This document shows positions 1-64,000 of a stretch of 64,000 nucleotides of DNA, piece by piece. Under the pieces are notes generated by a model. That model was not told the DNA's origin. It was given only the letters and a program-made list of their open reading frames with translations, and made no database searches. The stretch is from the sequence record PZ386969.1; one strand, written 5' to 3'. Source of the stretch: a phage. Each line of letters begins with the position of its first letter. The first letter of the stretch is position 1. The position numbers and the translations under genes are program-made.

Positions 1-32
1 ATGGAAGATCTGATGGGTCTGGAGGTTGTGGG

Positions 33-335
33 ATGATTGTATTCACTGTCATCGGTGTGATCGTAACAGCTGGGGTATTCACAGCCATATTGGGCTACCT
101 GTACTTCATGTTCCTTCATCCGTTATTTCAGGCGTTCAGTCTCACGAATTGGTACTTGGCCTGCCTAAAGGCCGACGGCGGCGTGAACACGGCCTCTCTT
201 CCTTACTGGCGGCTGGTGGCGCATTACTACTCGGTCGGTGGCTGGCCTGGGGAAAGGACATGGAACTCTATCGGTGAGTGGTATGGAATAGGTCGATGGC
301 GTATATTCCCTGATGAAGACGATCAAGCCCCGTGA
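33..335 (+). CDS. small membrane protein (hypothetical)
   Basis: ATG with GGAGG about 8 nt upstream; N-terminal hydrophobic stretch IVFTVIGVIVTAGVFTAILGYLYF; no recognisable domain. Confidence 0.35.
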   Translation: MIVFTVIGVIVTAGVFTAILGYLYFMFLHPLFQAFSLTNWYLACLKADGGVNTASLPYWRLVAHYYSVGGWPGERTWNSIGEWYGIGRWRIFPDEDDQAP

Positions 336-399
336 GGGGCTTTTCTATATCCGGGATAGAGTATCATTGGTTCACCAACGAATCCTCGGGAGAGGCGAT

Positions 400-741
400 A
401 TGAAACGTTCGGTTGTTGTAAATGACATCACGAGATTGATAAACCTTGTCAAAGATGTGTTTCCACAACAGGTGGATGTCGAGTACGTGGGGAAGAACGG
501 GAAGTGTTACCAGGTCGCTCTGTTGTTGAAGCACGTGTACCCTCAAGCAGAGATCCATTACAGTCAGACCGAAGGTCATGTGTATACTCTGATTGATGGG
601 CATTACTACGACATCGAAGGCATCCACTTCAGTGTCCCACCGGATACGTGTTTGCTCGAACACAACAGAGGCCATAAACCCCATCGCTGGCATAAAGGGT
701 TTGTGAACGTACCGATTTTAGAATGGTTGAGGAGACCATAA
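400..741 (+). CDS. hypothetical protein
   Basis: ORF 313..741; start placed at internal ATG preceded by GGGAGAGG; stop overlaps next start (TAATG). Confidence 0.4.
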
Positions 742-1301
742 TGGCAGGAATTGTAAAGTATCTGGGCGACACTCACCTCGGACACAAGAAGATCTTCAAG
801 CCCCGTGGGTTCGACACGCAGGAAGCCCACGACGCTGTGGTCATCGACAGTATCTTTCAGGGGCTGAAGTCTCGAGACGTCCTTGAACTTGCAGGCGACA
901 TCTGCTTCATCGGGGCTGAGGGGTTCATTCGCCTGATGCGCGAGGGTGCCAAGCGGAATATTGATGAGTTCAAGCGCCGCCCCGTCCCTGATGACTGGCG
1001 TCCGAACTTTATCATCAGGGTGGCGCAAGGCAACCATGACAGATTCAAGATGTTGATTCAGCTGTATCAAGAGGGATGGATTAGCTCCTTTGGTGCGATG
1101 TATGAGCGTGATACTCCGGTTGGTCGTGTACTGACCACTCACGTTCCTTATCAATTAGACCGCTGGGCGTATAATATCCATGGCCATCTTCACGAAAATA
1201 TTCGCGAAGAGCGCGAATACCTGAACTGCAGCTGGGAACAATTCAAGCGTCCTGTAACCCTGTCTGAGTTGTTATACACCAATCTGGGGATTGAAATATG
1301 A
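741..1301 (+). CDS. calcineurin-like metallophosphoesterase
   Basis: Motifs GDTHLGH, QGNHD and HGHLH typical of the metallophosphatase fold; GAGGAG RBS before the second ATG of the ORF. Confidence 0.6.
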
Positions 1302-1615
1302 AAATTTATTTTCCTGGCCAAAAAGTGCCTTCTGAAGTGCAGAAGGTCACAATCACAGGCTACCGGAAAGGGGATCCGTATCTGCGCTTCTCCTCTCCAT
1401 GTATCGTGAAGCGAACTAAAACGGGTTATTATATCAGGCCGATTGTGTTGATGGGCTGTGTAACGACGTTCAGAGCTTCCTGTGAACACGTTCTTATACA
1501 AGGAAGTCCGAACATCGAAGGTGGAGAAACCCACATGAACTGCAAGCCGATTATCCCGACATGGTTGATTATTGGTGTGCTTTCCGTTTTAGCTCTGAAA
1601 GGAGTATTTTCATGA
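1298..1615 (+). CDS. hypothetical protein with C-terminal transmembrane segment
   Basis: ATGA overlap with upstream gene; C-terminal hydrophobic stretch [14 protein letters not shown]. Confidence 0.4.
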
Positions 1616-1941
1616 AAAAGCCGCGCATCACAGGACATCAACTCTGCGTCCTTTTAGGAATGTTGAACTTTGAGAAAGGTCATTGCCGTTATGGTGAATG
1701 GTACTTTCATCCCAAATCCTGGACCAATGACAAGGGCAACACCGTCTGGACGTTCCAGGTATGCCCGAACGCTGGTGGTTTCACCTCCGTCAAAGGCAAC
1801 CCCCGCACTGGGGCTTCCCTGCTCGCCAAGGGGTTGATCGAACCAGCTGGCTCAATGGTTCATGACGGTTCTTACGTGAACTGGCCGAACGCTGAGGTGA
1901 CGTTCTATCGCCTGACCGAACTCGGTAAATCTTACCTCTGA
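1612..1941 (+). CDS. hypothetical protein
   Basis: ORF 1561..1941; start moved to internal ATG (MKKPRITG) preceded by GGAG and overlapping the upstream stop. Confidence 0.4.
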   Translation: MKKPRITGHQLCVLLGMLNFEKGHCRYGEWYFHPKSWTNDKGNTVWTFQVCPNAGGFTSVKGNPRTGASLLAKGLIEPAGSMVHDGSYVNWPNAEVTFYRLTELGKSYL

Positions 1942-2010
1942 ATAAAGATTCAGCGGTTATTGAAGAAGGGGGAGTATATACTTCCCTTCGTTTATTAAGA
2001 GGAACCGGAA

Positions 2011-2325
2011 ATGACCCCATTAAAAGAAATGTATGAGCGCCTGGCTGAACTGCAGGCGAAGGAAAAGCGCTTCTCAGAAGAAGAGTCTGAAATCTCCGAG
2101 CTGAACAACCTGATTGCCACTCGCGAGAAGTACCTGCAGCGCTACATTAATCACCCGCCGCGCATGGTAGACCGCGTCAGCACTATCATGGACCTGGATG
2201 AAGTTACTCCTGGTAAAGAAATCATTGTCAGGGAAGTCCACCAGATGGTCGCCATGGGTCAGATCTTTGGTCGTGCAGACCAAGACGACATGATCTTCCT
2301 CCTTGAAAAGAAACTGGTGATGTGA
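2011..2325 (+). CDS. hypothetical protein
   Basis: ORF with AAGAGGAA RBS; acidic, coiled-coil-like N-terminus; no recognisable domain. Confidence 0.45.
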   Translation: MTPLKEMYERLAELQAKEKRFSEEESEISELNNLIATREKYLQRYINHPPRMVDRVSTIMDLDEVTPGKEIIVREVHQMVAMGQIFGRADQDDMIFLLEKKLVM

Positions 2326-2831
2326 TGGCTATCAAACCCCGTATGTTATTTGCGCATATGCGCTCGGCTCATGCATACGCCCTGTCCAGCTATGCCCAGC
2401 GCCTGAAGGTCGGCTGTGTTATCGTTGACCCGCGTGTTGACCAGCCCCTGTCTATCGGTTGGAACGGGACTGCTCCTGGCGCTCCTAATGTCTGTGAGAA
2501 GGAAGTAGACGGTCAACTGGTATCGGTGGGTGTTATCCACGCCGAGGAGAATGCTCTGAGCAAACTCCCCCAGCACACCGAAGACTGTTGTGGCCTGGTG
2601 ATGTTTGTCACTCATAGCCCATGCCCAGAGTGCACCCGTCGTATTATCGACAGTGGCAAGATCGCTAAAGTGTTCTATGACCGACCATATCGTATCATAG
2701 ACGGCATTATTGAAATGCTGAATGCTGGGATTGAAGTATATCGCATGGTCGATCAGTTTGTTGTAGTCCAGCATTCTGTGAAGAACGGCGAACTGGTATC
2801 CACCCCTGTTTTAGTGAACCCTGACAAATAA
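2325..2831 (+). CDS. dCMP deaminase (cytidine/deoxycytidylate deaminase family)
   Basis: Zinc-binding deaminase motifs HAEENAL and SPCPEC; size about 168 aa typical of dCMP deaminase. Confidence 0.85.
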   Translation: MAIKPRMLFAHMRSAHAYALSSYAQRLKVGCVIVDPRVDQPLSIGWNGTAPGAPNVCEKEVDGQLVSVGVIHAEENALSKLPQHTEDCCGLVMFVTHSPCPECTRRIIDSGKIAKVFYDRPYRIIDGIIEMLNAGIEVYRMVDQFVVVQHSVKNGELVSTPVLVNPDK

Positions 2832-2841
2832 GGAATTTATC

Positions 2842-3249
2842 ATGCGTTATGTAGATCGTATGCTCGGCAAAGACGAGCACGTTATTGCCTTCACCCGCCC
2901 GACTTGGTGGAGCGGTTTTTGGATTTATGTTCTGGTTATTTTAACGTTTATCCCAACATTTGGATTCAGCTTGTTATTTCTGATACCAACAATTTTAAAT
3001 GTATTGACAACTGAATTCGCTGTGACTAATAAGCGTGTCATCGTCAAACGTGGTTTCATCCGTCGTGATGCTGATGAGTTGCGCATCGGTAAGGTGGAGA
3101 CAGTGAAGGTTGATCAGTCCATCACAGGCCGTATCTTGGGCTTCTCAACAATCAGCGTGATCGGTACGGGCGGCACCCACCTGCTGGCCAAGGGTTGTGC
3201 TGGTGGTAATGCGTTCCGTCAGAAGATCTACGATCACCTAGAAGACTGA
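2842..3249 (+). CDS. membrane protein (hypothetical)
   Basis: AAGGAA RBS; two predicted TM helices near N-terminus (WWSGFWIYVLVILTFIPTFGFSLLFLIPTIL). Confidence 0.45.
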   Translation: MRYVDRMLGKDEHVIAFTRPTWWSGFWIYVLVILTFIPTFGFSLLFLIPTILNVLTTEFAVTNKRVIVKRGFIRRDADELRIGKVETVKVDQSITGRILGFSTISVIGTGGTHLLAKGCAGGNAFRQKIYDHLED

Positions 3250-3251
3250 TT

Positions 3252-3464
3252 ATGATCATTTCAGGTTACACCATCGATCTTTATTGTGAATGCTCAGATT
3301 GCAAGGCATGCAGTTGGGCTTGGGAAGAGCATCACCCCAAGTGCGGGTTCAAACAATACACTGGTGAGACTTGGGGTGATTGTGTCAAACAGGCGCGAGC
3401 AGACGGCTGGCAAATCGGGCGCGACAGGCATACCTGCTACGCCCCTGGCCACAAAAGAAGTTAA
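3252..3464 (+). CDS. small Cys-rich protein (hypothetical)
   Basis: 70-aa ORF with CxC..C..C and HxxC pattern; weak RBS. Confidence 0.3.
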   Translation: MIISGYTIDLYCECSDCKACSWAWEEHHPKCGFKQYTGETWGDCVKQARADGWQIGRDRHTCYAPGHKRS

Positions 3465-3469
3465 GGTAG

Positions 3470-4084
3470 TTAAGGTAATAGAAGTCCATCATCCCGCTCC
3501 GTTGGGGCGGGTTTAATCTCCTTCCGCATCTGTTCCTTCAGCACCCTGACACGTTCGGCATGTCGGCGATCTTGCATCTCCATATCCCGTTTCTTTTTCG
3601 ACTTCAGCTCAAACTGTTTACGAACATCCGGATCTTCACCTGGAACAAGATGCTCTTCGGTCCAGATAATGAACTTCCAGTTCTTCTTGGCACACAGTTC
3701 GCGGGTGGCCTCCCACTTGGCAGAATTGACCAACCAGGTTCGCATCGCATTGTTGAATGTCGACTCCTTCATGTTCGGAGTCTTCTTCGGCTGCTTGATC
3801 TGGTCTTTGGGCTTGATCTCAATGAGGGTGACCTGTAGTTCCTCTTGCCCTTCACGGCGCGTCCAGACCTTGAGGTCCATGAAGTAACGATGGGTGCGCC
3901 CGTCGACTGGGGAAATGTAAGGGATTACGGTCTCCTCACTAGACCACTTCACTATCGCGGAGTTCATATCACAGAACTTGAAAGCCACCAACTCCAGCGA
4001 AGAGCGGAAGATGATGTTATTCACATTCCCCTGATACTTCTTGGGATTAACCGGGGTGTACTTCCCCTGAAGATAGTTGCTCAT
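3470..4084 (-). CDS. hypothetical protein, possible PD-(D/E)XK-like nuclease fold
   Basis: ATG with AGGA RBS; segment PVDGRTHRYFMDLKV...LIEIKPK resembles a D...E-x-K nuclease core; basic coiled-coil C-terminus; lone minus-strand gene between plus-strand genes. Confidence 0.35.
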   Translation of the reverse strand: MSNYLQGKYTPVNPKKYQGNVNNIIFRSSLELVAFKFCDMNSAIVKWSSEETVIPYISPVDGRTHRYFMDLKVWTRREGQEELQVTLIEIKPKDQIKQPKKTPNMKESTFNNAMRTWLVNSAKWEATRELCAKKNWKFIIWTEEHLVPGEDPDVRKQFELKSKKKRDMEMQDRRHAERVRVLKEQMRKEIKPAPTERDDGLLLP

Positions 4085-4134
4085 AATCTAGTCCTAAATA
4101 GCCATAACACTCTATCTATTTAAGGGCTGAGACC

Positions 4135-5103
4135 ATGGCCGACTTCAAGAAGACAATCGATAAGATCAAGGTTCTGAACACGAAGGGATTGTCCCAGGCT
4201 CAGAAGCAATTGTCTTATCCCCTAGACGTTACTGGGGGTAAGACCTTGGGACACTATGTCCTATTCAACATCAACCGCATCTCCGGTTCATCTTATGGCA
4301 ACACGGCTGCTCAGACTATCGAGAACCCAATACAGAACCCTCTGGGGAATACTCCTGTGGTCTATGGGTCCAAGTCTGGTTCCATCACCAAATATGCATG
4401 GGCGCGTCACGTTCGTTCGAACGAATCTATTGTTCTGTGTATGCCGGAGTCCATTACAACCAACTATGGTGTTGGCTGGAACGGTAGCGAGCTGGGGCTG
4501 GCTGGTATGGGGGCACAGTTCCTTTCCCGCGCCGCCCAAGACATGACTCAGTTTAAACTGGGTGATGCGCTCAACGTCGGGAAGGAGATGGGGCGATTCG
4601 CTGCCACCAAGGCTATCCAATCTGCGTCGGAGGCTATTCCATTCCTGCCGAGCATTAACGCTCATGACACCCTTGAGTTGTTCACAGGCACCATGACCAA
4701 CCCATATGTGGAGATGATCTTCCAGGGTGTTCGCAACCGTGAGATTCCATTTACATTCAAATTCACGCCGCGATCTCAGAAGGAAGCCAAGATGGTCCGT
4801 GAGATCATCCGCATGTTCAAGATGCATATGTACCCAGAGTACAAGTACAACAAGAATTCCAGCGCGTTTTACTTGCATCCTTCAACATTCGACATTACGT
4901 TCATGGTCAATGGGGAGCGTAACCAGTGGCTGCACCGCATATCCACTTGTGTACTTTCCAACATGTTCGTCAACGAGACGCCGGACAGTTCATATGCGGT
5001 TCACAAAGATGATGGTATCGTGTCCACGCAGGTTGACATGACCTTCATTGAACTGGAGCCTCTACATAAAGGGCGCTTTGAAACCGAAGGCGATAGCTTC
5101 TAA
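4135..5103 (+). CDS. virion structural protein (baseplate/tail-tube associated, tentative)
   Basis: First gene of a four-gene plus-strand module ending in a tape-measure-like protein; size near T4 gp48/gp54; no enzymatic motifs. Confidence 0.45.
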   Translation: MADFKKTIDKIKVLNTKGLSQAQKQLSYPLDVTGGKTLGHYVLFNINRISGSSYGNTAAQTIENPIQNPLGNTPVVYGSKSGSITKYAWARHVRSNESIVLCMPESITTNYGVGWNGSELGLAGMGAQFLSRAAQDMTQFKLGDALNVGKEMGRFAATKAIQSASEAIPFLPSINAHDTLELFTGTMTNPYVEMIFQGVRNREIPFTFKFTPRSQKEAKMVREIIRMFKMHMYPEYKYNKNSSAFYLHPSTFDITFMVNGERNQWLHRISTCVLSNMFVNETPDSSYAVHKDDGIVSTQVDMTFIELEPLHKGRFETEGDSF

Positions 5104-5114
5104 GAGAGGATGCC

Positions 5115-5669
5115 ATGAAATATTTTGAGAAGTTTCCTCTTGTTTGGCATCAATTACAAGATGTCCAAGAGAACGATCAGGTGCTGTTACAGAACTTAAC
5201 GCGCCGTGTAATGATCTTACAGAAAATTAAGGACATCGAAGGGCTTCTCCTGCCGTATACGATCCAAGATGGGGAAACCCCAAGGTCTTTCGCAGAACGC
5301 GTTTACGGATCCTTCGAGTTGTTTTGGATACCTTGTCTGATAAACGGCATCATGGACATCAATAAGGACTGGCCGAAACCGGAACGCCGTATTGTTGAAG
5401 AACTGACTGCAGATTACGGCATCGATGGTATGTGGGATACAGCCTATTATGTCGACCAGTTCAACAATGTGACCGACGCCCGTGCTATCAAATTTGCATA
5501 TAACCTAGACCTAGATGAGCCGTCCATAATTGCTAACTATGGTCTGACGGCAGTTTCATACCATGATGATGCAATCAGTAAGAATGAAGCCAAACGGAAC
5601 ATCCAAGTACTCGACCCAGATTATGTGTCTTCGTTTGTCAATCAGCTGGAGCAGGAGTTGGCGAAATGA
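5115..5669 (+). CDS. virion structural protein (tentative)
   Basis: Translationally coupled within the structural module; 184 aa. Confidence 0.4.
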   Translation: MKYFEKFPLVWHQLQDVQENDQVLLQNLTRRVMILQKIKDIEGLLLPYTIQDGETPRSFAERVYGSFELFWIPCLINGIMDINKDWPKPERRIVEELTADYGIDGMWDTAYYVDQFNNVTDARAIKFAYNLDLDEPSIIANYGLTAVSYHDDAISKNEAKRNIQVLDPDYVSSFVNQLEQELAK

Positions 5670-7054
5670 TCGAAAACAGAGAGACCCAAGACGGTATTGT
5701 AACACCGTCAACAACATTTGACCTGAAGTATATGGCGATACTCCCTCATACACCCCAGGGCGGATCACCAACGCCATATGACCTGACGGCGTTGTTTGAG
5801 GAGTTCAACGTCTTCCAGGATCTGGGTCTTGAAGGGAAGTCATCTCCATCACTTACAGCCAATGTCTTGATAAAAGAAGGGTGGGACATTCTTGACACAA
5901 TGCCTATCTTGGGTGGTGAAGAAGTTGTGGTGTCATTCAAGAGTCCGGCGGCCTCGGAATACACCACTCTATCCCTGCGCGTAGCGCGTGTTGGGCGCGT
6001 AGCTGATGAGTCCAACAGCTCGTCCAAGAAAGCATTCTGGTTACACATGGTGACCACCGATGCCTACAAGGACAGCATGATCCGCTGCTCCCTCGGTCTT
6101 GAAGGTTCGTATTCTGACATGGCGAAGGCAATCTTCAATCAGTTGGAGTCGCGCACCAAGTTCGAAGACATCGACCCGTCATATGGTATTCAAGAGCGGT
6201 TCGCCACCCCGCTCTGGCCTGTGCTGCGATCTATTGATTATATGGCAAGCCGTTCTTATGACGAATTGTTCATGCCATTCGTTTTCTATGAAGACTTCAA
6301 TGGCTATCACTTCAAGAGCCTGACGACGTTGTTCAACCAGGGCAGCCAGTCATTGACGGCAGAAGAGAAGCAGGAACTGGCTCAGCAGAACAAGTTATTC
6401 CGTGATCCTCAGGACGCACCGCTCATGCAGGATAACAACTTCAACTCTGAGCGCTTTATGCGCACGATCATCAAGGCAGAGAAGAAGCTGGCGCGTGACC
6501 AGTTCATGGCAAACTACCGCGATGTCCTGGCGGTGAACGAGCGCGTCTACGACTTTGAGACCAAGACAGTCACCCCAACACAGCGCATCTATACTGAGTG
6601 GTTTGCAGAGACGGCTCACCTTGATCCGTTCCCGATGTTCTCAGATGAATTCAATCGTCAGAACGTCCGTTACATTGAAGCCCAGCCGGATGGAGCGGAG
6701 CAGATTGATTATGCTCGTCGTGTTATCAACTTCAGTCTTGCCAGCACTGTGATGCGCGTGTTGCTCGTTGGTGATAACCGCCTGAACGTCGGTCAGGTGT
6801 TCTACGTCGAAGACCAGTCCAACCGTCCTAAGAAGAACGAAAACCTGGCAGAGTTAAGTAAGCTATCGACAGGCCACTATATCGTGACCAAAGTGCGTCA
6901 CAAGATTTCCCGCCTAACCAAAGATTATCAGTGTATCGCTGAGATTGCCAAGGACAGTTTGCTGGAGCAGGTGCTTCCACCTCAGACCAATCAGACAACT
7001 GCTTCCACCACTACTCCTCAGGCGATTGAGAAAGGCCAAGCACAGAAGGTTTAA
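5666..7054 (+). CDS. virion structural protein (baseplate hub-like, tentative)
   Basis: ATGA overlap with upstream gene; 462 aa; sits immediately upstream of the tape-measure-like gene. Confidence 0.45.
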   Translation: MIENRETQDGIVTPSTTFDLKYMAILPHTPQGGSPTPYDLTALFEEFNVFQDLGLEGKSSPSLTANVLIKEGWDILDTMPILGGEEVVVSFKSPAASEYTTLSLRVARVGRVADESNSSSKKAFWLHMVTTDAYKDSMIRCSLGLEGSYSDMAKAIFNQLESRTKFEDIDPSYGIQERFATPLWPVLRSIDYMASRSYDELFMPFVFYEDFNGYHFKSLTTLFNQGSQSLTAEEKQELAQQNKLFRDPQDAPLMQDNNFNSERFMRTIIKAEKKLARDQFMANYRDVLAVNERVYDFETKTVTPTQRIYTEWFAETAHLDPFPMFSDEFNRQNVRYIEAQPDGAEQIDYARRVINFSLASTVMRVLLVGDNRLNVGQVFYVEDQSNRPKKNENLAELSKLSTGHYIVTKVRHKISRLTKDYQCIAEIAKDSLLEQVLPPQTNQTTASTTTPQAIEKGQAQKV

Positions 7055-7065
7055 CGAGGTGACCC

Positions 7066-9012
7066 ATGGCACAGGAAGCAACGAACAACGATGTTGTCAA
7101 AGTTCTAGACAAGATCAAGGCGGAGATGATGCAGCGCAAACAACTCCGCGCTCAGAATGAAACCAACAAACAGCTTGACCGGATGAACAAGAATCTGGCC
7201 AAGCTGGAATCTGCCACCAAACAGGGCACCAAGGCCGAGTCCAAGCCATTTGAAATCCGTATCCCGACGGTCAATGAGATCGTCATGGGATTCGCTCGCA
7301 TGTCTCCGATCTTCACCCGCGACTTCAGCGTATGGATGAAAGATACTGTCGATGTGGGTAACGAAGGCAATCGGGAACTGGAGAATATCGCAGGCAAGAT
7401 TGACCGCCTCGGTGAGATCACCCGTATGCCAACAGATGACACGTCCCTGGAGTATCTTAACCTGATCTCAGACCAGCTGAAGTCTGCCAATGATGACACC
7501 CTCAAGCGCATGGACGAGCAGAGTGTGTCTCTGGTCCGCGTGGGATCATTCTTGAACATGATCGACGGAGTGATGATCGAAGTTCGTGACGATGTTGCTG
7601 AACTGAAAAAGAACTCCGATGACACCCTTACTCGCCTGTCTAGTATTGAAAACAAGATTGGGCGCACGGGTGGTCATATCGTTGGAGTGTTGACACGCAT
7701 CTTTGATGAAGACCAGAAGTGGCGTGAGAAGGACGAGATGCGCCGTGGGGAAACCGACAAAGAAACAGGTGGTCATCCTCAGGCGGGTTCTGTTATACCC
7801 AAAGACGATGACCAGAAAGACGATTCCTCCGGTATCGGGGCTGCTGTGGCTGCTATGCTCGGTCTGAATGCACTGAAGGGATTCTTGCTCAAGCCGTTCA
7901 AGATCATCGGTGGCGTTGTCGGGGCTTTCCTCGGTATGTTCTCCAAGCTGGGAGAAGGTATCACCAAACTTCTGGGTCCATTTGGGAAGGTGTTCAAGTT
8001 CCTGAAAGTCGGCCCACTGGCTCTCCTGTCTATGATCTGGGACTTCGGTAAAGGCTTCATTGATGCGAAGGAGATCCTAGGTAAAGGTGCTGTCACGATA
8101 GTTGACCGAGTACGGGCGGGGATATCAGAACTGGTTGGTGGATTTGGTGATCTATTTGACTGGGTGTCCAAGATCTTTGGCTTTGATACCGAGGCGGGTG
8201 AAACCCTGCGCAAATACACCCTCATGATCACTGAGGCTCCCGCTCGTTGGCTGAATGGTATTATCGACTGGATTAGCAACGACTTGTTTGCAGGGATCGG
8301 GAGAGACACGTCTCTTACGGATATCCCTGGCAAGTTAGCAGACAACCTACAGTCCGAGTTGATAAAGCTGGTAGGCTGGATCACAGGGGGTATCAGTAGT
8401 GTGATCGACGAGGGCATGGGTGTGGCCAACAAGGTCATTGACGATATCAAGAAGGGATTTGCCGAAAATGTGAAGAAACCTTTCTTCAACATGCTGAACA
8501 CAATCACCAATGCGATGTTCGATATCGTTGACAAGTTCGTCAGCATCATCCCTGACGCTCTGGGTGGACAGGCTGCGAAGCAGAAGATGGATGAGGCTCG
8601 CCAGTCTATGCTGATTGACACTGATGAGAATCCGTCTCCTAATGTGACAGAGACCCAGCAGCCACAGACGCCAGCACAACCGAACATCGATCCACAAACG
8701 CTGACTCCAATACCTTCTGGTGCGTCTTCGGATGACAAGAATATGACTAATGACCGCACCTCTCAGCTGAAAGCTGCGTATGGTTCTATCGGGGGTGGTA
8801 CTCTGGGCGGGGCCATGCCATCACAAGGGAGGGCGCTGTCTAATATTGAGCAAGTACAAGGCGGCTATTCACCGCCTCCAGCCAGCGTCGTGATACCAGT
8901 ACAGCAGAATGTGGATGCTTCTAAGAGGATCAACACGACCAATAACTTCAACAGCTCATATCTTGAGCCTGAGAACAAAACAGATAATTCCCGCATCCTG
9001 TGGGAATGGTAA
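7066..9012 (+). CDS. tail tape-measure / length-determinator-like protein
   Basis: 648 aa; N-terminal coiled coil, central Gly-rich hydrophobic segments (GIGAAVAAMLGLNALKGFLL..GGVVGAFLGMFSKLGEG) typical of tape-measure proteins; size close to T4 gp29. Confidence 0.45.
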   Translation: MAQEATNNDVVKVLDKIKAEMMQRKQLRAQNETNKQLDRMNKNLAKLESATKQGTKAESKPFEIRIPTVNEIVMGFARMSPIFTRDFSVWMKDTVDVGNEGNRELENIAGKIDRLGEITRMPTDDTSLEYLNLISDQLKSANDDTLKRMDEQSVSLVRVGSFLNMIDGVMIEVRDDVAELKKNSDDTLTRLSSIENKIGRTGGHIVGVLTRIFDEDQKWREKDEMRRGETDKETGGHPQAGSVIPKDDDQKDDSSGIGAAVAAMLGLNALKGFLLKPFKIIGGVVGAFLGMFSKLGEGITKLLGPFGKVFKFLKVGPLALLSMIWDFGKGFIDAKEILGKGAVTIVDRVRAGISELVGGFGDLFDWVSKIFGFDTEAGETLRKYTLMITEAPARWLNGIIDWISNDLFAGIGRDTSLTDIPGKLADNLQSELIKLVGWITGGISSVIDEGMGVANKVIDDIKKGFAENVKKPFFNMLNTITNAMFDIVDKFVSIIPDALGGQAAKQKMDEARQSMLIDTDENPSPNVTETQQPQTPAQPNIDPQTLTPIPSGASSDDKNMTNDRTSQLKAAYGSIGGGTLGGAMPSQGRALSNIEQVQGGYSPPPASVVIPVQQNVDASKRINTTNNFNSSYLEPENKTDNSRILWEW

Positions 9013-9672
9013 TCAGATTCCGTGGGCTTGTATTAGCTCACGGAGTCTCTGTTTTGAATATGTGGTATCCTCATCCGGAACCACAGCATTCGTCTTCCTG
9101 AGCAAGAACGCCTCTGAGTTCCAGTAGATGTCATCACGCAGAATCGTATCGTATAGATGAATGAAACCAACGATCTTGTTCAGACCGACAAGGAACCAAA
9201 TCGGGAACTTCTTGATGATGATGTCTGTCAGCAACGGTGGATGACCTGTACCCGTCCCCTTGATGTACTCAATGAAGGTGCAGTTGCGCTCCCTTATGGC
9301 AGGGATCATCTCCCGCTCGAACTCCTCAAGGAAGTTATATGTGAAGTTCTCGTACAGCTTACGGTATTCATCATAATTGGCCTGAGCCTGGCGTGTAAGC
9401 AATGTCGTCACCCAGGTCTTGGGTGATTTGATGAAGTTGGCAATGATGTAGTTCTCTACCACTTCACCCTGTGTTGACTCGAACCGACGGGCAAGGCGAG
9501 CAAACTGTTTGCACACGGCCTCCTTCGCCAAGAACGTCTCGAACTTGTAATTCATCGGTCCATACAAGCTGTAATCGAAGTCCTTAGTGGTGAAGTGCAG
9601 CTTGATCGCCATGAAGACACAGTAAACGTTGAACGCCCGTTCATACTCCATCTTTTGCCACTCTGTCAGCAT
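9013..9672 (-). CDS. hypothetical protein (possible gp59-like helicase loader)
   Basis: 219 aa; size and aromatic-rich N-terminus loosely resemble T4 gp59; assignment tentative. Confidence 0.3.
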   Translation of the reverse strand: MLTEWQKMEYERAFNVYCVFMAIKLHFTTKDFDYSLYGPMNYKFETFLAKEAVCKQFARLARRFESTQGEVVENYIIANFIKSPKTWVTTLLTRQAQANYDEYRKLYENFTYNFLEEFEREMIPAIRERNCTFIEYIKGTGTGHPPLLTDIIIKKFPIWFLVGLNKIVGFIHLYDTILRDDIYWNSEAFLLRKTNAVVPDEDTTYSKQRLRELIQAHGI

Positions 9673-9920
9673 TTGCGTTCCTCTTCTTTAATAAATTGCA
9701 ATAACTCTTCCATCAGCCCTTTCTTCTTGATGAACTGTAACACTAGGATGAAGCGACGGAAGGAACGGGGGACAACACGATAACCCTTCGCCCAGTAGTT
9801 CACAACATTGGAACAATCCAATAAACGAGCCAGCCCAGATTGTGACACCCCGAGGCTCAGCAGAACCTTGTACATGTACTTCTTGTCATTTACCGGAAGC
9901 TCTTTCATTCTTAAACTCAT
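9666..9920 (-). CDS. helix-turn-helix DNA-binding protein
   Basis: Segment LSLGVSQSGLARLLDCSNVVNYW looks like an HTH motif; 84 aa. Confidence 0.4.
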   Translation of the reverse strand: MSLRMKELPVNDKKYMYKVLLSLGVSQSGLARLLDCSNVVNYWAKGYRVVPRSFRRFILVLQFIKKKGLMEELLQFIKEEERKC

Positions 9921-10143
9921 GATACTTGTCCGCTAATGTCTTGTAATATTTGTTAGGATTATACTCCTGTTTGGAATAGTGAAGAGTAAGGGAAGCACTC
10001 AGACCGAGGATAATCACGACAACGAGCGCCTTGTGGTTATTGATCTCGGGAATAGCTATCCACACCAGCAGCATCACAAGCGAGCTGATAATCAAGGACA
10101 ATAAGAACGTTAATGCAATCACCAATGCGAATAGCTCGTCCAT
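9886..10143 (-). CDS. small membrane protein
   Basis: Two hydrophobic helices (LFALVIALTFLLSLIISSLVMLLVWIAI and ALVVVIILGLSASL). Confidence 0.35.
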   Translation of the reverse strand: MDELFALVIALTFLLSLIISSLVMLLVWIAIPEINNHKALVVVIILGLSASLTLHYSKQEYNPNKYYKTLADKYHEFKNERASGK

Positions 10144-10147
10144 CAGA

Positions 10148-10381
10148 TCACACCTCTTTGTGTTTCTTCATCTTGCGAACAGTGCCCACAAACCCAAGAT
10201 CCTTCCCGCAATGGGTGCAGATAGCATGGCAAGCGTGGTTCTCACGATAGGTGCTGTGTTTGCAGCGCCATTGCTTGAACGCCGAACGGGCAACTAGGAT
10301 CACGGCGATCAAGAAGACGATGCCGGATATCTGAAGTTCAACCAAGAACTTCGCCCACCAGAAACTCATGTACTCACCCAT
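10148..10381 (-). CDS. small membrane protein with C-terminal Cys/His cluster
   Basis: Start placed at ATG (MGEYMSF) after GGAGAAGGGAA, overlapping the ligase stop; TM helix plus HACHAICTHC motif. Confidence 0.3.
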   Translation of the reverse strand: MGEYMSFWWAKFLVELQISGIVFLIAVILVARSAFKQWRCKHSTYRENHACHAICTHCGKDLGFVGTVRKMKKHKEV

Positions 10382-11804
10382 TTCCCTTCTCCAACAGGAA
10401 TGCAATGTTTTCGATGTATGCTTTCTGTATCGCATAGACTTCATCCAGTGTGTTGGCCACTTTCTTGTCAATGCGGACTTCTACAAGGCGAGGTAGGAAC
10501 AAAGACTTCATCGCATCATCTGTCTTATCCTGTACGCCATTGGAGAGCACTGCGGCGATCTTGCCAATGTAGTCGCCCTGGTTCTCCCACATATGGCGTC
10601 TCAGCTCATCTGAGATCCCTGATACGCCAACAACAAGCAGGCTGTCGGAAGTTTTACAAATCAGTGAGCCAAAAGTCTTGGCGTGTTTACCCTTCTTGTC
10701 AGCCTCGTTGAAGCCCACAATTTCAAGGTCACACTCAACCTCCATCTTCAGCTTCAGACCTTCAGAAGAAGTCCCATCTTCCCAAGGCATGTCGGCGGCC
10801 TTACATATCGTGCCTTCTTCTTTGCGAGCCAGCGCGTCTTTGAAGTGGTCGACGGCTTCGGCAAATGAGTGAACAACATGAGTTTCCTGAACCTGAACCA
10901 GACCGTCGTCTTCATCAAACAGTTGCTGGATAATATCGAAGCGGCGCTCATACGGGGTGTCCACGCGCTGGGCGTTGAACCAGTTGTCGTACGGGATAAC
11001 ATCCCACACCCGGTAGATCACCCGATAACGATCTTCTAGGGGTTCTCCTGTCTGAATCACGCTGTTGAGTTTACCGTTACCGACAGCACGAGGCAGGATG
11101 GTATTCGACTTGAGGTCAACAACGAGAAGTTCACCATGGAACACACTCTCACCAATCCCCGCATCGTAGATCAGGTCTTTGAACACCAGTGAAAGGTTAT
11201 CAACCGAACCACCTGCGATAAGGGAACCGGAGCGAGAGCGAATCTCAGGCTCTTTATTGTACCGACATATGATGTTGGCGAACATACCGTCTGACTTCAG
11301 CTGGCTGTAGACGCCGCGCTTGAAGTCCATCTTCTTCAGCAGGTCAATCGTCATGTTGTCATAACGATGATATGGAAGGATGTTGATCAGGCGTCCAGTG
11401 CCTCCGGCGGCGTTGAATGCAGCGTTGATGCCCTTCTCAGCGATACCCGCCTTGATATCACGGTCTAGGATCATCTGAATGAGTTCGTGGTATTGGGGAT
11501 CCATCTTCAGGGCGACAGAGGCCAACAGGGCATCAGCCTTTTGGCCACCGACAAGGCGCTGCGCCATCTGGTCGAGGACGTCATAGACTTCGCTGATGTC
11601 ATCAGTCTTCTCACGGACGAGCATGCGAGGATACGCGCTGAGCTTCAACTCAGTCCGATAGAACGACATCATTGGGTCATAGACATACTGCAGGAAGTCT
11701 GCCAAGTCTGGGTTGTTCTTGAATGCTTCGGTCAGCACGGCTTTCTTCGCATTGCTGCCTTTGGTTTCGCGAAGTCGGTGGACTGTTTCAAGGATAGGGA
11801 TCAT
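10374..11804 (-). CDS. ATP-dependent DNA ligase
   Basis: Adenylation motif I KxDG (LKSDGMF); 476 aa close to T4 gp30; GGAG RBS. Confidence 0.8.
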   Translation of the reverse strand: MIPILETVHRLRETKGSNAKKAVLTEAFKNNPDLADFLQYVYDPMMSFYRTELKLSAYPRMLVREKTDDISEVYDVLDQMAQRLVGGQKADALLASVALKMDPQYHELIQMILDRDIKAGIAEKGINAAFNAAGGTGRLINILPYHRYDNMTIDLLKKMDFKRGVYSQLKSDGMFANIICRYNKEPEIRSRSGSLIAGGSVDNLSLVFKDLIYDAGIGESVFHGELLVVDLKSNTILPRAVGNGKLNSVIQTGEPLEDRYRVIYRVWDVIPYDNWFNAQRVDTPYERRFDIIQQLFDEDDGLVQVQETHVVHSFAEAVDHFKDALARKEEGTICKAADMPWEDGTSSEGLKLKMEVECDLEIVGFNEADKKGKHAKTFGSLICKTSDSLLVVGVSGISDELRRHMWENQGDYIGKIAAVLSNGVQDKTDDAMKSLFLPRLVEVRIDKKVANTLDEVYAIQKAYIENIAFLLEKGNG

Positions 11805-11918
11805 GTGGTGTCTCCAGGGTTATATGTGCTGCTATTATAACCCTGGGGACTTCAATAGATTATTGGCGGGTACGGGATCTTGCTTGGCTGATAATGACCG
11901 CAAATGTTTCTGTATCCA

Positions 11919-12452
11919 TCATGAACCCTCCGCCCAGACAAAGCCGTATTTGTTCAGTAGATCCACGGTTTCACCACGAGCGCGAGCCACGATAGATTCT
12001 ACTGATTCTTCCACCTCGAGTGGTGGGCAACCAGCCTTTTCGTACGTGTTAAGCAAGAGAGCAAGTTCTTTTACAAACTCTTCTTGTTCCTCTCCTCCAA
12101 AGAACCACATCCGCAGATCGTCGCGTTCCCCGTGCTTGTTCAGGGAAGCCATATTCACGTACACGTAATCAGTTTTCTGAACAACGCCGTTTATCTCCGG
12201 CCATCGCAACCCAGCCATCGCATAATTGAAGAATTCCGAAGGGGTGACTTCATCCGACAAATAATACAAACGGAAGTCACCGCTGGGGCCATGTTTGCAA
12301 GTTCTATCCAGCATTATTTTGTGGATGTCAATACGGTCTCGCTTCAAGACTTCCCGTTTCTTCAGTCGACCTCTCAGCCAGGCACTGCCAATACACAAAA
12401 GAACGAAAGCAGTAGCACCAGTGAGTATGTTGAAAGAATCAATAATGTTCAT
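11919..12452 (-). CDS. membrane-anchored protein (hypothetical)
   Basis: ORF 11919..12479; upstream ATG lies inside a perfect hairpin, so start moved to ATG (MNIIDSF) with GGGGA RBS; N-terminal TM helix ILTGATAFVLLCIGSAWL. Confidence 0.4.
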   Translation of the reverse strand: MNIIDSFNILTGATAFVLLCIGSAWLRGRLKKREVLKRDRIDIHKIMLDRTCKHGPSGDFRLYYLSDEVTPSEFFNYAMAGLRWPEINGVVQKTDYVYVNMASLNKHGERDDLRMWFFGGEEQEEFVKELALLLNTYEKAGCPPLEVEESVESIVARARGETVDLLNKYGFVWAEGS

Positions 12453-12493
12453 AAGATCCCCGAAGTGATAGAGGGGCATAAGCCCCTCTGATG

Positions 12494-13102
12494 TTATTTG
12501 CTCAGGCTGGCGAGGTAGTTGTCGGCTTCGATAGACGACGGGCTGTTGGCGGAGTAGCTCGAATCAGCGATTTCGGTTTCGCGCAGGATGGCATCGATAT
12601 CGATGGTGGTCATACCAGCGGCATAATCGATATCTTCAGGGAGCACCAGACCCAGGTCGTTCGTCTCTTTCTGAACACGAACCAGCTCGAGATTGGACTT
12701 GACTTCGTCCAGTTTGTCACCCAGCTGGATGATCGCACCGTTCAGTTTGTCGCTGCTTGCTTCGATGTCCTTCACCTGAGCCAACAGGGCTTCACCGATA
12801 CGGCGGCGATGCAGAATAATCAGGGCGTCGGCGCGGGTTGGTGTGACACCACGAGCGATGGCGTCCTTCAGAACTTCTTCGCGCTTGGCGGCTTCACTTA
12901 GGTTCTGTTCTGCGGTCTTCTTCAGCTTGACGCCGTTGCGGACGTTGGTGACACGGGCTTCCTCCAGGCGACGGATTTCGTCAGACAGCTTGCGAGCAGC
13001 CAGGTTCAGGCGCTTTTCGGTGTCGGTCAGTTTATCCAGACCTGCGGTGACGTTAGCTTCAACAGTGGTGAAGATGCGTTTCAGTAAGTTTTTCAGTGAC
13101 AT
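12494..13102 (-). CDS. PspA/IM30 (phage-shock protein A)-like protein
   Basis: 202 aa all-helical; N-terminal pattern MSLKNLLKRIFTTVEANVTAGLDKLTDTEKRLNLAARKL parallels E. coli PspA N-terminus; GAGGA RBS. Confidence 0.45.
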   Translation of the reverse strand: MSLKNLLKRIFTTVEANVTAGLDKLTDTEKRLNLAARKLSDEIRRLEEARVTNVRNGVKLKKTAEQNLSEAAKREEVLKDAIARGVTPTRADALIILHRRRIGEALLAQVKDIEASSDKLNGAIIQLGDKLDEVKSNLELVRVQKETNDLGLVLPEDIDYAAGMTTIDIDAILRETEIADSSYSANSPSSIEADNYLASLSK

Positions 13103-13119
13103 CAGTGTGTAGTCCTCAG

Positions 13120-13461
13120 TTATTTCTTCGGGGGTTCAATTGAGGTGAAAGAATCCTTCCAACTCTTGAATTTTTCAACCAGGGCTTCTTTACCCAGCTT
13201 GTCATTTGACACGCTGTGAATATAGGCGAATGCTCCATAGCCGGATCCTGGCATAGCCTTGCAGATGCGCAGACTGACCAAAGAATCTCCTACGGAAACA
13301 AGATAGTGGTCACGACGATTGTTCAGGGCATAGTGGTTGTCGTGAAACTTGTCAACAATAACACAGTTCTGAGGTTCGACGTCAATCGGTAGCCCGTTGG
13401 CTTCGGATCCACCGCGCCCAAGCACGCAGCCTGGGAATAATGTTTCTACGAGTGTAGTCAT
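13120..13461 (-). CDS. hypothetical protein
   Basis: 113-aa ORF with AGGAA RBS; a TATAAT -10-like box lies upstream. Confidence 0.4.
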   Translation of the reverse strand: MTTLVETLFPGCVLGRGGSEANGLPIDVEPQNCVIVDKFHDNHYALNNRRDHYLVSVGDSLVSLRICKAMPGSGYGAFAYIHSVSNDKLGKEALVEKFKSWKDSFTSIEPPKK

Positions 13462-13691
13462 GGTCTGTTCCTTCTGTAAGTTCCCATGTATTATATGGGT
13501 GAATAGTTTATTGAATTATTTGTTATGAAACCCAGAGCCTTGTGGACTTCTTCACGATTTTAATTTCGGCCTGAGCCTTTGTGCGATTAATCCGGCGCTC
13601 GCCATTCCATTTCAACATCGATCGCATCTATCAGACAACGGATTTCGGTGCTCAGGGGCTTGCCAACAGCCAGTTGAAATACTTGCGCATG

Positions 13692-13904
13692 TCACTTCCT
13701 CATCAATGAGAGTAGGTTGACCGTAGCCGGACGCGCATCAGGAGCGTAGAAGACGTCCTGAGAGTGCCTCTTACAGCACGGGCAATCCTTCGTGGCGATT
13801 ACACAGGGAGCCTTGTCCACGGCAAATCCAGCGGCTTCGGCTTCCTTCACAGTGGTGAATGGCAGGTAAGCACTTGTGCCCTGCCCTCCGCATGAACATT
13901 CCAT
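13692..13904 (-). CDS. small Cys-rich protein (putative zinc-binding)
   Basis: ORF track start is TTG; ATG one codon in; CSCGG...CPCCKRH cysteine cluster. Confidence 0.35.
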   Translation of the reverse strand: MECSCGGQGTSAYLPFTTVKEAEAAGFAVDKAPCVIATKDCPCCKRHSQDVFYAPDARPATVNLLSLMRK

Positions 13905-14020
13905 CAACGTTTCCTCTTAAAGGGGATGACCAGGGCTATGATGAGAAGCATAGCTGTAATCATCCCACATGCTATCAGACCGAAGGCGAACGACTTCAGA
14001 ACAAACTCAATCAAATTCAT
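13904..14020 (-). CDS. 38-aa hydrophobic peptide (not in ORF track)
   Basis: ATG overlapping the stop of the upstream gene (ATGA), GAGGAAG RBS; translation MNLIEFVLKSFAFGLIACGMITAMLLIIALVIPFKRKR; stop overlaps next start. Confidence 0.3.
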   Translation of the reverse strand: MNLIEFVLKSFAFGLIACGMITAMLLIIALVIPFKRKR

Positions 14021-15222
14021 AACTTCCTCAATTTAGCTCTGGTGACCTGAGTTTGTTTAACGCCGTTGTACTCAGTCAGTTCTTTAACACGACCACGGAT
14101 GATCATATCACCCTGCAAGAACTCTGTATCCATATAAGAGGTCTTCCAGGTAATTGTATTGCCTTCTGCTGTTTTGAAAGTAAACAGGTAGCTATCACCA
14201 TATTCATTGGAGAAGAGGAAGGTGCGCTTGTCGAACCTGACTTGCACTTCCAGCATTTCACCGACTTCACCCACCCATTTGTTCTCCGCCTTGCGGTCAG
14301 TACGAGGACGATGGATGTAATCGTAATACTTCTTGGCACCCCAGCGGACTGTGTTGTTATCCTTGATGAGGTGATAGCCGGGTTCACACATGCGTTTCAG
14401 GCGAACATTGAACTCATTAGATTCGGACAGCGCACTGATGAAAAGCTTCATATGGTACATTTCCGACTCGGCATCTTCACGGTATTCGTGTGCCTTGTTT
14501 ACGAAATACTCTTCATCGGAACCTGCTTTTGGTTTCTGATGAGACCGGACATAGCCCAGTACTTTGTCAAACAGTTCAGACTTGATATCCACGCCTGCTA
14601 GCATCACCTGGAAGCATGCGCGCAGGAAACTGTGGGTGTCGACGAAGCGCTCATTTTGGACGCGATATATACCCTCTGGGTCGTCCTCGTCTGGCATGAA
14701 GAACTCTTGGATTTCCAGATAGTAAGACATAATCGCGTCAAGGGACTTCTGATGAGGCACATAATGATGCATACAGGTGCTACCAATCAGCATCTGGGTA
14801 TGCGTTTCCTCATTTTCAATCACATACGTGTTCTTGCGACGGATGACTAGATTGCAATGCTGACACCAAGAGACGTTCTCTGTCTCGAAGTGACGGATGA
14901 AGTCAGGATTGATGTTGTCGGACAGGCGGTTAAGAATAACCTTTGGATATTCGTGATTGAACTGACCGATGATCTTCCAGCCACCATAAGAGACGGGGCG
15001 GTCAATGCCTTCGCCTTCGAGAGTAACAGGTTTCCACCAGTGAGTAAGGATCTCACCAGTGAAGTCGCGGGTGTGGGTTTTGAAGGGTTCACCATAAGTC
15101 ACAGTCGGAAACGGAACACCCAACCTTTCGGCAGTGCGCTCGAGCTTCTTCAGTCGCTCAACTACCAACCCTTCATTGTCGATCGGAATATTGAATGTTT
15201 TGACGTTCATTTCCAGCCTCAT
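14017..15222 (-). CDS. hypothetical protein with Cys/His cluster
   Basis: ORF track start is TTG; start moved to ATG (MRLEMNV); WCQHCN...CMHH motif; about 402 aa. Confidence 0.45.
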   Translation of the reverse strand: MRLEMNVKTFNIPIDNEGLVVERLKKLERTAERLGVPFPTVTYGEPFKTHTRDFTGEILTHWWKPVTLEGEGIDRPVSYGGWKIIGQFNHEYPKVILNRLSDNINPDFIRHFETENVSWCQHCNLVIRRKNTYVIENEETHTQMLIGSTCMHHYVPHQKSLDAIMSYYLEIQEFFMPDEDDPEGIYRVQNERFVDTHSFLRACFQVMLAGVDIKSELFDKVLGYVRSHQKPKAGSDEEYFVNKAHEYREDAESEMYHMKLFISALSESNEFNVRLKRMCEPGYHLIKDNNTVRWGAKKYYDYIHRPRTDRKAENKWVGEVGEMLEVQVRFDKRTFLFSNEYGDSYLFTFKTAEGNTITWKTSYMDTEFLQGDMIIRGRVKELTEYNGVKQTQVTRAKLRKL

Positions 15223-15253
15223 GATGTAGTTGTAACTCTTCAATACAGATTAA

Positions 15254-15282
15254 ATATTAGGCGATTATTTCTTGAAAGTAAA
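15254..15282 (-). promoter_or_regulatory. early promoter C (-35 TTTACT, 17-nt spacer, -10 TAATAT)
   Basis: Minus strand ACTTTACTTTCAAGAAATAATCGCCTAATATTT upstream of the gene starting at 15222. Confidence 0.45.
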
Positions 15283-15292
15283 GTTATTGAAG

Positions 15293-15320
15293 TTAAAAAG
15301 CCCAGTACTTGACTGGGCTT
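15293..15320 (-). terminator. intrinsic terminator
   Basis: Minus strand AAGCCCAGTCAAGTACTGGGCTTTTTAA. Confidence 0.6.
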
Positions 15321-15337
15321 CTTGGTGTTCTATTGAC

Positions 15338-15652
15338 TTATTCGCCACTGGCATTCGGATCTCGATCGGGCTTGGCGTTCGGGAATAGAGACTCGTACAA
15401 GTCTTGATATTTCTCGCTCGTTTCGATCGTCTTATGGTAAGTTCCATTGGCGCGGTCGGATACAACCTTGCGCAGGTCGCTGGCCTTGATGCCCGTCTCT
15501 TTCGCCAGCTCGGCCAGAGTCTCAGTAATGAAAGTCTGTTCCGACTTGATGCGGACCTGGGCGGCACGACAGTTTTCAATCGCACCTATCAGCTTGCGAC
15601 GGGATTCAGGATCAGAAGGTAGTACATAAAAACCGATTTGTTCTACAGACAT
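15338..15652 (-). CDS. hypothetical protein
   Basis: 104-aa ORF with GAGGAA RBS, followed by an intrinsic terminator. Confidence 0.45.
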   Translation of the reverse strand: MSVEQIGFYVLPSDPESRRKLIGAIENCRAAQVRIKSEQTFITETLAELAKETGIKASDLRKVVSDRANGTYHKTIETSEKYQDLYESLFPNAKPDRDPNASGE

Positions 15653-15667
15653 TTGGTGTTCCTCTTG

Positions 15668-16003
15668 TTAGGATCTCATACCTTGTGGGATCAGATTAGT
15701 CCCGCAACGGCGTAAAAAGAAGTTTACGATGGAGTGATACTGGAACTTCGGGATGATCTCTACACCATCTTCCGTCGTATACCATTCCACTGTGTTAGTG
15801 CGCACTGGAAGGGGGAATGACGGCAGATCCAGCTGTACGAGTTCACCCTCTTGGCATATCATACCAATTCCATATTCCTCCCAGATTTTACGATTGTTGA
15901 AGAACTCCAGAGTCTGCTCCGGACTCAGCTCAATCGCTTGTTTGGTGTGGCACACCTGTTTGGCGGCCTGCACCAGGCCAGCCATAAAATCATTGTGTGA
16001 CAT
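15668..16003 (-). CDS. hypothetical protein
   Basis: 111-aa ORF with AGGAG RBS. Confidence 0.45.
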   Translation of the reverse strand: MSHNDFMAGLVQAAKQVCHTKQAIELSPEQTLEFFNNRKIWEEYGIGMICQEGELVQLDLPSFPLPVRTNTVEWYTTEDGVEIIPKFQYHSIVNFFLRRCGTNLIPQGMRS

Positions 16004-16067
16004 GATGTGCTCCTGGTTTACATTCAGATCATAGAATTATACCCTATGACCCGCTTTATTGAATTGC

Positions 16068-17492
16068 CTAGAATTTCCAATTATTGACTGTTTGGGCTTT
16101 CTGCTCATCGCTGGCAGCAGCCCCGGACTTGTTGAGGTCATGTTTGATGTGTACGTTTTCGACATATTTGGCCTCAGCCTCAGTCAGATCCTTCTTAACT
16201 TCGTTCCAGTCCAGGTCAAACAGGATCTGTTTGTCTTGGTCCATACCAAACAGGAATGACTTCAGCTTCTGCTTGTTGGCATAACGGTTCTTGAGTATTG
16301 AGGCTCGGGCTTTCTTGACCGCCGCCAGTTCGTCAGGAGCATAGAATGCCATGATGAAGTCGGCCACCTTCGGAATACCGATAGCATCTGCCAGATCACT
16401 GATTCCACCATCAGTGCTATTCTGATTCTCACGATTGAACTGCATACCAGTCCATACAGGGACATCAAACTCAAATCCCAGCGCACGAAACTCACGAGCC
16501 ACAGACGTGTAATAGACGTTCGTGTTCTGCATCAGGTGGGAAGGCAGGCGCGAGGAAGCAGCTTCGCCAAGATAGTCAATAACGATAACATCAGGAGCAC
16601 GACCTGTTGCCTGGATGTACTCAAGGATATCGCGGCGGAATAAACCCGTGTGTCCAGTACCAGAAGGATATTCCTTGATGACGATATCACCCTTGGGCGC
16701 ACCATCTTGGCGACTGCGGAGCTTCTCTATCGTTGCAATATACTCGTGCCTTGTGAGTTTCTCTAAAGACTCAAAGTCGCGACGCATGATACGGGCATCA
16801 AGACGGTGTCGCCAGACGTTCTCGGCCACTTCAAGGGTGAAGACAAAGACGTTCAGCCCCTGCTCCGAGTACCCTGCGGTCAGGTCAATCAGCGTTGTGG
16901 TCTTACCTGCGTTGATCGCACCTGTTACGATGTTCAGTGTCTTCTTACCAACGCCACCACGTGTCGCCTTATTGAAGATCTCAACTGCGAACGGGATCTT
17001 GGCCTCGTTGGAGTTCATGTGGTCATACTGCTCTGCCGCCATCTCCCAATAGATGTGGCCGAGGTATGAATCAAACCGGATAGCCAGGGCTTCCTGCAAC
17101 ATGGTCGGGATGTTGTTCATCTCGTCCTTGCGCTTCTCGTCACCGTAGATGTTGACGGCGGTCTTGATTGCGTTGTGTACGGCTTTTTGCCGCGCCCAAG
17201 CCTCGGTTTCCTTCGCCAGCCACTCTTCATTGAAGGTGTTGTCGTTGATGTTCTCCAGGGCAGTCACTGCCTGGTCAAACACATATTCGTTCAACTTTGT
17301 CCGTTCAAGAATGATAGATAGTGCTTCGACAGACGGGCGGGCATTGTACTCTGAGGTATAACTGTCAATCAGGCCAAAGATGACCTTTTCGCCTTCGTTG
17401 TCAAAATAATCGGCTTTCAGGTACGGCAGGATCTTTCTTTGGTAATCTTCATTGTAAATCAACTGTGAAAGCACGACAGATTCGAGTAACAT
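16068..17492 (-). CDS. DnaB-family replicative DNA helicase (T4 gp41-like)
   Basis: 474 aa; Walker A GAINAGKTT; DnaB-like C-terminal RecA fold; size matches T4 gp41 (475 aa). Confidence 0.85.
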   Translation of the reverse strand: MLLESVVLSQLIYNEDYQRKILPYLKADYFDNEGEKVIFGLIDSYTSEYNARPSVEALSIILERTKLNEYVFDQAVTALENINDNTFNEEWLAKETEAWARQKAVHNAIKTAVNIYGDEKRKDEMNNIPTMLQEALAIRFDSYLGHIYWEMAAEQYDHMNSNEAKIPFAVEIFNKATRGGVGKKTLNIVTGAINAGKTTTLIDLTAGYSEQGLNVFVFTLEVAENVWRHRLDARIMRRDFESLEKLTRHEYIATIEKLRSRQDGAPKGDIVIKEYPSGTGHTGLFRRDILEYIQATGRAPDVIVIDYLGEAASSRLPSHLMQNTNVYYTSVAREFRALGFEFDVPVWTGMQFNRENQNSTDGGISDLADAIGIPKVADFIMAFYAPDELAAVKKARASILKNRYANKQKLKSFLFGMDQDKQILFDLDWNEVKKDLTEAEAKYVENVHIKHDLNKSGAAASDEQKAQTVNNWKF

Positions 17493-17498
17493 TGGCCA

Positions 17499-17828
17499 CT
17501 ACCCCACCAAAAATTTATTATATTCCTGAGCATTACGCTGCATGAGGTCTACAAGGATATCCCCTGATACCTCAGTGAACAAGTCATTTTCTTTCAAATT
17601 CACAAACATCAGACGCAATGGTTTCTTCAATATATCAGTCACGAAAGACAGGCGGGGTTCGCCGTCCACTTCGTTAATAGCCACCTTGCCGAACCGGAAT
17701 TGAACACCACGGAATTTGCCAGAAGTGATCTTGATGATCGCCAGCTGATCAGCACCAGGGTCGATGATTGTGTAGTTATTGGGGGAGTCTCCTCCCCCTC
17801 CACTATTATTCGCTTGTGTTAATAACAT
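17499..17828 (-). CDS. hypothetical protein
   Basis: ORF 17499..17879; start tentatively moved to internal ATG (MLLTQANN); overlaps 3' end of the recombinase gene; Gly-rich N-terminus. Confidence 0.3.
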   Translation of the reverse strand: MLLTQANNSGGGGDSPNNYTIIDPGADQLAIIKITSGKFRGVQFRFGKVAINEVDGEPRLSFVTDILKKPLRLMFVNLKENDLFTEVSGDILVDLMQRNAQEYNKFLVG

Positions 17829-18891
17829 GGTCCATTTGCTCCAGCATGTTAGCAGGCATAACAGTACCGTTAGAAACACCGAACATTTTCTTCACGTCAT
17901 CGGCGAAGTTGACATTCTCCAGCAGCGGATACCAGAAATCATCACCCATCTGACGCTTCTGATATTTCTTTTCCTTCTCAGGATCGAAACCGCCCTTGGC
18001 TGTACGCACATACCAGCCGGAAGACGGCATATCAACATAACCCAGAGCACGAGCGATCTCAAGCAGGCCGCTCCAGCGATCAATACCACCGTTGTACAGT
18101 ACCGTGACAGGGAGCTTGGCTTTTTCTTTGACATGGCGGCCTTTCATGATGCTTATGTTGAAGTTCCAGCCCAGCAGATCTTTGTCTTCCTTCACCTGAG
18201 AACGGGTGATAAACCAGATCAAGTTGGAGGATAAGAAGCCCTGTTTGCCGCCTTTGATGTTAGGCTCGGCATATTGGTTGCCGATCTCATCGTAATAGGA
18301 GTTGATCCAAACACACACGAGATTTTTGCTGTTGATTTCGGGAGTCATGACACGCCAGAAGCTGTTGAGGGCACGGGCGCGGGTCATGTCTTGAGTGTCG
18401 TTCCCTTTGATCGCATCTTCAACTTCCTTGGTGGAGGGAAGTTGGCTGATAGAGTCGATGAAGATTATAACATGGTCGCCTTTCTTGACTTCCTGTAGGA
18501 TCTGTAGCAATCGGATCTTGGTCTGTTCAACGTTGTCGATCGGTACGTACAGGACGCGATCCATGTCAATGCCCATAGAGGTCCAGTAATCAGCGTTGGC
18601 ACCCTTTTCTGAGTCCGCAAAGACGCAGATAGCATCAGGGAACTTGTCCATGTACGCCTTGACGTCCACCAGACCGAACATCGTTTTGAAGGTACGGGAA
18701 TCACCCACCATCATCTTGATACCGGAGATCAGGCCGCCGTCAATACGCCCAGACCATGCGATGTCGATCAGGGGAATACCAGTAGAACAGATGATAGACG
18801 GTTCCAGAGCGTCTGATTGGGACAGCACTGAAGCCTGGTCATCGTGTTTCTTAGCAACCTTCAGCATGCGGTCCATTAATGAACTGGCCAT
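17806..18891 (-). CDS. uvsX: RecA-like recombinase (UvsX-like)
   Basis: 361 aa; RecA core with Walker A-like GDSRTFKT; AAGAGGAAG RBS. Confidence 0.8.
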   Translation of the reverse strand: MASSLMDRMLKVAKKHDDQASVLSQSDALEPSIICSTGIPLIDIAWSGRIDGGLISGIKMMVGDSRTFKTMFGLVDVKAYMDKFPDAICVFADSEKGANADYWTSMGIDMDRVLYVPIDNVEQTKIRLLQILQEVKKGDHVIIFIDSISQLPSTKEVEDAIKGNDTQDMTRARALNSFWRVMTPEINSKNLVCVWINSYYDEIGNQYAEPNIKGGKQGFLSSNLIWFITRSQVKEDKDLLGWNFNISIMKGRHVKEKAKLPVTVLYNGGIDRWSGLLEIARALGYVDMPSSGWYVRTAKGGFDPEKEKKYQKRQMGDDFWYPLLENVNFADDVKKMFGVSNGTVMPANMLEQMDHVINTSE

Positions 18892-19418
18892 TTCACTTCC
18901 TCTTTGTTGTTAATCGTCGTTAGTAAGTCTACACCCATAACCTTCTGGGACAAAATGTTAACCGCCTCTTGGATGCTCTTCAGGGACATTATCTCAACAA
19001 GTGACGATGCGTCATTATGCCGGTCGGTTAGGTACATATTGCGCAGATTGTTGTAGTTCGTGCGGTTGATGCACGCAGTGTTCAGTGCTATATTCAGGAT
19101 ATACATCATCTGTTCAATGGTTATATCCTTTGGCATAGCGTGGATGTAATAGATCGATCCTTCAAAATAGACGTCTACCAGTTCATCTGGTATCTTGATA
19201 CCACCACTGGCATACTCTTCGATCATTCTGAACAGAGACTCTGGTTGCTCGCTGGCGATCTTATGCGTAACAGTCGCCGAAAGACCGTCGCCCGGTTTAA
19301 CAGGCCTGTTGTATTCAGTAAGGAATACATTATGGCCGCCGCCGATGATGTGCTCGGCGAATTTGGAGGATGCCTGAGCAGCGTTCTCCGCATGGTATGA
19401 AACGACGACTGTAAACAT
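18876..19418 (-). CDS. hypothetical protein
   Basis: 180-aa ORF, last gene of the nucleotide operon, overlapping the recombinase start. Confidence 0.4.
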   Translation of the reverse strand: MFTVVVSYHAENAAQASSKFAEHIIGGGHNVFLTEYNRPVKPGDGLSATVTHKIASEQPESLFRMIEEYASGGIKIPDELVDVYFEGSIYYIHAMPKDITIEQMMYILNIALNTACINRTNYNNLRNMYLTDRHNDASSLVEIMSLKSIQEAVNILSQKVMGVDLLTTINNKEEVKWPVH

Positions 19419-19972
19419 TAGAACTCCAGGGTCAGAGGGGTTTCTGCGGACTTGTCGTAATCCGCGCCACCAGAAGCACGCAGACGATTGCGATCGTTCT
19501 TGCGTTTGTGCGCCAGCATGTAAGTCTCAATGTCGATCTCCATATAAGAACACGCAGACGACAGGAAGAACATGAGAGTCTCAACGCAAGGATCGTTCAT
19601 GAATTGCCCAAGGCGGTACGTAACATTGCGATGCCCTACAACACCCAAAGCAGATGGGGTGAATTCGCGATTACTGAGGACTTCAAATTCTTCTTCGATC
19701 TCACCTTTGGTTCGGTCCACAAGGATGAAGCACAACATGAAGTGTACCACGTCCACCAGTTCATAAACTGCGTTCGTATGGTCAAACCCGATGTCGTTGC
19801 CATAGACCTTCCAGTCACGGGTGGTTTCATCAAGGAACTCTGCCCACTCACGATAGATGGAGTTGATGACTGCGTTCTGACTCCATACATTCTTCCACTC
19901 TTCCCCAAAATAGGCCACGTTGGTGACCTTTTGGAGTTCGAGCAGGCTTTTGATATGTCCTGCTGTGATCAT
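19418..19972 (-). CDS. all-alpha NTP pyrophosphatase (dimeric dUTPase/MazG-like)
   Basis: Acidic helical motifs (EEWKNVW, EFLDETTRDW, ELVDVVHF) resembling dimeric dUTPase-like pyrophosphatases; ATGA coupling to the upstream kinase. Confidence 0.45.
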   Translation of the reverse strand: MITAGHIKSLLELQKVTNVAYFGEEWKNVWSQNAVINSIYREWAEFLDETTRDWKVYGNDIGFDHTNAVYELVDVVHFMLCFILVDRTKGEIEEEFEVLSNREFTPSALGVVGHRNVTYRLGQFMNDPCVETLMFFLSSACSYMEIDIETYMLAHKRKNDRNRLRASGGADYDKSAETPLTLEF

Positions 19973-20538
19973 TTACGTTCTCCGTAGAATTTAACGAACG
20001 GTTCCCAACCATCAAATGGATTGAGGAATTCGTAGTCCACTTTCATTTGGTCAATGAAAGCCTCTATATCGTCCTCTATGATACCAGCACGGTCGGCCTT
20101 TGAAATACGGGTGATAGGACATTTCGTACTCAGCGCCCATTCATATTCCTGAGGGGTACGCAGATCGCTCACGATATAATGGACGTGGGGGTTCTGCTCT
20201 ACCAGAGGAAGCTGGAAGCGCTTGAAGAATGCCAGGAACAGATCGGGTTGTACGTAACGCAAGCCCGTATCGCTGCCTAGATGAAGCCAGATCTGCCGTG
20301 GAGTTAAGCCCTTGGGGTTATCAGGGTGCACGTAAGGAACGTCCTTCACGGCATCCTCTACCTCCGCTGGGAGCCATGGGTAGATGTAGTTGGCCACACG
20401 GCGCAGTTCATCTGAGAACGAAAGGCGCTGGATGTCCATATCACCCTGTAGTTGGTGATAGCTGATGAGGGACTCCAAACAGAAGTCCTTACCGGAGCGT
20501 TTGCGCCCCGTAAAGAATTCAAGATTTGGGTACATCAT
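19969..20538 (-). CDS. deoxynucleoside monophosphate kinase (T4 gp1-like)
   Basis: N-terminal P-loop FTGRKRSGKD closely matches T4 gp1 (GVKRSGKD); 189 aa; GGAAGG RBS. Confidence 0.7.
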   Translation of the reverse strand: MMYPNLEFFTGRKRSGKDFCLESLISYHQLQGDMDIQRLSFSDELRRVANYIYPWLPAEVEDAVKDVPYVHPDNPKGLTPRQIWLHLGSDTGLRYVQPDLFLAFFKRFQLPLVEQNPHVHYIVSDLRTPQEYEWALSTKCPITRISKADRAGIIEDDIEAFIDQMKVDYEFLNPFDGWEPFVKFYGERK

Positions 20539-21581
20539 ACTACACCTTCCAGGAACTTAGGATCAACGATCTTGCGGTCAACCGGAGAATGGGTGAGCGC
20601 GGTGTTCAAGCCATGATCCTGAATCAGGTCCAGGTTAATGAGCTTTTCGTTCAGTTTGCAGTGCAGACAGTACGCCATCTGTACAATCAGGCCGCGATCC
20701 GCATCGTATTCCTTCAGGTGAGCAACCACAGTTTCCCACGGGCTACCGATATCACAGTGATGAAGCACACCAGTGAACAGATTGCGGATATGGTTCTGGT
20801 TGGTCACGTTCGTGAAGTGGATCATGGAGTTGATGAACCCAGCTTCTACTTTGGTGTCCTTCGTGATCTTGCCCAGCTGCTTCTGGCTGACTTCATTGTT
20901 GTAGTAATGAAGATTGTTAGAGAATAGCTTGTACTGACCGACATCAACATCTAACACCCGAGCAATCACTTCCTGAAGAATAGAGAACTCAATGAAGTTG
21001 ATTGAACTCATCCCCCACAGAACATCCTGTGAGCGATTGATGACCGTCAGGTTCAGACGACCTTCAACGATGGCGAACAACAGAGCCAGGTTACACACCA
21101 TGTCCTTAGTCTTTGCTTCGCCGCTCTCGCTGAACTTCGCCAGACCAGCATCCGAATCTAGAGCCGGGTCATAGATGGTGAGGTACGCCTGACGAGTGTT
21201 TGGGTTCTTGCGCAGGCGGTTGATAACGCTATCCAGCTGGCCATGGGCGTACAGACGCGGACCATAAGCAGCTCGCCATGTTACCCCATCATCCGAAAAG
21301 TTAGCAGCGCGAGGCAATACGCGTGACAGGAACTTTATGTCGTTGCGGCCTGACAACACCCAGAAGGTCTCGCCGATGGCAGCGATAGCCGATGAGTTGC
21401 GACCTTCAACGGAGAGCCAGCGGTCACGAATATCGGAAACAGTGATAGTCACACCATCAAGGAAGCGGGTGCTATCAGTATTGATTTCAGCATTACCAGG
21501 ATCAGATTCGATCCCGAATTCACGGATAGCCAAGACAGCCTGCTTCAGCATGTCATTGTTGTTAATTGCTTTGATTTCCAT
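20535..21581 (-). CDS. thymidylate synthase-family enzyme (ThyA-like or dUMP hydroxymethylase)
   Basis: TS-fold motifs: NPNTRQAYLTIYDP, catalytic-Cys region MVCNLALLF (PCH-like), INRSQDV, and pyrimidine-specificity Asn in GMSSINF. Confidence 0.75.
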   Translation of the reverse strand: MEIKAINNNDMLKQAVLAIREFGIESDPGNAEINTDSTRFLDGVTITVSDIRDRWLSVEGRNSSAIAAIGETFWVLSGRNDIKFLSRVLPRAANFSDDGVTWRAAYGPRLYAHGQLDSVINRLRKNPNTRQAYLTIYDPALDSDAGLAKFSESGEAKTKDMVCNLALLFAIVEGRLNLTVINRSQDVLWGMSSINFIEFSILQEVIARVLDVDVGQYKLFSNNLHYYNNEVSQKQLGKITKDTKVEAGFINSMIHFTNVTNQNHIRNLFTGVLHHCDIGSPWETVVAHLKEYDADRGLIVQMAYCLHCKLNEKLINLDLIQDHGLNTALTHSPVDRKIVDPKFLEGVV

Positions 21582-22240
21582 CAGATACTCCCAAAATCAC
21601 GACAGAGGAATGCCATCACAGCCTGGTCTACCGTTAGGCCGTGAGACTTCATCATACCCGCAGCCACCGTAGGGAACAAGTCTTTATGTCGTTGACGATG
21701 GTCATGAACTCTCTCCCACTTCTCGACCACCAGACTTTCATTGAAGTCCACACCGCCGTTACGTGATTTAACGCGGGTGATACACGTTTCAAGAGGAGTG
21801 TCCATAAAGAGCACAACCAATTCACGTGGTGGGCGTGTCAGACGGGGGATCCAAGAACTCAATAATGTGGATGGAATGATACCTTCGAAAATCACATCAT
21901 ATTTCAAGTATTCTGGTTGGTCAGCAATAGACAACGCGAACAACATCTGCTCAGTGTCCTTCAGGGAATCAACCCCCTTGGACTTCGACTTGTCATATTT
22001 ACCGATACAGACCACGTTGAACGAAGGACAGACAGTCAGCATGACCTTGCCATTATGGGTCACGACATACGCCTGAGGATCCCTCTCCGCCAGCTGAGAC
22101 GGCACAGTGGATTTACCGCTACCATTGGAGCCTTTGACGTAGTAGATTTGCCCTCGTGCTGGGTAGATCCCCTTTACGACGGGTGGTTTAAAGAATGTGT
22201 GGACGGGGCGCTTCATCAACCCCTTCAGGGAGTAGGACAT
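21581..22240 (-). CDS. P-loop kinase (candidate nucleotide or DNA-base kinase)
   Basis: Walker A YYVKGSNGSGKST; start moved to ATG (MSYSLKG) with GGAG RBS; stop overlaps the TS-family gene start. Confidence 0.55.
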   Translation of the reverse strand: MSYSLKGLMKRPVHTFFKPPVVKGIYPARGQIYYVKGSNGSGKSTVPSQLAERDPQAYVVTHNGKVMLTVCPSFNVVCIGKYDKSKSKGVDSLKDTEQMLFALSIADQPEYLKYDVIFEGIIPSTLLSSWIPRLTRPPRELVVLFMDTPLETCITRVKSRNGGVDFNESLVVEKWERVHDHRQRHKDLFPTVAAGMMKSHGLTVDQAVMAFLCRDFGSI

Positions 22241-22249
22241 AAACTGCTC

Positions 22250-22285
22250 CAATAAACAAAAGGAGCTGCTATTATAGCAGCCCCT
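22250..22285 (-). terminator. intrinsic terminator
   Basis: Minus strand GGGGCTGCTATAATAGCAGCTCC followed by TTTTGTTTATT. Confidence 0.55.
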
Positions 22286-22314
22286 TCATCTTTTGAACAG
22301 TTTCTGAACTTAAA

Positions 22315-23154
22315 TTACGCAGCAGCTTTCGCTTCAGCCAGAGCCTGTGGAAGCCATTCATTGATCGCCTTAACCAGAGACTCAGCATCAGACTCTTTGA
22401 TCTTCTGACGTTTGGTGAAGGACTTGCCGTTCACGTACAGACTGAAGCCCCAGCCACCGGAAACGATAGGCGCAACGTCGACATACGTATTGGTGCGGGC
22501 GTGAAGGTTTTCAGGGTTAGCCAGTTCGGTGACCGGGAACTGGAACCAACGCATGTCTGGGTTCACGTAGCTCAGGAACACGCCGGGGACAACACCAGCT
22601 TCAATCGCCGCCAAGACCGGACCGTGATTAGAAGCGCGAGCCAAGTCAACCATTTCCTCACGTTTGGTGTGACGGCGTTTACGCTCTACCAGCGCTGCCT
22701 GCGGGGTCAGGGTCTTACCCTTCGATGCTTCTTTCAGCATAGAAGACGCTAAGGAACCGATTTTCGCGTCGGACGGCTGATTGCCTTCTTCCAGCGCCGC
22801 GTTGACTGCATCTTTAACCGCGTCTACCGGGGCGTCGGACACTGGGGCTTCACATGCATCGGCAGAGATCGGTGCTTCAGCATCAACGGTTTCAGCGACT
22901 TTCAGGGATACTTCAGCTTGGGCTTGCTCTTGGGCTTGCGCCAGAGCCTGCTGAGTTTCTTCCTTCTCTTCGGCGCTCAGACCTTCAATCAGTTCGAAGC
23001 CGTTGGCAGCCTGAAGAACACCTTCAACCATACGGCGCAGGGTAACGTTTCCGATGACCAGACCTGCTTCTTTGATTTCAGCCTGAATAGCAGCAACGTC
23101 TTTGCCTTCAATTTCAATTTTGGTTCCAGAATCCACATGAAGAATATATGACAT
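22315..23154 (-). CDS. hypothetical protein
   Basis: 279 aa with acidic, Ala-rich central linker; driven by an early promoter and followed by an intrinsic terminator. Confidence 0.45.
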   Translation of the reverse strand: MSYILHVDSGTKIEIEGKDVAAIQAEIKEAGLVIGNVTLRRMVEGVLQAANGFELIEGLSAEEKEETQQALAQAQEQAQAEVSLKVAETVDAEAPISADACEAPVSDAPVDAVKDAVNAALEEGNQPSDAKIGSLASSMLKEASKGKTLTPQAALVERKRRHTKREEMVDLARASNHGPVLAAIEAGVVPGVFLSYVNPDMRWFQFPVTELANPENLHARTNTYVDVAPIVSGGWGFSLYVNGKSFTKRQKIKESDAESLVKAINEWLPQALAEAKAAA

Positions 23155-23224
23155 AATAAAAACCCTTTCGTTATTAAGACCGTATCCGCGGCATATTGTT
23201 GTTCTGACTGTGTAGTGAGAACAT

Positions 23225-23252
23225 AATATACTGCATTTTCATAGATGTAAAC
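23225..23252 (-). promoter_or_regulatory. early promoter E (-35 GTTTAC, 16-nt spacer, -10 TATATT)
   Basis: Minus strand AAAGTAGTTTACATCTATGAAAATGCAGTATATT upstream of the gene starting at 23154. Confidence 0.45.
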
Positions 23253-23343
23253 TACTTTTTATTGAAAAGAAAGTTAACACCTTAGTGTTATAAGGTGCGC
23301 GACCAAGCGGAGCGCGAACTTGCGTGAATATTAACTTTCTACG

Positions 23344-23619
23344 TCAATATAGAAAAACCATTTCCGGCGGCCAACAATTTGTTAGCTCGACTTTTGCGAA
23401 CCGTGGTTGGCAGTACGCATCAACCGACTCATCAAACAGACAGTGTTCTACATTTGCAATCATCAGATCATCATCCACCACTTCAACAGAATGGACAATG
23501 ATCTTGTGGTCATACGTCAGGCAACCGTCTAAATGCATGTTGTCGGCGCGGAGGTGTTGCATGATGAAATACTCTATGATCGACTCAAGGACAGTCGTCA
23601 GCTTCAGATAACGTTTCAT
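23344..23619 (-). CDS. hypothetical protein
   Basis: Start moved to ATG (MKRYLKL) with GAGAGG RBS. Confidence 0.4.
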   Translation of the reverse strand: MKRYLKLTTVLESIIEYFIMQHLRADNMHLDGCLTYDHKIIVHSVEVVDDDLMIANVEHCLFDESVDAYCQPRFAKVELTNCWPPEMVFLY

Positions 23620-23639
23620 ACACACCTCTCACAGTGGAG

Positions 23640-24389
23640 TTATTTGGACAGGTAGAAGTTTGGAACTTCAGGGAAATGCTCTGGTAGATATCCCACCAGA
23701 ACATCCTGTTTCACCTTCCCTTCGATATCTTCGCGGATACGACGAATCACTTCTTCCTGTTGTTCTGCTGCCATCACTTCTTCCATGGCTGAGTACAAGT
23801 TTTCTAGAATGGCACCTACGTAGTTGTGGATGGCACGACAGGAGTTCTGATCATACTCCATATCCGGATGAATCGCCAGGTCGACCTGATCACGCCCTAC
23901 CAGCAGATGCCCAGACACCAGATTTATCGGGTGTTTGAATACTTCACTAGATTTGACAGCAACTCCGTCAGCTTGCTTCAGCAGGAATTCGGTTTCAGAG
24001 AAGCGTTCAAGCAGTTCCGATGGGAATACCATATCGAGATTCTGACGCTTGCGACCAAAGAAGTATAGACAATGCGCCAGCTTCAGGCAAGCCTCTGTCG
24101 CCATCTTCATATGCGCTTTGGCATGTTCATATCCAGCGATCACATCACGGACATAATCGTACAGGTCGGCATGACCAAAACGAATGTCTTCGCTGAACTG
24201 AATTGCGGTTTCGCTGTCTTCTTTCAGACCCAGCGCGTCGAAGATATTGTGTTCACGGACAGATCTGCCATTGCGATCGAACCCCAGGACGCAACCGACT
24301 TCGAACCCGCTCTTTTCAAAGTTTGGGAGTTTCATTTCAAGACGGGCTGGCGTAAACTCCAGACCGAACAAACGATACATTTGTGACAT
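23640..24389 (-). CDS. hypothetical protein
   Basis: 249-aa ORF with GAGG RBS; contains an HxD (FGHADL) segment and downstream His residues but no confident fold assignment. Confidence 0.45.
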   Translation of the reverse strand: MSQMYRLFGLEFTPARLEMKLPNFEKSGFEVGCVLGFDRNGRSVREHNIFDALGLKEDSETAIQFSEDIRFGHADLYDYVRDVIAGYEHAKAHMKMATEACLKLAHCLYFFGRKRQNLDMVFPSELLERFSETEFLLKQADGVAVKSSEVFKHPINLVSGHLLVGRDQVDLAIHPDMEYDQNSCRAIHNYVGAILENLYSAMEEVMAAEQQEEVIRRIREDIEGKVKQDVLVGYLPEHFPEVPNFYLSK

Positions 24390-24452
24390 GTTATAGCCTC
24401 ATTGTTGAAGGATTACCCGTTCACGAATTATCCCTCGGAACAGGTTATAGAA

Positions 24453-25157
24453 CTATTTCTTCTTATGCATACGACGTGCATCTTTCCACACAGACATCTG
24501 GCTCTGTTTCTGGAAGCGAGCCGTGCGCATGAAGAGAACGATCTCCCAGTACTGTGGTTCAATCTCGTAAAGCTGTGAACGGAACTGATCGGCGCGGTAC
24601 AGCTTCACACAGTGATTGTACAGCGGATGGTTGGCGAAGCGCTTCAGGGCTTCCCAGGTGAGCTTCAGACGCGTCTTTGAGCGGTATGCCCGTTCGTTAC
24701 GCAACTTAATCAGATCCTCAAACACCAACAGCCTGAGCTTCGGTGGCAGGTAGTGCATGTTGAGTCCCCAGAGGTATGTCACACCCTTCTCTCCAAAGGT
24801 GATACCATCACCCTTGACAAAGTTGAAGAAGAACACCAGAGGGTACATATCCCAGTAGGGTAGTTCATTCTTCGTCAGAGCATCATATTTGAAATAGAAC
24901 ATACGCCCGACTATATACCGCACACCTTGTACCGGACGTTTGTGATCAGCAAACGCCTGTTTCATATGGTTGGGATTCAGGTTGGCGTCCTTAGACACAC
25001 GCTCCATGAACCACACATGCGAACGGCGGATGTTACGCTTCGCCTCTGGACCGAAGTGTTGACGGTACTTGCGGATGTAACGCTTGACCAGCTCGGGGGC
25101 GTCCATCTCGGCCGGAAACAGCAACGGATCTTCTTCGCCAGCTGCATTCTTTGCCAT
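24453..25157 (-). CDS. hypothetical protein
   Basis: 234-aa ORF with AGGAG RBS; aromatic-rich core, basic C-terminus. Confidence 0.45.
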   Translation of the reverse strand: MAKNAAGEEDPLLFPAEMDAPELVKRYIRKYRQHFGPEAKRNIRRSHVWFMERVSKDANLNPNHMKQAFADHKRPVQGVRYIVGRMFYFKYDALTKNELPYWDMYPLVFFFNFVKGDGITFGEKGVTYLWGLNMHYLPPKLRLLVFEDLIKLRNERAYRSKTRLKLTWEALKRFANHPLYNHCVKLYRADQFRSQLYEIEPQYWEIVLFMRTARFQKQSQMSVWKDARRMHKKK

Positions 25158-25168
25158 TTGTCAACTCC

Positions 25169-25176
25169 TATAAATA
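25169..25176 (+). promoter_or_regulatory. T4-type late promoter box TATAAATA
   Basis: Exact TATAAATA about 35 nt upstream of the GTG start at 25211. Confidence 0.5.
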
Positions 25177-25210
25177 ATAACAGTTATTTTATTTAAGTGG
25201 AGTCCTCACC

Positions 25211-26155
25211 GTGGAAGACTATCGCAATTTTATCACACAGATATTACAGCGGGGCTTGTCGCGCAAGAACCGCTTCAGAGTGACCATCCCTCTACCACCA
25301 GGGATCTTTGACTCCAATGCCACTCTGGCTAATGACGGAAAGGCGTACAGAACCAATTCATCTTTCGGTGACTTGTTTAAGCAGTCAGCCCGTATTGTAA
25401 ACGCTTTCTTTGGAGGGACAAACCAGACGTCCCGTTCCCTTCAGATGATGTGTATGGTTGCCTCATTGCCAGGGGTTGGTATCGACACCACTCCAATGAC
25501 AAGCAACGGTAATCACATCAAGATGCCGAACAACAAGTCCAACGTCGACCTCGACTTGTCATTCTTATTAGCCAATGACTATTATGAGAAGTCTGTGATG
25601 GACAAGTGGAAGAGTCTGATCTTTGATCCACACACCACCAAAATGGGATATTACGAAGACTTCGTGACTGACATATGCATTGAACAGCTTGACACCGAAG
25701 ATCAAGTGGTCCACCGCGTCTACATCGTCGAGGCTCACCCAATAAATTTCAGTTCTATTGAGCTGGATAAAGGTGCCACAGACCAGTTCAACCAGTACAA
25801 CATTTCTTTCTCTTACAACAAAGTGCTTTCGGAGACAGAATATGAAACACGCAGCCTTTCCAGCGATTTTCTTCCTCTCGGTATTGCTGACGCTCTTACC
25901 AGTGGTGACTGGGAAACTGCGGCCTCAAAAGCCGGACAGCTTTATCGCAAGGTGAAAGAAGGGAACTTCACAGGAGAGGCTCTCCTGGCTTACAAACAGC
26001 TTGACCAACTTGTAAACAACCTGGCTGGGATAAGCATACAGGACTTCGAGCGCATCTCGGTAGGTATCTCTCGTGACATCATGGGCAACGATAACCTGAC
26101 GGCGGCGGAGAAGACAAGCCTGTTGGGGATATTGAAAGACGTGATGGGAAAATAA
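25211..26155 (+). CDS. late protein, probably virion structural
   Basis: GTG start preceded by GGAG; exact TATAAATA box about 35 nt upstream; 314 aa. Confidence 0.45.
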   Translation: MEDYRNFITQILQRGLSRKNRFRVTIPLPPGIFDSNATLANDGKAYRTNSSFGDLFKQSARIVNAFFGGTNQTSRSLQMMCMVASLPGVGIDTTPMTSNGNHIKMPNNKSNVDLDLSFLLANDYYEKSVMDKWKSLIFDPHTTKMGYYEDFVTDICIEQLDTEDQVVHRVYIVEAHPINFSSIELDKGATDQFNQYNISFSYNKVLSETEYETRSLSSDFLPLGIADALTSGDWETAASKAGQLYRKVKEGNFTGEALLAYKQLDQLVNNLAGISIQDFERISVGISRDIMGNDNLTAAEKTSLLGILKDVMGK

Positions 26156-26180
26156 AAAGCCATCCGAAGATGGCTTGTTT
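26156..26180. terminator. bidirectional intrinsic terminator between convergent genes
   Basis: Hairpin AAAGCCATC-TTCG-GATGGCTT flanked by A-run on one side and T-run on the other. Confidence 0.6.
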
Positions 26181-26182
26181 GA

Positions 26183-27193
26183 TCAGTTAGACTTGAGATA
26201 CTGCTCGAATTCATCAATGGTAGCCGTGTTTCTGGCATCCGGTTGAGTCTGAGCCTGCGACGGCGCGGCCTGTTGCTGTTTCAGGCTGTCTTGAGCAGTT
26301 GGCTGATGTGTAGTCTGGGTGCTAGGAGCATGAGCCATCGTGGCTGCACCACCTTCAACCAGAGGCTGGTCATCAGGAATTGCCAGAACTTTGCGCAGGC
26401 GCTTTTCCAGGGTGTCGTAGTCTTTGAAGTTAGCCGGATTGAAGAATTCAAACAGGCTATGCTCACGAGACCAGACGTCTTCCATATACGCTTCGTCATC
26501 ACTCAGCGGGGCAGGGTTCTCCCACACCACCTTACTGAAGTTTGCCACCAGACCTTCCCAGTTCCCAAACTTCTTCTGCTCGCCAAAGAGCTTCAGGTTC
26601 AGGTTGGCACCTTCCCACAGATCGAACGGATCGAATTTAGGGTCGGTTGGGAACTTAGGATTCTGCGCCTGATCCAGGATTTTCTTGATGGCGTTACCAA
26701 ATTTCAACAGGAAGACCTTGCCGTTGTTTTCCGGTACGTTGACATCTTTGATCACCAGAATGTTAGCGTAGTAATCGGTGTTGGGTAGACGTTTCTTCAG
26801 GATGTCCTTCAGCTTTTCGTCGTTCGTTTCTTTCTGCTGCGCCCACAGCGGACGGTCATGGTCGCGCACCGGATCGTCGTTGCCGAACGTCTGAGGTGAG
26901 TTCTCAATGTACCAACCACCAGGTCCTTGGAACTGATGCTTCATGATCATGGCACAAGGGGTGAGGATCTGATCTTTATCGATCGTCCCTTCTTCCTGTG
27001 CCTTGAGGTCTACCAGCGGGACTGGCAGGAAGCGGATGATATTCTCGGAGATACCATCTTTGTTCCAAGTCCATTTCCAGATGCGAGGATCCTTCTGGAA
27101 ACCGGACTTCTGGCCTTGCTGTGCAAGACGCGCCTGCATTGCTTCAGTTTGCTGGCCACGAGATGCTTTCAGACGATCGAATAAATTACCCAT
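26183..27193 (-). CDS. single-stranded DNA-binding protein (T4 gp32-like)
   Basis: Segment RIWKWTWNKDGISENIIRFLPVP parallels the T4 gp32 N-terminal core; acidic Q/A-rich C-terminal tail; 336 aa. Confidence 0.8.
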   Translation of the reverse strand: MGNLFDRLKASRGQQTEAMQARLAQQGQKSGFQKDPRIWKWTWNKDGISENIIRFLPVPLVDLKAQEEGTIDKDQILTPCAMIMKHQFQGPGGWYIENSPQTFGNDDPVRDHDRPLWAQQKETNDEKLKDILKKRLPNTDYYANILVIKDVNVPENNGKVFLLKFGNAIKKILDQAQNPKFPTDPKFDPFDLWEGANLNLKLFGEQKKFGNWEGLVANFSKVVWENPAPLSDDEAYMEDVWSREHSLFEFFNPANFKDYDTLEKRLRKVLAIPDDQPLVEGGAATMAHAPSTQTTHQPTAQDSLKQQQAAPSQAQTQPDARNTATIDEFEQYLKSN

Positions 27194-27291
27194 TTCTTAA
27201 TTTCCTCTGTTTCCGCCCCTCAGGGCTATTCTGTTACATGTATTTCAGTTTGCTACAAAGCGGGGTAATTATACCCCGATCTTACATTGAA

Positions 27292-27531
27292 TTAACCTTT
27301 AAGCACTTGATTTGCTGGGTCAATTTCAATAATGTCGAACACGTCCGAAAACGTCTTCTTGCCTTCGTCGTGCGTGTGATACTCAACGACATATGAGCGA
27401 CCATCAGGGGTAACGTAACGAATACGATCCGTCTGGTCGGCATGCTCGTTCAGGCTACCCACACGCCAGCGCATAGAGCCAGGAAGGAATTCGGAGGCTT
27501 TCATTGCGCTGTAAATTGATTCTTTGCTCAT
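27292..27531 (-). CDS. hypothetical protein
   Basis: 79-aa ORF. Confidence 0.4.
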   Translation of the reverse strand: MSKESIYSAMKASEFLPGSMRWRVGSLNEHADQTDRIRYVTPDGRSYVVEYHTHDEGKKTFSDVFDIIEIDPANQVLKG

Positions 27532-27538
27532 AATAGAC

Positions 27539-27784
27539 CTACACTAATTTCTTAGACTTTAGCGCGTCTTTGATCAGGCGCGCATCGGAGCACTCAGCTG
27601 TCAGTCGTGACAACAATGGTGCTGTAATCATCTTTTTGACTTTGGTCTCGTCTATGTCGTTCTCTTCACAGACAGCTGCCAGAGTCTCAAGGATACTATC
27701 CTTGGTTTGGGCGGCGCGTAGTAGGACGATTTCAGAAAATAATTCTGGTGTCATCACAAGCGCTGGCTGTTTTTCGTCAGACAT
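27539..27784 (-). CDS. hypothetical protein
   Basis: 81-aa ORF overlapping the upstream gene stop. Confidence 0.4.
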   Translation of the reverse strand: MSDEKQPALVMTPELFSEIVLLRAAQTKDSILETLAAVCEENDIDETKVKKMITAPLLSRLTAECSDARLIKDALKSKKLV

Positions 27785-28022
27785 CGATTGTGTTCCCCTT
27801 ACCCGAACCCTTCTTTATCGTACGCAAGACGTCCTTGAAGCCGTCTGGAGCTGATTGTGGTCCCTTCACCCCAGAGACAATCTTGGGAGCACCCACGATC
27901 ATTTTAATCTCCCCTCCGCACTCAGTGCAAGGGTTGGATTCAGGCTCATGGCGATCTGCAATAGATTTACGCAGTGTCATCGCGTTACCACAGCCCTTGC
28001 ATTGATAATCATACAGCGGCAT
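27777..28022 (-). CDS. zinc-ribbon protein (FmdB-like)
   Basis: MPLYDYQCKGCG...CTECGG: paired CxxC motifs with an N-terminal YxYxC signature. Confidence 0.5.
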   Translation of the reverse strand: MPLYDYQCKGCGNAMTLRKSIADRHEPESNPCTECGGEIKMIVGAPKIVSGVKGPQSAPDGFKDVLRTIKKGSGKGNTIDV

Positions 28023-28323
28023 GGAACACCCCCACGGTTGTCAGTACGAAACGCACCATAATGATAACCAGCAACATCACTGTAGAAAACACTACACGCT
28101 TGATCATTTTATCGCGCATGTGGATGAACTGATATGAGAGGATAGCCTCGGCCTGTTGATCGGCACGAACGTTCGTGTCACGATGTGGGGACAGCGTGTA
28201 GAAGTTGATCTGGTACACATACGCATGAACCAGAGTGAAGAACGACTTCACCCAGACCAAGACAACCACTAACAACAAAGCGAACGTCAGGAAGTTCGCC
28301 AACAACCAATAATCGACCATCAT
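28009..28323 (-). CDS. membrane protein (hypothetical)
   Basis: Hydrophobic helices (YWLLANFLTFALLLVVVLVWV; VVFSTVMLLVIIMVRFVL). Confidence 0.4.
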   Translation of the reverse strand: MMVDYWLLANFLTFALLLVVVLVWVKSFFTLVHAYVYQINFYTLSPHRDTNVRADQQAEAILSYQFIHMRDKMIKRVVFSTVMLLVIIMVRFVLTTVGVFHAAV

Positions 28324-28910
28324 ATACCTCTGTTGAAGTCTGGATTATTCTCAATGAAGTAAGAGCCACAAGCCATTATCGCAAACGAATCCACGAGGTC
28401 ATCGATTGGCTTAGGATCCTTAACTTCCAACATATCCATTATACCGCGCATATTAACATTGAACAGCGACTCGAAGTGAGCGATCATGGCGTGTTTATCC
28501 GCGTTGCCCTTGTCGGTGAACATCTTCTTCACATGGGATGGCGTCACGATCTGGAAGTCGAAATTGTTACGGCGCAGGGCTTGCTTCAACAGTGAGGTAT
28601 TCTCTGCGGTCTGGCATATGTTGTTGGAGTTCTTAGAGTTGCCCATAGCATACCCTTCAAGAGTGATCACATCCGGCTTCTCAGTCAACAGGACAGCCTC
28701 AGCCCATTTACAGATGTTATAGAAGCGTTCTTCTGGGGTCTCCCACTTCGGTTGCTTCATGATAAGGATATTCTGACGAATCTGAGTGCAGTACTTCTCC
28801 ACAGTATAATATGCGTAGAAGCGCAGATGATCAAAATCAAGAGGGTCTTTGTCATCCCAGAAGCACAGGGATGGACAGCCATAGGAGTAGTCGATTCCGC
28901 AATATTTCAT
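28320..28910 (-). CDS. RuvC-like Holliday junction resolvase (RNase H fold)
   Basis: N-terminal GIDYSYG (RuvC GIDxG-like), ITLEGYAM, and C-terminal DDLVDSFAIMACG acidic motifs in RuvC-like spacing. Confidence 0.5.
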   Translation of the reverse strand: MKYCGIDYSYGCPSLCFWDDKDPLDFDHLRFYAYYTVEKYCTQIRQNILIMKQPKWETPEERFYNICKWAEAVLLTEKPDVITLEGYAMGNSKNSNNICQTAENTSLLKQALRRNNFDFQIVTPSHVKKMFTDKGNADKHAMIAHFESLFNVNMRGIMDMLEVKDPKPIDDLVDSFAIMACGSYFIENNPDFNRGI

Positions 28911-28961
28911 GTAAATAGCCCATAACGAAGTTTCATTGGTGTATGGGCTATTTACGCCGGG

Positions 28962-29453
28962 TTAACGGGTGATGATTTTGCTATCAGGTAGGATCAGACC
29001 AGGGTGGTCCAGGTTCTTCTGCATCTGTTGGATACTCTGCAGGATCACGGTAGTGTCGATGTGGCGTTTCACTTTGCGCGCTTCATCACCGTAGGAGATC
29101 TGTCCCTGAGGATCGATGTAGTGGGCTGTCACAACCTGCAGATCATAACCACACTTGATCAGGTACTTAGCAATGTTGCTAACTTCGAGAGACAGGGACT
29201 CACCGTCCACACCGATGTTGGCTGAGTAGACGATTACGCCATTTTCTACTGCTTTTGGTTCAAACAAAACCATACCAGCGATCGTCTGGATCAAAGGAAC
29301 TCCCTCTGTATCGAAAGCCACCTGATCGAACGCACCGATGAACTCATCCGGCACTTTACCTTCGGCATCAGAAACTGTGTGTTTCATAAGGTCCAGGACG
29401 TGTTGTTGTACTTCCTCAATCGGAGCACGTTCAACGGGTTTTTCGTTTTGCAT
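28962..29453 (-). CDS. hypothetical protein
   Basis: ORF 28962..29564; start moved to internal ATG (MQNEKPV) preceded by GGAGAAAAG. Confidence 0.4.
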   Translation of the reverse strand: MQNEKPVERAPIEEVQQHVLDLMKHTVSDAEGKVPDEFIGAFDQVAFDTEGVPLIQTIAGMVLFEPKAVENGVIVYSANIGVDGESLSLEVSNIAKYLIKCGYDLQVVTAHYIDPQGQISYGDEARKVKRHIDTTVILQSIQQMQKNLDHPGLILPDSKIITR

Positions 29454-29955
29454 TACTTTTCTCCAGTTCATAATCGCGCTCCACAACGTATTGGTAGACA
29501 CGCATCTTAATATAGTCAGCACTGCCTGCTGAAGACAGCACCATCCATCCACTACTAAGGGCATTCATCTTATATTGACCAACACCCTCTTGAAAATAAC
29601 TTTTAATCTGTTCCAGCTTTCGCACACGATGATAATACGAGATGAGTTCGCCGATGACAATACAATCTGGATAATGCTTTTCCAATGTATTGATGTTGCG
29701 GTGAACATATACGGGTAGAACTTCTTCATCGTCGATAGGGCTGTAGTATGGGTCTACAATGACCACTTGTAGACCATAACGCAGCAGGTCTTTGACACCC
29801 AGCCGACAGAACTTATAATCTTCGTGTTTCATTGCCACATGGAGGATATTCTCTTTCTTGGCATAATCAGTCAGGAAGATAAAGAAGTCTGTGTTGGGAT
29901 CGGGATATTGTATAGACAGTTCTTTGCCTATTTCACTAAAACAAAATCCGCGCAT
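29431..29955 (-). CDS. hypothetical protein
   Basis: Start at second ATG (MRGFCFSE) with GAGGAA RBS. Confidence 0.4.
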   Translation of the reverse strand: MRGFCFSEIGKELSIQYPDPNTDFFIFLTDYAKKENILHVAMKHEDYKFCRLGVKDLLRYGLQVVIVDPYYSPIDDEEVLPVYVHRNINTLEKHYPDCIVIGELISYYHRVRKLEQIKSYFQEGVGQYKMNALSSGWMVLSSAGSADYIKMRVYQYVVERDYELEKSNAKRKTR

Positions 29956-30004
29956 TTTCATTCCTCGTTATAATTACTCTTACAATATACCGTGGAGATA
30001 CATT

Positions 30005-30811
30005 ATGAATTTACCATCATTGCCCAGAACAGAAAAGACATATAAAAGCGACTTTTGGCCTACTGTGATCAAATATCGCGCCTTTACTGCGGGGCAACAA
30101 ACTTTATTACTTCAGGTGTCAGATCCGCAAACGCCGATTGAAGAACGCGCGGCCATGATGGAGAGTCTCTTTAGCGAGTGTGTAAATGCAGGCGCACCTT
30201 TCAGTAAACTGCCAATCGGCGTTGTTGAGGAAGTGTTCATCCGCATGCGCATGATCTCCATCGGTGAATTGATGAAGATTCGTTATAAGTGCAATAATCA
30301 GATTGAAGAAACGATCGATCTGGGAGATGGTCAAGAAAAGCACCAGATGGTTCCCTGTGAGCAGGAACTGACTCTACCTATCCCGTTGAACAACGTCAAA
30401 TGCATTGCTCAGGACGGCTTCCGGGAGACGTTTGACCTGCCAGGTGGATATCACCTCAAGATGCGCCAACCTTCCTTCTCGGACGCTACGGCACTGTCTG
30501 ATGCTGCAAGCGTTGAGATGATGCTGGCCACCTTTATCGACTGTCTGTACGATGATGACGGTCAGGTGTGGAAGGTTGAGAATCCTGAAGAAATCGGAAT
30601 CACTCCGGAAGAGGCTACTGAGCGCCGCCGTGTGAAAGAAGCGTTTGTTGAGTGGGTGAAGGATAACATCGAATCAGATGTTATTGACAGCATTACGAAG
30701 AACTTCTTCCATAAAATACCGCGCATCCACTACAAGAGTTCGATCAAGTGTCCGAAATGTGGTAAGGAGCACAAAATCGAATTCAATAGTATTAATGAAA
30801 TTTTCATTTAA
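30005..30811 (+). CDS. hypothetical protein with C-terminal zinc ribbon (possible baseplate assembly protein)
   Basis: ORF 29891..30811; start moved to ATG (MNLPSLP) with GGAGATA RBS; C-terminal CPKCGKEH; upstream of gp5/gp25-like genes. Confidence 0.4.
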   Translation: MNLPSLPRTEKTYKSDFWPTVIKYRAFTAGQQTLLLQVSDPQTPIEERAAMMESLFSECVNAGAPFSKLPIGVVEEVFIRMRMISIGELMKIRYKCNNQIEETIDLGDGQEKHQMVPCEQELTLPIPLNNVKCIAQDGFRETFDLPGGYHLKMRQPSFSDATALSDAASVEMMLATFIDCLYDDDGQVWKVENPEEIGITPEEATERRRVKEAFVEWVKDNIESDVIDSITKNFFHKIPRIHYKSSIKCPKCGKEHKIEFNSINEIFI

Positions 30812-30960
30812 TGTTTGAAACTGATTTATTATCCTACTTCGTGATGTGTGATGAATTGAAGTTACACGGCTATAGCATATTTGAAATCAACGAGTCGATG
30901 CCATGGCATCTTGACTTGTTAACCGAAGCCCTCAAGGTCAGGTTGTCTAAGAAACAGTAA

Positions 30961-30986
30961 TCCCGCTTCGGCGGGATTTTTATTGG
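30961..30986 (+). terminator. intrinsic terminator
   Basis: TCCCGC-TTCG-GCGGGA followed by TTTTTATT. Confidence 0.65.
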
Positions 30987-31028
30987 CTTAACTGTAAAAT
31001 CGGTTAACACGCGCTCTTTTTACCTGAA

Positions 31029-31041
31029 ATTGCTATAATGG
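31029..31041 (+). promoter_or_regulatory. possible extended -10 promoter (TGcTATAAT)
   Basis: ATTGCTATAATGG with TG two nt upstream of TATAAT, about 280 nt upstream of the gp5-like ATG. Confidence 0.3.
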
Positions 31042-31323
31042 GCTTGTTCCCGAGTCATTTGTTGGTGTTTGTCTGTTTTGAATCAGATTGTCAGTAAAAT
31101 ACCATTTTTCAAGGAGTGTTCTGGGGTGTACAGTTATTGCCTCGCCCTTATGCCTCCATGGCATTGGAATGGTGCTGCCCGCATAGGGCGGTTTGATGAG
31201 CGAAGCGAATAGGATCGAATAAAACAAATAAAATGAACGGAAGCAGAGCTTCCTATAGTATATAAGGCAAAATCAGCTGCGCATAAATACCTTCAAATCC
31301 TTGTTTGACAACCGGAACTCAAT

Positions 31324-32934
31324 ATGTTAGACAATATGAGATGGTTTTACGGCACCGTTGAAGATGTCAACGATCCAGACCAAAACGGGCGCGTCGCCGT
31401 CCGCATCTATGGCGTACACACCGACGATCCCGTCCTCCTGCCTACAGACAAACTCCCGTGGGCGAAGGTACTGATGCCTGCTTCTAACGCCTCCTCTGCT
31501 GGTTTAGGTTGGTCTCCAACGGGTATCATTCCTGGTACTGAGGTTATGGGGTTCGCCCTTGACGAAGCATACCAGAATTTACGCATCACCTGGACTTGGA
31601 CTGGTTCAAGTCCTACTGATGGCGCCGACACAAACCCACTGGCTCTCGGGCAGGTCGTTCAATCTGTAGAACGTCAGGCGTACAACGCTGTCACTGACGT
31701 TCCTGTGAAACAAGAAGACGAACCACAACCAGATCCACAACCACCTGTTGGTGGGTATGATCCAGAGAAGTGGATGACAATCGCTCGTGGCGAATTAGGT
31801 ATCAAGGAGTATGCCGGAAAGTTCAACAACAACCCGCGCATTATAGAATATCACAAGACAACCTCCCTTGGTGCTTCTGAAGATGAAGTGTCGTGGTGTG
31901 CGGCGTTCGTGGGTTGGGTTATGATACAGGCTGGATACACGTCTACACGCTCCGCTCTTGCCCGATCTTACCTTACATGGGGTACTGCACTGTCAGCACC
32001 ACAATATGGCGCTATCGTAGTCTTCCGGCGTGGTAACAACCCCACATTTGGACACGTAGCGTTTGTGCAGAAGTTCGATGCAAACTATGTCTGGTGTATT
32101 GGTGGCAACCAATCCGATTCAGTGAAGGTCAGTCGTTTCAGACGTTCTTCGGTCTTGGGATATCGTTGGCCTGGTCCTGCTAACACAGCCACAGCCGCGC
32201 CTGCGCAGCAGAATGGTAAATGGTCAGAACCTATCCCAGATCGTACCCCAAAGGAACAACCGACTCCGGCTCCTACTGGGCGAGTACAGGATATTGACAA
32301 CACTGGAGAAACCATGGTTCCGGCTGCGGGTGGATCTAAATACCCGTACAATAACGTCATGGTGTCCCGAGCTGGGCATATTATGGAAGTGGACGACACC
32401 CCTGGTGGTGAACGTCTTCACTGGATGCATAAGTCTGGGTCTTACAAGCAAATGTTGCCGGATGGTGATGTGGTCAACAAGTCCGTCAAAGACCACTATG
32501 ACCTGACGATGTTCAACAAGCGTTATTATGTCGGCGGGGACCACAACCTGACGGTCAAAGGAACTGAAGTTCAGCGCAAGACAGGTGAGGTCTATCATTT
32601 GCATTCCAACAATTACTCCAACGTGGTTGCGGGCACAGCGCTGATGAAATTCAGTGACCTAGCGGAAATGCAAGCGCAGAATATTCTGCGCATTATCTGC
32701 GAGACTCTGGAGGTCGGTGGGACATTGAAGGTTCCTAAGATTCTAACGACTGAGATAATCGCTGACAAACTGACTGTCGCTCAGACGATCAATGGTAACA
32801 TCATATATGCCGAAGGTGCTGGTCGCGCTTCTTCTCTGTCAGGTGCAACCCCTGCATCCCCTACGGGTCCGGGTGAGATTGACATCAAGGCAGAATTAAA
32901 AGACAATGGTGGTAATTTCGGCACCAAAGAGTAA
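31324..32934 (+). CDS. baseplate central spike protein (gp5-like) with CHAP/NlpC-P60-type peptidase domain
   Basis: N-terminal gp5-type OB motif FYGTVEDVNDPDQNGRVAVRIYGVHTDD; central Cys/His peptidase motifs (EVSWCAAFVGWV; GHVAFV); 536 aa. Confidence 0.7.
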   Translation: MLDNMRWFYGTVEDVNDPDQNGRVAVRIYGVHTDDPVLLPTDKLPWAKVLMPASNASSAGLGWSPTGIIPGTEVMGFALDEAYQNLRITWTWTGSSPTDGADTNPLALGQVVQSVERQAYNAVTDVPVKQEDEPQPDPQPPVGGYDPEKWMTIARGELGIKEYAGKFNNNPRIIEYHKTTSLGASEDEVSWCAAFVGWVMIQAGYTSTRSALARSYLTWGTALSAPQYGAIVVFRRGNNPTFGHVAFVQKFDANYVWCIGGNQSDSVKVSRFRRSSVLGYRWPGPANTATAAPAQQNGKWSEPIPDRTPKEQPTPAPTGRVQDIDNTGETMVPAAGGSKYPYNNVMVSRAGHIMEVDDTPGGERLHWMHKSGSYKQMLPDGDVVNKSVKDHYDLTMFNKRYYVGGDHNLTVKGTEVQRKTGEVYHLHSNNYSNVVAGTALMKFSDLAEMQAQNILRIICETLEVGGTLKVPKILTTEIIADKLTVAQTINGNIIYAEGAGRASSLSGATPASPTGPGEIDIKAELKDNGGNFGTKE

Positions 32935-33007
32935 GTTGGTATAAGTTTAGTGGCAGAGGGACAGCACGTCTCTCTGCTCCTTATAGGCATCCTGAGAGGA
33001 TCGCGAA

Positions 33008-33388
33008 ATGAAAGAGTATAAAGATGTCGATCTGAAGTTCGGCATGCATCCGGTGACCAAAGATGTCACCATGAAATCAGGTGTGTATGCTGTCTTACAA
33101 TCCGTGCGGAATATCGTCATGTCTTCAGTCGGGGACTGGCCCACTTATCCTGGGATCGGCGCGGGACTTTATGGGCTGCTGGGTGAAAACACGACACCGA
33201 CTATCCAGGTAGATGTGAAGAACAAAGTAGAGGACGCCATCGCCCTGTATGAACCCAGAGCAGAGGTAGAAGAAGTCACGGTGAGTCTGTCAGAGGATTA
33301 CCACTCTCTGGGCGTGACCATCACATTCTATGTGGTCAACAATCCAGATCCAATAACAGACACCGTGTGGTTGAAAAGGACGAATTAG
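33008..33388 (+). CDS. baseplate wedge protein (gp25/GpW-like)
   Basis: C-terminal LYEPRAEVEEVTV...VTITFYVVNNPDPITDTVWL aligns with T4 gp25 (NYEPRIDKLAVNV...IRFSVIDNPDDIEQIKL); 126 aa. Confidence 0.85.
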   Translation: MKEYKDVDLKFGMHPVTKDVTMKSGVYAVLQSVRNIVMSSVGDWPTYPGIGAGLYGLLGENTTPTIQVDVKNKVEDAIALYEPRAEVEEVTVSLSEDYHSLGVTITFYVVNNPDPITDTVWLKRTN

Positions 33389-33735
33389 AATTTCGTCCTG
33401 AATGCCGGAGCCACGACTAACATGAAGTGGCTCAATAACCTGAACATTTCTTTGCCGTTGAATTGGTAGAGGATAATCATCGGCCTGACGTCAACCACTG
33501 ATCCCTCCAGCTTCTTGTTCAACACAAATCTGGAACCCACACTGACCTTTCCGCGCTCTTCGTCTCCTGGTTTGTCGTAGACCACGCAACTGGTGGCATA
33601 ACCGATCTGAGATCCATCCTCAGACCGCAAGGGCAGCATATGCCCTTCAGACATCAGATGATGCAGGTTCTGGTATAAACCTTTGTCTGGTATGGGGACT
33701 GCCAGCTGCATTCTCAACTCTTTGTAATCTTGCAT
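33385..33735 (-). CDS. hypothetical protein
   Basis: 116-aa ORF convergent with the gp25-like gene. Confidence 0.4.
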   Translation of the reverse strand: MQDYKELRMQLAVPIPDKGLYQNLHHLMSEGHMLPLRSEDGSQIGYATSCVVYDKPGDEERGKVSVGSRFVLNKKLEGSVVDVRPMIILYQFNGKEMFRLLSHFMLVVAPAFRTKF

Positions 33736-33740
33736 GAGGA

Positions 33741-34202
33741 CTACTCCGCCAGGGTGATCACAACCATATTTAAGACTGTGTCGATAGCTCGGCCTGTTTC
33801 CTCTTCATGGAGGGTTTCGGCGCGGAGGTGCACGTCGGTGATGAAATTGTCGATGTGCATTGACGTCAGATACGGGCGGTGTTGACTGACCGGGCGGTTG
33901 ACCAGAACATAATTGCGCAATGTGTTGAAGTCCTGATGAGAGCACCCCGTTGTATCGATACGAAGGAAGCGTTCGTTGTGGCTTGTCTTCAACTCAGTCA
34001 CCTTGCCGAGGTAGACCAGAGGTCCATTGCGACCGATACGGAACATGACATCAACAACAGACTTGAAGATTTCGCGTTCAATCAGTGCGGTGGGTGACCA
34101 GCAGATCTCTTCTTTGTCGTCGGCGTACAGGGTGTCGATCACCAGAGGGAGTTGAATGTAACCGAAGTTGTGCAGTGGGTTGGTGAGTACTTTGTTTGTC
34201 AT
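33741..34202 (-). CDS. hypothetical protein
   Basis: ATG preceded by AAGGAACTATATC (conserved start context); 153 aa. Confidence 0.45.
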   Translation of the reverse strand: MTNKVLTNPLHNFGYIQLPLVIDTLYADDKEEICWSPTALIEREIFKSVVDVMFRIGRNGPLVYLGKVTELKTSHNERFLRIDTTGCSHQDFNTLRNYVLVNRPVSQHRPYLTSMHIDNFITDVHLRAETLHEEETGRAIDTVLNMVVITLAE

Positions 34203-34213
34203 GATATAGTTCC

Positions 34214-34453
34214 TTATTTCACATATTCAAGGGCTTTGGTCAGACCAAAGCGAAGACGTTCACGAGCAACCTTCAATTCTTCTCGGTCTTTACCTTGACC
34301 GTTGTTGTCGTGATTCATAATGATTTCGTGGTTGACCACGGCGCGGAGGGTTCTGAGTTCACCTATCCAATATGCCTTGTTAGCAGCACAGCCGCGTTTG
34401 GCTGTCATGGCGTGGTATTTCATTGAGGTGTCGTAGACTTCAGAGTCGGTCAT
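34214..34453 (-). CDS. hypothetical protein
   Basis: ORF track start is TTG; start at ATG (MTDSEVY) preceded by AGCAGGAACTATATC; early promoter upstream. Confidence 0.45.
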   Translation of the reverse strand: MTDSEVYDTSMKYHAMTAKRGCAANKAYWIGELRTLRAVVNHEIIMNHDNNGQGKDREELKVARERLRFGLTKALEYVK

Positions 34454-34504
34454 GATATAGTTCCTGCTGTTCAATTTGTGGCGAATGCCAATGAATTACT
34501 GGGA

Positions 34505-34533
34505 AGTATAAGCGCAGGGATTATAGAAGTAAA
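34505..34533 (-). promoter_or_regulatory. early promoter A (-35 TTTACT, 17-nt spacer, -10 TATACT)
   Basis: Minus strand reads GCTTTACTTCTATAATCCCTGCGCTTATACTTC about 45 nt upstream of the ATG at 34453; -35 overlaps the upstream terminator tail. Confidence 0.5.
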
Positions 34534-34557
34534 GCCCCTCAATGAGGGGCTTTGGCT
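34533..34557 (-). terminator. intrinsic terminator (after glutaredoxin gene)
   Basis: Minus strand AAGCCCCTCATTGAGGGGCTTTACTT. Confidence 0.6.
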
Positions 34558-34559
34558 TG

Positions 34560-34784
34560 TCAGCGTTTAAGGCTGGCGGCGAGTCCATTAACGTCGGTCA
34601 CGGTCTGGTCAGCGAGGACGATTACAGGCATCGACACGCGCGGCTTACCCGTCAACTGCTGAAGTTCTTCCAGCCGGTAATCTTTGTCCAGCTTGAGGAT
34701 CTTGTGTTCCAGCCCTTTCATTTTGCACAGATTTTCGGCTGTTACACACTGAGCGCAACCTTGTTTGGAATAGATCGTAATCAT
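34560..34784 (-). CDS. glutaredoxin-like protein (NrdH/glutaredoxin family)
   Basis: MITIYSKQGCAQC: CxxC redox motif in thioredoxin-fold context; 74 aa; directly downstream of nrdB. Confidence 0.7.
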   Translation of the reverse strand: MITIYSKQGCAQCVTAENLCKMKGLEHKILKLDKDYRLEELQQLTGKPRVSMPVIVLADQTVTDVNGLAASLKR

Positions 34785-34793
34785 TTCTCACCT

Positions 34794-35897
34794 TTAAGCG
34801 AATTTGAGGCCATCGGATACCGAACCAGTCAGTACACCCATCAGATAATCAGGAGCTTCCGCTTCCTGCAACGCGTACTGCATTGCCTTATTATCTAGCC
34901 AGTCATTAATCCATGGGACTGGGTTCTCCTTGCGAGGTTCACCGGGATATGGGTGCCCGATAGCGCCCATCCGGTGGGTTGCCAGCCAGTCTACCATCTG
35001 ATGAAGGATCTTGGCGTTCAGCCCCAGGATGGAACCGTCTTTGAATAGGTAGTTCGCCCACTCCTTCTCCTGATGGACCACGTCCAGGAACATCTGGGTC
35101 ATCTCACCACGCAGTTCCTCACGGATGATTGCAAAGTCAGGGTCCATACCAGGCAGGCGGTTTAGCAGCGTCTGGGTCAGGATCAGGTGATCCTGCTCAT
35201 CACGGGCGATCTGTCGAATGATTTTGGCATTGCCTTCCATCTTCTTCTGGAACTGTGTGAATGCCCAAGAGCATGCAAAGGACACGTAGAAGCGGATGCC
35301 TTCCAGTGTGTTGGCAGCAAACAGAGCACGCCAGAATGCGCGTTTGGCATTCATCAGATCTTCTCGGGTGAAGATGCGTCCGGCCATACGCATGCCACTG
35401 TACTGTACCATGTCATCGTAGTACACACTGATCTGGTGAGCACAGTCCACGATCTCCACAACATCCAGTACGTGGTCAAACACAATACCTGGATCGTTCA
35501 CAGTATTGCGCAAAATGTGGGTGTAAGATAAAGAGTGAATGGCTTCCTGGCGCGTCCATTCAAGGACAGCAAACTGCATTTCAGGGGTAGACGCCCATGG
35601 ACCAAACGCCTCGAACGGAGCCGCACCCTGGATAGAGTCCAGCATGGTCTGGCGCTTCAGGTTGCTGAAGTAGACATGTTTCTCTGCTTCGTTCAGAGTA
35701 GCGAAGTCTGCCTTGTCCTTGGTGATGTCCACCTCTTCAGGACGCCAGAATTGACTGAGACCTTTCTCATACCACTTCTGTACGAATGGCCAGGCCACGA
35801 CATCGTAACGCTGAATGCTCACTGGGTCACCGAAGAACGGCAGACCAGTGTTATCGGAGCTTGGGTCGAATACGGAGAATTGTTTCTGTTCGCTCAT
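34794..35897 (-). CDS. nrdB: ribonucleotide reductase small subunit (class Ia, NrdB)
   Basis: Start moved to ATG (MSEQKQF); ferritin-like di-iron fold with conserved acidic/His residues; adjacent to nrdA. Confidence 0.9.
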   Translation of the reverse strand: MSEQKQFSVFDPSSDNTGLPFFGDPVSIQRYDVVAWPFVQKWYEKGLSQFWRPEEVDITKDKADFATLNEAEKHVYFSNLKRQTMLDSIQGAAPFEAFGPWASTPEMQFAVLEWTRQEAIHSLSYTHILRNTVNDPGIVFDHVLDVVEIVDCAHQISVYYDDMVQYSGMRMAGRIFTREDLMNAKRAFWRALFAANTLEGIRFYVSFACSWAFTQFQKKMEGNAKIIRQIARDEQDHLILTQTLLNRLPGMDPDFAIIREELRGEMTQMFLDVVHQEKEWANYLFKDGSILGLNAKILHQMVDWLATHRMGAIGHPYPGEPRKENPVPWINDWLDNKAMQYALQEAEAPDYLMGVLTGSVSDGLKFA

Positions 35898-35898
35898 G

Positions 35899-36192
35899 TT
35901 ATGCCTTGCCTTCGTGGAGTTTGATCTGTTCGGTGGTAATGTAATTCTTGATGTTAACAACAAAATCCCGGCGTTTGTCTGCAGGTAATTTGCTGAGGTC
36001 TAGAAGGATGTGAGTACGGTTCACAGTATCCATTGGATCCGTGTAGTTCAACGGGATAGCCGTGACTTCGCCGCCGTTGTGCCAAGCAGTGGCCACCTTC
36101 ACGTTGCGCAGAACATTCTCCGCTTCCATTTTGCTGTTGTGTTCGAGCAAGATACCTGGTTGGCCAGGGACTAACAATAACGTTTGGAACAT
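35899..36192 (-). CDS. hypothetical protein
   Basis: 97-aa ORF with CAGGAG RBS inserted between nrdA and nrdB; Cys-free. Confidence 0.4.
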   Translation of the reverse strand: MFQTLLLVPGQPGILLEHNSKMEAENVLRNVKVATAWHNGGEVTAIPLNYTDPMDTVNRTHILLDLSKLPADKRRDFVVNIKNYITTEQIKLHEGKA

Positions 36193-36261
36193 ATAGAACT
36201 CCTGATGAATAGGGGTGATCTCTCACCCCTGATGATATAACGGTAGTAGGTTTAGACCAAT

Positions 36262-38544
36262 TTATACAACACAGCTATCGCACTGAGTTTCCTCAGCCTG
36301 CTTCAGCTCTTCGTCTTCCTTGGCGTCCTTGTTTGTGTTGTAATACAGAGTCTTGCCACCCCACATATAGAACGACAGGATATCCTGCATCATCTTGGCG
36401 CGAGGGATCTTGCTGTCAGGGTACTTCTCTGGGTCATACCACGTGTTGGTACTGATGGACTGGTCAACCCAGCGCTGGATGACAGCAGCGGTCTTCAGGT
36501 ACTCAATACAGTCCAGGTCCCACTTGAGGTCATACATCGGTCCAAGGGTCTCAACGTCCGGGACGACCTGCTTATAAGTGCCGTCCTTGCTACCCTTGAT
36601 GCTCACCAAGCCCTTCGGTGGCTCAATGCCGTTCGTTGCGTTGAGGACCTGTGAGGAGCTTTCGGTAGGGGCTACTGCCAGCAGAGTGGCGTTGCGGATA
36701 CCATAGGTCTTCAGATTATCCTTCAACTCATCCCAATCCAGCCCGTATGCCATCCCTTCTGGCTTCTTGCCATTTGGTAGGATATCAAGTGGAAGCGGCT
36801 GAAGGTCGGCGGTGACCTGCCCATTATTGTGGATGGTTCTGCGTTTACACGCCCCGAACTTCATGGCCAGACGGTTGGACGCCTTGACCAGATAGAAGTG
36901 CAGGTGTGCCATCCACGCATCCAGCATTTCAAGACCAGCTGGTGAGCCATAGCCCGTGAAGTTCTTGGCCAGGAAGTGAGCCACATTCACGATACCAACA
37001 CCCAGAGGACGATAGTCTTCAACAGCCTTGCGAGCCTGAATCGCTGGATAGTCCTGATATTCCAACAGCATGTCCAGCGCAGACACCAACACGAACGCCA
37101 CGTCTTCCATTTCCGTAGGATCTTCGAACGCTGTCAGGTTGAAGGAAGCCAGGGTGCACAGAGCCACGCGCCCGTTTTCATCGTTGTACTGCTCAAACTC
37201 ACGGGTCGGCAGGGCGATTTCTAAACAAAGATTTGAAGAATAAATCGTGTCTAGGTTGAATGGACTGTATTCATTCATGTGATCGACAAATGCGATGTAG
37301 ATGCGGCCTGTGTCTGAACGCTGGTCTAACAGCATCTGGAACACCTCTTCTGCCTGCAACTTTTTAGCACGAACCAAACCAGCATCAGCGGCCTTGATCA
37401 TGTTCTCATACAGAGTACGGAACTTGTCAACGTCAGCGAAGTATGCTTCATACATTTCGCGGTTGTCTTTCGGGTCGAACAGATACAGAGGCTGCTTGGC
37501 AACAAGGCGCTCAAACATCACGCGGTTGATCTGAATGCCATAGTCGATACGACGTTCGCGGTTTTCTTCAGTACCACGGTTGTTCTTCAGAACAACGACG
37601 TCATCGAACTGGTAATGCCACAGAGGGATGTACGCTGTTGCTGCACCACCACGAATGCCGCCCTGAGAGCACGATTTGAGTGCCCCAGTGAGATACTTGA
37701 TGAACGGGATCAGGCCTGTGTGAACCATCTCTCCGCCGCGAATAGGACTACCAATCCCACGGATTGCCCCGACATCGAAGCCGATACCCGCACGTTTGGA
37801 CACATAGTCAACGATGGTCTTGGCTGTTGCGTTGATAGAGTTCAGGGTGTCATCAGTCTTGATTAACACACAGGAACTGAACTGACGGGTAGGAGTACGA
37901 ACACCTGCCATAATCGGGGTGGGAAGACTGAACTTGCCTGTGCTGGCATATTCATAGAACTTTTTCACCATCTCCAGGCGGCTGGCTTTGTCCCAGTTAG
38001 AGAACAACGCCATGGCGATGCCCATGTACATGACCTGAGGGGTTTCGTAGAAGATCTTGCTGTCTTTCTTGGAACGGTCGCGCAACAGGTACTTCTCAGT
38101 CAGCTGACCCATGGCCGCCCACGTGAAGTTCTTATCGCGTTTGTGATTGATGACGTCGTTCAGCTCGTTGAACTCTTCGGTCGTGTAGAGATCAAGGAAC
38201 TCACGATCATACACGCGCTGTTTGATGTTCTTGACGAAGATGTCCAGCAGGTGAGGCGGCTTGTACTGACCATAGACAGCCTTGCGCAGATCATACGACT
38301 TCAGACGAGCAGCCACATACTGGTAATTGGGTTTGTCTACAGAGATCAGTGAAGCCGCAGCCTGGATGAGGATATCCTGAATGCGATCTGTTCTCATGTT
38401 GTCGGTGAACTGAATCTTAGATGCAGCGATCACCTCTGACATTGACACACCAGACAGGCCATCACATGCGCGGTCTACGACTGCGTGTAGTTTCTCAATA
38501 TCAAATGGGACAGAAGATCCGTCACGTTTTATAACGTTAATCAT
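36262..38544 (-). CDS. nrdA: ribonucleotide reductase large subunit (class Ia, NrdA)
   Basis: 760 aa; N-terminal ATP-cone (MINVIKRDGSSVPFDIEKL), catalytic core, C-terminal Cys pair (CDSCVV). Confidence 0.95.
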   Translation of the reverse strand: MINVIKRDGSSVPFDIEKLHAVVDRACDGLSGVSMSEVIAASKIQFTDNMRTDRIQDILIQAAASLISVDKPNYQYVAARLKSYDLRKAVYGQYKPPHLLDIFVKNIKQRVYDREFLDLYTTEEFNELNDVINHKRDKNFTWAAMGQLTEKYLLRDRSKKDSKIFYETPQVMYMGIAMALFSNWDKASRLEMVKKFYEYASTGKFSLPTPIMAGVRTPTRQFSSCVLIKTDDTLNSINATAKTIVDYVSKRAGIGFDVGAIRGIGSPIRGGEMVHTGLIPFIKYLTGALKSCSQGGIRGGAATAYIPLWHYQFDDVVVLKNNRGTEENRERRIDYGIQINRVMFERLVAKQPLYLFDPKDNREMYEAYFADVDKFRTLYENMIKAADAGLVRAKKLQAEEVFQMLLDQRSDTGRIYIAFVDHMNEYSPFNLDTIYSSNLCLEIALPTREFEQYNDENGRVALCTLASFNLTAFEDPTEMEDVAFVLVSALDMLLEYQDYPAIQARKAVEDYRPLGVGIVNVAHFLAKNFTGYGSPAGLEMLDAWMAHLHFYLVKASNRLAMKFGACKRRTIHNNGQVTADLQPLPLDILPNGKKPEGMAYGLDWDELKDNLKTYGIRNATLLAVAPTESSSQVLNATNGIEPPKGLVSIKGSKDGTYKQVVPDVETLGPMYDLKWDLDCIEYLKTAAVIQRWVDQSISTNTWYDPEKYPDSKIPRAKMMQDILSFYMWGGKTLYYNTNKDAKEDEELKQAEETQCDSCVV

Positions 38545-38626
38545 GGTGTTCCTCGGGTTTGTTTACGCAGGTTTATTATACGCCGCCCTCGTAGATTGAA
38601 GGCGGCGGGGAGGGTTGGTGAGTTAC

Positions 38627-39469
38627 TTAAATGTCGTACAGATCGTTGACTTCCAGCATCAGGCGGGTGAAGTCGCCGCGCCCGTTGCGGTCAGACTTGT
38701 CGAACTCGATGATACTGAACGGCTGAACCCATTCAGGGTACTCATCACCGACGCCAACACCATCGATCTTCAGGGTTCCGGCCTCCAGCTTGGCGTTGAA
38801 GTCGCGGAAGGAACTGACGTACTTTTCAAGGGCGCTGTCGCGCAGGCGCTTGTTGGACTGTTTGATGTCACCGTTGACGAAGATGTAAGTCGAGTCGGAT
38901 GCGCGGGTCAGTAGGTTCTTCAACTGCTCCATATCACATTCCTGCGCTTCTTCAATGATCAGGAAGGTGTCGTCGAAGGTCATCCCCTTGATGGTCTCCA
39001 GATCCTGGATCTCAATGATCCGCTTCTCCCACAGATAGTTGAAGAAACCGTCGCTACCTGTGTCAGTCTTCAGCACCTTCTTCAGCGTCTGAATCAGGGG
39101 CATCAGATATGGCATCAGTTTTTCGTATGTGTCGCCAGGGCGGAAGCCTGCAGTCTGGCCTGTTGGCAGCGGAGAGCGCGTGATGACGATCTTGCTGACC
39201 ACTTTATCGATCAGGAGCTTGGCGGCGGCTGAGGCACCACAATACGATTTACCTGTGCCTGCCGGACCGATTGCGATGGTGAGGTTTTCTTCAAGAGCAG
39301 ATTGATACGCGAGGTTCTGATTTTCTGAGAGGCCATTGAACGGAGCGATTCTGAAGTCACCTTTAGAGAACTTCATCCAGTCATCTTCTTTCTGGATTGT
39401 CTCTTTCTTACGTGCTGACTTGGTCTTGCCCGCTGGCTTCTTACTTACAACTTTGGTGGCAGATTGCAT
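38627..39469 (-). CDS. phoH: PhoH-like ATPase
   Basis: Walker A GPAGTGKS and PhoH-family core; 280 aa. Confidence 0.8.
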   Translation of the reverse strand: MQSATKVVSKKPAGKTKSARKKETIQKEDDWMKFSKGDFRIAPFNGLSENQNLAYQSALEENLTIAIGPAGTGKSYCGASAAAKLLIDKVVSKIVITRSPLPTGQTAGFRPGDTYEKLMPYLMPLIQTLKKVLKTDTGSDGFFNYLWEKRIIEIQDLETIKGMTFDDTFLIIEEAQECDMEQLKNLLTRASDSTYIFVNGDIKQSNKRLRDSALEKYVSSFRDFNAKLEAGTLKIDGVGVGDEYPEWVQPFSIIEFDKSDRNGRGDFTRLMLEVNDLYDI

Positions 39470-39571
39470 GGGAACCTTCCTATATCTCAGGGTGTCATCA
39501 CCTCTAATTAAGGTGACAACCCCAGCATACCTGAGGATTGGATAAAGAAAAGGCCGTTTCCGGCCTTTGAG

Positions 39572-40366
39572 TTAACTGAAACTCTTGTATGCTGCTGCGA
39601 GCTTCTTGTCGTACTGGTTCTTGGCATACGCCGGACCATTATAGCGCCGTGCAAATTCAGACCAGTTCTTGTCCTTCAGAGCCTGCCAGAGCTTGGCGTC
39701 AGCCTTGATGAACTTCACGAATGCCATCAAATGAGCACGTTCTCCTGTCAGGAAGTCGTTGAACATCTCCTTGGCGTTGGCATATCCACAGACCTGGCAG
39801 TTGAATCCCATGATCTGGAAGAGACCGTAAGAGGCACTCTCGTACGCACAATCCTCGTCGATGTTGATCGCTGCATGAAGTCGATCCAACTCCGCGTCAC
39901 CACCCGTGTACCCGCCTGCGGAAGGACTGACCAACGTCGGGTACATATGTCCCATGGCATTCGCCCGAGCCTGTCCGAACTTCGCCGTCAGCTTCTTATA
40001 CATGATGTGGCGCTCAAATAATGTCTTGATCTTACCTGACTTGGTGAAGCCCGTACCGCGTGACTCAACCTGATTCACCGCCTTGGCAGAGGCGAGGTCA
40101 ACACCCAGATCGTTAGCAGCATCAATCAGGTCTGATTCAGTTAGATGATCCTGATGGGCGTCTCCGGCGTTGCGAATAGCATAGGAGGTCTTTGGACCTA
40201 CGATACCATCAATGACAAGCCCCGCACCCGCCTGAACAGTCTTGACAGCGTTCTCTGTTGCCTTGCCAAAGATACCATCAGCGACGAGGGTGAAGCCGAT
40301 TTTGTTGAGGCTATTCTGAAGTGCCTTCACTTCAGTGCCACGGTTGCCAAGTTTTAGAATGGCCAT
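39572..40366 (-). CDS. endolysin (N-terminal peptidoglycan-binding domain, C-terminal muramidase-like domain)
   Basis: Start moved to ATG (MAILKLGN) with GGAGG RBS; PG-binding repeat (GFTLVADGIFGKATENAV...DGIVGPKT); C-terminal ESASYGLFQIMGFN motif. Confidence 0.7.
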   Translation of the reverse strand: MAILKLGNRGTEVKALQNSLNKIGFTLVADGIFGKATENAVKTVQAGAGLVIDGIVGPKTSYAIRNAGDAHQDHLTESDLIDAANDLGVDLASAKAVNQVESRGTGFTKSGKIKTLFERHIMYKKLTAKFGQARANAMGHMYPTLVSPSAGGYTGGDAELDRLHAAINIDEDCAYESASYGLFQIMGFNCQVCGYANAKEMFNDFLTGERAHLMAFVKFIKADAKLWQALKDKNWSEFARRYNGPAYAKNQYDKKLAAAYKSFS

Positions 40367-40395
40367 AAGAAATACCTCCACAATGAGTGCAGAGG

Positions 40396-40403
40396 TATTT
40401 AAA
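40396..40403 (-). promoter_or_regulatory. possible late promoter variant (TTTAAATA) upstream of endolysin
   Basis: One-mismatch variant of TATAAATA about 30 nt upstream of the endolysin ATG. Confidence 0.25.
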
Positions 40404-40537
40404 GTGAAAGTGAACTACTCGAGGAGCTGGGGGAGACTTTGTTCTGAACCCAGAGAGCGCCTAAAGAGGATTGAATGACTGTGATCTCCTCCCAAGACCT
40501 GATAGGGGGAGTTGCCTCCCCTGTGTACACGTCTGGA

Positions 40538-41026
40538 TTAGGCTAGTTTGCTCACCAGATCTTCAACTGCGTCGGCGCTCAGTTTACCCATTTTGACGTA
40601 CTGAGCTTTTGCTTCGCCGCCAGCAGCTTTCACGATGTCGGTGTTGTCGTATCCCTTCTTAGGGAAGACCATCACAGAGAAGGAACCGTTGTTCAGTGGG
40701 TTCAGCTGGATGCGACCTTTACCGACTACGATGGTGCCGTAAGTTTCGGTCTTTGCTTCGACAATGTGAATGTCGTGGCCCAGGCTTTTCAGCATACCAA
40801 CTTTGTCGGCAGTCTTAGCAACCACAGCTTTATCAACCACAACCTGCTCTACCAGGGTGAAGCCGTTAGTCGCTTTCACTTTACCGTTCAGCAGGTTCAT
40901 GAAGGAAGTTTTGCCACCAGTGAAGCCAGCTGCCTGAGCGATGCGGAACATTTCAACTTTAGCAACTTCGGTGTTCAGTTCGAAAGAGATGGTGCCGTTG
41001 GTGATCAGAGTTTTGGTAGTAGCCAT
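40538..41026 (-). CDS. hypothetical protein (strong early promoter)
   Basis: ORF 40538..41137; start moved to ATG (MATTKTL) with GAGGAA RBS; strong early promoter with A/T-rich upstream element. Confidence 0.45.
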   Translation of the reverse strand: MATTKTLITNGTISFELNTEVAKVEMFRIAQAAGFTGGKTSFMNLLNGKVKATNGFTLVEQVVVDKAVVAKTADKVGMLKSLGHDIHIVEAKTETYGTIVVGKGRIQLNPLNNGSFSVMVFPKKGYDNTDIVKAAGGEAKAQYVKMGKLSADAVEDLVSKLA

Positions 41027-41098
41027 GATGTAATTCCTCATAATGTAGTTGGTACGTTTCACTTTCATTCGGCGGTGTGTTGCCGCCCTATGTGAATT

Positions 41099-41165
41099 AT
41101 AATAGTGCGCTATTATTGAATAGTAAAGTCTTTTCAATAAATTTTTAAAATATTTTTGAAATATT
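41099..41165 (-). promoter_or_regulatory. early promoter D with A/T-rich upstream element
   Basis: Minus strand GACTTTACT-17 nt-TATTAT, preceded by an A/T-rich run (TTAAAATATTTCAAAAATATTTTAAAAATTTATTG); drives the gene starting at 41026. Confidence 0.45.
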
Positions 41166-41220
41166 TTAAAAAGACCTCATTCGACGAGGCCTGGAGGGAA
41201 GTAATGTGAAGTAAAAAGTT

Positions 41221-41427
41221 TTAGTTCGGGCGAAATCTTACAAACTCGCGAGCCAATTCGGCCTGCTCAGCACTGATGGGAACCCCATGGAAGTCCGCCT
41301 GACCATTCTTCCAGCCGTGGATGAAACTCGGAGACTCTTCCCCAGATAGGACATATCCCTCACGAGATTTCAAGTACCCCCGCACGATCTCTCCGTCGTC
41401 CAGTTTGTTCAGTTCTTCTAACGTCAT
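41221..41427 (-). CDS. hypothetical protein
   Basis: 68-aa ORF overlapping the primase stop. Confidence 0.4.
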   Translation of the reverse strand: MTLEELNKLDDGEIVRGYLKSREGYVLSGEESPSFIHGWKNGQADFHGVPISAEQAELAREFVRFRPN

Positions 41428-42485
41428 CTCACTTTCCTCAGTTCAGCAAATTGCAGTGATGCGGCCATCCCCTGGTAGACGTTCTGGGCGATCAGCTTCA
41501 GGAGGTCTCGTATGGCCATGTTACCCTTCGAAGGCATGACCATATCATTGATGTCCTTCCACGGAATATTCGGTGGGAAGAGGACGACCTTGACACCTTT
41601 ATCTATCATCTTCTGAATACCATCACATACCTGTGGGTTCCGGTACTGGTTGTCGGGGATATAGATGTCGCCCTTCACACTCAGTAGATCGGCGTCGGCT
41701 GATGCAAGACAGTTGGGTAGGAACAGGCTGTCAATCGGACCTTCCACAACCAGCTTGGTCTTGTGAAAGTTCACCCGGTCTTCACCATAGACCTTAGTGT
41801 CTTCATCGCGCGGCTTGACAGTAGAGTAACGCAGTACCCCATCACGCACTTCAAATGCACGTCCCTGGACGATCTTCATACGCCCGTCTTGCGTCCAGAA
41901 TGGAATCACCAGCCGTTCGTCATCGGGGATTTTCAGCTGCTTCTCGGGGTTCGTTTCGAACTGGAGTAGATCCTGGCGGAAGTGTTGGGTGTAATACAGG
42001 AGGGGCAACGTGCTCTCCGGCATTCCCCTGCCCTGTACGTACTGCCGAGCCTTATGGTCAGGCGGTAGCAGATCAAGCCGGAGCATATTGCCGAGGAGGC
42101 TCTCGTCGCGTTTAGCCTCCATTGAACCGATACGGGCTGACTGTGTCAGCTTTGGCAAAGGCTTCAGCGCCGGGAGCGGTTTGGAAGATGAATCACCCAG
42201 CAGACGGAACTTCTCCATGTTGTACTCAGTGGACAAGCGTTCATCAAACTTCTTCAACCAGAACTCAAACGCCCAGCCACTCATGTTATGGCAATTATGA
42301 CATTTAAACCGAAAGCAATCATTATCTCGATCGAAGAAGAAATAACCGCGTCGCTTGTTAGCACTTTTGAGAGAATCTCCACAAATTGGGCATCTAAAAT
42401 TTGCGACAGACCCAACACGTTCCCACTTGAATTTATCGAGTCTAGGAGCAACGTAATTTATGAATTGTTCATCAAGAAATTTCAT
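41424..42485 (-). CDS. DNA primase (T4 gp61-like, zinc finger + TOPRIM)
   Basis: N-terminal zinc finger CPICGDS...CHNCH; TOPRIM-like acidic motifs (LVVEGPIDSLFL); 353 aa. Confidence 0.75.
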   Translation of the reverse strand: MKFLDEQFINYVAPRLDKFKWERVGSVANFRCPICGDSLKSANKRRGYFFFDRDNDCFRFKCHNCHNMSGWAFEFWLKKFDERLSTEYNMEKFRLLGDSSSKPLPALKPLPKLTQSARIGSMEAKRDESLLGNMLRLDLLPPDHKARQYVQGRGMPESTLPLLYYTQHFRQDLLQFETNPEKQLKIPDDERLVIPFWTQDGRMKIVQGRAFEVRDGVLRYSTVKPRDEDTKVYGEDRVNFHKTKLVVEGPIDSLFLPNCLASADADLLSVKGDIYIPDNQYRNPQVCDGIQKMIDKGVKVVLFPPNIPWKDINDMVMPSKGNMAIRDLLKLIAQNVYQGMAASLQFAELRKVR

Positions 42486-42728
42486 TAGATCTTCTGCCTC
42501 TGGAACACTTCGGTCACAGTATAGTCTACATCACGACTTTGAGCTATACACAGTTGTCGTCAAGCCCCATACAATATATTCTGTTTATCAGCCGTGTTGC
42601 GCTCGAAGTGGGCGAAGCCGTCCAAGAGATTCATGTAGCTGCGCATGTGTCGGGGTAAAGATTTTGCTCATTGTCCTTTCCTTTTGGCGAATAATGAGCA
42701 AAATTATATGCCTTTATTTCGTATTGAC

Positions 42729-43082
42729 TTACGACAGCTGCTTCAGTTTGTAGATCGTCTGGTAGCACAGTGTCTTGATATCGTCAAGAGTGCTCTGAAG
42801 GTGGGAGTCACACTGCTTGTAGATGCCATCGACGTCTATCACCACACTGTTAATATAGGAGATAGGGTCTGGGTTGTACAATTTGATATTCTCGAATGAT
42901 GGAACATACTGACCACCCGCACCGATGTATGCTTCGGTAAACGTGTCCAGCAAGCCCTCCAATTCCCCGTAGAACTCCCCGAGTGCCTTGTGCTTGGCAT
43001 AGGATGTTGTAACGAAGTGCAAGGCATGAGAGTGGGCTATAGCAAGCAGTCCACGGTTGATGAAAATACTCGCATTGACCAT
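42729..43082 (-). CDS. hypothetical protein
   Basis: ORF 42729..43136; start tentatively moved to internal ATG (MVNASIF). Confidence 0.35.
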   Translation of the reverse strand: MVNASIFINRGLLAIAHSHALHFVTTSYAKHKALGEFYGELEGLLDTFTEAYIGAGGQYVPSFENIKLYNPDPISYINSVVIDVDGIYKQCDSHLQSTLDDIKTLCYQTIYKLKQLS

Positions 43083-43093
43083 GATGTTGTCCT

Positions 43094-43128
43094 CAGAAAA
43101 AGAAATCCCCCTGTATTTAAGGGGGATT
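43094..43128 (-). terminator. intrinsic terminator
   Basis: Minus strand AATCCCCCTTAAATACAGGGGGATTTCTTTTTCTG. Confidence 0.6.
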
Positions 43129-43155
43129 ATGATCATGGCTTGACAAGAGTTTCAC

Positions 43156-43461
43156 TTAGTCTTTGTCGGCAGGCTTGCCAAAGAAGAATTCGAAGCCGTC
43201 ATGGACAGCAACAACTTCCTGGCCTTGGGTAATGCCATGGGTCTGATCCGGAGTCAGCTTCACCTTGATAGTGTTGCCGTTGGTTAACTCCAGGTTGTAG
43301 ACATCCGCCTGATTGTCAGGGGTGATCTGGGTCACGGTAGCGCCGGAACACCACTGGGTGCCGTCAGCTTGCTTGGTGATGGATACGGTCTTACCCTGGA
43401 CACCAGCATGGGTCTGAGGTTTAGCGGCTTGTTCTTTAAAATATTCGATAAACGGTTTCAT
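43156..43461 (-). CDS. small late protein (hypothetical)
   Basis: GAGGAG RBS; exact TATAAATA box about 25-30 nt upstream; 101 aa. Confidence 0.45.
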   Translation of the reverse strand: MKPFIEYFKEQAAKPQTHAGVQGKTVSITKQADGTQWCSGATVTQITPDNQADVYNLELTNGNTIKVKLTPDQTHGITQGQEVVAVHDGFEFFFGKPADKD

Positions 43462-43485
43462 CTTAATCTCCTCGGGGATTTCAGT

Positions 43486-43493
43486 TATTTATA
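43486..43493 (-). promoter_or_regulatory. T4-type late promoter box TATAAATA
   Basis: Minus strand CTTATAAATAAC directly after the terminator hairpin and about 25-30 nt upstream of the ATG at 43461. Confidence 0.5.
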
Positions 43494-43517
43494 AGCCCCC
43501 GAAGGGGCTTTCAATGA

Positions 43518-46502
43518 TCAGATCTTAATCTGCATGTTGCCACCCAGGGACTGCTCGTACTCGCTGTATGCGCTTTCCCCGTTGTCTTGTGACCACTGGT
43601 CAGACTGCTGGGCGCGAGCCAGAGTCATCAGGTTTGGTTCAGTCGGGTTGTAACCCTTGGACTTCGCATCCCGGTACAGTGTCTGCAGGTACTGGTTGGC
43701 GCGGTCAATCTGAGCTTTGAACTCGCGATATGCCCCTTCAGTTGTGTTGCGGCGGAAGGTGATATCCCAGTCCACGTTCAGAGTCTGACCATCACGGCTT
43801 GCATAGATCTGCCAATCCAGGTCGCGACCTTTTGGTGCGTTGTCGCGAATGGAGTCGGCGTATGCCGCAAGGTCGTCCTTCGGATTGTGCGACGTGCTTT
43901 TCAGAAATAGTGCATGACCCATACCACCGTTTGGCTGAAGAGACCATTTTCCTGTTTCTCTTCCCAGGCGTTCTATGTTGTTGAGTTGGTTTATCGACAA
44001 TTCAGAAGAGTCAAATAATACCACATCACGTTTTTTGGGGGTTCTCACATAAGGGGTGAGATCGATGTCGATCATCCGGTTTATAAATTCTACCACTTCA
44101 GCTTGTTTCTTGGGCAATGTGATATTGATATCCGGCGTGTTTGCTACTTTCTCCAGGCGTTTATTTTCTGCGCTTATCATGGACAGCATAATTTGTGTAA
44201 CTTTGCCGTCAGACAAGTTGTAATCATTCCAAATCACTTCACCTTTATCCGTGATGGTTATATCGTTCAAGAACACCTGGTTTGGGTTGTATGACTGACT
44301 TTTCAACTGTTGGAGGTTTCTGGAAAGATATACCATTTTTGATGAAATCTCATCAATCACACTCTGGACCATATCTTTGTTTAAAGGAAGTTCATATGTC
44401 TTCGGATTGTTCAGGGTACGCCCTTTCTGAGAGACAATTGGGGTGAATGCAACTTTACCTTTGTCGTAGTAATAGGTCACGTTGGTTATCATAGAAGTAC
44501 CGGCGTATTTTCCCGTTTCGGGGAAATTGACATCCCACCGAATGGACATACCGTTGACAGTCTCACCAAACACCATGGCGTTGCTTGGTATCTTCAGGGT
44601 TCCAGAGTTGACCAGATCAGCGCCTTGGGCATTCAGGTCGATAGAACCATAGATGGCCCCGGTGATACGATCTTTCAGCATCAGGGTCTTGTCGCCCTTC
44701 TCTGGGATGATTTCCAGCGGGTGCTTGCCACGCGGAGGTTCTTTGATGAGTTCCAGTAGAGCAGTGTTCCCTGGCTTCACACGATTCAGGACAGCGTCGG
44801 ACACTGTCAGAGTCCAGTTTGCGGTTTCCACATAACCCCAGCCCCGAGAACGGCGAATGGCTTTGATAGGATATGGAGCGCTTGTTGGCACTGCGCTAAT
44901 TTCCCATTTGCCAGTGTACTGGGTCTTAGCAACCTCAAAGATGGACGCAATTACCGCCTTGGCGACGTCACGGGCGCTACCTTTGGCCACGTTCTCCTCT
45001 TCAGCAATTTCGCTGAAAACTGAGTATTGAACGAAACCAGCGAGGACGTTTGTGAAGTTGACAACGATAACCAACCCGCCTGCCGTCGTGTAACGACCAG
45101 CGCCCACGCGACGGATGTTTTCACCAGGAAGAATAGAAGTGTCCAGCCCAACGTTGGTATCAATGATACCCAGAACACGAGCGATGAAACCGCTGTCACG
45201 TAATTGATCAACACTGGTTGCACCCTCGGTCGAATCTGATGTGGATTTAGACACTTTGTTCAACTTGATAGAGACAAGGGTTTCCCCGTTGACACCGATG
45301 ATATCCCATTCAGTACCCTGCTCGTTCGAGGTGCGGGCAATCTTGCGCTTTGAATTGATGGCACCTTCGTAACGCCCGTTCTTGACCACAACAGAGGCTG
45401 TGGCAGCATCAGCCGCACTTGCTGCATTTGAAAAGTCTGGGTCAGAAATACTGATGTCGACGTCACCGTTTTGAGAACGCATGCGAACGCCGTTTTTGAA
45501 TCGTTCCACGTTTACTTCCCGAGCACCAAGTCGTTTGGCATCAATAACAGCAGTTCCAGAACCGATAATGTTGGCTGGGTTATTTCTGTCCGAACCTGCC
45601 GGCACAACAGGCGCAGATTTCTGTTGAGAACCTTTCCAAAATTTTGTGGACGCCGTGGTGAAATCATTCAGGATACTGATAGGGACTTGTGGTAATTTCA
45701 ACTGACGAGCAATGAAATCAGCACTTTGCCCACGCACAGGTTTCTCATTCATGTATGCGCCAACATACACGCCCGGCTCATTGTAGTGGGGAGCGATATT
45801 TGCCGTATTCGTGCGGCCTCTCTCCTTACCAGCCCATATCAACATGGGCTGATCCCCGTTTGAAGTTAATTTCCATCCGTTGGAATTATCAACAGAAGAT
45901 GACACACCCACATCCGGAGTATTGTTCTGAACCGGAACGTCACCGACCTTGTCTGGATCATCCCAGGTGATACCCTGCATCTTCGGACCGTCGAATACCT
46001 GAGCCGGATCTTTGCCCTTACGAACTAGCCACACATAACCACGGTCAGGGACAGGCGCGTAGGTCAGGTCCATGACATTCAGTTTCTGCTTCAGACCGGA
46101 CTGGCGGATGATCTTAGGAATCAGGGTCATACCGCGATCCAGCGCTTTCTTCGAGAAGTTGACAGCATAGCCATCGATAGTTTTGCCCAGAGGAGTCGCC
46201 ATGAATTGTTTGGTCGCTTCGATCATGGAAGCAATAACGCGCATTGGGTTCTTGAAGCGAGCGATGGCGTCAGGATAGACGGAGCCGCGCTTCTGGCCGA
46301 TGAAAACCTGACGAACGCTCTTGCCCAGTCCCTGAGGAGTATAGAACTGAATGCGGTATTCCTTATCATCTTCGTCGACGAAGGTGAAGAACACATCGCC
46401 TGCGTTCTTCTTGCCCATGGTCAGCTCATACGGAGCGGAGTTGAACGCTTCGTCCAACTGATCTCTTTCCTGCATGAACTGGAGGAAACTTAGCTTTGAC
46501 AT
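43518..46502 (-). CDS. large hypothetical protein (994 aa), possibly virion-associated
   Basis: Long uninterrupted ORF with AGGAG RBS; Gly/Asn/Ser-rich; no polymerase, P-loop or nuclease motifs recognised. Confidence 0.5.
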   Translation of the reverse strand: MSKLSFLQFMQERDQLDEAFNSAPYELTMGKKNAGDVFFTFVDEDDKEYRIQFYTPQGLGKSVRQVFIGQKRGSVYPDAIARFKNPMRVIASMIEATKQFMATPLGKTIDGYAVNFSKKALDRGMTLIPKIIRQSGLKQKLNVMDLTYAPVPDRGYVWLVRKGKDPAQVFDGPKMQGITWDDPDKVGDVPVQNNTPDVGVSSSVDNSNGWKLTSNGDQPMLIWAGKERGRTNTANIAPHYNEPGVYVGAYMNEKPVRGQSADFIARQLKLPQVPISILNDFTTASTKFWKGSQQKSAPVVPAGSDRNNPANIIGSGTAVIDAKRLGAREVNVERFKNGVRMRSQNGDVDISISDPDFSNAASAADAATASVVVKNGRYEGAINSKRKIARTSNEQGTEWDIIGVNGETLVSIKLNKVSKSTSDSTEGATSVDQLRDSGFIARVLGIIDTNVGLDTSILPGENIRRVGAGRYTTAGGLVIVVNFTNVLAGFVQYSVFSEIAEEENVAKGSARDVAKAVIASIFEVAKTQYTGKWEISAVPTSAPYPIKAIRRSRGWGYVETANWTLTVSDAVLNRVKPGNTALLELIKEPPRGKHPLEIIPEKGDKTLMLKDRITGAIYGSIDLNAQGADLVNSGTLKIPSNAMVFGETVNGMSIRWDVNFPETGKYAGTSMITNVTYYYDKGKVAFTPIVSQKGRTLNNPKTYELPLNKDMVQSVIDEISSKMVYLSRNLQQLKSQSYNPNQVFLNDITITDKGEVIWNDYNLSDGKVTQIMLSMISAENKRLEKVANTPDINITLPKKQAEVVEFINRMIDIDLTPYVRTPKKRDVVLFDSSELSINQLNNIERLGRETGKWSLQPNGGMGHALFLKSTSHNPKDDLAAYADSIRDNAPKGRDLDWQIYASRDGQTLNVDWDITFRRNTTEGAYREFKAQIDRANQYLQTLYRDAKSKGYNPTEPNLMTLARAQQSDQWSQDNGESAYSEYEQSLGGNMQIKI

Positions 46503-46577
46503 TTTATATCTCCTGACTGAATTAACGGCGGTTTCTTCTAATTAGCGAAACCAAAAGGGAGCGTCAGCCCCCTTATC

Positions 46578-46913
46578 TTATTTTTGAACTTGGGCTACAG
46601 ACATCGCCCAGAGCGGGAGGGTGTGGGGGTCCAGGGCTTCCAGTAGATATTCGACGCGCTCTGACATGATACCTTCAGGGAAGTTTACTTCTTCTGGTTC
46701 GTTGTTGGCCGTCCAACCCAAGGTCAGTCCTTCAGCGTGATGGATGATATAAACGAAGTCGCTCGATTCGTAGTCCTTTTCCATCAGGTCGAAGAACGCT
46801 TCCATCTCTTCGTCGGAGAAGTAGTAGATGCGAGGTACAGAGCCGTCAGCAAAGTGCTCAGCACCCTGGAAGGCAAACATGTCATCGGCGGTGAAGTTCT
46901 TGAGTTGTGTCAT
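46578..46913 (-). CDS. hypothetical protein
   Basis: ORF track start is TTG; start at ATG (MTQLKNF) preceded by AGCAGGAACTATATC; early promoter upstream. Confidence 0.45.
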   Translation of the reverse strand: MTQLKNFTADDMFAFQGAEHFADGSVPRIYYFSDEEMEAFFDLMEKDYESSDFVYIIHHAEGLTLGWTANNEPEEVNFPEGIMSERVEYLLEALDPHTLPLWAMSVAQVQK

Positions 46914-46961
46914 GATATAGTTCCTGCTATTCAAGTTGGTGTCGTACTGCTTATGGAATGA

Positions 46962-46990
46962 AGTATAGGGAAGGATATTGAAGAAGTAAA
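46962..46990 (-). promoter_or_regulatory. early promoter B (-35 TTTACT, 17-nt spacer, -10 TATACT)
   Basis: Minus strand CCTTTACTTCTTCAATATCCTTCCCTATACTTC; same architecture and near-identical downstream leader as promoter A. Confidence 0.5.
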
Positions 46991-47010
46991 GGGGCGAAAG
47001 CCCCTTTTAT
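46988..47010 (-). terminator. intrinsic terminator
   Basis: Minus strand AAAAGGGGCTTTCGCCCCTTTACTT. Confidence 0.6.
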
Positions 47011-47020
47011 TGAATTATTT

Positions 47021-47659
47021 TTACGGCGTCAGATTCACAACCGGAATGTGGGATCGAATACCTGCGATGATGTCCTTCAGCTGAGGCTTCCATCCATCCA
47101 CCAAACGGGGGAGAGCGATAGCGCCAGGCTGGACCAAAATGATGTCGCTGCCTGTGATATTGTGCTGAGGGAACTGGGCAAGGTACTGCTCCATGGTGAC
47201 ACCCTCATCAATCAGAACTGCACCGACGTCAGACGATGCGTAGGTTGCACCCAGGCCGTCAACACCCCATGCCAAGATACCCCAGTCAGGGATGTTGGCT
47301 TCAGATGTGATGGTGAATCCAAACACGGTGTTCAGCGAAGTAAAGGAATAGACATCGTGGGTGATGTCATACACTAGATACCCCTTGGCCAGCATATCGG
47401 CAAAGATCGCGTCCGTATCGCCAGCAGCCGGAGTCGGCACAGTAAACAACAGCTCGCCATCAGGAGGAGCAGGATACGTGCCGAGGGCATAGAGGCACCA
47501 TGCGTCAATACACTTCTTGATAAATGCCTCTGGTGCGACATAATCGGCAAGGCGAACCGTGCCTGAGTACTCGGATACGATGATGCCTTCCTTCGCACCC
47601 TGTAGAGCAATGAAGACCAAGATATGTTCATATCCGGCCTGAGATGGAGTGATGTTCAT
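47021..47659 (-). CDS. hypothetical protein
   Basis: ORF 47021..47755; start moved to ATG (MNITPSQ) overlapping the upstream stop (TAATG). Confidence 0.45.
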   Translation of the reverse strand: MNITPSQAGYEHILVFIALQGAKEGIIVSEYSGTVRLADYVAPEAFIKKCIDAWCLYALGTYPAPPDGELLFTVPTPAAGDTDAIFADMLAKGYLVYDITHDVYSFTSLNTVFGFTITSEANIPDWGILAWGVDGLGATYASSDVGAVLIDEGVTMEQYLAQFPQHNITGSDIILVQPGAIALPRLVDGWKPQLKDIIAGIRSHIPVVNLTP

Positions 47660-48273
47660 TATCTTGTCCTCTTCAGTTTCTCTATTGTGTGCTTGTTCAT
47701 GGCGATCACCTGAGGATCTACCTCGGAGATGGTCCGGCCTTCGAAAGACACACATTTCTGAAGATATTTAGCTTTCTTCACGACGTCAGCAGCATAAGCG
47801 TTCGATGCGGGATTACGGGCGAAGCCAGCATTGTAAGAGGAGAGGGATTTGCGGATATTCTGATTGTGATAGGTCAGCCAGAACTGCATCTCATCGAGGG
47901 CGGCTTGCGCGGCATATTCTTGGTCGGTCAGCAACTTTATGGCGACATTGGCATAGCACTTGCGATTCTTACAACCTTCGCGATCACCAACTGTCTTCAC
48001 CTTGTTCTGAAAGGCTCCCATGTTGGCCGCCTTGAGGCCGTATCGCATTGACACTACATCTTCACCAGCGCGGCTCTCTCGCCAAGATATGGCGGCCAGA
48101 GTGTAGCCAAGATCTTGTGTCTTGCCTACATGATAGGCGGTTGCCATCGTATTAAGTTGTTGCTCGGAGAAATTATAAACACATTGACTTGTATTTTGGG
48201 AAGCGTGCACATTCCCGCTGGCAATGGTAAAGGTCACGGACAAGGCCATGGCCTTCAACGTTGTCATCGTCAT
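47659..48273 (-). CDS. secreted lytic transglycosylase-like protein (SLT domain)
   Basis: N-terminal signal peptide (MTMTTLKAMALSVTFTIASGNVHA); SLT-like motifs ESRAG, GAFQ, SYNAGF. Confidence 0.5.
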   Translation of the reverse strand: MTMTTLKAMALSVTFTIASGNVHASQNTSQCVYNFSEQQLNTMATAYHVGKTQDLGYTLAAISWRESRAGEDVVSMRYGLKAANMGAFQNKVKTVGDREGCKNRKCYANVAIKLLTDQEYAAQAALDEMQFWLTYHNQNIRKSLSSYNAGFARNPASNAYAADVVKKAKYLQKCVSFEGRTISEVDPQVIAMNKHTIEKLKRTR

Positions 48274-48330
48274 GATGGCGTTCCTTATGTTTGTCGACTT
48301 GCAGCTCGATTGAGCCTCCTGACAGGGGTT

Positions 48331-48363
48331 AAAAGATAAAGGGCACGTGATATTTAGTGCCCT
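48331..48363 (-). terminator. intrinsic terminator
   Basis: Minus strand GGGCACTAAATATCACGTGCCC followed by TTTATCTTTT. Confidence 0.55.
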
Positions 48364-48369
48364 TCAGCC

Positions 48370-48654
48370 TCATTCGTAGATGAGGTGGTAGGATTCCTCG
48401 ATACACTCCAGCCAGCCATAGACGAACTGTAGAGGGTCATCCCATGCCGTCTTGGTCGCGACGGTAAAGTTGCCGTCCAGGATCTGCATATCTTGGTACT
48501 TGTTGAAAGCGAGTACAGCATCAACCACAATCAGGCCGCCCTGCTCAAGATAACGATTCGGAGTGACGGTCACTTGGTAATGAGGATTCCTGCGATTCCA
48601 TATCTCCACAGCAATGTCACAGGATTCCTGAATTTCATCTTTGTTTTCTGACAT
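48370..48654 (-). CDS. hypothetical protein
   Basis: 94-aa ORF with AAGGAA RBS, followed by an intrinsic terminator. Confidence 0.4.
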   Translation of the reverse strand: MSENKDEIQESCDIAVEIWNRRNPHYQVTVTPNRYLEQGGLIVVDAVLAFNKYQDMQILDGNFTVATKTAWDDPLQFVYGWLECIEESYHLIYE

Positions 48655-48964
48655 ACGTTTGTCTCAGATGTTCAGTAAAGGATTTACCCAGCTTGCGGAA
48701 TAGTTTAATACGCCCGACGACTTTGACGTAAACATCTCCTTGGCAGGGGCGCGGCTTACACCAGCACCCCAATACCTTCCCGTCAAGATCAAGGAGTTCA
48801 TCCTCGGTGATATCCCCTTCAATCAGGCGCACATACAGGTCGTCCTCAAACAGTTCGATACAGACACCTCGTCCATGGTCTTTGACCTCAAACGGGTTCC
48901 CCCATTTACCAGGCCGACCAATGTAGACATCATATGGCTCCTTCTTGAAGTGGACGACTTTCAT
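48635..48964 (-). CDS. DUF4326-like protein
   Basis: Pattern VYIGRPGKWGNPF...GCWCKPRPCQGDV resembles the DUF4326 family signature. Confidence 0.45.
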   Translation of the reverse strand: MKVVHFKKEPYDVYIGRPGKWGNPFEVKDHGRGVCIELFEDDLYVRLIEGDITEDELLDLDGKVLGCWCKPRPCQGDVYVKVVGRIKLFRKLGKSFTEHLRQTYVRKQR

Positions 48965-49125
48965 TTCAGGATTTGACCTGCAAGTAGGTAACAGAACCAG
49001 ACAGAGAACCCGAGATACCCCAGTGCTTTCAGGTAGTTTTTCCTTTCGACTTCACGAGAAAACGCAACGATATCAATGATGCATGCAAAGACCAGGATTG
49101 CGAGTTTAATTTGTTCGTAGTTCAT
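48961..49125 (-). CDS. 54-aa two-helix membrane peptide (not in ORF track)
   Basis: ATG with AAGGA RBS just after the SbcC-like stop; translation MNYEQIKLAILVFACIIDIVAFSREVERKNYLKALGYLGFSVWFCYLLAGQILK; stop overlaps next start (ATGA). Confidence 0.3.
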   Translation of the reverse strand: MNYEQIKLAILVFACIIDIVAFSREVERKNYLKALGYLGFSVWFCYLLAGQILK

Positions 49126-49127
49126 GA

Positions 49128-51473
49128 TTAATCCTTCTTGATAACTTCAGTCAGGCCGTTTCGCAGGCCGTAGCGAATGTTGTGTTGGAAGTATTCCTGG
49201 AACTCCTGTTCGCGCTGGCTAATAACAAACAGGTTGTTCCCGCCGAACTTATGCTTCAACATCTCAACCGATTCCTGCACCCCGCGCTCGCTCATGTTCT
49301 CAAGGATCTCGTCCAGAACGAACAGGTTACATTGTACAGACGCCTTGAGGTTAGCCACGTCACGCAGAGCTAATGTCACCGCCAGGTTCAGACGACTGCG
49401 CTGGCCAGTAGATAGGGAGAATATACTCTGTCCTTTGCGACCTGCTGCGCTCATGGTGATCTCAAAGGTATCGTCAACAACGATATCCAAGAACATGTTG
49501 AGGGCTTCAAGATACTCGTTGATCTTGCTATTGAGGAATGGCAGGTACAGAGCGATGATGCGCGCCTTGGTCTGGTCATCCTTCAGGAAGAACAGGAGGT
49601 GCTGTAAGTCCTGGAGTTCCTGATCGGCATCCTCGCGGCGCTGGTATAGATCCTCCAGTTCACCTTCCAACACAGCGATAGAGTTCTCTAGTTCGGCGGT
49701 AGGCGTTGGTTGTACAGCCAGTTTACGCTCCAGATCGGCAATAGACGCCACGAGAGGAGCACGACGGGCTTTCAGCTCGGCGATCTTATCATCGACGGCT
49801 TTAATCCCGCTGACGGCATTCTCTCGAGTTTGTTGTAGTGACGCAGTGATGTCTTCAAAACGAACGTTCAGTGCCTTACGGATGTCAAGGATCTTCTGTT
49901 GACATTCACGGTTCAGTGAATTACACTCAATCGTGGCAGCATCATGAAAACCTTGAATATCACGGCGCAGCTGCTTGATGTTGTCAACGATTTCGTCGGC
50001 CTGCTTGCGCATTGCATCCAGTTCAGTGTCCAACACAGCAATGTCAGCAACCAACTTATCGTCCTGAGCCTTGTGATCATCGATCAGGACATTGATATCG
50101 GCGGTAACTTTGTCTAGTTGATCTAACTTCGACTGCAGTTCCTGGATCTGAGGATTGTACTCACTCTCAATCCGCGCCTTGGTGTCATCAGACACCAGTT
50201 GGGTACAGGTAGGGCAAGTCCCCATGTCGTGGAAGCGCTTGATGGCCGACTGATGTCCGTCCATTTCGGTCTGGAACTTGATGCGGAAGTTCTCACCCTG
50301 CTGGCGGCGCTGAATAGCAGCGTTCAGGGCGTCCAGGTTTGTGTTGCGCTCGGTGAGCAGGGTGTTCTTGCTTTCGGCCACTGTAAAGGCACGGTCACGC
50401 AAGACCTGAAGTTCATGCTCCGCAGTAGACACTTCGATGCGCTCATAATCATCGGCCTTTTCCTGAGCGGCATCCTTCACCGCCTGGATCTTGGCATCAA
50501 AGTCTTTCTTGATAGCCTCGATCTCCACCATGGATTCATCATTCAGGCGGTTTTCTACCGTCTTCATTTCCTGGGTGGCTTCGAACTCAACCGCAGTGAG
50601 GCGGCTGCGCTCCTCATTCTGCGCGGCAATGTCAGCATCCAGGGAATTCAGGGCTTCCTGTTGCTGTACAAGGATATCGGCCGACTGCTGTTGGATCAGG
50701 GCGTTGGATTGCTCGATCTGCTGAAGCTGCGTCTTCTTGTTGGTGTGGTCAACAACCTTCAGTGCGCATTCGTTAGATATGGAGTCCAGAGTTGTATTTG
50801 CCTTTTTGATGGCGGCCTTGACATCTTCGTTCATCAGGCTGAAGAAGCCCAAGTCCCAAATTGTCTCCACCATGGCGCGACGGTCGGCAGTGTACATCTC
50901 CGTAAACGGAATGAACTTCTCTTTACCCAGCACCAGAGAGTTCTCAAACATCTTCTGGTCTACACCGATGAGGTTCACGATGTACTTGTTCATGTCGGCC
51001 TTGGCTGCTTCGTTATCGATCTGCAACCACTTACCGTCCACCATCTGGTAGACTTCAACAAAGTCGGGCTTGATACCCCGGCGAACTTTCCATTCACTAC
51101 CACGACAGGCAAACTCTACCTCACCCACACATTCCTTGCGGCTTTGTGAGTTAACCAGGCCTGCCTTCTTCTCCTTCTTACTGTACGTGGTGTTGTACAG
51201 TACGAAGAACAGCAGCCATACCAACATCGTGGATTTACCCGCGCCGTTGTCATCAGACGTGACAAGGGTGGCTGGGTTGCGCTGATAATCAATCTCCATG
51301 AACTGATTGCCGATGGAGCGGAAGTTCTTGGCGCGACCTTTGCGGAAAGTCAGTTTGTGCGTAACGTTATCACGCACTTCAAATGGGACTTCCACCTCTA
51401 CCGGGGTGTCAGCTTCCTTCAAAAGATTGCCAAATTTGGCCAGGATATCTGTACTTTGAGTCATGTTATGCAT
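49128..51473 (-). CDS. SbcC/Rad50-like recombination nuclease ATPase subunit (T4 gp46-like)
   Basis: Walker A DNGAGKST near N-terminus, very long central coiled coil, C-terminal ABC-type domain; 781 aa. Confidence 0.75.
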   Translation of the reverse strand: MHNMTQSTDILAKFGNLLKEADTPVEVEVPFEVRDNVTHKLTFRKGRAKNFRSIGNQFMEIDYQRNPATLVTSDDNGAGKSTMLVWLLFFVLYNTTYSKKEKKAGLVNSQSRKECVGEVEFACRGSEWKVRRGIKPDFVEVYQMVDGKWLQIDNEAAKADMNKYIVNLIGVDQKMFENSLVLGKEKFIPFTEMYTADRRAMVETIWDLGFFSLMNEDVKAAIKKANTTLDSISNECALKVVDHTNKKTQLQQIEQSNALIQQQSADILVQQQEALNSLDADIAAQNEERSRLTAVEFEATQEMKTVENRLNDESMVEIEAIKKDFDAKIQAVKDAAQEKADDYERIEVSTAEHELQVLRDRAFTVAESKNTLLTERNTNLDALNAAIQRRQQGENFRIKFQTEMDGHQSAIKRFHDMGTCPTCTQLVSDDTKARIESEYNPQIQELQSKLDQLDKVTADINVLIDDHKAQDDKLVADIAVLDTELDAMRKQADEIVDNIKQLRRDIQGFHDAATIECNSLNRECQQKILDIRKALNVRFEDITASLQQTRENAVSGIKAVDDKIAELKARRAPLVASIADLERKLAVQPTPTAELENSIAVLEGELEDLYQRREDADQELQDLQHLLFFLKDDQTKARIIALYLPFLNSKINEYLEALNMFLDIVVDDTFEITMSAAGRKGQSIFSLSTGQRSRLNLAVTLALRDVANLKASVQCNLFVLDEILENMSERGVQESVEMLKHKFGGNNLFVISQREQEFQEYFQHNIRYGLRNGLTEVIKKD

Positions 51474-52581
51474 CCAGTGTATTCAGGCGTTGTTGGGCAG
51501 CGTTGTAGAAGTGCTCTGCCAGCTTGCAGACGTTTTCAGGGCGCTGGATGTTGTTCCCGGCGCGGATATCCTTCTTTAGGACTTCCACTGCGTCGGTTGC
51601 CACCATCTCTTCGGTGACCTCAACCTTCTCAGCCGCTACGGTAATAGTCCGGTCGATGAAGTTGTAGTCAATACACTTACAGCGCTTCATGGCATCACAG
51701 AACTTTTCATAATGCTTAGCATTGTCGCGATTCTGTACAATAACCTTAACGATTTGCCCTTCAATACCCAAGCATGTGTTCAGCCATTCCGGGTCGATCC
51801 AATTGCCTTCTTCATCGGAGGACAACTTGGTGTAGTCATATTCCACATAGCGGAACAGCGTCTGGTGCTCGGCGTTCGGGATAAAGACCTCACCACCGCG
51901 CATGTCGTCCACATAGAAGCCACGGTTGGTGCCGTCTTTGTAGTCTTCCCAATTCAGGTGATACGGAGTCCCAAGATACTGAATGTTACCTTCCATCGAA
52001 CGGGTATGGAAATGCCCCGTGTCGACCCTGGTAAACTTGGAAAGCAACGCAACGTCGATCTGACCGTGATCACAAGTAGAGGACTGGTACATTTTGAACC
52101 CTGCCAACTCCAGATGCGCAAAACAGTACTCGGCGTCTGTATCTTGTAACGCCTTAATAGACGCATCATAGTTCTCCTTGTTGATCCACGGTAGGAGCAG
52201 AGTCTTGACACCCTCGATCATCACTTCGGTCGGTTCGCTATAATAGCAGTATACATCTGGGTCGAGTTCGTTCAGGTAGGATGGCCAGTTGATGCGGTTA
52301 GACTCTTCCAGGGTGATGTCGTGGTTGCCAACAATACCATTCCACTTGATCCCAGCAGCTTTCAGCGCCGGAGTCAGCTCATCTTTCAACCAGTCCTTGT
52401 CACGCCCGTACATGAATTTGCGGACGTCAAATGTGTCACCAAACTGCCAGACCTCATGGATGTCGGAGGCGACAAGTTCAGGGATGAAATAATTGATGAG
52501 GTAGTTCTTGATGAAGTCGCGAACGTAACGGGAACCATTACGGCTCCCGATATGCAGATCGCCGATTTTAGCAATCGCCAT
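51466..52581 (-). CDS. SbcD/Mre11-like recombination nuclease subunit (T4 gp47-like)
   Basis: Metallophosphatase motifs IGDLHIG, GNHD and HxH-type segments; overlaps the SbcC-like start. Confidence 0.85.
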   Translation of the reverse strand: MAIAKIGDLHIGSRNGSRYVRDFIKNYLINYFIPELVASDIHEVWQFGDTFDVRKFMYGRDKDWLKDELTPALKAAGIKWNGIVGNHDITLEESNRINWPSYLNELDPDVYCYYSEPTEVMIEGVKTLLLPWINKENYDASIKALQDTDAEYCFAHLELAGFKMYQSSTCDHGQIDVALLSKFTRVDTGHFHTRSMEGNIQYLGTPYHLNWEDYKDGTNRGFYVDDMRGGEVFIPNAEHQTLFRYVEYDYTKLSSDEEGNWIDPEWLNTCLGIEGQIVKVIVQNRDNAKHYEKFCDAMKRCKCIDYNFIDRTITVAAEKVEVTEEMVATDAVEVLKKDIRAGNNIQRPENVCKLAEHFYNAAQQRLNTLDA

Positions 52582-53359
52582 TATTCTTTTTCTCCCGTTC
52601 TTCTAATCTTTGTTTGAGGGCTTCCCAATCTGGTTCCATCGCACAGATATCATCTTCCAGATTGAATTGGGTTTTGCCGAAGTCCTGATCTGAATTGTCT
52701 TCGGCCTGCGCTGTTACCGTATTCTTAGCCTGCGCCATGTATTGAAGTATACCTTTCGCAATCTTTTTATTCGATTCTGCTAGACGAGCTGCCTCCACCT
52801 TCTCTCGCTCCTTCTGCCTTTGAGCGTCCTTTTTGTTCTCAAAGTTACCGATACGTTCACGGAAGTCCATGCCAATCCCTGTCGCGTCAACAAAGATCTC
52901 TTGTTTGAAGTCGGGATCGTCTGCCAGGCCTGCGAACCCACCCGCCTCTTCAAATGAGCGCAATTTAATGTACGTGTGCTCTTCTTCGATGTTCAGTTTA
53001 CGGGCAAATGAGCGATCAGCACACATGGTCACCCAAGAAAAGAAGTTGATCTTCCCTTTCTTTCCAATGTGTTCGACGTCAAATGTGTGGAGGTAGCGCA
53101 GGATGTTGACTATTGCTTCAGAGACCATGTCTTCACGGAAGGGATAGTCACGATAGTTGTAGCGGGTGCTCATCTTGGTGATGATGCGCTGGACCTGTAG
53201 AGCAACATAGTTGGGGATCTTTGGAAGCCTGGTGCCTTCAGCCAGAGCCTTCTTACGAGCAGGGATCCAATCACGAAGGATACTGATGACACGCTCGTTA
53301 TCTTCGTCTGTGAAATATTTGACGACATTCTCCCCTCTGTCCACGAAGCTCATTCCCAT
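52568..53359 (-). CDS. late-transcription sigma factor (T4 gp55-like)
   Basis: N-terminal region (ILRDW...YNYRDY...INFFSWVTMCADRSF) parallels T4 gp55 (IIDW...FNFSGY...AYITQACFNAF); adjacent to gp47-like gene as in T4. Confidence 0.65.
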   Translation of the reverse strand: MGMSFVDRGENVVKYFTDEDNERVISILRDWIPARKKALAEGTRLPKIPNYVALQVQRIITKMSTRYNYRDYPFREDMVSEAIVNILRYLHTFDVEHIGKKGKINFFSWVTMCADRSFARKLNIEEEHTYIKLRSFEEAGGFAGLADDPDFKQEIFVDATGIGMDFRERIGNFENKKDAQRQKEREKVEAARLAESNKKIAKGILQYMAQAKNTVTAQAEDNSDQDFGKTQFNLEDDICAMEPDWEALKQRLEEREKKNNGDC

Positions 53360-53370
53360 TATGATAGTCC

Positions 53371-53898
53371 TCAGATACCGATAAATTCATCAAAAGATCC
53401 AACAACCTTCTTCACCGAGATCTTGTCATTCTCAATCAGGAAGTTGCTGTCGTTTTTGGCTGCTGTGGCCCAGTCATCGGCAAGTTCGTTGCCTTCGTGT
53501 CCCGCATGACCCTTAACCCATTTTAGTTCAACATCACAAATTGAACAAACGAGATCATAGATTCTGAACAGATCTTTGATGAGTTCAACGTTCTTTTCTG
53601 GGAAACCCTGATACTCCCACTTCGTTCGCCATTCGGTGACACTCTTGATGGCATATTGGCTGTCAGACCAAATTGTTGCCTTTGGTATTCTGCGCTCACC
53701 CTTTCCTGAGAATGCCCACAGTAGCTTCAATGCGTTGGTCACACCCAACAACTCGGCGATATTGTTGGTGGACGGGGGAGGTAGATGGCCGAAGAACACC
53801 TTCCATTGCATACCCGTTATTGGCCTGATGACAAATGCCCAGCCTGCGGCCTGGTTGGTCTTCGGGTTAGAACCCCCGTCAGAATAAATTTCTATCAT
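53371..53898 (-). CDS. ribonuclease HI
   Basis: Start moved to ATG (MIEIYSDGG); RNase HI motifs SDGG, NNIAELLG, WSDSQY, KGHAGHEGNELADDWA. Confidence 0.85.
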   Translation of the reverse strand: MIEIYSDGGSNPKTNQAAGWAFVIRPITGMQWKVFFGHLPPPSTNNIAELLGVTNALKLLWAFSGKGERRIPKATIWSDSQYAIKSVTEWRTKWEYQGFPEKNVELIKDLFRIYDLVCSICDVELKWVKGHAGHEGNELADDWATAAKNDSNFLIENDKISVKKVVGSFDEFIGI

Positions 53899-53900
53899 GA

Positions 53901-53908
53901 TATAAATA
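53901..53908 (+). promoter_or_regulatory. T4-type late promoter box TATAAATA
   Basis: Exact TATAAATA about 36 nt upstream of the ATG at 53944; overlaps the RNase H start region on the opposite strand. Confidence 0.5.
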
Positions 53909-53943
53909 TCCCAAACTGGTTTTATAGAAAGAGGAATGAAACT

Positions 53944-54711
53944 ATGGCACCCCGCGCATATCGTTTCAGTCTCACCGCCCCGCAGATTGAGCAATTGCTC
54001 CTCTCTATCTATGATGCTATCAAGTCAGAAGATATCATCTATGATTATGCTGCAGGTGGGACTGCTGGACAAGTCGCAGCAGCGTCTGCTGTCAAGAACA
54101 TGTGGTTGAAGCTCAACGAGATGGTGACAGGCCAAGGTCTCAAAGATGCCATCAACGATGCAGAAGACAGCAACGTGTTCACCGACTATTATAAGTCTTT
54201 ACTGGATCGCGAAGGTTGGAAATTTATTGGATCTCCAGCAGATGAACTCCAGCGAGGCGACATCGATACCTCGAACTTCAAAGGTGGTGAGGTCATTCTA
54301 CTTCAGAAGAACGCTTCGGGCAACCCAGAATTCCAATACTGGAAGCGAACCCCTGTTGCTGGGGGTGATCCTACCTTTGCATGGGCTTCGGTCTATGAAG
54401 GGAACTCTAATGATTCCAGCATAGAGATTCCCGTGGTTGGCACCAGCGTACTCAAGGACATCCCCAAGGCACTCTTCCATATGATCGAGTTCAGAGTGCA
54501 TGTCTACGATGAGACACTGGGTCATTGGCAAGACACAGACGGGAAGGTAGGGTATCGTGGCGAGGATCTGATCTACAGTGTCTACAACCATATTCAGACC
54601 AAACCTCTCGCCACCATTGACTTCAGCCAAGATACGGACAATATGACGGTTTCTGTGACGTCGTTGGAACCGAATGTCAAGTGCCATCTGTCCTTCGTTG
54701 CGGGTTACTAA
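53944..54711 (+). CDS. late protein (hypothetical, possibly structural)
   Basis: ORF 53785..54711; start moved to ATG (MAPRAYR) with GAGGAA RBS; exact TATAAATA box about 36 nt upstream; lone plus-strand gene among minus-strand early genes. Confidence 0.45.
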   Translation: MAPRAYRFSLTAPQIEQLLLSIYDAIKSEDIIYDYAAGGTAGQVAAASAVKNMWLKLNEMVTGQGLKDAINDAEDSNVFTDYYKSLLDREGWKFIGSPADELQRGDIDTSNFKGGEVILLQKNASGNPEFQYWKRTPVAGGDPTFAWASVYEGNSNDSSIEIPVVGTSVLKDIPKALFHMIEFRVHVYDETLGHWQDTDGKVGYRGEDLIYSVYNHIQTKPLATIDFSQDTDNMTVSVTSLEPNVKCHLSFVAGY

Positions 54712-56426
54712 ACCTCAAACACGGCATCAGTGAACCAAGCGGGGAAGAACTCTGGGTTGCGCATCATCAGTGATTCGAAAGAAGAATCAAGGATGTACGT
54801 CGCAGCCCAGTCATTCACGCCCCTGACCGAACGCCCACACATCTGAACGATACGCAGTACCGCCATCCTGAAGTACGCCGATGGGTCCACACTGTTGACG
54901 TGGGCCACCAGAGGATCACCAAGGTAATCGTATGGCACCTTGATCAAGATCTGAAATCGACTATAATCGCCTTTGAAGTCATACCCCTCTTCCATGGCCG
55001 GACTGGCGATGACACAAGGCGTCTTCGTCCTGAACGCGTGTTCCATGATGTCCATCAGAGCCTTACGAGTACGAGGAACGTGAATCATATTCCGGTACTT
55101 ACTGAACTTTTGTAGAGCCAGGGCGCGGTCATAACTGACTGTGTGAATGATGCCAGACTGTCCAGGGTGGAACGCGATAATTTCATCCACGTATTCAGCC
55201 AGCTTCTTCATCTCGTAGTCACCCATGTTCGCTGTCATCTTCATGATGGGCATGTAGTTGACTTTCCGGTTCTCAATCGGGATAGGGTTGCCGATCTGTA
55301 TCTTGTGGTACTCACCCTCGCGGATACCCAGTGACCGGGCGTACGAGTCAATCCCGCAAATGGTAGCCGACATGTGGACGTGGTAGTCACCCTTGCGGAA
55401 CAGGCCGAACTGGGATACATCAGAGGCGATGACAGGCTTGAACTGAATCATACCCTTGTCCTTCTCCTGTACGATGAAAGTGCTGGCGTTGGTCTGTCCC
55501 ATGATACCACAGTAGTCGCTGAGGTTGTGAAGATTATCAATAATATCAGACAGCTTCATCACCTGGGCTTCAGTCAGGCGCTCGTCCTCTACCAGTTCCT
55601 CAAGAGTTTCCAACAGGGCTTCAACCTTGCCGTGTAGTTCATCAAATATCGCATGCATCTCACCAGACAGGGAATACAGCTTGCCCAATTCATAGTTCTC
55701 TGTGCGGATGATGATATCCTTGATGGTCTCCACGATAGGCACTCCCTCGGGGATCGTAAGCAACCCTTCCACAGCCTTTATGTTGTATTCCATGATAGTA
55801 TGCTCTAGGAGCGTAGAGGGCATTTTATGACACTCGTCAAGGATCAGCATATCGGCACGGTTTTCCGGCTTCATACAAATCGTCGTACACATCTCCACCA
55901 TCATGGCGGCGTTGGTGCAGCGCAGGGAGGAGACGTCGGTCCACTGTCGACGCGCCTGAACATATGGGCAACGATTCTTACTACAGTGGCCATCACGGCA
56001 TGCCATACGGCACTGAATGGCGTTGTAGTACAGGTCGGGGCTGATATGACAACGATAATTCTTCTTGCCCTTCAGAATGTCTATCGCCACGGCTTTCTCT
56101 GCTGCATACTGATCCTGTAAACCTTTGGTCGGCGTCGTGATAGACGTGCGGAACTGACCATACGGGTTGTGCTCAAGAACCAAATGGCGAAGCACATTAT
56201 GGATGGTAGTGCCGATGAGGGATTTACCTACACCAGTCGGAGCCTCGATGATCACGTGTTTGAATTTCTTATTCACAAGGGCATCAATGGCTTCAACGAT
56301 GCATTCCATCTGGCCGGGGTTGGCGGTGTCATACGGGAAGAACTCAGTGGCAAGAGACTTGATGCGGTCTATGCTGACTGGTCCGACGCCGTCAAGCGCC
56401 TTGGTATATTGGTTGAATGCTGTCAC
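54708..56426 (-). CDS. DinG/XPD (Rad3)-family Fe-S DNA helicase
   Basis: GTG start with TAGGAGGAAGAAA RBS; Walker A APTGVGKS, DECH box (LDECHKM), four-Cys cluster (CHISPD...CRMACRDGHC...CPY) typical of the Fe-S domain. Confidence 0.7.
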   Translation of the reverse strand: MTAFNQYTKALDGVGPVSIDRIKSLATEFFPYDTANPGQMECIVEAIDALVNKKFKHVIIEAPTGVGKSLIGTTIHNVLRHLVLEHNPYGQFRTSITTPTKGLQDQYAAEKAVAIDILKGKKNYRCHISPDLYYNAIQCRMACRDGHCSKNRCPYVQARRQWTDVSSLRCTNAAMMVEMCTTICMKPENRADMLILDECHKMPSTLLEHTIMEYNIKAVEGLLTIPEGVPIVETIKDIIIRTENYELGKLYSLSGEMHAIFDELHGKVEALLETLEELVEDERLTEAQVMKLSDIIDNLHNLSDYCGIMGQTNASTFIVQEKDKGMIQFKPVIASDVSQFGLFRKGDYHVHMSATICGIDSYARSLGIREGEYHKIQIGNPIPIENRKVNYMPIMKMTANMGDYEMKKLAEYVDEIIAFHPGQSGIIHTVSYDRALALQKFSKYRNMIHVPRTRKALMDIMEHAFRTKTPCVIASPAMEEGYDFKGDYSRFQILIKVPYDYLGDPLVAHVNSVDPSAYFRMAVLRIVQMCGRSVRGVNDWAATYILDSSFESLMMRNPEFFPAWFTDAVFEV

Positions 56427-56474
56427 TTTCTTCCTCCTATGGGATTCGCCTATAGTTTACCCGATCCCCAAGAA

Positions 56475-56505
56475 CGAAAAAGCCGGAGTACAATGCTCCG
56501 GCTTT
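56475..56505 (-). terminator. intrinsic terminator (after HU-like gene)
   Basis: Minus strand AAAGCCGGAGCATTGTACTCCGGCTTTTTCG. Confidence 0.65.
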
Positions 56506-56554
56506 CTCTTTGCCATGCCCTGTATTGCAGAGCCTGGCCGCGCGTCAGATAGAA

Positions 56555-56833
56555 TTACTTGCCGTTGGCAGCGTTCTTCAGACCTTCGCCCACTTTGAAT
56601 TTCACAACGTTTTTCGCCGCGATCTGAATGGTCTGGCCGTCCAGAGGGTTGCGGCCTTCACGCGCTTCTTGGTGTTTCACTTCGAACGCACCGAAGCCGA
56701 CCAGCTGTACAGATGCGCCTGCAGCAACTGCAGTCTTAACACCGTTGATAAAGGATGCCACTACTTTCTCCGCTTCGCCTTTGGTGATGTTCTGGGTCGA
56801 AGCAATGTGGGCAACAAATTCAGTACGATTCAT
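56555..56833 (-). CDS. HU/IHF-family histone-like DNA-binding protein
   Basis: 92 aa; near-canonical HU signature (VQLVGFGAFEVKHQEAREGRNPLDGQTIQIAAKNV). Confidence 0.9.
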   Translation of the reverse strand: MNRTEFVAHIASTQNITKGEAEKVVASFINGVKTAVAAGASVQLVGFGAFEVKHQEAREGRNPLDGQTIQIAAKNVVKFKVGEGLKNAANGK

Positions 56834-56923
56834 CTGGATTTCTCCGTTGGGTTAATGTTTACTTTCATGTTCACTACAAGAGGACTACAGTTTAACTAAC
56901 AAATTTTATTGAATAAAGCGGAA

Positions 56924-57175
56924 TTAATAGCCTTTCGCCACGTCTTCAGTCGTCATCGTGCCATAACATCCACAGCGTTCACAAATCACTCTGACGCAAG
57001 GCTTAAAAGTCTGAATATTAGTCACAGGAACGTTCACCACCTTTGAAGAAACCTGCATTTCGCGGACTTCAACCCGTTGTTCGGCCAGGCGCTCATCGTC
57101 CAAGAAGGTGATCGTCTTGTGAGGACAACGCATTGACGATTCACCAACCCAGATTATTGCCATGTTGGGACTCAT
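56924..57175 (-). CDS. small Cys-containing protein (possible zinc finger)
   Basis: 83 aa with RCPHK...CVRVICERCGC. Confidence 0.4.
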   Translation of the reverse strand: MSPNMAIIWVGESSMRCPHKTITFLDDERLAEQRVEVREMQVSSKVVNVPVTNIQTFKPCVRVICERCGCYGTMTTEDVAKGY

Positions 57176-57468
57176 GATTTGACCTCCGATTTGGAGATTA
57201 ACGATTCCATCTCCTGACGACCAATGACAGTCTCAACTTTGTCTTCTTCAACCATCATTTCATTCAGAAGATCGTACCCCAGGACTTGTACACCAAAAGA
57301 CTTTTTGTTCAGTTCTGCCTCAATATTGAGAACTCGCTGAACCGTCAGGCCACCGGAAGAGAACGGTACTGGATAGAAGGCGGAACGCACTTGGACACAC
57401 CCATTTACGCTGTAACGAACCAGCAAGACATCACACCATACACCAGCCATATTATACCTCCACCGCAT
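57172..57468 (-). CDS. hypothetical protein
   Basis: 98-aa ORF overlapping neighbours at both ends. Confidence 0.4.
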   Translation of the reverse strand: MRWRYNMAGVWCDVLLVRYSVNGCVQVRSAFYPVPFSSGGLTVQRVLNIEAELNKKSFGVQVLGYDLLNEMMVEEDKVETVIGRQEMESLISKSEVKS

Positions 57469-58114
57469 GAGACTTCAGGAGTTCATCAATCTCTTTCTGT
57501 CCCATGTATGAGAACGGGGTGCGCTGGTAGAACGCCCAGAGTACTAACTGGACAACAGCACGGGAACGGGTTTCGGCCGTCATCACCAGGCCACTGAAAT
57601 GAGGAGACTCAGCTGTCCATTGTATCTCTTCGCCCAGGTCTTGATTACAGGTCACCGAGATGCGGAACTTGTTGCACAGATTGTCGACTTCTTTGTACGC
57701 ATCGGTAGACACACGAAGTTGTTCCGCATGTGCCCACGGAGTTGTGACGATTCTTTCACCCATCACTTTATCAGAGATAAACCAATCAATACATTCGGTA
57801 AACTCACTAAAATGGTCGATACGATAAATGCAGTCTCCCCCTTCCATAGAACGCATGGCATGATAGCGAGCGTCGATTTCGTTGTTGTGCATAGCGTTGA
57901 AGTCGATGAACACGCGACGCGCCAGCACAACATCTTCTGGTTGAAGTGCCAGGAAATCGTTCAGGCGGCTATAATGGAGGATATTGGAACCGTCGTGGTC
58001 ACGTGTGCAATATGCGTAATGGCTACCGATACGGGCGTGGGCAATATAAGACAACGGGGCGAAGAATAATCCGTCAGGATCAGGACCGACGATAATAGAA
58101 TAAAGTTTTTCCAT
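57452..58114 (-). CDS. hypothetical protein
   Basis: ORF track start is TTG; start at ATG (MEKLYSI) preceded by GAGAGACTATATC. Confidence 0.45.
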   Translation of the reverse strand: MEKLYSIIVGPDPDGLFFAPLSYIAHARIGSHYAYCTRDHDGSNILHYSRLNDFLALQPEDVVLARRVFIDFNAMHNNEIDARYHAMRSMEGGDCIYRIDHFSEFTECIDWFISDKVMGERIVTTPWAHAEQLRVSTDAYKEVDNLCNKFRISVTCNQDLGEEIQWTAESPHFSGLVMTAETRSRAVVQLVLWAFYQRTPFSYMGQKEIDELLKSHAVEV

Positions 58115-58170
58115 GATATAGTCTCTCAAATGAAAGGGCAGCTTTATGATAAGCCGCCCGAGGTTATTGA

Positions 58171-59040
58171 TTATTGGAAATCGCCAACATACATGTTCAG
58201 CTTGTCATCCCAATTCAGAACGACACGGATCGTTCCAGTATCTTCTGGGAAGGTCAGTTTGTCACACATGGCGCGATTAACATAAGTCCCACTCTGGTTC
58301 ACGTTGTAGTCCTTGCCTTGCATGATACCAAAACGCTTGAAGTCGCGAGTGACCATCATGTTCAGAGTTGTCCAAGGGATTGCATCGCGCAGGGCTTTGC
58401 ACAGGACGATCTTGCCATCCGACCTGAACGACACAAACAGCTCGTTGGCGACACGACGGCGAGTAGGCGGTTCAAGTTCACGCAGGGAAATGAATTGTGA
58501 ATTCTTTACCTTTTCTGCCAGCGTCTGTACTTCTGCTGGATCCGGCTTGAACGGCTCCACTGAAGAGTCAGACTTCATCACAACGTCACCCTTGCGCTTC
58601 TCGACCAATTGCTCCACAGCCTTTTGACTCACGGGTGGGAGGTATTTGGACTCAGGAACAACCGCTGGCTTGATGACAGGGCTTGCATCTGGTTTCGCCT
58701 TTGGGGTACTCCGAGCCGCACGCAGCTTTTCCTGGGCTTCCAGAATGCGCTCTTGACGAGAAAGCGGAGCCTTTGGGGTGATCTTCGTACTGAAGTCAGA
58801 AACTCCGACCCAGTCACCCTGGTCATTACGCTTGGCGACCAGAGTCAGTTTGTGGATGATACCCTGAAGTTTGCTCTCACGCAAGTTGTCGGCATACCAG
58901 AACTTCGCGCCCATCTCGAACTTCTCGGCGAAGATCACGCGAGCGTCTTCGTGTACCAACATAACTTTGGCTGCGTTGGGGGCAAAAGCCTTATTCTTTT
59001 CGATAATCGCCGCAGCGATTGTTTTGGTCAGGAGCATCAC
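58171..59040 (-). CDS. hypothetical protein
   Basis: 289 aa; two globular parts joined by a Pro/Lys-rich linker. Confidence 0.45.
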   Translation of the reverse strand: MMLLTKTIAAAIIEKNKAFAPNAAKVMLVHEDARVIFAEKFEMGAKFWYADNLRESKLQGIIHKLTLVAKRNDQGDWVGVSDFSTKITPKAPLSRQERILEAQEKLRAARSTPKAKPDASPVIKPAVVPESKYLPPVSQKAVEQLVEKRKGDVVMKSDSSVEPFKPDPAEVQTLAEKVKNSQFISLRELEPPTRRRVANELFVSFRSDGKIVLCKALRDAIPWTTLNMMVTRDFKRFGIMQGKDYNVNQSGTYVNRAMCDKLTFPEDTGTIRVVLNWDDKLNMYVGDFQ

Positions 59041-59076
59041 AGTGTATTCCTTCAGTTCACAATGTAGGGCTAAATT

Positions 59077-59403
59077 TTAACCCGAAACTTTATTTTGAAA
59101 TCCGACAAAGTCCTGGGCAATCCCCCGGCAATACATCAGGTCTTTCTTCGTTTGTGGACTGTTATCAGCCGCAGTCAGCATCATGGGAAGATCCAGCGCA
59201 TTCTCTATCTGATCAACACTGAACAGATCAAGGCGCTTCAGCTCTCCCTCGAAGTCAGACAGTAGGATAGATGTGTCTTTGTCATCTGGGTGGAACTGCT
59301 GATACGTCTCCATCCACGCCACACATGTGTTCAGTTTGGACGGTGGCGCGGCGTTTACACACCCGGCTATCAGTACCAACAAGAGCAGGATTTTACATTT
59401 CAT
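59077..59403 (-). CDS. lipoprotein (outer-membrane-type signal, lipobox LIAGC)
   Basis: ORF track start is GTG; ATG start; MKCKILLLLVLIAGCVNA signal with lipobox Cys; one-base overlap with the upstream stop. Confidence 0.5.
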   Translation of the reverse strand: MKCKILLLLVLIAGCVNAAPPSKLNTCVAWMETYQQFHPDDKDTSILLSDFEGELKRLDLFSVDQIENALDLPMMLTAADNSPQTKKDLMYCRGIAQDFVGFQNKVSG

Positions 59404-60089
59404 CACTCGTTCTCCTTCATCATATTGTCGCAGTCAACACGAGTCTGCTGGAGTTCGCGCGACATGCGAGGATCATCAAGGTTCACGCTCAGATTCGTGG
59501 CCAGGTCTTTCAGACCGTTCTGAACCCTGTCTTCAAAGTAATAATCGTTCTCCACCAACCATGCCCTGAGGCCGAGGGCGCGGGTGCGCCATTCCTTCTT
59601 CAGGACGCGATCAGAGGTCTGCGTGGCGCTGTATTCGAATACTTTGACGCACTGGTTGCCATCGTTGATGAGGTTCAGGTGACGGCGGCCTATCTGCACA
59701 CCCTTCTGTAATGCCGGAGAAGGGAGCGAACGGCACTGTCTTACGGTCATTCGGCCTTGGGTGCCCATACGCCCAGTCATGATCAAATCGCCAGCCTCCA
59801 TGCCTCCACGGTTAAATTCGTCGTCATTGAGGTAGCCCTTGAGGTTATAGGCTCCCTGTTTGTAACGGTTGAACTCAATTCCGGCATTGACGACAGCAGT
59901 GGAGACGTTGCCTGTGTTCCAGAGTTCAGCGAAGTTCTCTATGGAACCAGACTTGTCGATGGCAACCGCCTGGGAGAACCCAGCACAATAGGAAAGGTCG
60001 GACCACAGTTTATCACCTGTGGAGTTCAGCTTGGCAGCGGCGGGTAATGCCAGACCAGCCAGCACAACCCCGAGGATTAAACGTTTCAT
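59403..60089 (-). CDS. secreted/periplasmic protein (signal peptide)
   Basis: ORF 59403..60254; start moved to ATG (MKRLILGVVLAGLALPAAA) with GGAGAA RBS; Sec-type signal peptide. Confidence 0.45.
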   Translation of the reverse strand: MKRLILGVVLAGLALPAAAKLNSTGDKLWSDLSYCAGFSQAVAIDKSGSIENFAELWNTGNVSTAVVNAGIEFNRYKQGAYNLKGYLNDDEFNRGGMEAGDLIMTGRMGTQGRMTVRQCRSLPSPALQKGVQIGRRHLNLINDGNQCVKVFEYSATQTSDRVLKKEWRTRALGLRAWLVENDYYFEDRVQNGLKDLATNLSVNLDDPRMSRELQQTRVDCDNMMKENE

Positions 60090-60168
60090 GGTGATTCTCC
60101 TTATTTCATTGGATGAAATGATAGGCGGCTCACCATGATGAGTAAAGGGTTTCAATAAACTATCGTAT

Positions 60169-60618
60169 TCAGAAACGGGTATCGCTGACCGTTCTGTATC
60201 GCACACCCTGAAACTGTTTAGCGAGTTTAACAAATTCCATCGCTGGCAAATCAACTTTGTAGACCTTCATGCGCTGTTTGCCGTCCATGTTCAACGCAGC
60301 GACAAATCGGTGAGAACCGTCAACAACGTAATTGTCAGAAGACACCCAAACTCGACCCATAGGTTTCTTATTTCTGATCTGCTTCATAATCTTCCAGACC
60401 TTCATTTTATTGATTTCGTTCTGGGTAAGACGAAGCATTTTGATGGGCACTTGCACAGCATCTATGGACACGCCGTTGTCTTCAAGATATTTGTGAAAAT
60501 CTTCTTGTTTGTCGGCATCGATTTGCGGCATAGAAGAACGCGAAAGCCCGAGGTTCCCAACAGGGATCCTCAGGCCGTTAATGATGTTCAACCAGTCAAT
60601 AAAGGATGTAAGGAACAT
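60169..60618 (-). CDS. ParB/sulfiredoxin-fold nuclease-like domain protein
   Basis: Segment YVVDGSHRFVAA resembles the ParB-like nuclease DGxHR core; 149 aa. Confidence 0.4.
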   Translation of the reverse strand: MFLTSFIDWLNIINGLRIPVGNLGLSRSSMPQIDADKQEDFHKYLEDNGVSIDAVQVPIKMLRLTQNEINKMKVWKIMKQIRNKKPMGRVWVSSDNYVVDGSHRFVAALNMDGKQRMKVYKVDLPAMEFVKLAKQFQGVRYRTVSDTRF

Positions 60619-60650
60619 GACACACCTCGGGATATAGGGTTATCCCTTAG

Positions 60651-60842
60651 TTAGCGCATCCATCGATCCTTTCTCTCTTTCTCCTTGCGTTCGCGACGTT
60701 TCTGGTCGGATCGGAATAACCAATAGAAGAAGTTCCCACCCAAGATGAAAACCACCGCGATTATTACTAGGACACCCTTCACAATTTCCCAAACCAATTC
60801 TTTATCCAAATTATACCTCGTCTTCTTCAGGTCTACCGTCAA
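60651..60842 (-). CDS. small membrane protein
   Basis: TM helix VLVIIAVVFILGGNFFYWLF followed by a highly basic tail. Confidence 0.35.
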   Translation of the reverse strand: MTVDLKKTRYNLDKELVWEIVKGVLVIIAVVFILGGNFFYWLFRSDQKRRERKEKERKDRWMR

Positions 60843-61098
60843 TCAGGATACGAGCAGTGTCGAAACCTTCCCCGCCCGTGTTCAACAGCTTGGTCAGATC
60901 ATCAAGAGTATAGACAGGACCAAGATCAGCCTGGCGAAGAACGAACTCGAGAAGCCCGTAGAGCGCCGATTGGAATCGGGAGTTGTCGATGTCGTTCTTG
61001 ACTTCCATCAGGCGGACAACATTGGCAGACTGGACATAACTCAGCTGAGTCTTACCTTTCACCATGACTTTCACGGAACGGCGTTGTTCAGGCGTCAT
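60811..61098 (-). CDS. hypothetical protein
   Basis: 95-aa ORF overlapping neighbours at both ends. Confidence 0.35.
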   Translation of the reverse strand: MTPEQRRSVKVMVKGKTQLSYVQSANVVRLMEVKNDIDNSRFQSALYGLLEFVLRQADLGPVYTLDDLTKLLNTGGEGFDTARILIDGRPEEDEV

Positions 61099-61473
61099 AA
61101 TGTTCCACCCCCGACAGAGATCAAGAACTCTTCTTGCATGGTCTTGACCGGGTGGTGGTTGCGGGTTTCGAACATGAAGCCCCAGCCACCGTCGGCGACG
61201 TTGCCAAAGGTCTTGACACCAAAGGACTTCGTCCCGTTGGAGCAGGAATAGATGTCCAGGACGTATGGGCTACCCTGATTGTCGATCCCACGATTCACGT
61301 CGTCTGATACGCAGCGCTCAATCATCTTCCCGTTCTTATACAGAACGAGGTCTTGACCATACGCCTTGAAAGCATAAACACCGTTGGTAGACACCCCAGT
61401 GATGACAGGAGGGGCGGAAACAGCAGCAAAGGAAGCTCCCAGCAGGGCAACAGCGAGGATTAACTTTTTCATG
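61095..61473 (-). CDS. secreted protein (signal peptide)
   Basis: ORF 61095..61517; start moved to ATG (MKKLILAVALLGASFAAVSA) preceded by AGAGACTATATC. Confidence 0.45.
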
Positions 61474-61531
61474 ATATAGTCTCTTGGTTTCAAATGGGCG
61501 GGGTAATCATACCCCACCCAAAGTTATAGAA

Positions 61532-61771
61532 TTAACTGATGTGCTTCAGAAGAGCGAAGAGGATCGCGGCCTTGGCCTTTACCTTTCCCACGATGCCTGT
61601 CTCGACATCAACTTCTTCAGCAACCCACTCCTTTCCCTTCTTGCTGATGATCACGTCACGGCGCTGGGCATATACCTCTTTGGTCGCATACACGCGGCGG
61701 AATCCTTTGGCGCGGAGCAAGCCCCAATTACGATCAATTTCTACTGAGGTTTCTACCATTTTGTTCTTCAT
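61532..61771 (-). CDS. hypothetical protein
   Basis: 79-aa basic protein; ATG preceded by AGATTATATC; early promoter upstream. Confidence 0.4.
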   Translation of the reverse strand: MKNKMVETSVEIDRNWGLLRAKGFRRVYATKEVYAQRRDVIISKKGKEWVAEEVDVETGIVGKVKAKAAILFALLKHIS

Positions 61772-61822
61772 GATATAATCTTACCTTTCAACCCGGTGAA
61801 CCCATCGTTCGCCAGTTATTGA

Positions 61823-61852
61823 ATAATACGCATTTACCTTATAGAAGTAAAC
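61823..61852 (-). promoter_or_regulatory. early promoter F (-35 GTTTAC, about 18-nt spacer, -10 TATTAT)
   Basis: Minus strand GGGGTTTACTTCTATAAGGTAAATGCGTATTAT directly after the terminator of the ACP-like gene. Confidence 0.4.
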
Positions 61853-61860
61853 CCCTAAAG

Positions 61861-61885
61861 TAAAAATTCCCAACGTTTGTTGGGG
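61861..61885 (-). terminator. intrinsic terminator (after ACP-like gene)
   Basis: Minus strand CCCCAACAAACGTTGGG followed by AATTTTTA. Confidence 0.6.
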
Positions 61886-61892
61886 ACTTCTG

Positions 61893-62216
61893 TTATTTGC
61901 GCAGGGCAACCACGAGTTCAGCGAGTTCACCCATGGTCGGGTCATCGCCTTTACTACCCAGCCAACCGTCGTCGATTTCGACCTGAAACTCTTCTTCTAG
62001 TTCCATTACGATTTCGATGGCATCCAGTTCATCACCGCCGAGGTCTTTCTTGGTACGGAGGCCAGCCAGCTTGTCCAGGGCGTCCTCGTTTTGAGATGCC
62101 ACGTCGTCCAGCAATTTGCGCTTGTCATCGTCACGCCACAGATCCATATTCAGATTGTCAGTGGCGTACTGAGCCAGATGACGCATGACTTCAACATATG
62201 TTGGTTTACTGCTCAT
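61893..62216 (-). CDS. acyl-carrier-protein-like protein with Glu in place of the phosphopantetheine-attachment Ser
   Basis: C-terminal region DLGGDELDAIEIVMELEEEFQVEI matches the ACP core [20 protein letters not shown] except DSL is DEL (GAT GAA CTG GAT in the DNA); 45-aa N-terminal extension. Confidence 0.55.
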   Translation of the reverse strand: MSSKPTYVEVMRHLAQYATDNLNMDLWRDDDKRKLLDDVASQNEDALDKLAGLRTKKDLGGDELDAIEIVMELEEEFQVEIDDGWLGSKGDDPTMGELAELVVALRK

Positions 62217-62226
62217 GTTATTACTC

Positions 62227-62252
62227 CAAAGAAAGGCGGGTTGCCCCGCCCG
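62227..62252 (-). terminator. intrinsic terminator (after 565-aa gene)
   Basis: GC-rich hairpin (GGCGGG/CCCGCC) followed by TTTCTTTGG on the minus strand. Confidence 0.5.
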
Positions 62253-62257
62253 TTGGA

Positions 62258-63955
62258 TTAGATTTTGATTTCTTTCTCTGTCAGTTCGGCAGTGACCTTG
62301 TACTTCACGCCATCCACTTCAACTTCCATGGTGGACTCTTCCAGGTCGAGGTCGGTGAACCAGCCATGGCCAGCAACGATACCATAAACCACTTTAGACA
62401 GCGTCTTGTTAAGGGCACGGACTTCGGTGATGGCCGCCTTGGCAGCAGCGTCGATCCAGTTTTCGATCAGCTGTTTCTGTAAGGCTTCAGGCACGGCAGT
62501 GATCATAGGAGACTTCACGAATGCTTCGTACTCCTTCAGCGCATTGGCGATGAACAAGTCACCAGCATTGAGTTTCTTGTTCTCGGCAATCTTCTTCTGT
62601 ACCGCTGCGATAGACGGTAGAGAAGAAGCGCCAGCGATCTTAACGTTCAGCTCACGGCTCATGTAGAAGTCGGTAGACTCTTTGGTCTCAGTCTTCGGTG
62701 AGAAGCCGTAATCGCGGATGCCGTAGGAGGACAGGAACTCGGCCGCCTCAGCGCCGTACTGTACTGCCAGGCCTTTGGCGTTACCTTTACCAACCAGGGC
62801 GTCTCGATAGAACTTCAGCACCTTCTGCTTGCCTTTCAGGGCTTCCAAACGGACATTATCCGCAAAGAACTGAGCAGCACTGATGTTCTTGACCATGGCA
62901 CGGTTGACCAGCGGTACGCTTTCCAGGTTCAGGATGAACACTTCCGGACCACCGAACACATGAACACCCATCTCGATCAGCTTCTGTACAACTTCGATAT
63001 CAGCCTTGAACGGCAGAGTCTTCACGTTAATGATACCGTCTTTGACGATGGTATAGTTGCGCCACTGGAAAGTATCCAGTTCTTCAGGCAGGCCAAACTT
63101 CTTCTGTGCGAATTCAGGCACAGCCACAGTACCGTGTTGAATTGTACGCACACTGATGTTCGGGCGCTCGGAGTTATAGACCAAATCACTGATTGGCACA
63201 ACACCCAGATCGTTGGTAGGTTCGAACGTCGGGTTCCACTCTTCGTGTTCTGCCAGCTTGAGAGCCAGGGCTTTACGCTCTTCTTTGGACTGAGCATTCG
63301 CGATCTGTTCTGCCAGCTTGTCTTCGGTGTCGTCGGTTTTCTGCACAGTACCGCGCCCGATACTCTTATAGGAGAACATCGGATGCTTGGTAGCAACAGG
63401 CACACCAGCTTCAGCCAGGTACGTCAGCACATCAACGACGGTGGTCGCGTCTTCGGCCGGAACCAGGTCATAGTCAATACCGTCAACACCACGCAGCTGG
63501 TCGTCAACAATCGCCTGTACCAGATCGTTCTTGATGTTGGAGTAGTCCTGCTTGGTGAAGCAGTTGCTGTACTGTTTGATGAAGCGAACGTCACCCGTTT
63601 TCTTCAGCGCAGCCCAAACCAGATCTGCGTCCATAGTGTGTACACCGTAGAACGCCAGCACGTATGCCGCCTGGATATCCGCCAGCGCATCAAGCTGGTC
63701 GATCATGTTAGGATCGACGACCCACAGCTTCGTGACGCTCTCAGGGATGCTCACGTGGCCGATAGGATGATCTTCATCCGGCTGTACCGCCAGCACGGTC
63801 GCCGCGCCGTTTTCAACATAGATGGCGTGGGTGTATAGCAGGGGTACATCAACAACTACTTTCGGTACAGAAGACTTCAGTACGTTTTCCAGCTCGGTCT
63901 GATATTCGGTCTGGCCTTCGGCGAAAACGTGGGTTGCACCAGATCGTTCGGCCAT
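62258..63955 (-). CDS. hypothetical protein (565 aa; 5' end may extend past the ORF-track start)
   Basis: Long ORF ending with an intrinsic terminator; no P-loop or catalytic motif recognised; start lies 45 nt from the window edge. Confidence 0.45.
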   Translation of the reverse strand: MAERSGATHVFAEGQTEYQTELENVLKSSVPKVVVDVPLLYTHAIYVENGAATVLAVQPDEDHPIGHVSIPESVTKLWVVDPNMIDQLDALADIQAAYVLAFYGVHTMDADLVWAALKKTGDVRFIKQYSNCFTKQDYSNIKNDLVQAIVDDQLRGVDGIDYDLVPAEDATTVVDVLTYLAEAGVPVATKHPMFSYKSIGRGTVQKTDDTEDKLAEQIANAQSKEERKALALKLAEHEEWNPTFEPTNDLGVVPISDLVYNSERPNISVRTIQHGTVAVPEFAQKKFGLPEELDTFQWRNYTIVKDGIINVKTLPFKADIEVVQKLIEMGVHVFGGPEVFILNLESVPLVNRAMVKNISAAQFFADNVRLEALKGKQKVLKFYRDALVGKGNAKGLAVQYGAEAAEFLSSYGIRDYGFSPKTETKESTDFYMSRELNVKIAGASSLPSIAAVQKKIAENKKLNAGDLFIANALKEYEAFVKSPMITAVPEALQKQLIENWIDAAAKAAITEVRALNKTLSKVVYGIVAGHGWFTDLDLEESTMEVEVDGVKYKVTAELTEKEIKI

Positions 63956-64000
63956 CTGCGCCAGCAGTTCGCGGTTACAGTGCCAGCCGTATTCGATGAA

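Follow-up and report, generated by a model that had tools for sequence, protein, structure and literature searches.

An overlapping gene pair of Ackermannviridae phages labeled as spanins encodes two predicted periplasmic proteins with a possible exclusion-like role

Introduction

Among described phage systems, the two-component spanins of the lambda Rz/Rz1 type offer the most direct comparison for the gene pair analyzed here. In both cases, the two genes are adjacent and overlapping, the first product begins with a hydrophobic segment, and both proteins have periplasmic cysteines; in the window analyzed here, the second product also carries a lipobox followed by an outer-membrane sorting residue. 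As defined by Kongari et al. (2018; PMC6139136), i-spanins keep an N-terminal transmembrane anchor, and their periplasmic domain is mostly coiled coil. Of the Ackermannviridae, that survey counts only the Salmonella phage Marshall pair, whose two proteins each form a singleton family in SpaninDataBase and whose periplasmic parts, at 300 residues combined, are the longest among two-component spanins. The same survey lists ten Ackermannviridae phages as spanin-less: Maynard, Vi01, SFP10, SJ2, SJ3, phiSboM-AG3 (AG3), CBA120, ECML-4, PhaxI, and RC-2014.

Other phage systems share more limited features with the pair. The T5 Llp and Cor lipoproteins are, like the second protein of our pair, small, phage-encoded, exported, made before lysis, and lipid anchored in some lineages. 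The T4 antiholin RI is likewise small and has a helical periplasmic domain, and the phage family studied here also carries rIIA and rIIB. T4 Spackle (gp61.3) is a periplasmic inhibitor of the incoming tail lysozyme that is made early and whose gene lies among replication genes. As predicted for the second protein of our pair, Spackle is a small secreted precursor of about 100 aa that is helical and has an internal disulfide.

The pair already carries spanin labels in several databases. In the Marshall record, the Center for Phage Technology named the two proteins i-spanin (gp94) and o-spanin (gp95). The second gene of the pair matches phrog_3843 (PHROG 3843), which bears the label “Rz-like spanin,” and the first matches phrog_4260, which has no function assigned in PHROGs; many relatives carry “Rz-like spanin” in RefSeq. 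PHROG 3843 is the same Ackermannviridae family, and its spanin label traces to annotation. In a comparative paper (PMC10892097), both genes are listed among the core genes of Vi01-like phages as “putative i-spanin” and “Rz-like spanin.” The AG3 supplementary table enters both as hypothetical, and the pair is absent from the accessible part of the Sajous1 virion proteome table. In the literature searched, we found the spanin label repeated and no experiment behind it. Thus, the genes themselves and the spanin idea are already known from databases and the literature; what our sequence comparisons add is family-level evidence against the spanin label and the recognition that the lipobox is a lineage-specific gain.

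Results

The window analyzed is a 64,000-nucleotide stretch of phage DNA (sequence record PZ386969.1), and its gene pair is referred to below as A and B. The A-B region is 98 to 99% identical to those of Escherichia phages LHE287, AV101, and ZQ1 and 93 to 95% identical to those of Salmonella phages Marshall and Maynard and Shigella phage Ag3, all of which are Ackermannviridae. Gene A (60089..59403, minus strand) encodes a predicted secreted periplasmic protein of 228 aa. The initial annotation had recognized this open reading frame and its Sec-type signal, but its length of 229 aa counted the stop among the 229 codons, and it did not state that the gene lies on the minus strand. Gene B (59403..59077, minus strand) encodes a predicted exported protein of 108 aa, counted from its ATG. 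A GTG one codon 5′ of this ATG would give an alternative product of 109 aa.

Within TGATG (59401..59405, minus strand), one base belongs both to the TGA of A (59405..59403) and to the ATG of B (59403..59401), in agreement with the one-base stop/start overlap initially reported. A Shine-Dalgarno sequence for B, AAGGAG, can be read at 59412..59417 (minus strand) inside codons K225-E226 of A, and residues K225, E226, and N227 are invariant in the alignment of A homologues. An overlap of one or four bases between A and B was kept in every locus examined, including L003, L004, and L005, even at 30 to 35% identity. These features suggest that A and B are translationally coupled.

Homologues of A are present in more than 200 phage genomes, and tblastn detected B in 282 phage records, all from Ackermannviridae of Enterobacterales. 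When 1.8 billion representative proteins were searched exhaustively with a profile of A, only 10 matched. Three distant matches that we traced (about 30 to 35% identity) lie on Ackermannviridae-like contigs of about 35 to 160 kb that share the same gene order: a gene for a 150-aa ParB-like protein precedes A, and B is followed by an HU gene and then by a helicase gene. For A, dN/dS was about 0.05 against Limestonevirus, Kuttervirus, and Klebsiella phage homologues. A dN/dS of about 0.05 was also obtained for B, a value that rests on the comparison with the Limestonevirus homologue since dS was saturated in the other B pairs. By these measures, A and B are real genes under strong purifying selection. 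No homologue of either protein was found outside Ackermannviridae by tblastn, profile search, or PHROG comparison. Among Ackermannviridae myoviruses, A and B belong to the core genes as a module specific to this lineage, and they form an orphan family for which no related fold is known.

Both proteins carry features of Sec export: a signal with n, h, and c regions, small residues at positions -3 and -1, and conserved pairs of cysteines in the mature part. The N terminus of A reads MKRLILGVVLAGLALPAAA/KLNS, continuing KLNSTG, with the slash here and below marking a predicted cleavage site. The predicted signal peptide (residues 1 to 19; 60033..60089, minus strand) consists of an MKR n region, a 12-residue h region, and P-A-A-A, with small Ala residues at -3 and -1. 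In the alignment of homologues, P16, A17, and A19 are invariant and the h region is variable; distant homologues have textbook signal peptides ending in STSAWS/E, FHASA/A, or STANA/G. We also estimated membrane insertion energies by simply summing Hessa-scale values across the best stretch of 19 residues. All A homologues gave +3 to +6 kcal/mol; for reference sequences, the same sum gave +2.4 kcal/mol for the OmpA signal, +3.0 kcal/mol for the Lpp signal, and -2.5 kcal/mol for the lambda Rz anchor. The N terminus of A is thus predicted to be a signal peptide of the cleavable type and not a type II inner-membrane anchor; with its short h region and invariant A-x-A, it is not expected to provide the retained anchor that characterizes i-spanins.

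Mature A contains four invariant cysteines (residues 35, 119, 147, and 220) and comprises an N domain (about residues 20 to 140) and a helical C domain (about residues 145 to 228). Residues 20 to 144 are glycine rich (8.6% Gly in mature A overall), contain no run of at least 18 residues free of Pro and Gly, and appear to lack long helices, although the model of the N domain has low confidence; predicted helices are confined to residues 145 to 228. A periplasmic domain dominated by long helices or coiled coils, as in i-spanins, is therefore not predicted for A. This bears out the initial annotation, which doubted the spanin reading because A is not obviously coiled coil. A crude heptad score for coiled coils did not separate A from lambda Rz and is given no weight here. 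In Serratia-type phages, A is a protein of only 126 aa without the helical C domain, and B still follows directly behind it. When distant homologues are compared, few polar positions of A are invariant; these are S, D, and cysteine residues, found next to many Gly and Ala residues. An AlphaFold2 model of A built with 24 close homologues reached a pLDDT of 45, too poor for a fold search, and such a model leaves room for an enzymatic fold. A had no match in Pfam, NCBIfam, PADLOC, or PDB sequences, and neither did the genes neighboring the pair. We considered the C domain of A as a possible paralogue of B, and rejected this because the hhalign match, although collinear, was insignificant (P = 0.018; probability, 2.5%).

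The N terminus of B in the window reads MKCKILLLLVLIAGC/VNA/APP, continuing APPSKLN. The export signal (residues 1 to 18; 59350..59403, minus strand) includes a lipobox, I-A-G-C, and then a V-N-A/A-P signal-peptidase I site located about three to four residues past the lipobox cysteine, Cys15 (codon at 59359..59361). The LIAGC motif that had led to the description of B as a lipoprotein is thus present, and Val at lipobox position +2 predicts outer-membrane sorting. The motif does not extend to most orthologues, however. A strict lipobox occurred in 6 of about 46 B clusters (formed at 90% identity), and these six all fall within the lineage of the window itself (at least 93% identity). One unrelated, sporadic lipobox (ISSC) was found in P0076, and in P0037, a homologue inside the window's lineage, Ser replaces the lipobox Cys. 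In Limestonevirus-type relatives, the Cys aligns with Gly. The remaining clusters have A-x-A sites without Cys, and their signals end in YVAGAYA/AP (Limestonevirus), SFQVMA/TP or SSQVLA/AP (Vi01 type), ANHALA/VP (Klebsiella phages), GAAQA/AG (Serratia phages), TASA/QP (Erwinia phage Bue1), and SVLA/TP or VARA/DE (metagenomic relatives).

Because the Cys of the window's B aligns with the Gly of its relatives and the ancestral V-N-A/A-P site is retained, the lipobox looks like a recent, lineage-specific gain through a single Gly-to-Cys substitution. Across the family, as these alignments indicate, the export signal of B drifts freely among three forms, namely a lipobox, a classic A-x-A site, and a long hydrophobic signal. 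Thus, the initial description of B was correct in reading frame, length, and motif, but lipoprotein status is a prediction for the window's B and does not hold for most of the B family.

In contrast to the drifting export signal, mature B is nearly invariant across the family, as in the stretch LNxCxAWxxTYQQFHPDDKDTSILLSDFEGELKRLDL, and C27 and C92 are invariant in alignments. The AlphaFold2 model of B had a mean pLDDT of 81.6, with values of about 90 across residues 21 to 100, and confidently predicts that the 90 residues of mature B form a compact five-helix bundle. Mature B contains 5% Pro and lacks the short unstructured or proline-rich segment that is typical, though not universal, among o-spanins. 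A fold search with this model found no PDB relatives, its single match in BFVD was an Ackermannviridae protein, and B had no match in Pfam, NCBIfam, PADLOC, or PDB sequences.

The pair is surrounded by replication and recombination genes, which form a long block reading leftward. A promoter scan identified a sigma-70-type promoter, TTTACT-N17-TATCAT (60118..60146, minus strand), directly upstream of A. In Klebsiella phages, the corresponding promoter is TTTACT-N17-TACTAT, which keeps TAnnnT at -10, and the intergenic promoter stretch is better conserved across genera than the flanking coding DNA. Within the window, we counted seven occurrences of the pattern TTTACT-N16-18-TAnnnT, all of them on the minus (coding) strand, compared with an expectation of 0.46. 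All seven sites lie 25 to 60 nt 5′ of an ATG, and most are preceded by a terminator-like hairpin. We take TTTACT-N16-18-TAnnnT, judged by these occurrences, to represent a true class of promoters with sigma-70 architecture. These phages use a late motif of the TATAAATA type together with gp55 and gp33 homologues (PMC3121705). Allowing at most one mismatch, we found no T4-type late motif TATAAATA in positions 55543 to 64000 and none within 4 kb of the pair. By its promoter class, the pair would be expressed before the late genes; the literature searched yielded no usable transcriptome or gene-essentiality data for Ackermannviridae.

Downstream of B, after 36 nt with no intervening terminator, lies an open reading frame for a 289-aa protein without a signal peptide (58171..59040, minus strand; phrog_3828), which is probably cotranscribed with A and B. 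A terminator-like hairpin with a 9-bp stem, six GC pairs, and a T-rich tail (58136..58159, minus strand) suggests the end of a unit comprising A, B, and this gene. Any functional link of the 289-aa protein to the pair appears weak since their adjacency is lost in distant phages. The same block encodes other exported or membrane proteins at 61472..61095 and 60842..60654. The former is a third signal-peptide protein (minus strand; 125 aa plus stop) that had been noted initially with one coordinate, 61473, off by one base. The endolysin gene (PG_binding_1 and N-acetylmuramidase domains; 39572..40381) is 19 kb from the A-B pair. RIIA and RIIB are present in these phages, and we detected no T-type holin. 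The tail hub carries a CHAP domain (31324..32934), not a lysozyme. This CHAP domain is present and highly conserved throughout, including in phages with the short Serratia-type A, and as it is never lost, the comparison is uninformative on whether a short A tracks CHAP loss.

We also compared the pair with the spanin catalog at the level of the family. Homologues of A and B were found in 8 of the 10 Ackermannviridae phages that Kongari et al. list as spanin-less; SFP10 and ECML-4 were not among the matches listed. Since the pair is present in phages recorded as spanin-less and the Marshall proteins are only singletons, the spanin call is an isolated annotation rather than a family-level one. 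Searches of Pfam and NCBIfam placed neither A nor B in a known spanin family, and PHROG 3843 contains Ackermannviridae only. When the complete AV101 genome was scanned in six frames for lipoboxes, only B and one 216-aa open reading frame emerged. We considered the latter as a unimolecular spanin and rejected it, as it has no C-terminal transmembrane domain. With only these two genes recovered from AV101, Ackermannviridae appear to have no other canonical spanin candidate.

Discussion

The reading under which the pair is now cataloged, and which the initial annotation raised with reservations, is that of a canonical two-component spanin of the Rz/Rz1 type. The adjacent, overlapped genes fit this reading, as do the lipobox with Val at +2 in the window's B, the periplasmic cysteines of both proteins, the annotation of Marshall gp94/gp95 as i- and o-spanin with their entry in SpaninDataBase, the “Rz-like spanin” label in PHROG 3843 and RefSeq, and the position of B as the only convincing lipobox gene in AV101 besides the 216-aa reading frame. 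The sigma-70-type promoter, the lack of a late motif within 4 kb, and the 19 kb to the endolysin gene are weak evidence against it, as lysis genes are scattered in T4-like phages. We nevertheless regard a canonical spanin as very improbable. The hydrophobic segment of A spans only 12 residues and ends in an invariant A-x-A, which marks it as signal-peptide type, and the lipobox Cys is missing in Vi01-, LIMEstone-, Klebsiella-, Serratia-, and Erwinia-type orthologues despite a near-invariant mature domain, so that the o-spanin lipobox, judged from the alignments, is not a property of the family. B is modeled as a compact helical bundle, unlike a tether that is extended or rich in proline; A is glycine rich over its N-terminal 120 residues, without predicted long helices, and its helical C domain is missing in Serratia-type phages. 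Further arguments against a spanin are the ten Ackermannviridae recorded as spanin-less, the singleton status and extreme length of the Marshall pair, the lack of sequence relationship between the pair and any other spanin family, and a literature search that found no experiment supporting the label.

We tentatively favor the explanation that A and B form a translationally coupled, disulfide-stabilized periplasmic pair that may well protect the infected envelope in an exclusion-like manner. Both proteins would be exported by Sec and stabilized by disulfides in the periplasm, with translational coupling keeping the proportion of A to B fixed and the sigma-70-type, non-late promoter causing both to be made before the late genes. 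They would then act together as a periplasmic binding complex, not as enzymes or membrane fusogens, and shield the already-infected envelope from secondary attack, which would amount to resistance to lysis from without or to superinfection exclusion. A lipid may additionally tether B to the outer membrane in the window's lineage. Because the signal of B drifts while its mature domain is frozen, function would require the periplasmic mature domains and not a particular tether, and the lack of a conserved membrane anchor in either protein is incompatible with a machine fixed in both membranes. The few invariant polar residues of A and the small bundle predicted for B suggest binding rather than catalysis, and non-late expression suggests a role during infection rather than at its end. 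An exclusion module, also raised in the initial annotation, is compatible with all our findings, including periplasmic export, the non-late promoter, and the binding-protein appearance of the pair. Signal-peptide cleavage and lipidation enter this explanation as predictions, and promoter class and timing as readings of the upstream sequence. Two observations weaken the case for protection of the envelope. Our sequence and fold searches revealed no similarity to Spackle, Imm, Llp, Cor, RI, or any functionally known PHROG, Pfam, PADLOC, or PDB family. Furthermore, the pair is core to the whole family, and exclusion genes are usually accessory, so that an essential step such as lysis would fit better in this respect.

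That core status is the main attraction of a non-canonical role in lysis, in which a soluble periplasmic pair replaces spanins or sets lysis timing in the manner of an antiholin. The pair might loosen the tethers between the outer membrane and the cell wall after endolysin action, or it might bind the periplasmic domain of a holin. No other spanin candidate was found in the family, RIIA and RIIB are present, and the strongly conserved mature domains imply a conserved partner. Early synthesis would be less of an obstacle than it seems, as lambda spanins likewise accumulate harmlessly until the wall is degraded. We still consider a lysis role unlikely, if a serious contender, as neither protein has a membrane anchor to transmit force or fuse bilayers, no late promoter was found, the pair is unlinked to the endolysin gene (39572..40381) or to any holin candidate, the proteins show no similarity to the RI, T-holin, or disruptin families, and few conserved polar residues in A point to catalysis. 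A bolder form of this idea, in which a soluble, anchor-independent A-B complex is what disrupts the outer membrane in the “spanin-less” Ackermannviridae, or serves them as an essential cofactor of lysis, is speculative and in our judgment quite improbable; if true, it would add a third route through the outer membrane to those of spanins and disruptin-type peptides. The pair might instead remodel receptors or the envelope from the periplasm by binding a conserved envelope protein of Enterobacterales, either preventing loss of progeny on debris or aiding takeover of the cell; this could resemble the action of T5 Llp or Cor or consist in neutralizing a host periplasmic or outer-membrane factor. 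The restriction of the family to Ackermannviridae of Enterobacterales accords with such a target, as do export of the pair, its non-late promoter, and its location in one block with the exported or membrane proteins at 61472..61095 and 60842..60654, and the occasional gain of a lipid anchor would suit a target close to the outer membrane. However, the pair has no homology to Llp or Cor, and these phages use polysaccharides, which their tailspikes cut, as primary receptors, with no protein receptor established. We therefore rate remodeling as rather doubtful, below a lysis role though above its bolder form.

Protection of the infected envelope, the reading that we tentatively prefer, invites comparison with the smaller systems introduced above. 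The likeness of A-B to Spackle is possible in role, not in ancestry: B has no sequence or fold match to Spackle, and the tail hub of these phages has a CHAP domain in place of a lysozyme. Compared with T5 Llp and Cor, B shows no homology, its lipid anchor is dispensable across the family, its gene is coupled to that of another, larger periplasmic protein, and no protein receptor is known. Unlike T4 RI, B does not have a weakly hydrophobic N terminus of the SAR type, no sequence match links the two, and the phages have no detectable T-type holin. With respect to lambda Rz/Rz1, the differences are those given above, to which the 300 residues of combined periplasmic length, the longest reported, may be added.

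These findings matter beyond one locus. Across hundreds of Ackermannviridae genomes, and in genome papers oriented toward therapy, the pair keeps receiving the labels “Rz-like spanin” and “i-spanin,” which rest on the lipobox of one lineage and on a signal peptide taken for a transmembrane helix. With the label removed, a large, therapy-relevant family is again without a recognizable spanin. B provides a small, clean case of a secreted protein that appears to have gained a lipoprotein signal via one Gly-to-Cys change. Finally, as a strictly conserved, orphan, and apparently cotranslated periplasmic pair, A and B represent a testable candidate for lysis or exclusion in Ackermannviridae.

Lipobox and domain variation in the A-B pair

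A lipobox-like motif in B, the 108-aa exported protein whose gene overlaps that of the periplasmic protein A by one base, is not confined to the lineage of the window. P0076, a B homologue on a 2.7-kb metagenomic contig from another lineage, carries a lipobox-like IISSC ahead of its A-x-A site, and this motif is independent of the lipobox in the window's lineage. Conversely, P0037, a homologue from within the window's lineage, reads LMAGS where LMAGC would be expected. Because of these two cases, lipobox gain and loss among B homologues appears to be recurrent.

The C-domain of A (59403..59666) and mature B (59077..59340) share weak collinear similarity, with N-x-C-V at the start of both, an L-D-x-P-x-M motif halfway along and a cysteine close to the end. 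An ancient duplication linking the two is possible but unproven, since hhalign returned P = 0.018 and a probability of 2.5% for this comparison. In Serratia-type Ackermannviridae (loci L005, L023, and L024), A has just 126 aa (6001..6381 in L005), consisting of the N-domain and a short cysteine-containing tail, and retains its overlap with B. Since B still overlaps this short form, the helical C-domain of A is either dispensable or supplied elsewhere.

Putative promoters and the upstream transcription unit

The motif TTTACT-N17-TAnnnT occurs seven times in the window against 0.46 expected, and we read it as a putative phage promoter class. All seven sites (15282..15254, 34533..34505, 41127..41099, 46990..46962, 60146..60118, and the mutually overlapping 61851..61823 and 61864..61836) lie on the minus strand, which codes for the leftward gene block. 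Each is followed by an ATG at 25 to 60 nt, most are preceded by a terminator-like hairpin, and two have in common the upstream element TTATTGAAA-N3.

The promoter at 61851 starts a minus-strand unit (61851..60172) encoding proteins of 79 aa, 125 aa (with a signal peptide; 61472..61095; phrog_5474), 95 aa, 63 aa (a single-pass membrane protein; 60842..60654; phrog_14464), and 149 aa (ParB-like; 60618..60172). This unit is a second envelope-targeted protein set immediately ahead of the A-B pair.

Lysis-related genes and spanin annotation

The minus-strand endolysin gene (39572..40381; PG_binding_1 and N-acetylmuramidase PF11860) adjoins PhoH and primase genes, with neither a holin nor a spanin gene adjacent. 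The gp5-like baseplate hub (31324..32934, plus strand), recorded as a "tail lysozyme," combines a Gp5 OB domain with a CHAP peptidase domain and has no lysozyme domain. Its CHAP domain is about 90% conserved between Ackermannviridae genera, and Vibrio phage ICP1 as well as Rhizobium phages also carry this domain.

In the complete genome of the relative AV101, the sole other annotated ORF with a lipobox (113876..114526, plus strand; 13876..14526 in locus L029), which lies outside the window, encodes 216 aa without a C-terminal membrane segment. It is named "lipoprotein" in Yersinia phage CAU_YEP3, and its neighbour, on the opposite strand, is the tail completion gene.

A spanin survey (PMC6139136, Tables 3, 4, and 10) is internally inconsistent, counting Marshall with a two-component spanin, whereas the nearly identical Maynard and nine further Ackermannviridae were entered as spanin-less. 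We found the A-B pair in seven of those nine. Later annotation pipelines resolved the survey's inconsistency in the wrong direction.

Follow-up and report, generated by a model that had tools for sequence, protein, structure and literature searches.

The DNA that we analyzed (sequence record PZ386969.1, a stretch of 64,000 nucleotides referred to here as the window) comes from a phage of the Ackermannviridae. This region shares 95.8% identity with Escherichia phage vB_EcoM-ZQ1 (Aglimvirinae), and its identity to numerous related phages of Escherichia, Enterobacter, Yersinia, Salmonella and Shigella is 90-96%. At one edge of the window, a gene for a protein resembling acyl carrier protein (ACP) follows a gene for a vWA-domain protein on the same strand (Table 1). 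The translated ORF of the ACP-like gene reads MSSKPTYVEVMRHLAQYATDNLNMDLWRDDDKRKLLDDVASQNEDALDKLAGLRTKKDLGGDELDAIEIVMELEEEFQVEIDDGWLGSKGDDPTMGELAELVVALRK. An earlier, sequence-only reading of this DNA had described the neighbor as a 565-aa protein. However, its ORF (62258-63955) is still open where the window ends, and the full protein is about 735 aa long. In relatives the vWA protein has 733-746 aa and belongs to phrog_2426, with an N-terminal PF00092 domain at residues 20-184. The N-terminal ~155 residues, with most of the vWA domain and all of the MIDAS residues, thus lie beyond the window edge. An alignment of three full-length homologues showed that the MIDAS residues (D24-x-S26-x-S28, T97 and D127) are invariant.

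Table 1. Positions in the window of the ACP-like gene, the parts of its product and the adjacent features; residue numbers refer to the ACP-like protein.
Feature	Position	Strand	Remarks
vWA-domain protein gene (phrog_2426)	62258..64000	-	3' 1743 nt of the gene; upstream of the ACP-like gene
GC-rich hairpin with T-rich tail	62234..62251	-	spacer between the vWA gene and the ACP-like gene
Ribosome-binding site GGAG	62224..62227	-	7 nt 5' of the ATG
ACP-like CDS without the attachment Ser	61893..62216	-	107 aa; TAA stop at 61893-61895
N-terminal extension	62136..62216	-	clade-specific; single helix 7-21; invariant Y7, V10, L14, A18, N21, L22
ACP-fold domain	61896..62135	-	residues about 28-107; helices I-IV
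Helix I			residues 30-40
GAA codon, Glu63	62028..62030	-	phosphopantetheine-attachment Ser position (Ser36 of E. coli ACP)
Helix II, the ACP 'recognition helix'	61986..62030	-	residues 63-77
Helix III			residues 83-88
Helix II-III loop G84-T94, GWLGSKGDDPT	61935..61967	-	clade-specific; invariant W85, G87, D91, D92, P93, T94
Helix IV			residues 95-106
Terminator-like hairpin	61869..61884	-	closes the transcription unit, just 3' of the ACP-like stop codon

The hairpin in the spacer between the two genes is identical in phage Maynard, whose annotation lists it as a terminator. Because no promoter-like site was found in this spacer, the ACP-like gene is probably transcribed by read-through from upstream. 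In Maynard, the unit consists of three genes, for a 58-aa protein, the vWA protein and the ACP-like protein, with a terminator and a sigma-70-like promoter (TTGGCA...TATAAT) at its 5' side. The T4-type late motif (TATAAATA) occurs there as a single copy in the 26-kb locus, far from the unit. Together, the position of the late motif and the promoter, which is a consensus match only, suggest that the unit is expressed early. A search of the flanks of the ACP-like gene against Rfam matched no RNA element.

The gene family is already known and named in databases. Many GenBank records label the protein 'acyl carrier protein', as does phrog_4154 (Ackermannviridae type), which aligns residues 1-107 with positions 1-108 of its 108 (E = 2.4e-57). 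The protein also matches PF00550 (PP-binding) with 26 bits against a gathering threshold of 20.8, over profile positions 26-66 only, and it falls below the cut-offs of all NCBIfam ACP models (34.6 versus 70.45 for the AcpP equivalogs). We found 272 records of it in the phage collection, and the gene is kept in about 270 phage genomes, in all Ackermannviridae lineages tested. Pairwise dN/dS against the window gene is 0.03-0.3. Purifying selection is stronger in the half that encodes helices II-IV (omega about 0.05-0.15) than in the N-terminal half, where omega reaches 0.45-0.5 in some comparisons. Judged by these substitution patterns, the gene is maintained and is no relic.

The sequence-only reading had pointed out that the codons GAT GAA CTG GAT spell DEL where ACPs have DSL, and our alignments bear this out. 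BLASTP against E. coli ACP gave an ungapped alignment of 27 residues (57-83) with 17 of 27 identical (E = 5e-9), in which D62-E63-L64-D65 lie over D35-S36-L37-D38. Using phmmer against PDB sequences, we found B. subtilis ACP aligned in the same register, again with E63 at the Ser position. We then checked this position in 31 family members from the protein database, in 20 Ackermann-type genes from viral contigs and in distant relatives. Every relative examined has Glu or Asp, and never Ser. For instance, 12 of the 20 viral-contig genes have GAA (Glu) and eight have GAT (Asp), the large Kuttervirus clade has Asp, and distant relatives with 33-50% identity (P0042-P0049 and P0062) have one or the other. 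In Serratia phage phiMAM1, the 90-aa version reads FDELD; Erwinia phage Bue1 has MDELD in a 99-aa ORF that is not annotated. This last ORF (vB_EamM-Bue1; L126, about 5316-5615, +; …FAMDELDYIEFIMELEDD…) lies directly 3' of the vWA gene and was overlooked by both the genome annotation and the gene caller.

For phosphopantetheine transfer, PPTases of both the AcpS and the Sfp type require a Ser hydroxyl at the N-terminal end of helix II. This hydroxyl is absent, and the protein would therefore be unable to become a holo-carrier or to hold acyl chains. Family alignments showed no other conserved Ser in the ACP domain; the sole conserved Ser, S2, is in the N-terminal extension and is missing from more distant family members. 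The earlier claim that the protein cannot be phosphopantetheinylated is thus backed, by inference, by the Glu or Asp found family-wide and by an ACP domain in which no Ser is conserved. Sequencing error and pseudogene formation can be excluded as sources of the substitution: the acidic residue is family-wide, the gene is under purifying selection, and the GAA codon is at least two substitutions away from every Ser codon.

An absence of the ACP fold in structure prediction had been named as evidence that would speak against the ACP comparison. Our structure model has the four-helix carrier-protein fold. Helices were mapped with the offset that places E63 on S36 of E. coli ACP; in this mapping, a G-D-E-L-D turn leads into helix II, which then covers residues 66-77. 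The residues of the docking face are all kept: D62, D65, E68, M71, E74, E75 and D83 correspond to D35, D38, E41, M44, E47, E48 and D56 of ACP, and these positions are invariant or nearly invariant in the family. Mutagenesis has shown that D35, E41 and E47/E48 of ACP are needed for recognition and modification by AcpS (bioRxiv 10.1101/2025.01.28.635281), and D35 and D38 are needed for the binding of IscS (PMC13343975). The phage protein is as acidic as ACP (pI 4.26 versus 4.05). In that the helix II docking residues are present and the Ser is lost, it appears to have the combination that marks a mimic, a binding surface that is kept and an activity that is gone.

Two elements depart from the ACP plan. 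The N-terminal extension had been put at 45 aa; because helix I occupies residues 30-40, it is actually only about 27 aa long and forms one helix. The loop between helices II and III is three residues longer than in E. coli ACP. Since the phiMAM1 and Bue1 versions have neither the extra helix nor the longer loop, we consider both to be clade-specific additions.

Ser-less relatives of ACP are also found in other phages. A profile search of 1.8 billion representative proteins gave at least 33 D-[ED]-L-D proteins among the top matches, a count that is not a frequency because the search profile favors such sequences. A pattern scan of IMG/VR identified at least 11 viral contigs outside the Ackermann type that encode a Ser-less ACP look-alike. 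Several of these are otherwise ordinary AcpP-like proteins; for instance, one that reads DELD (L042) is 58% identical to E. coli ACP. A scan open to all three residues (Ser, Glu and Asp) gave, among its 80 best viral ACP homologues, 77 with Ser and three with Glu. Because 77 of the best 80 retain the Ser, the Ser-less forms are, as far as such scans tell, a recurrent minority of viral ACP homologues.

The genes around these look-alikes have little in common. No vWA gene was present at the non-Ackermann Ser-less loci inspected and no neighbor was shared among them, with all-versus-all BLAST of the neighbors returning sporadic pairs only. Lipid or polyketide enzymes were not found at these loci in a Pfam scan. 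In two unrelated large phages, the Ser-less ACP-like gene overlaps a gene for a ~200-aa protein by 4 nt (L007, 6001-6249 and 6246-6866, +; L004, 7079-7375 and 7372-7968, +), and both loci lie amid nucleotide-metabolism genes (ThyX; RNR, dUTPase-like, ThyA and DHFR). The two ~200-aa proteins are not homologous, and we rejected the idea of a common partner gene for the non-Ackermann forms. Other arrangements were also seen. Contig L032 carries tandem ACP-like genes, of which the first is Ser-less (3896-4153, +; ADELD) and the second (4161-4469, +) has an intact DSLD and is potentially functional. Ser-less ACP domains occur inside larger proteins in L039 (2915-4924, +; 669 aa with Lys/Ala-rich linkers) and L044 (3452-4198, +; 248 aa). 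In L041 and L044, such domains lie beside proteins of ~350 aa that are weakly related to each other and give faint DnaJ or kinase-like matches.

We compared the protein with known systems that share some of its properties. Bacterial type II ACP (AcpP; PF00550) carries Ser36, whereas the phage protein has Glu or Asp, an extra N-terminal helix, a longer helix II-III loop, scores under every NCBIfam ACP cut-off, and no fatty-acid synthesis genes nearby. Obligate apo-ACPs (E. coli apo-ACP and the S39A variant of S. elongatus ACP) likewise cannot be modified and are the closest functional precedent for a decoy. However, they were made in the laboratory and have Ala or an unmodified Ser, whereas the phage gene is natural and conserved and encodes a carboxylate and extra elements. 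Ser-less or structural ACP-fold subunits of mitochondria, such as trypanosome mt-SAF32 and the ciliate ACP-like proteins, are binding modules without carrier chemistry, and several of them superpose on the model of the phage protein. The mitochondrial ACP of Plasmodium is another such subunit. The mitochondrial proteins are eukaryotic and bind LYR-motif partners, whereas no such partner was identified near the phage gene. Finally, phage ACPs with an intact Ser (Pseudomonas jumbo phage HRDY3; phrog_5934) are related in sequence but keep DSLD and are presumably modifiable.

ACP is among the most connected of bacterial proteins, serving fatty-acid, phospholipid, lipid A, lipoate and biotin synthesis and binding SpoT, MukB and IscS. 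The reading that we favor, tentatively and with the balance still slightly against it, is that the phage protein is a non-modifiable decoy of host ACP. It probably derives from a cellular ACP. Made early in infection, it would use helix II to attach to one or more of the host's ACP-binding proteins and fill the ACP site while bringing no substrate. Candidates for such a target would be AcpS, PlsB, LpxA/LpxD, the Fab enzymes, SpoT, MukB and IscS, and the outcome would be that host lipid synthesis or ACP-dependent regulation is blocked or rewired. With its negative charge, the carboxylate of Glu or Asp may imitate the Ser-phosphodiester of holo-ACP; alternatively, it may cap helix II. Nothing points to a specific link to lipid A.

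Several lines of evidence lead us to favor the decoy. The docking face is kept while the acceptor Ser has become a residue that AcpS cannot use, and this residue is always a carboxylate. The substitution recurs in unrelated phages whose sole common denominator is the clients of host ACP. In addition, obligate apo-ACP inhibits the growth of E. coli and apo-ACP inhibits PlsB, as stated in a passage of PMC4736557 that cites Keating et al. 1995. The stronger purifying selection on helices II-IV and the sigma-70-like promoter of the Maynard unit also fit this reading. Some observations count against a decoy. There is no sign of mimicry that is specific to the host, because helix II resembles enterobacterial AcpP no more closely than it does other ACPs, with B. 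subtilis ACP scoring better. Copying ACP would require neither the extra N-terminal helix nor the GDDPT loop, and these conserved elements hint at another partner, either instead or in addition. The ACP-like gene stays beside the vWA gene throughout the Ackermannviridae, and only three of the best 80 viral ACP homologues are Ser-less.

A wider form of the decoy reading seems to us somewhat unlikely, yet worth stating. In it, dead ACPs with a 'phosphomimetic' Ser-to-Glu/Asp change would be a recurrent class of phage host-takeover proteins that arose from cellular acpP in several lineages and jam the ACP hub, for example by trapping AcpS or by blocking PlsB/Lpx, SpoT or MukB. The Ackermannviridae version would be a family-wide core member of this class that gained a helix and a loop.

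The main rival explanation is that the ACP-like protein is a dedicated partner of the adjacent vWA protein, which we judge unlikely. By analogy with the MIDAS sites of integrin I-domains and Rea1, which are completed by acidic ligand residues, the invariant carboxylate that stands in for the Ser, or else D62/D65, might fill out the coordination shell of the MIDAS metal in the vWA domain. The gene order argues for such a partnership. The ACP-like gene lies directly 3' of the vWA gene, at a distance of about 40-50 bp, in every Ackermann-type genome inspected, including Bue1 and three metagenomic contigs (L002, L003 and L006) whose ACP-like proteins are only 33-50% identical to ours. The two genes apparently share one transcription unit. 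Their record counts in the phage collection are close to 1:1 (268 for the vWA protein at ≥60% identity versus 272 for the ACP-like protein), and the MIDAS residues are intact and invariant in the three homologues aligned. However, the vWA family as a whole has 502 phage records, and none of the six non-Ackermann phages inspected (RB43 of the Straboviridae, Pseudomonas pf16, Bacillus PBS1, Pantoea Phynn, Vibrio VmeM-32 and Shewanella Thanatos-1) has an ACP-like gene within about 3 kb of its vWA gene. In phiMAM1 the pair is split by three genes, and the ACP-like protein there is the version without the extra helix and loop. Other phages carry Ser-less look-alikes without any vWA neighbor. Within the same pairs of genomes, the vWA protein also retains 71-74% identity, far more than the ACP-like protein does. 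A small protein encoded upstream of the vWA gene is kept among Ackermann-type phages and has no recognizable counterpart in RB43.

A second rival, which we consider improbable, holds that the protein is a non-catalytic structural or regulatory subunit of another phage or host complex, acting as a scaffold and not as a competitor. Many structural ACP-fold subunits in the PDB superpose on the model, including SDAP/NDUFAB1 of complex I, mt-SAF32, the ACP-like subunits of Tetrahymena ATP synthase and cytochrome oxidase, and the ACP of the Ycf2-FtsHi complex; the conserved clade-specific helix and loop suggest an added binding surface. Nevertheless, no LYR-type or other candidate partner was identified in the neighborhood, and the different phages with a Ser-less ACP have no neighbor in common.

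It is very doubtful that the protein is a real carrier with a non-canonical modified residue or a different prosthetic group, even though databases call it an acyl carrier protein and T94 is invariant. T94 is the usual Thr before helix IV of ordinary ACPs, the canonical Ser is absent, no Ser is conserved in the ACP domain, and S2 is lost in distant members. Among the neighbors examined there are no genes for lipid or polyketide enzymes, synthases, acyltransferases or PPTases, and the NCBIfam score lies far under its cut-off. The idea that the gene is what is left of a captured host acpP, decaying and without function, would account for the loss of a residue essential to ACP function, but it is effectively refuted by the conservation of the gene in ~270 genomes at a dN/dS of 0.03-0.3, with the frame intact, a ribosome-binding site present and the position strictly acidic.

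Ser-less ACP-fold proteins and a toxic apo-ACP are already known from other systems. Our search of open-access papers and bioRxiv returned no description of a Ser-less phage ACP or of its missing attachment Ser, and nothing relevant on anti-defense roles or on expression data for the Ackermannviridae. What appears to be new is that an entire phage family lacks the attachment Ser and has a fixed acidic residue in its place, and that comparable Ser-to-Glu ACPs recur in other phages. If the decoy reading is true, it would represent a new viral route to interfere with the ACP hub, spread across a whole family of phages that are candidates for therapy (ViI, CBA120 and LIMEstone types), and would offer a ready-made probe or inhibitor scaffold against ACP-client enzymes. 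If nothing is carried, the label 'acyl carrier protein / auxiliary metabolic gene' that is attached to hundreds of GenBank records and to PHROG 4154 is functionally misleading.

The genes around the pair comprise small unknowns, spanin-like genes and a ParB-like protein, and in relatives a 5-hmdU DNA kinase lies ~6 kb upstream. The PADLOC libraries of defense and anti-defense systems gave no meaningful match. In some divergent Ackermann-like contigs, a phosphoribosyltransferase and NAPRTase pair of the NAD salvage type is inserted just 5' of the unit formed by the small ORF, the vWA gene and the ACP-like gene (L002, 5027-7542; L006, 987-3502), which marks the region as an accessory-gene hotspot. 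On the other side of the ACP-like gene, right past its terminator, a sigma-70-like promoter (TTTACT-17-TATTAT, 61823-61851, -) lies 5' of a 79-aa gene (61532-61771), and suggests that this gene opens a separate early unit. In some close relatives (ZQ1, LHE287, CAU_YEP3 and SW16-7), the ACP-like gene and the gene that follows it lie ~357 bp farther apart; in vB_EcoM-ZQ1 the extra segment contains an unannotated 74-aa ORF in the same orientation (L125, 606-830, -), which is not in the window, where the gap spans 61772-61892. Farther along the same strand, a 140-aa ORF (61095-61517, -) has a signal-peptide-like N-terminus (MKKLILAVALLGASFAAVSAPP), and a 109-aa ORF (59077-59406, -) with a lipobox-like LIAGC corresponds to the 'conserved hypothetical lipoprotein' beside the spanin-like genes in relatives. 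Between them, a 149-aa ORF (60169-60618, -) matches the middle of phrog_2859 (positions 316-467 of 740 aa) and has weak ParB-like nuclease matches, and may be a stand-alone ParB/Srx-like domain.
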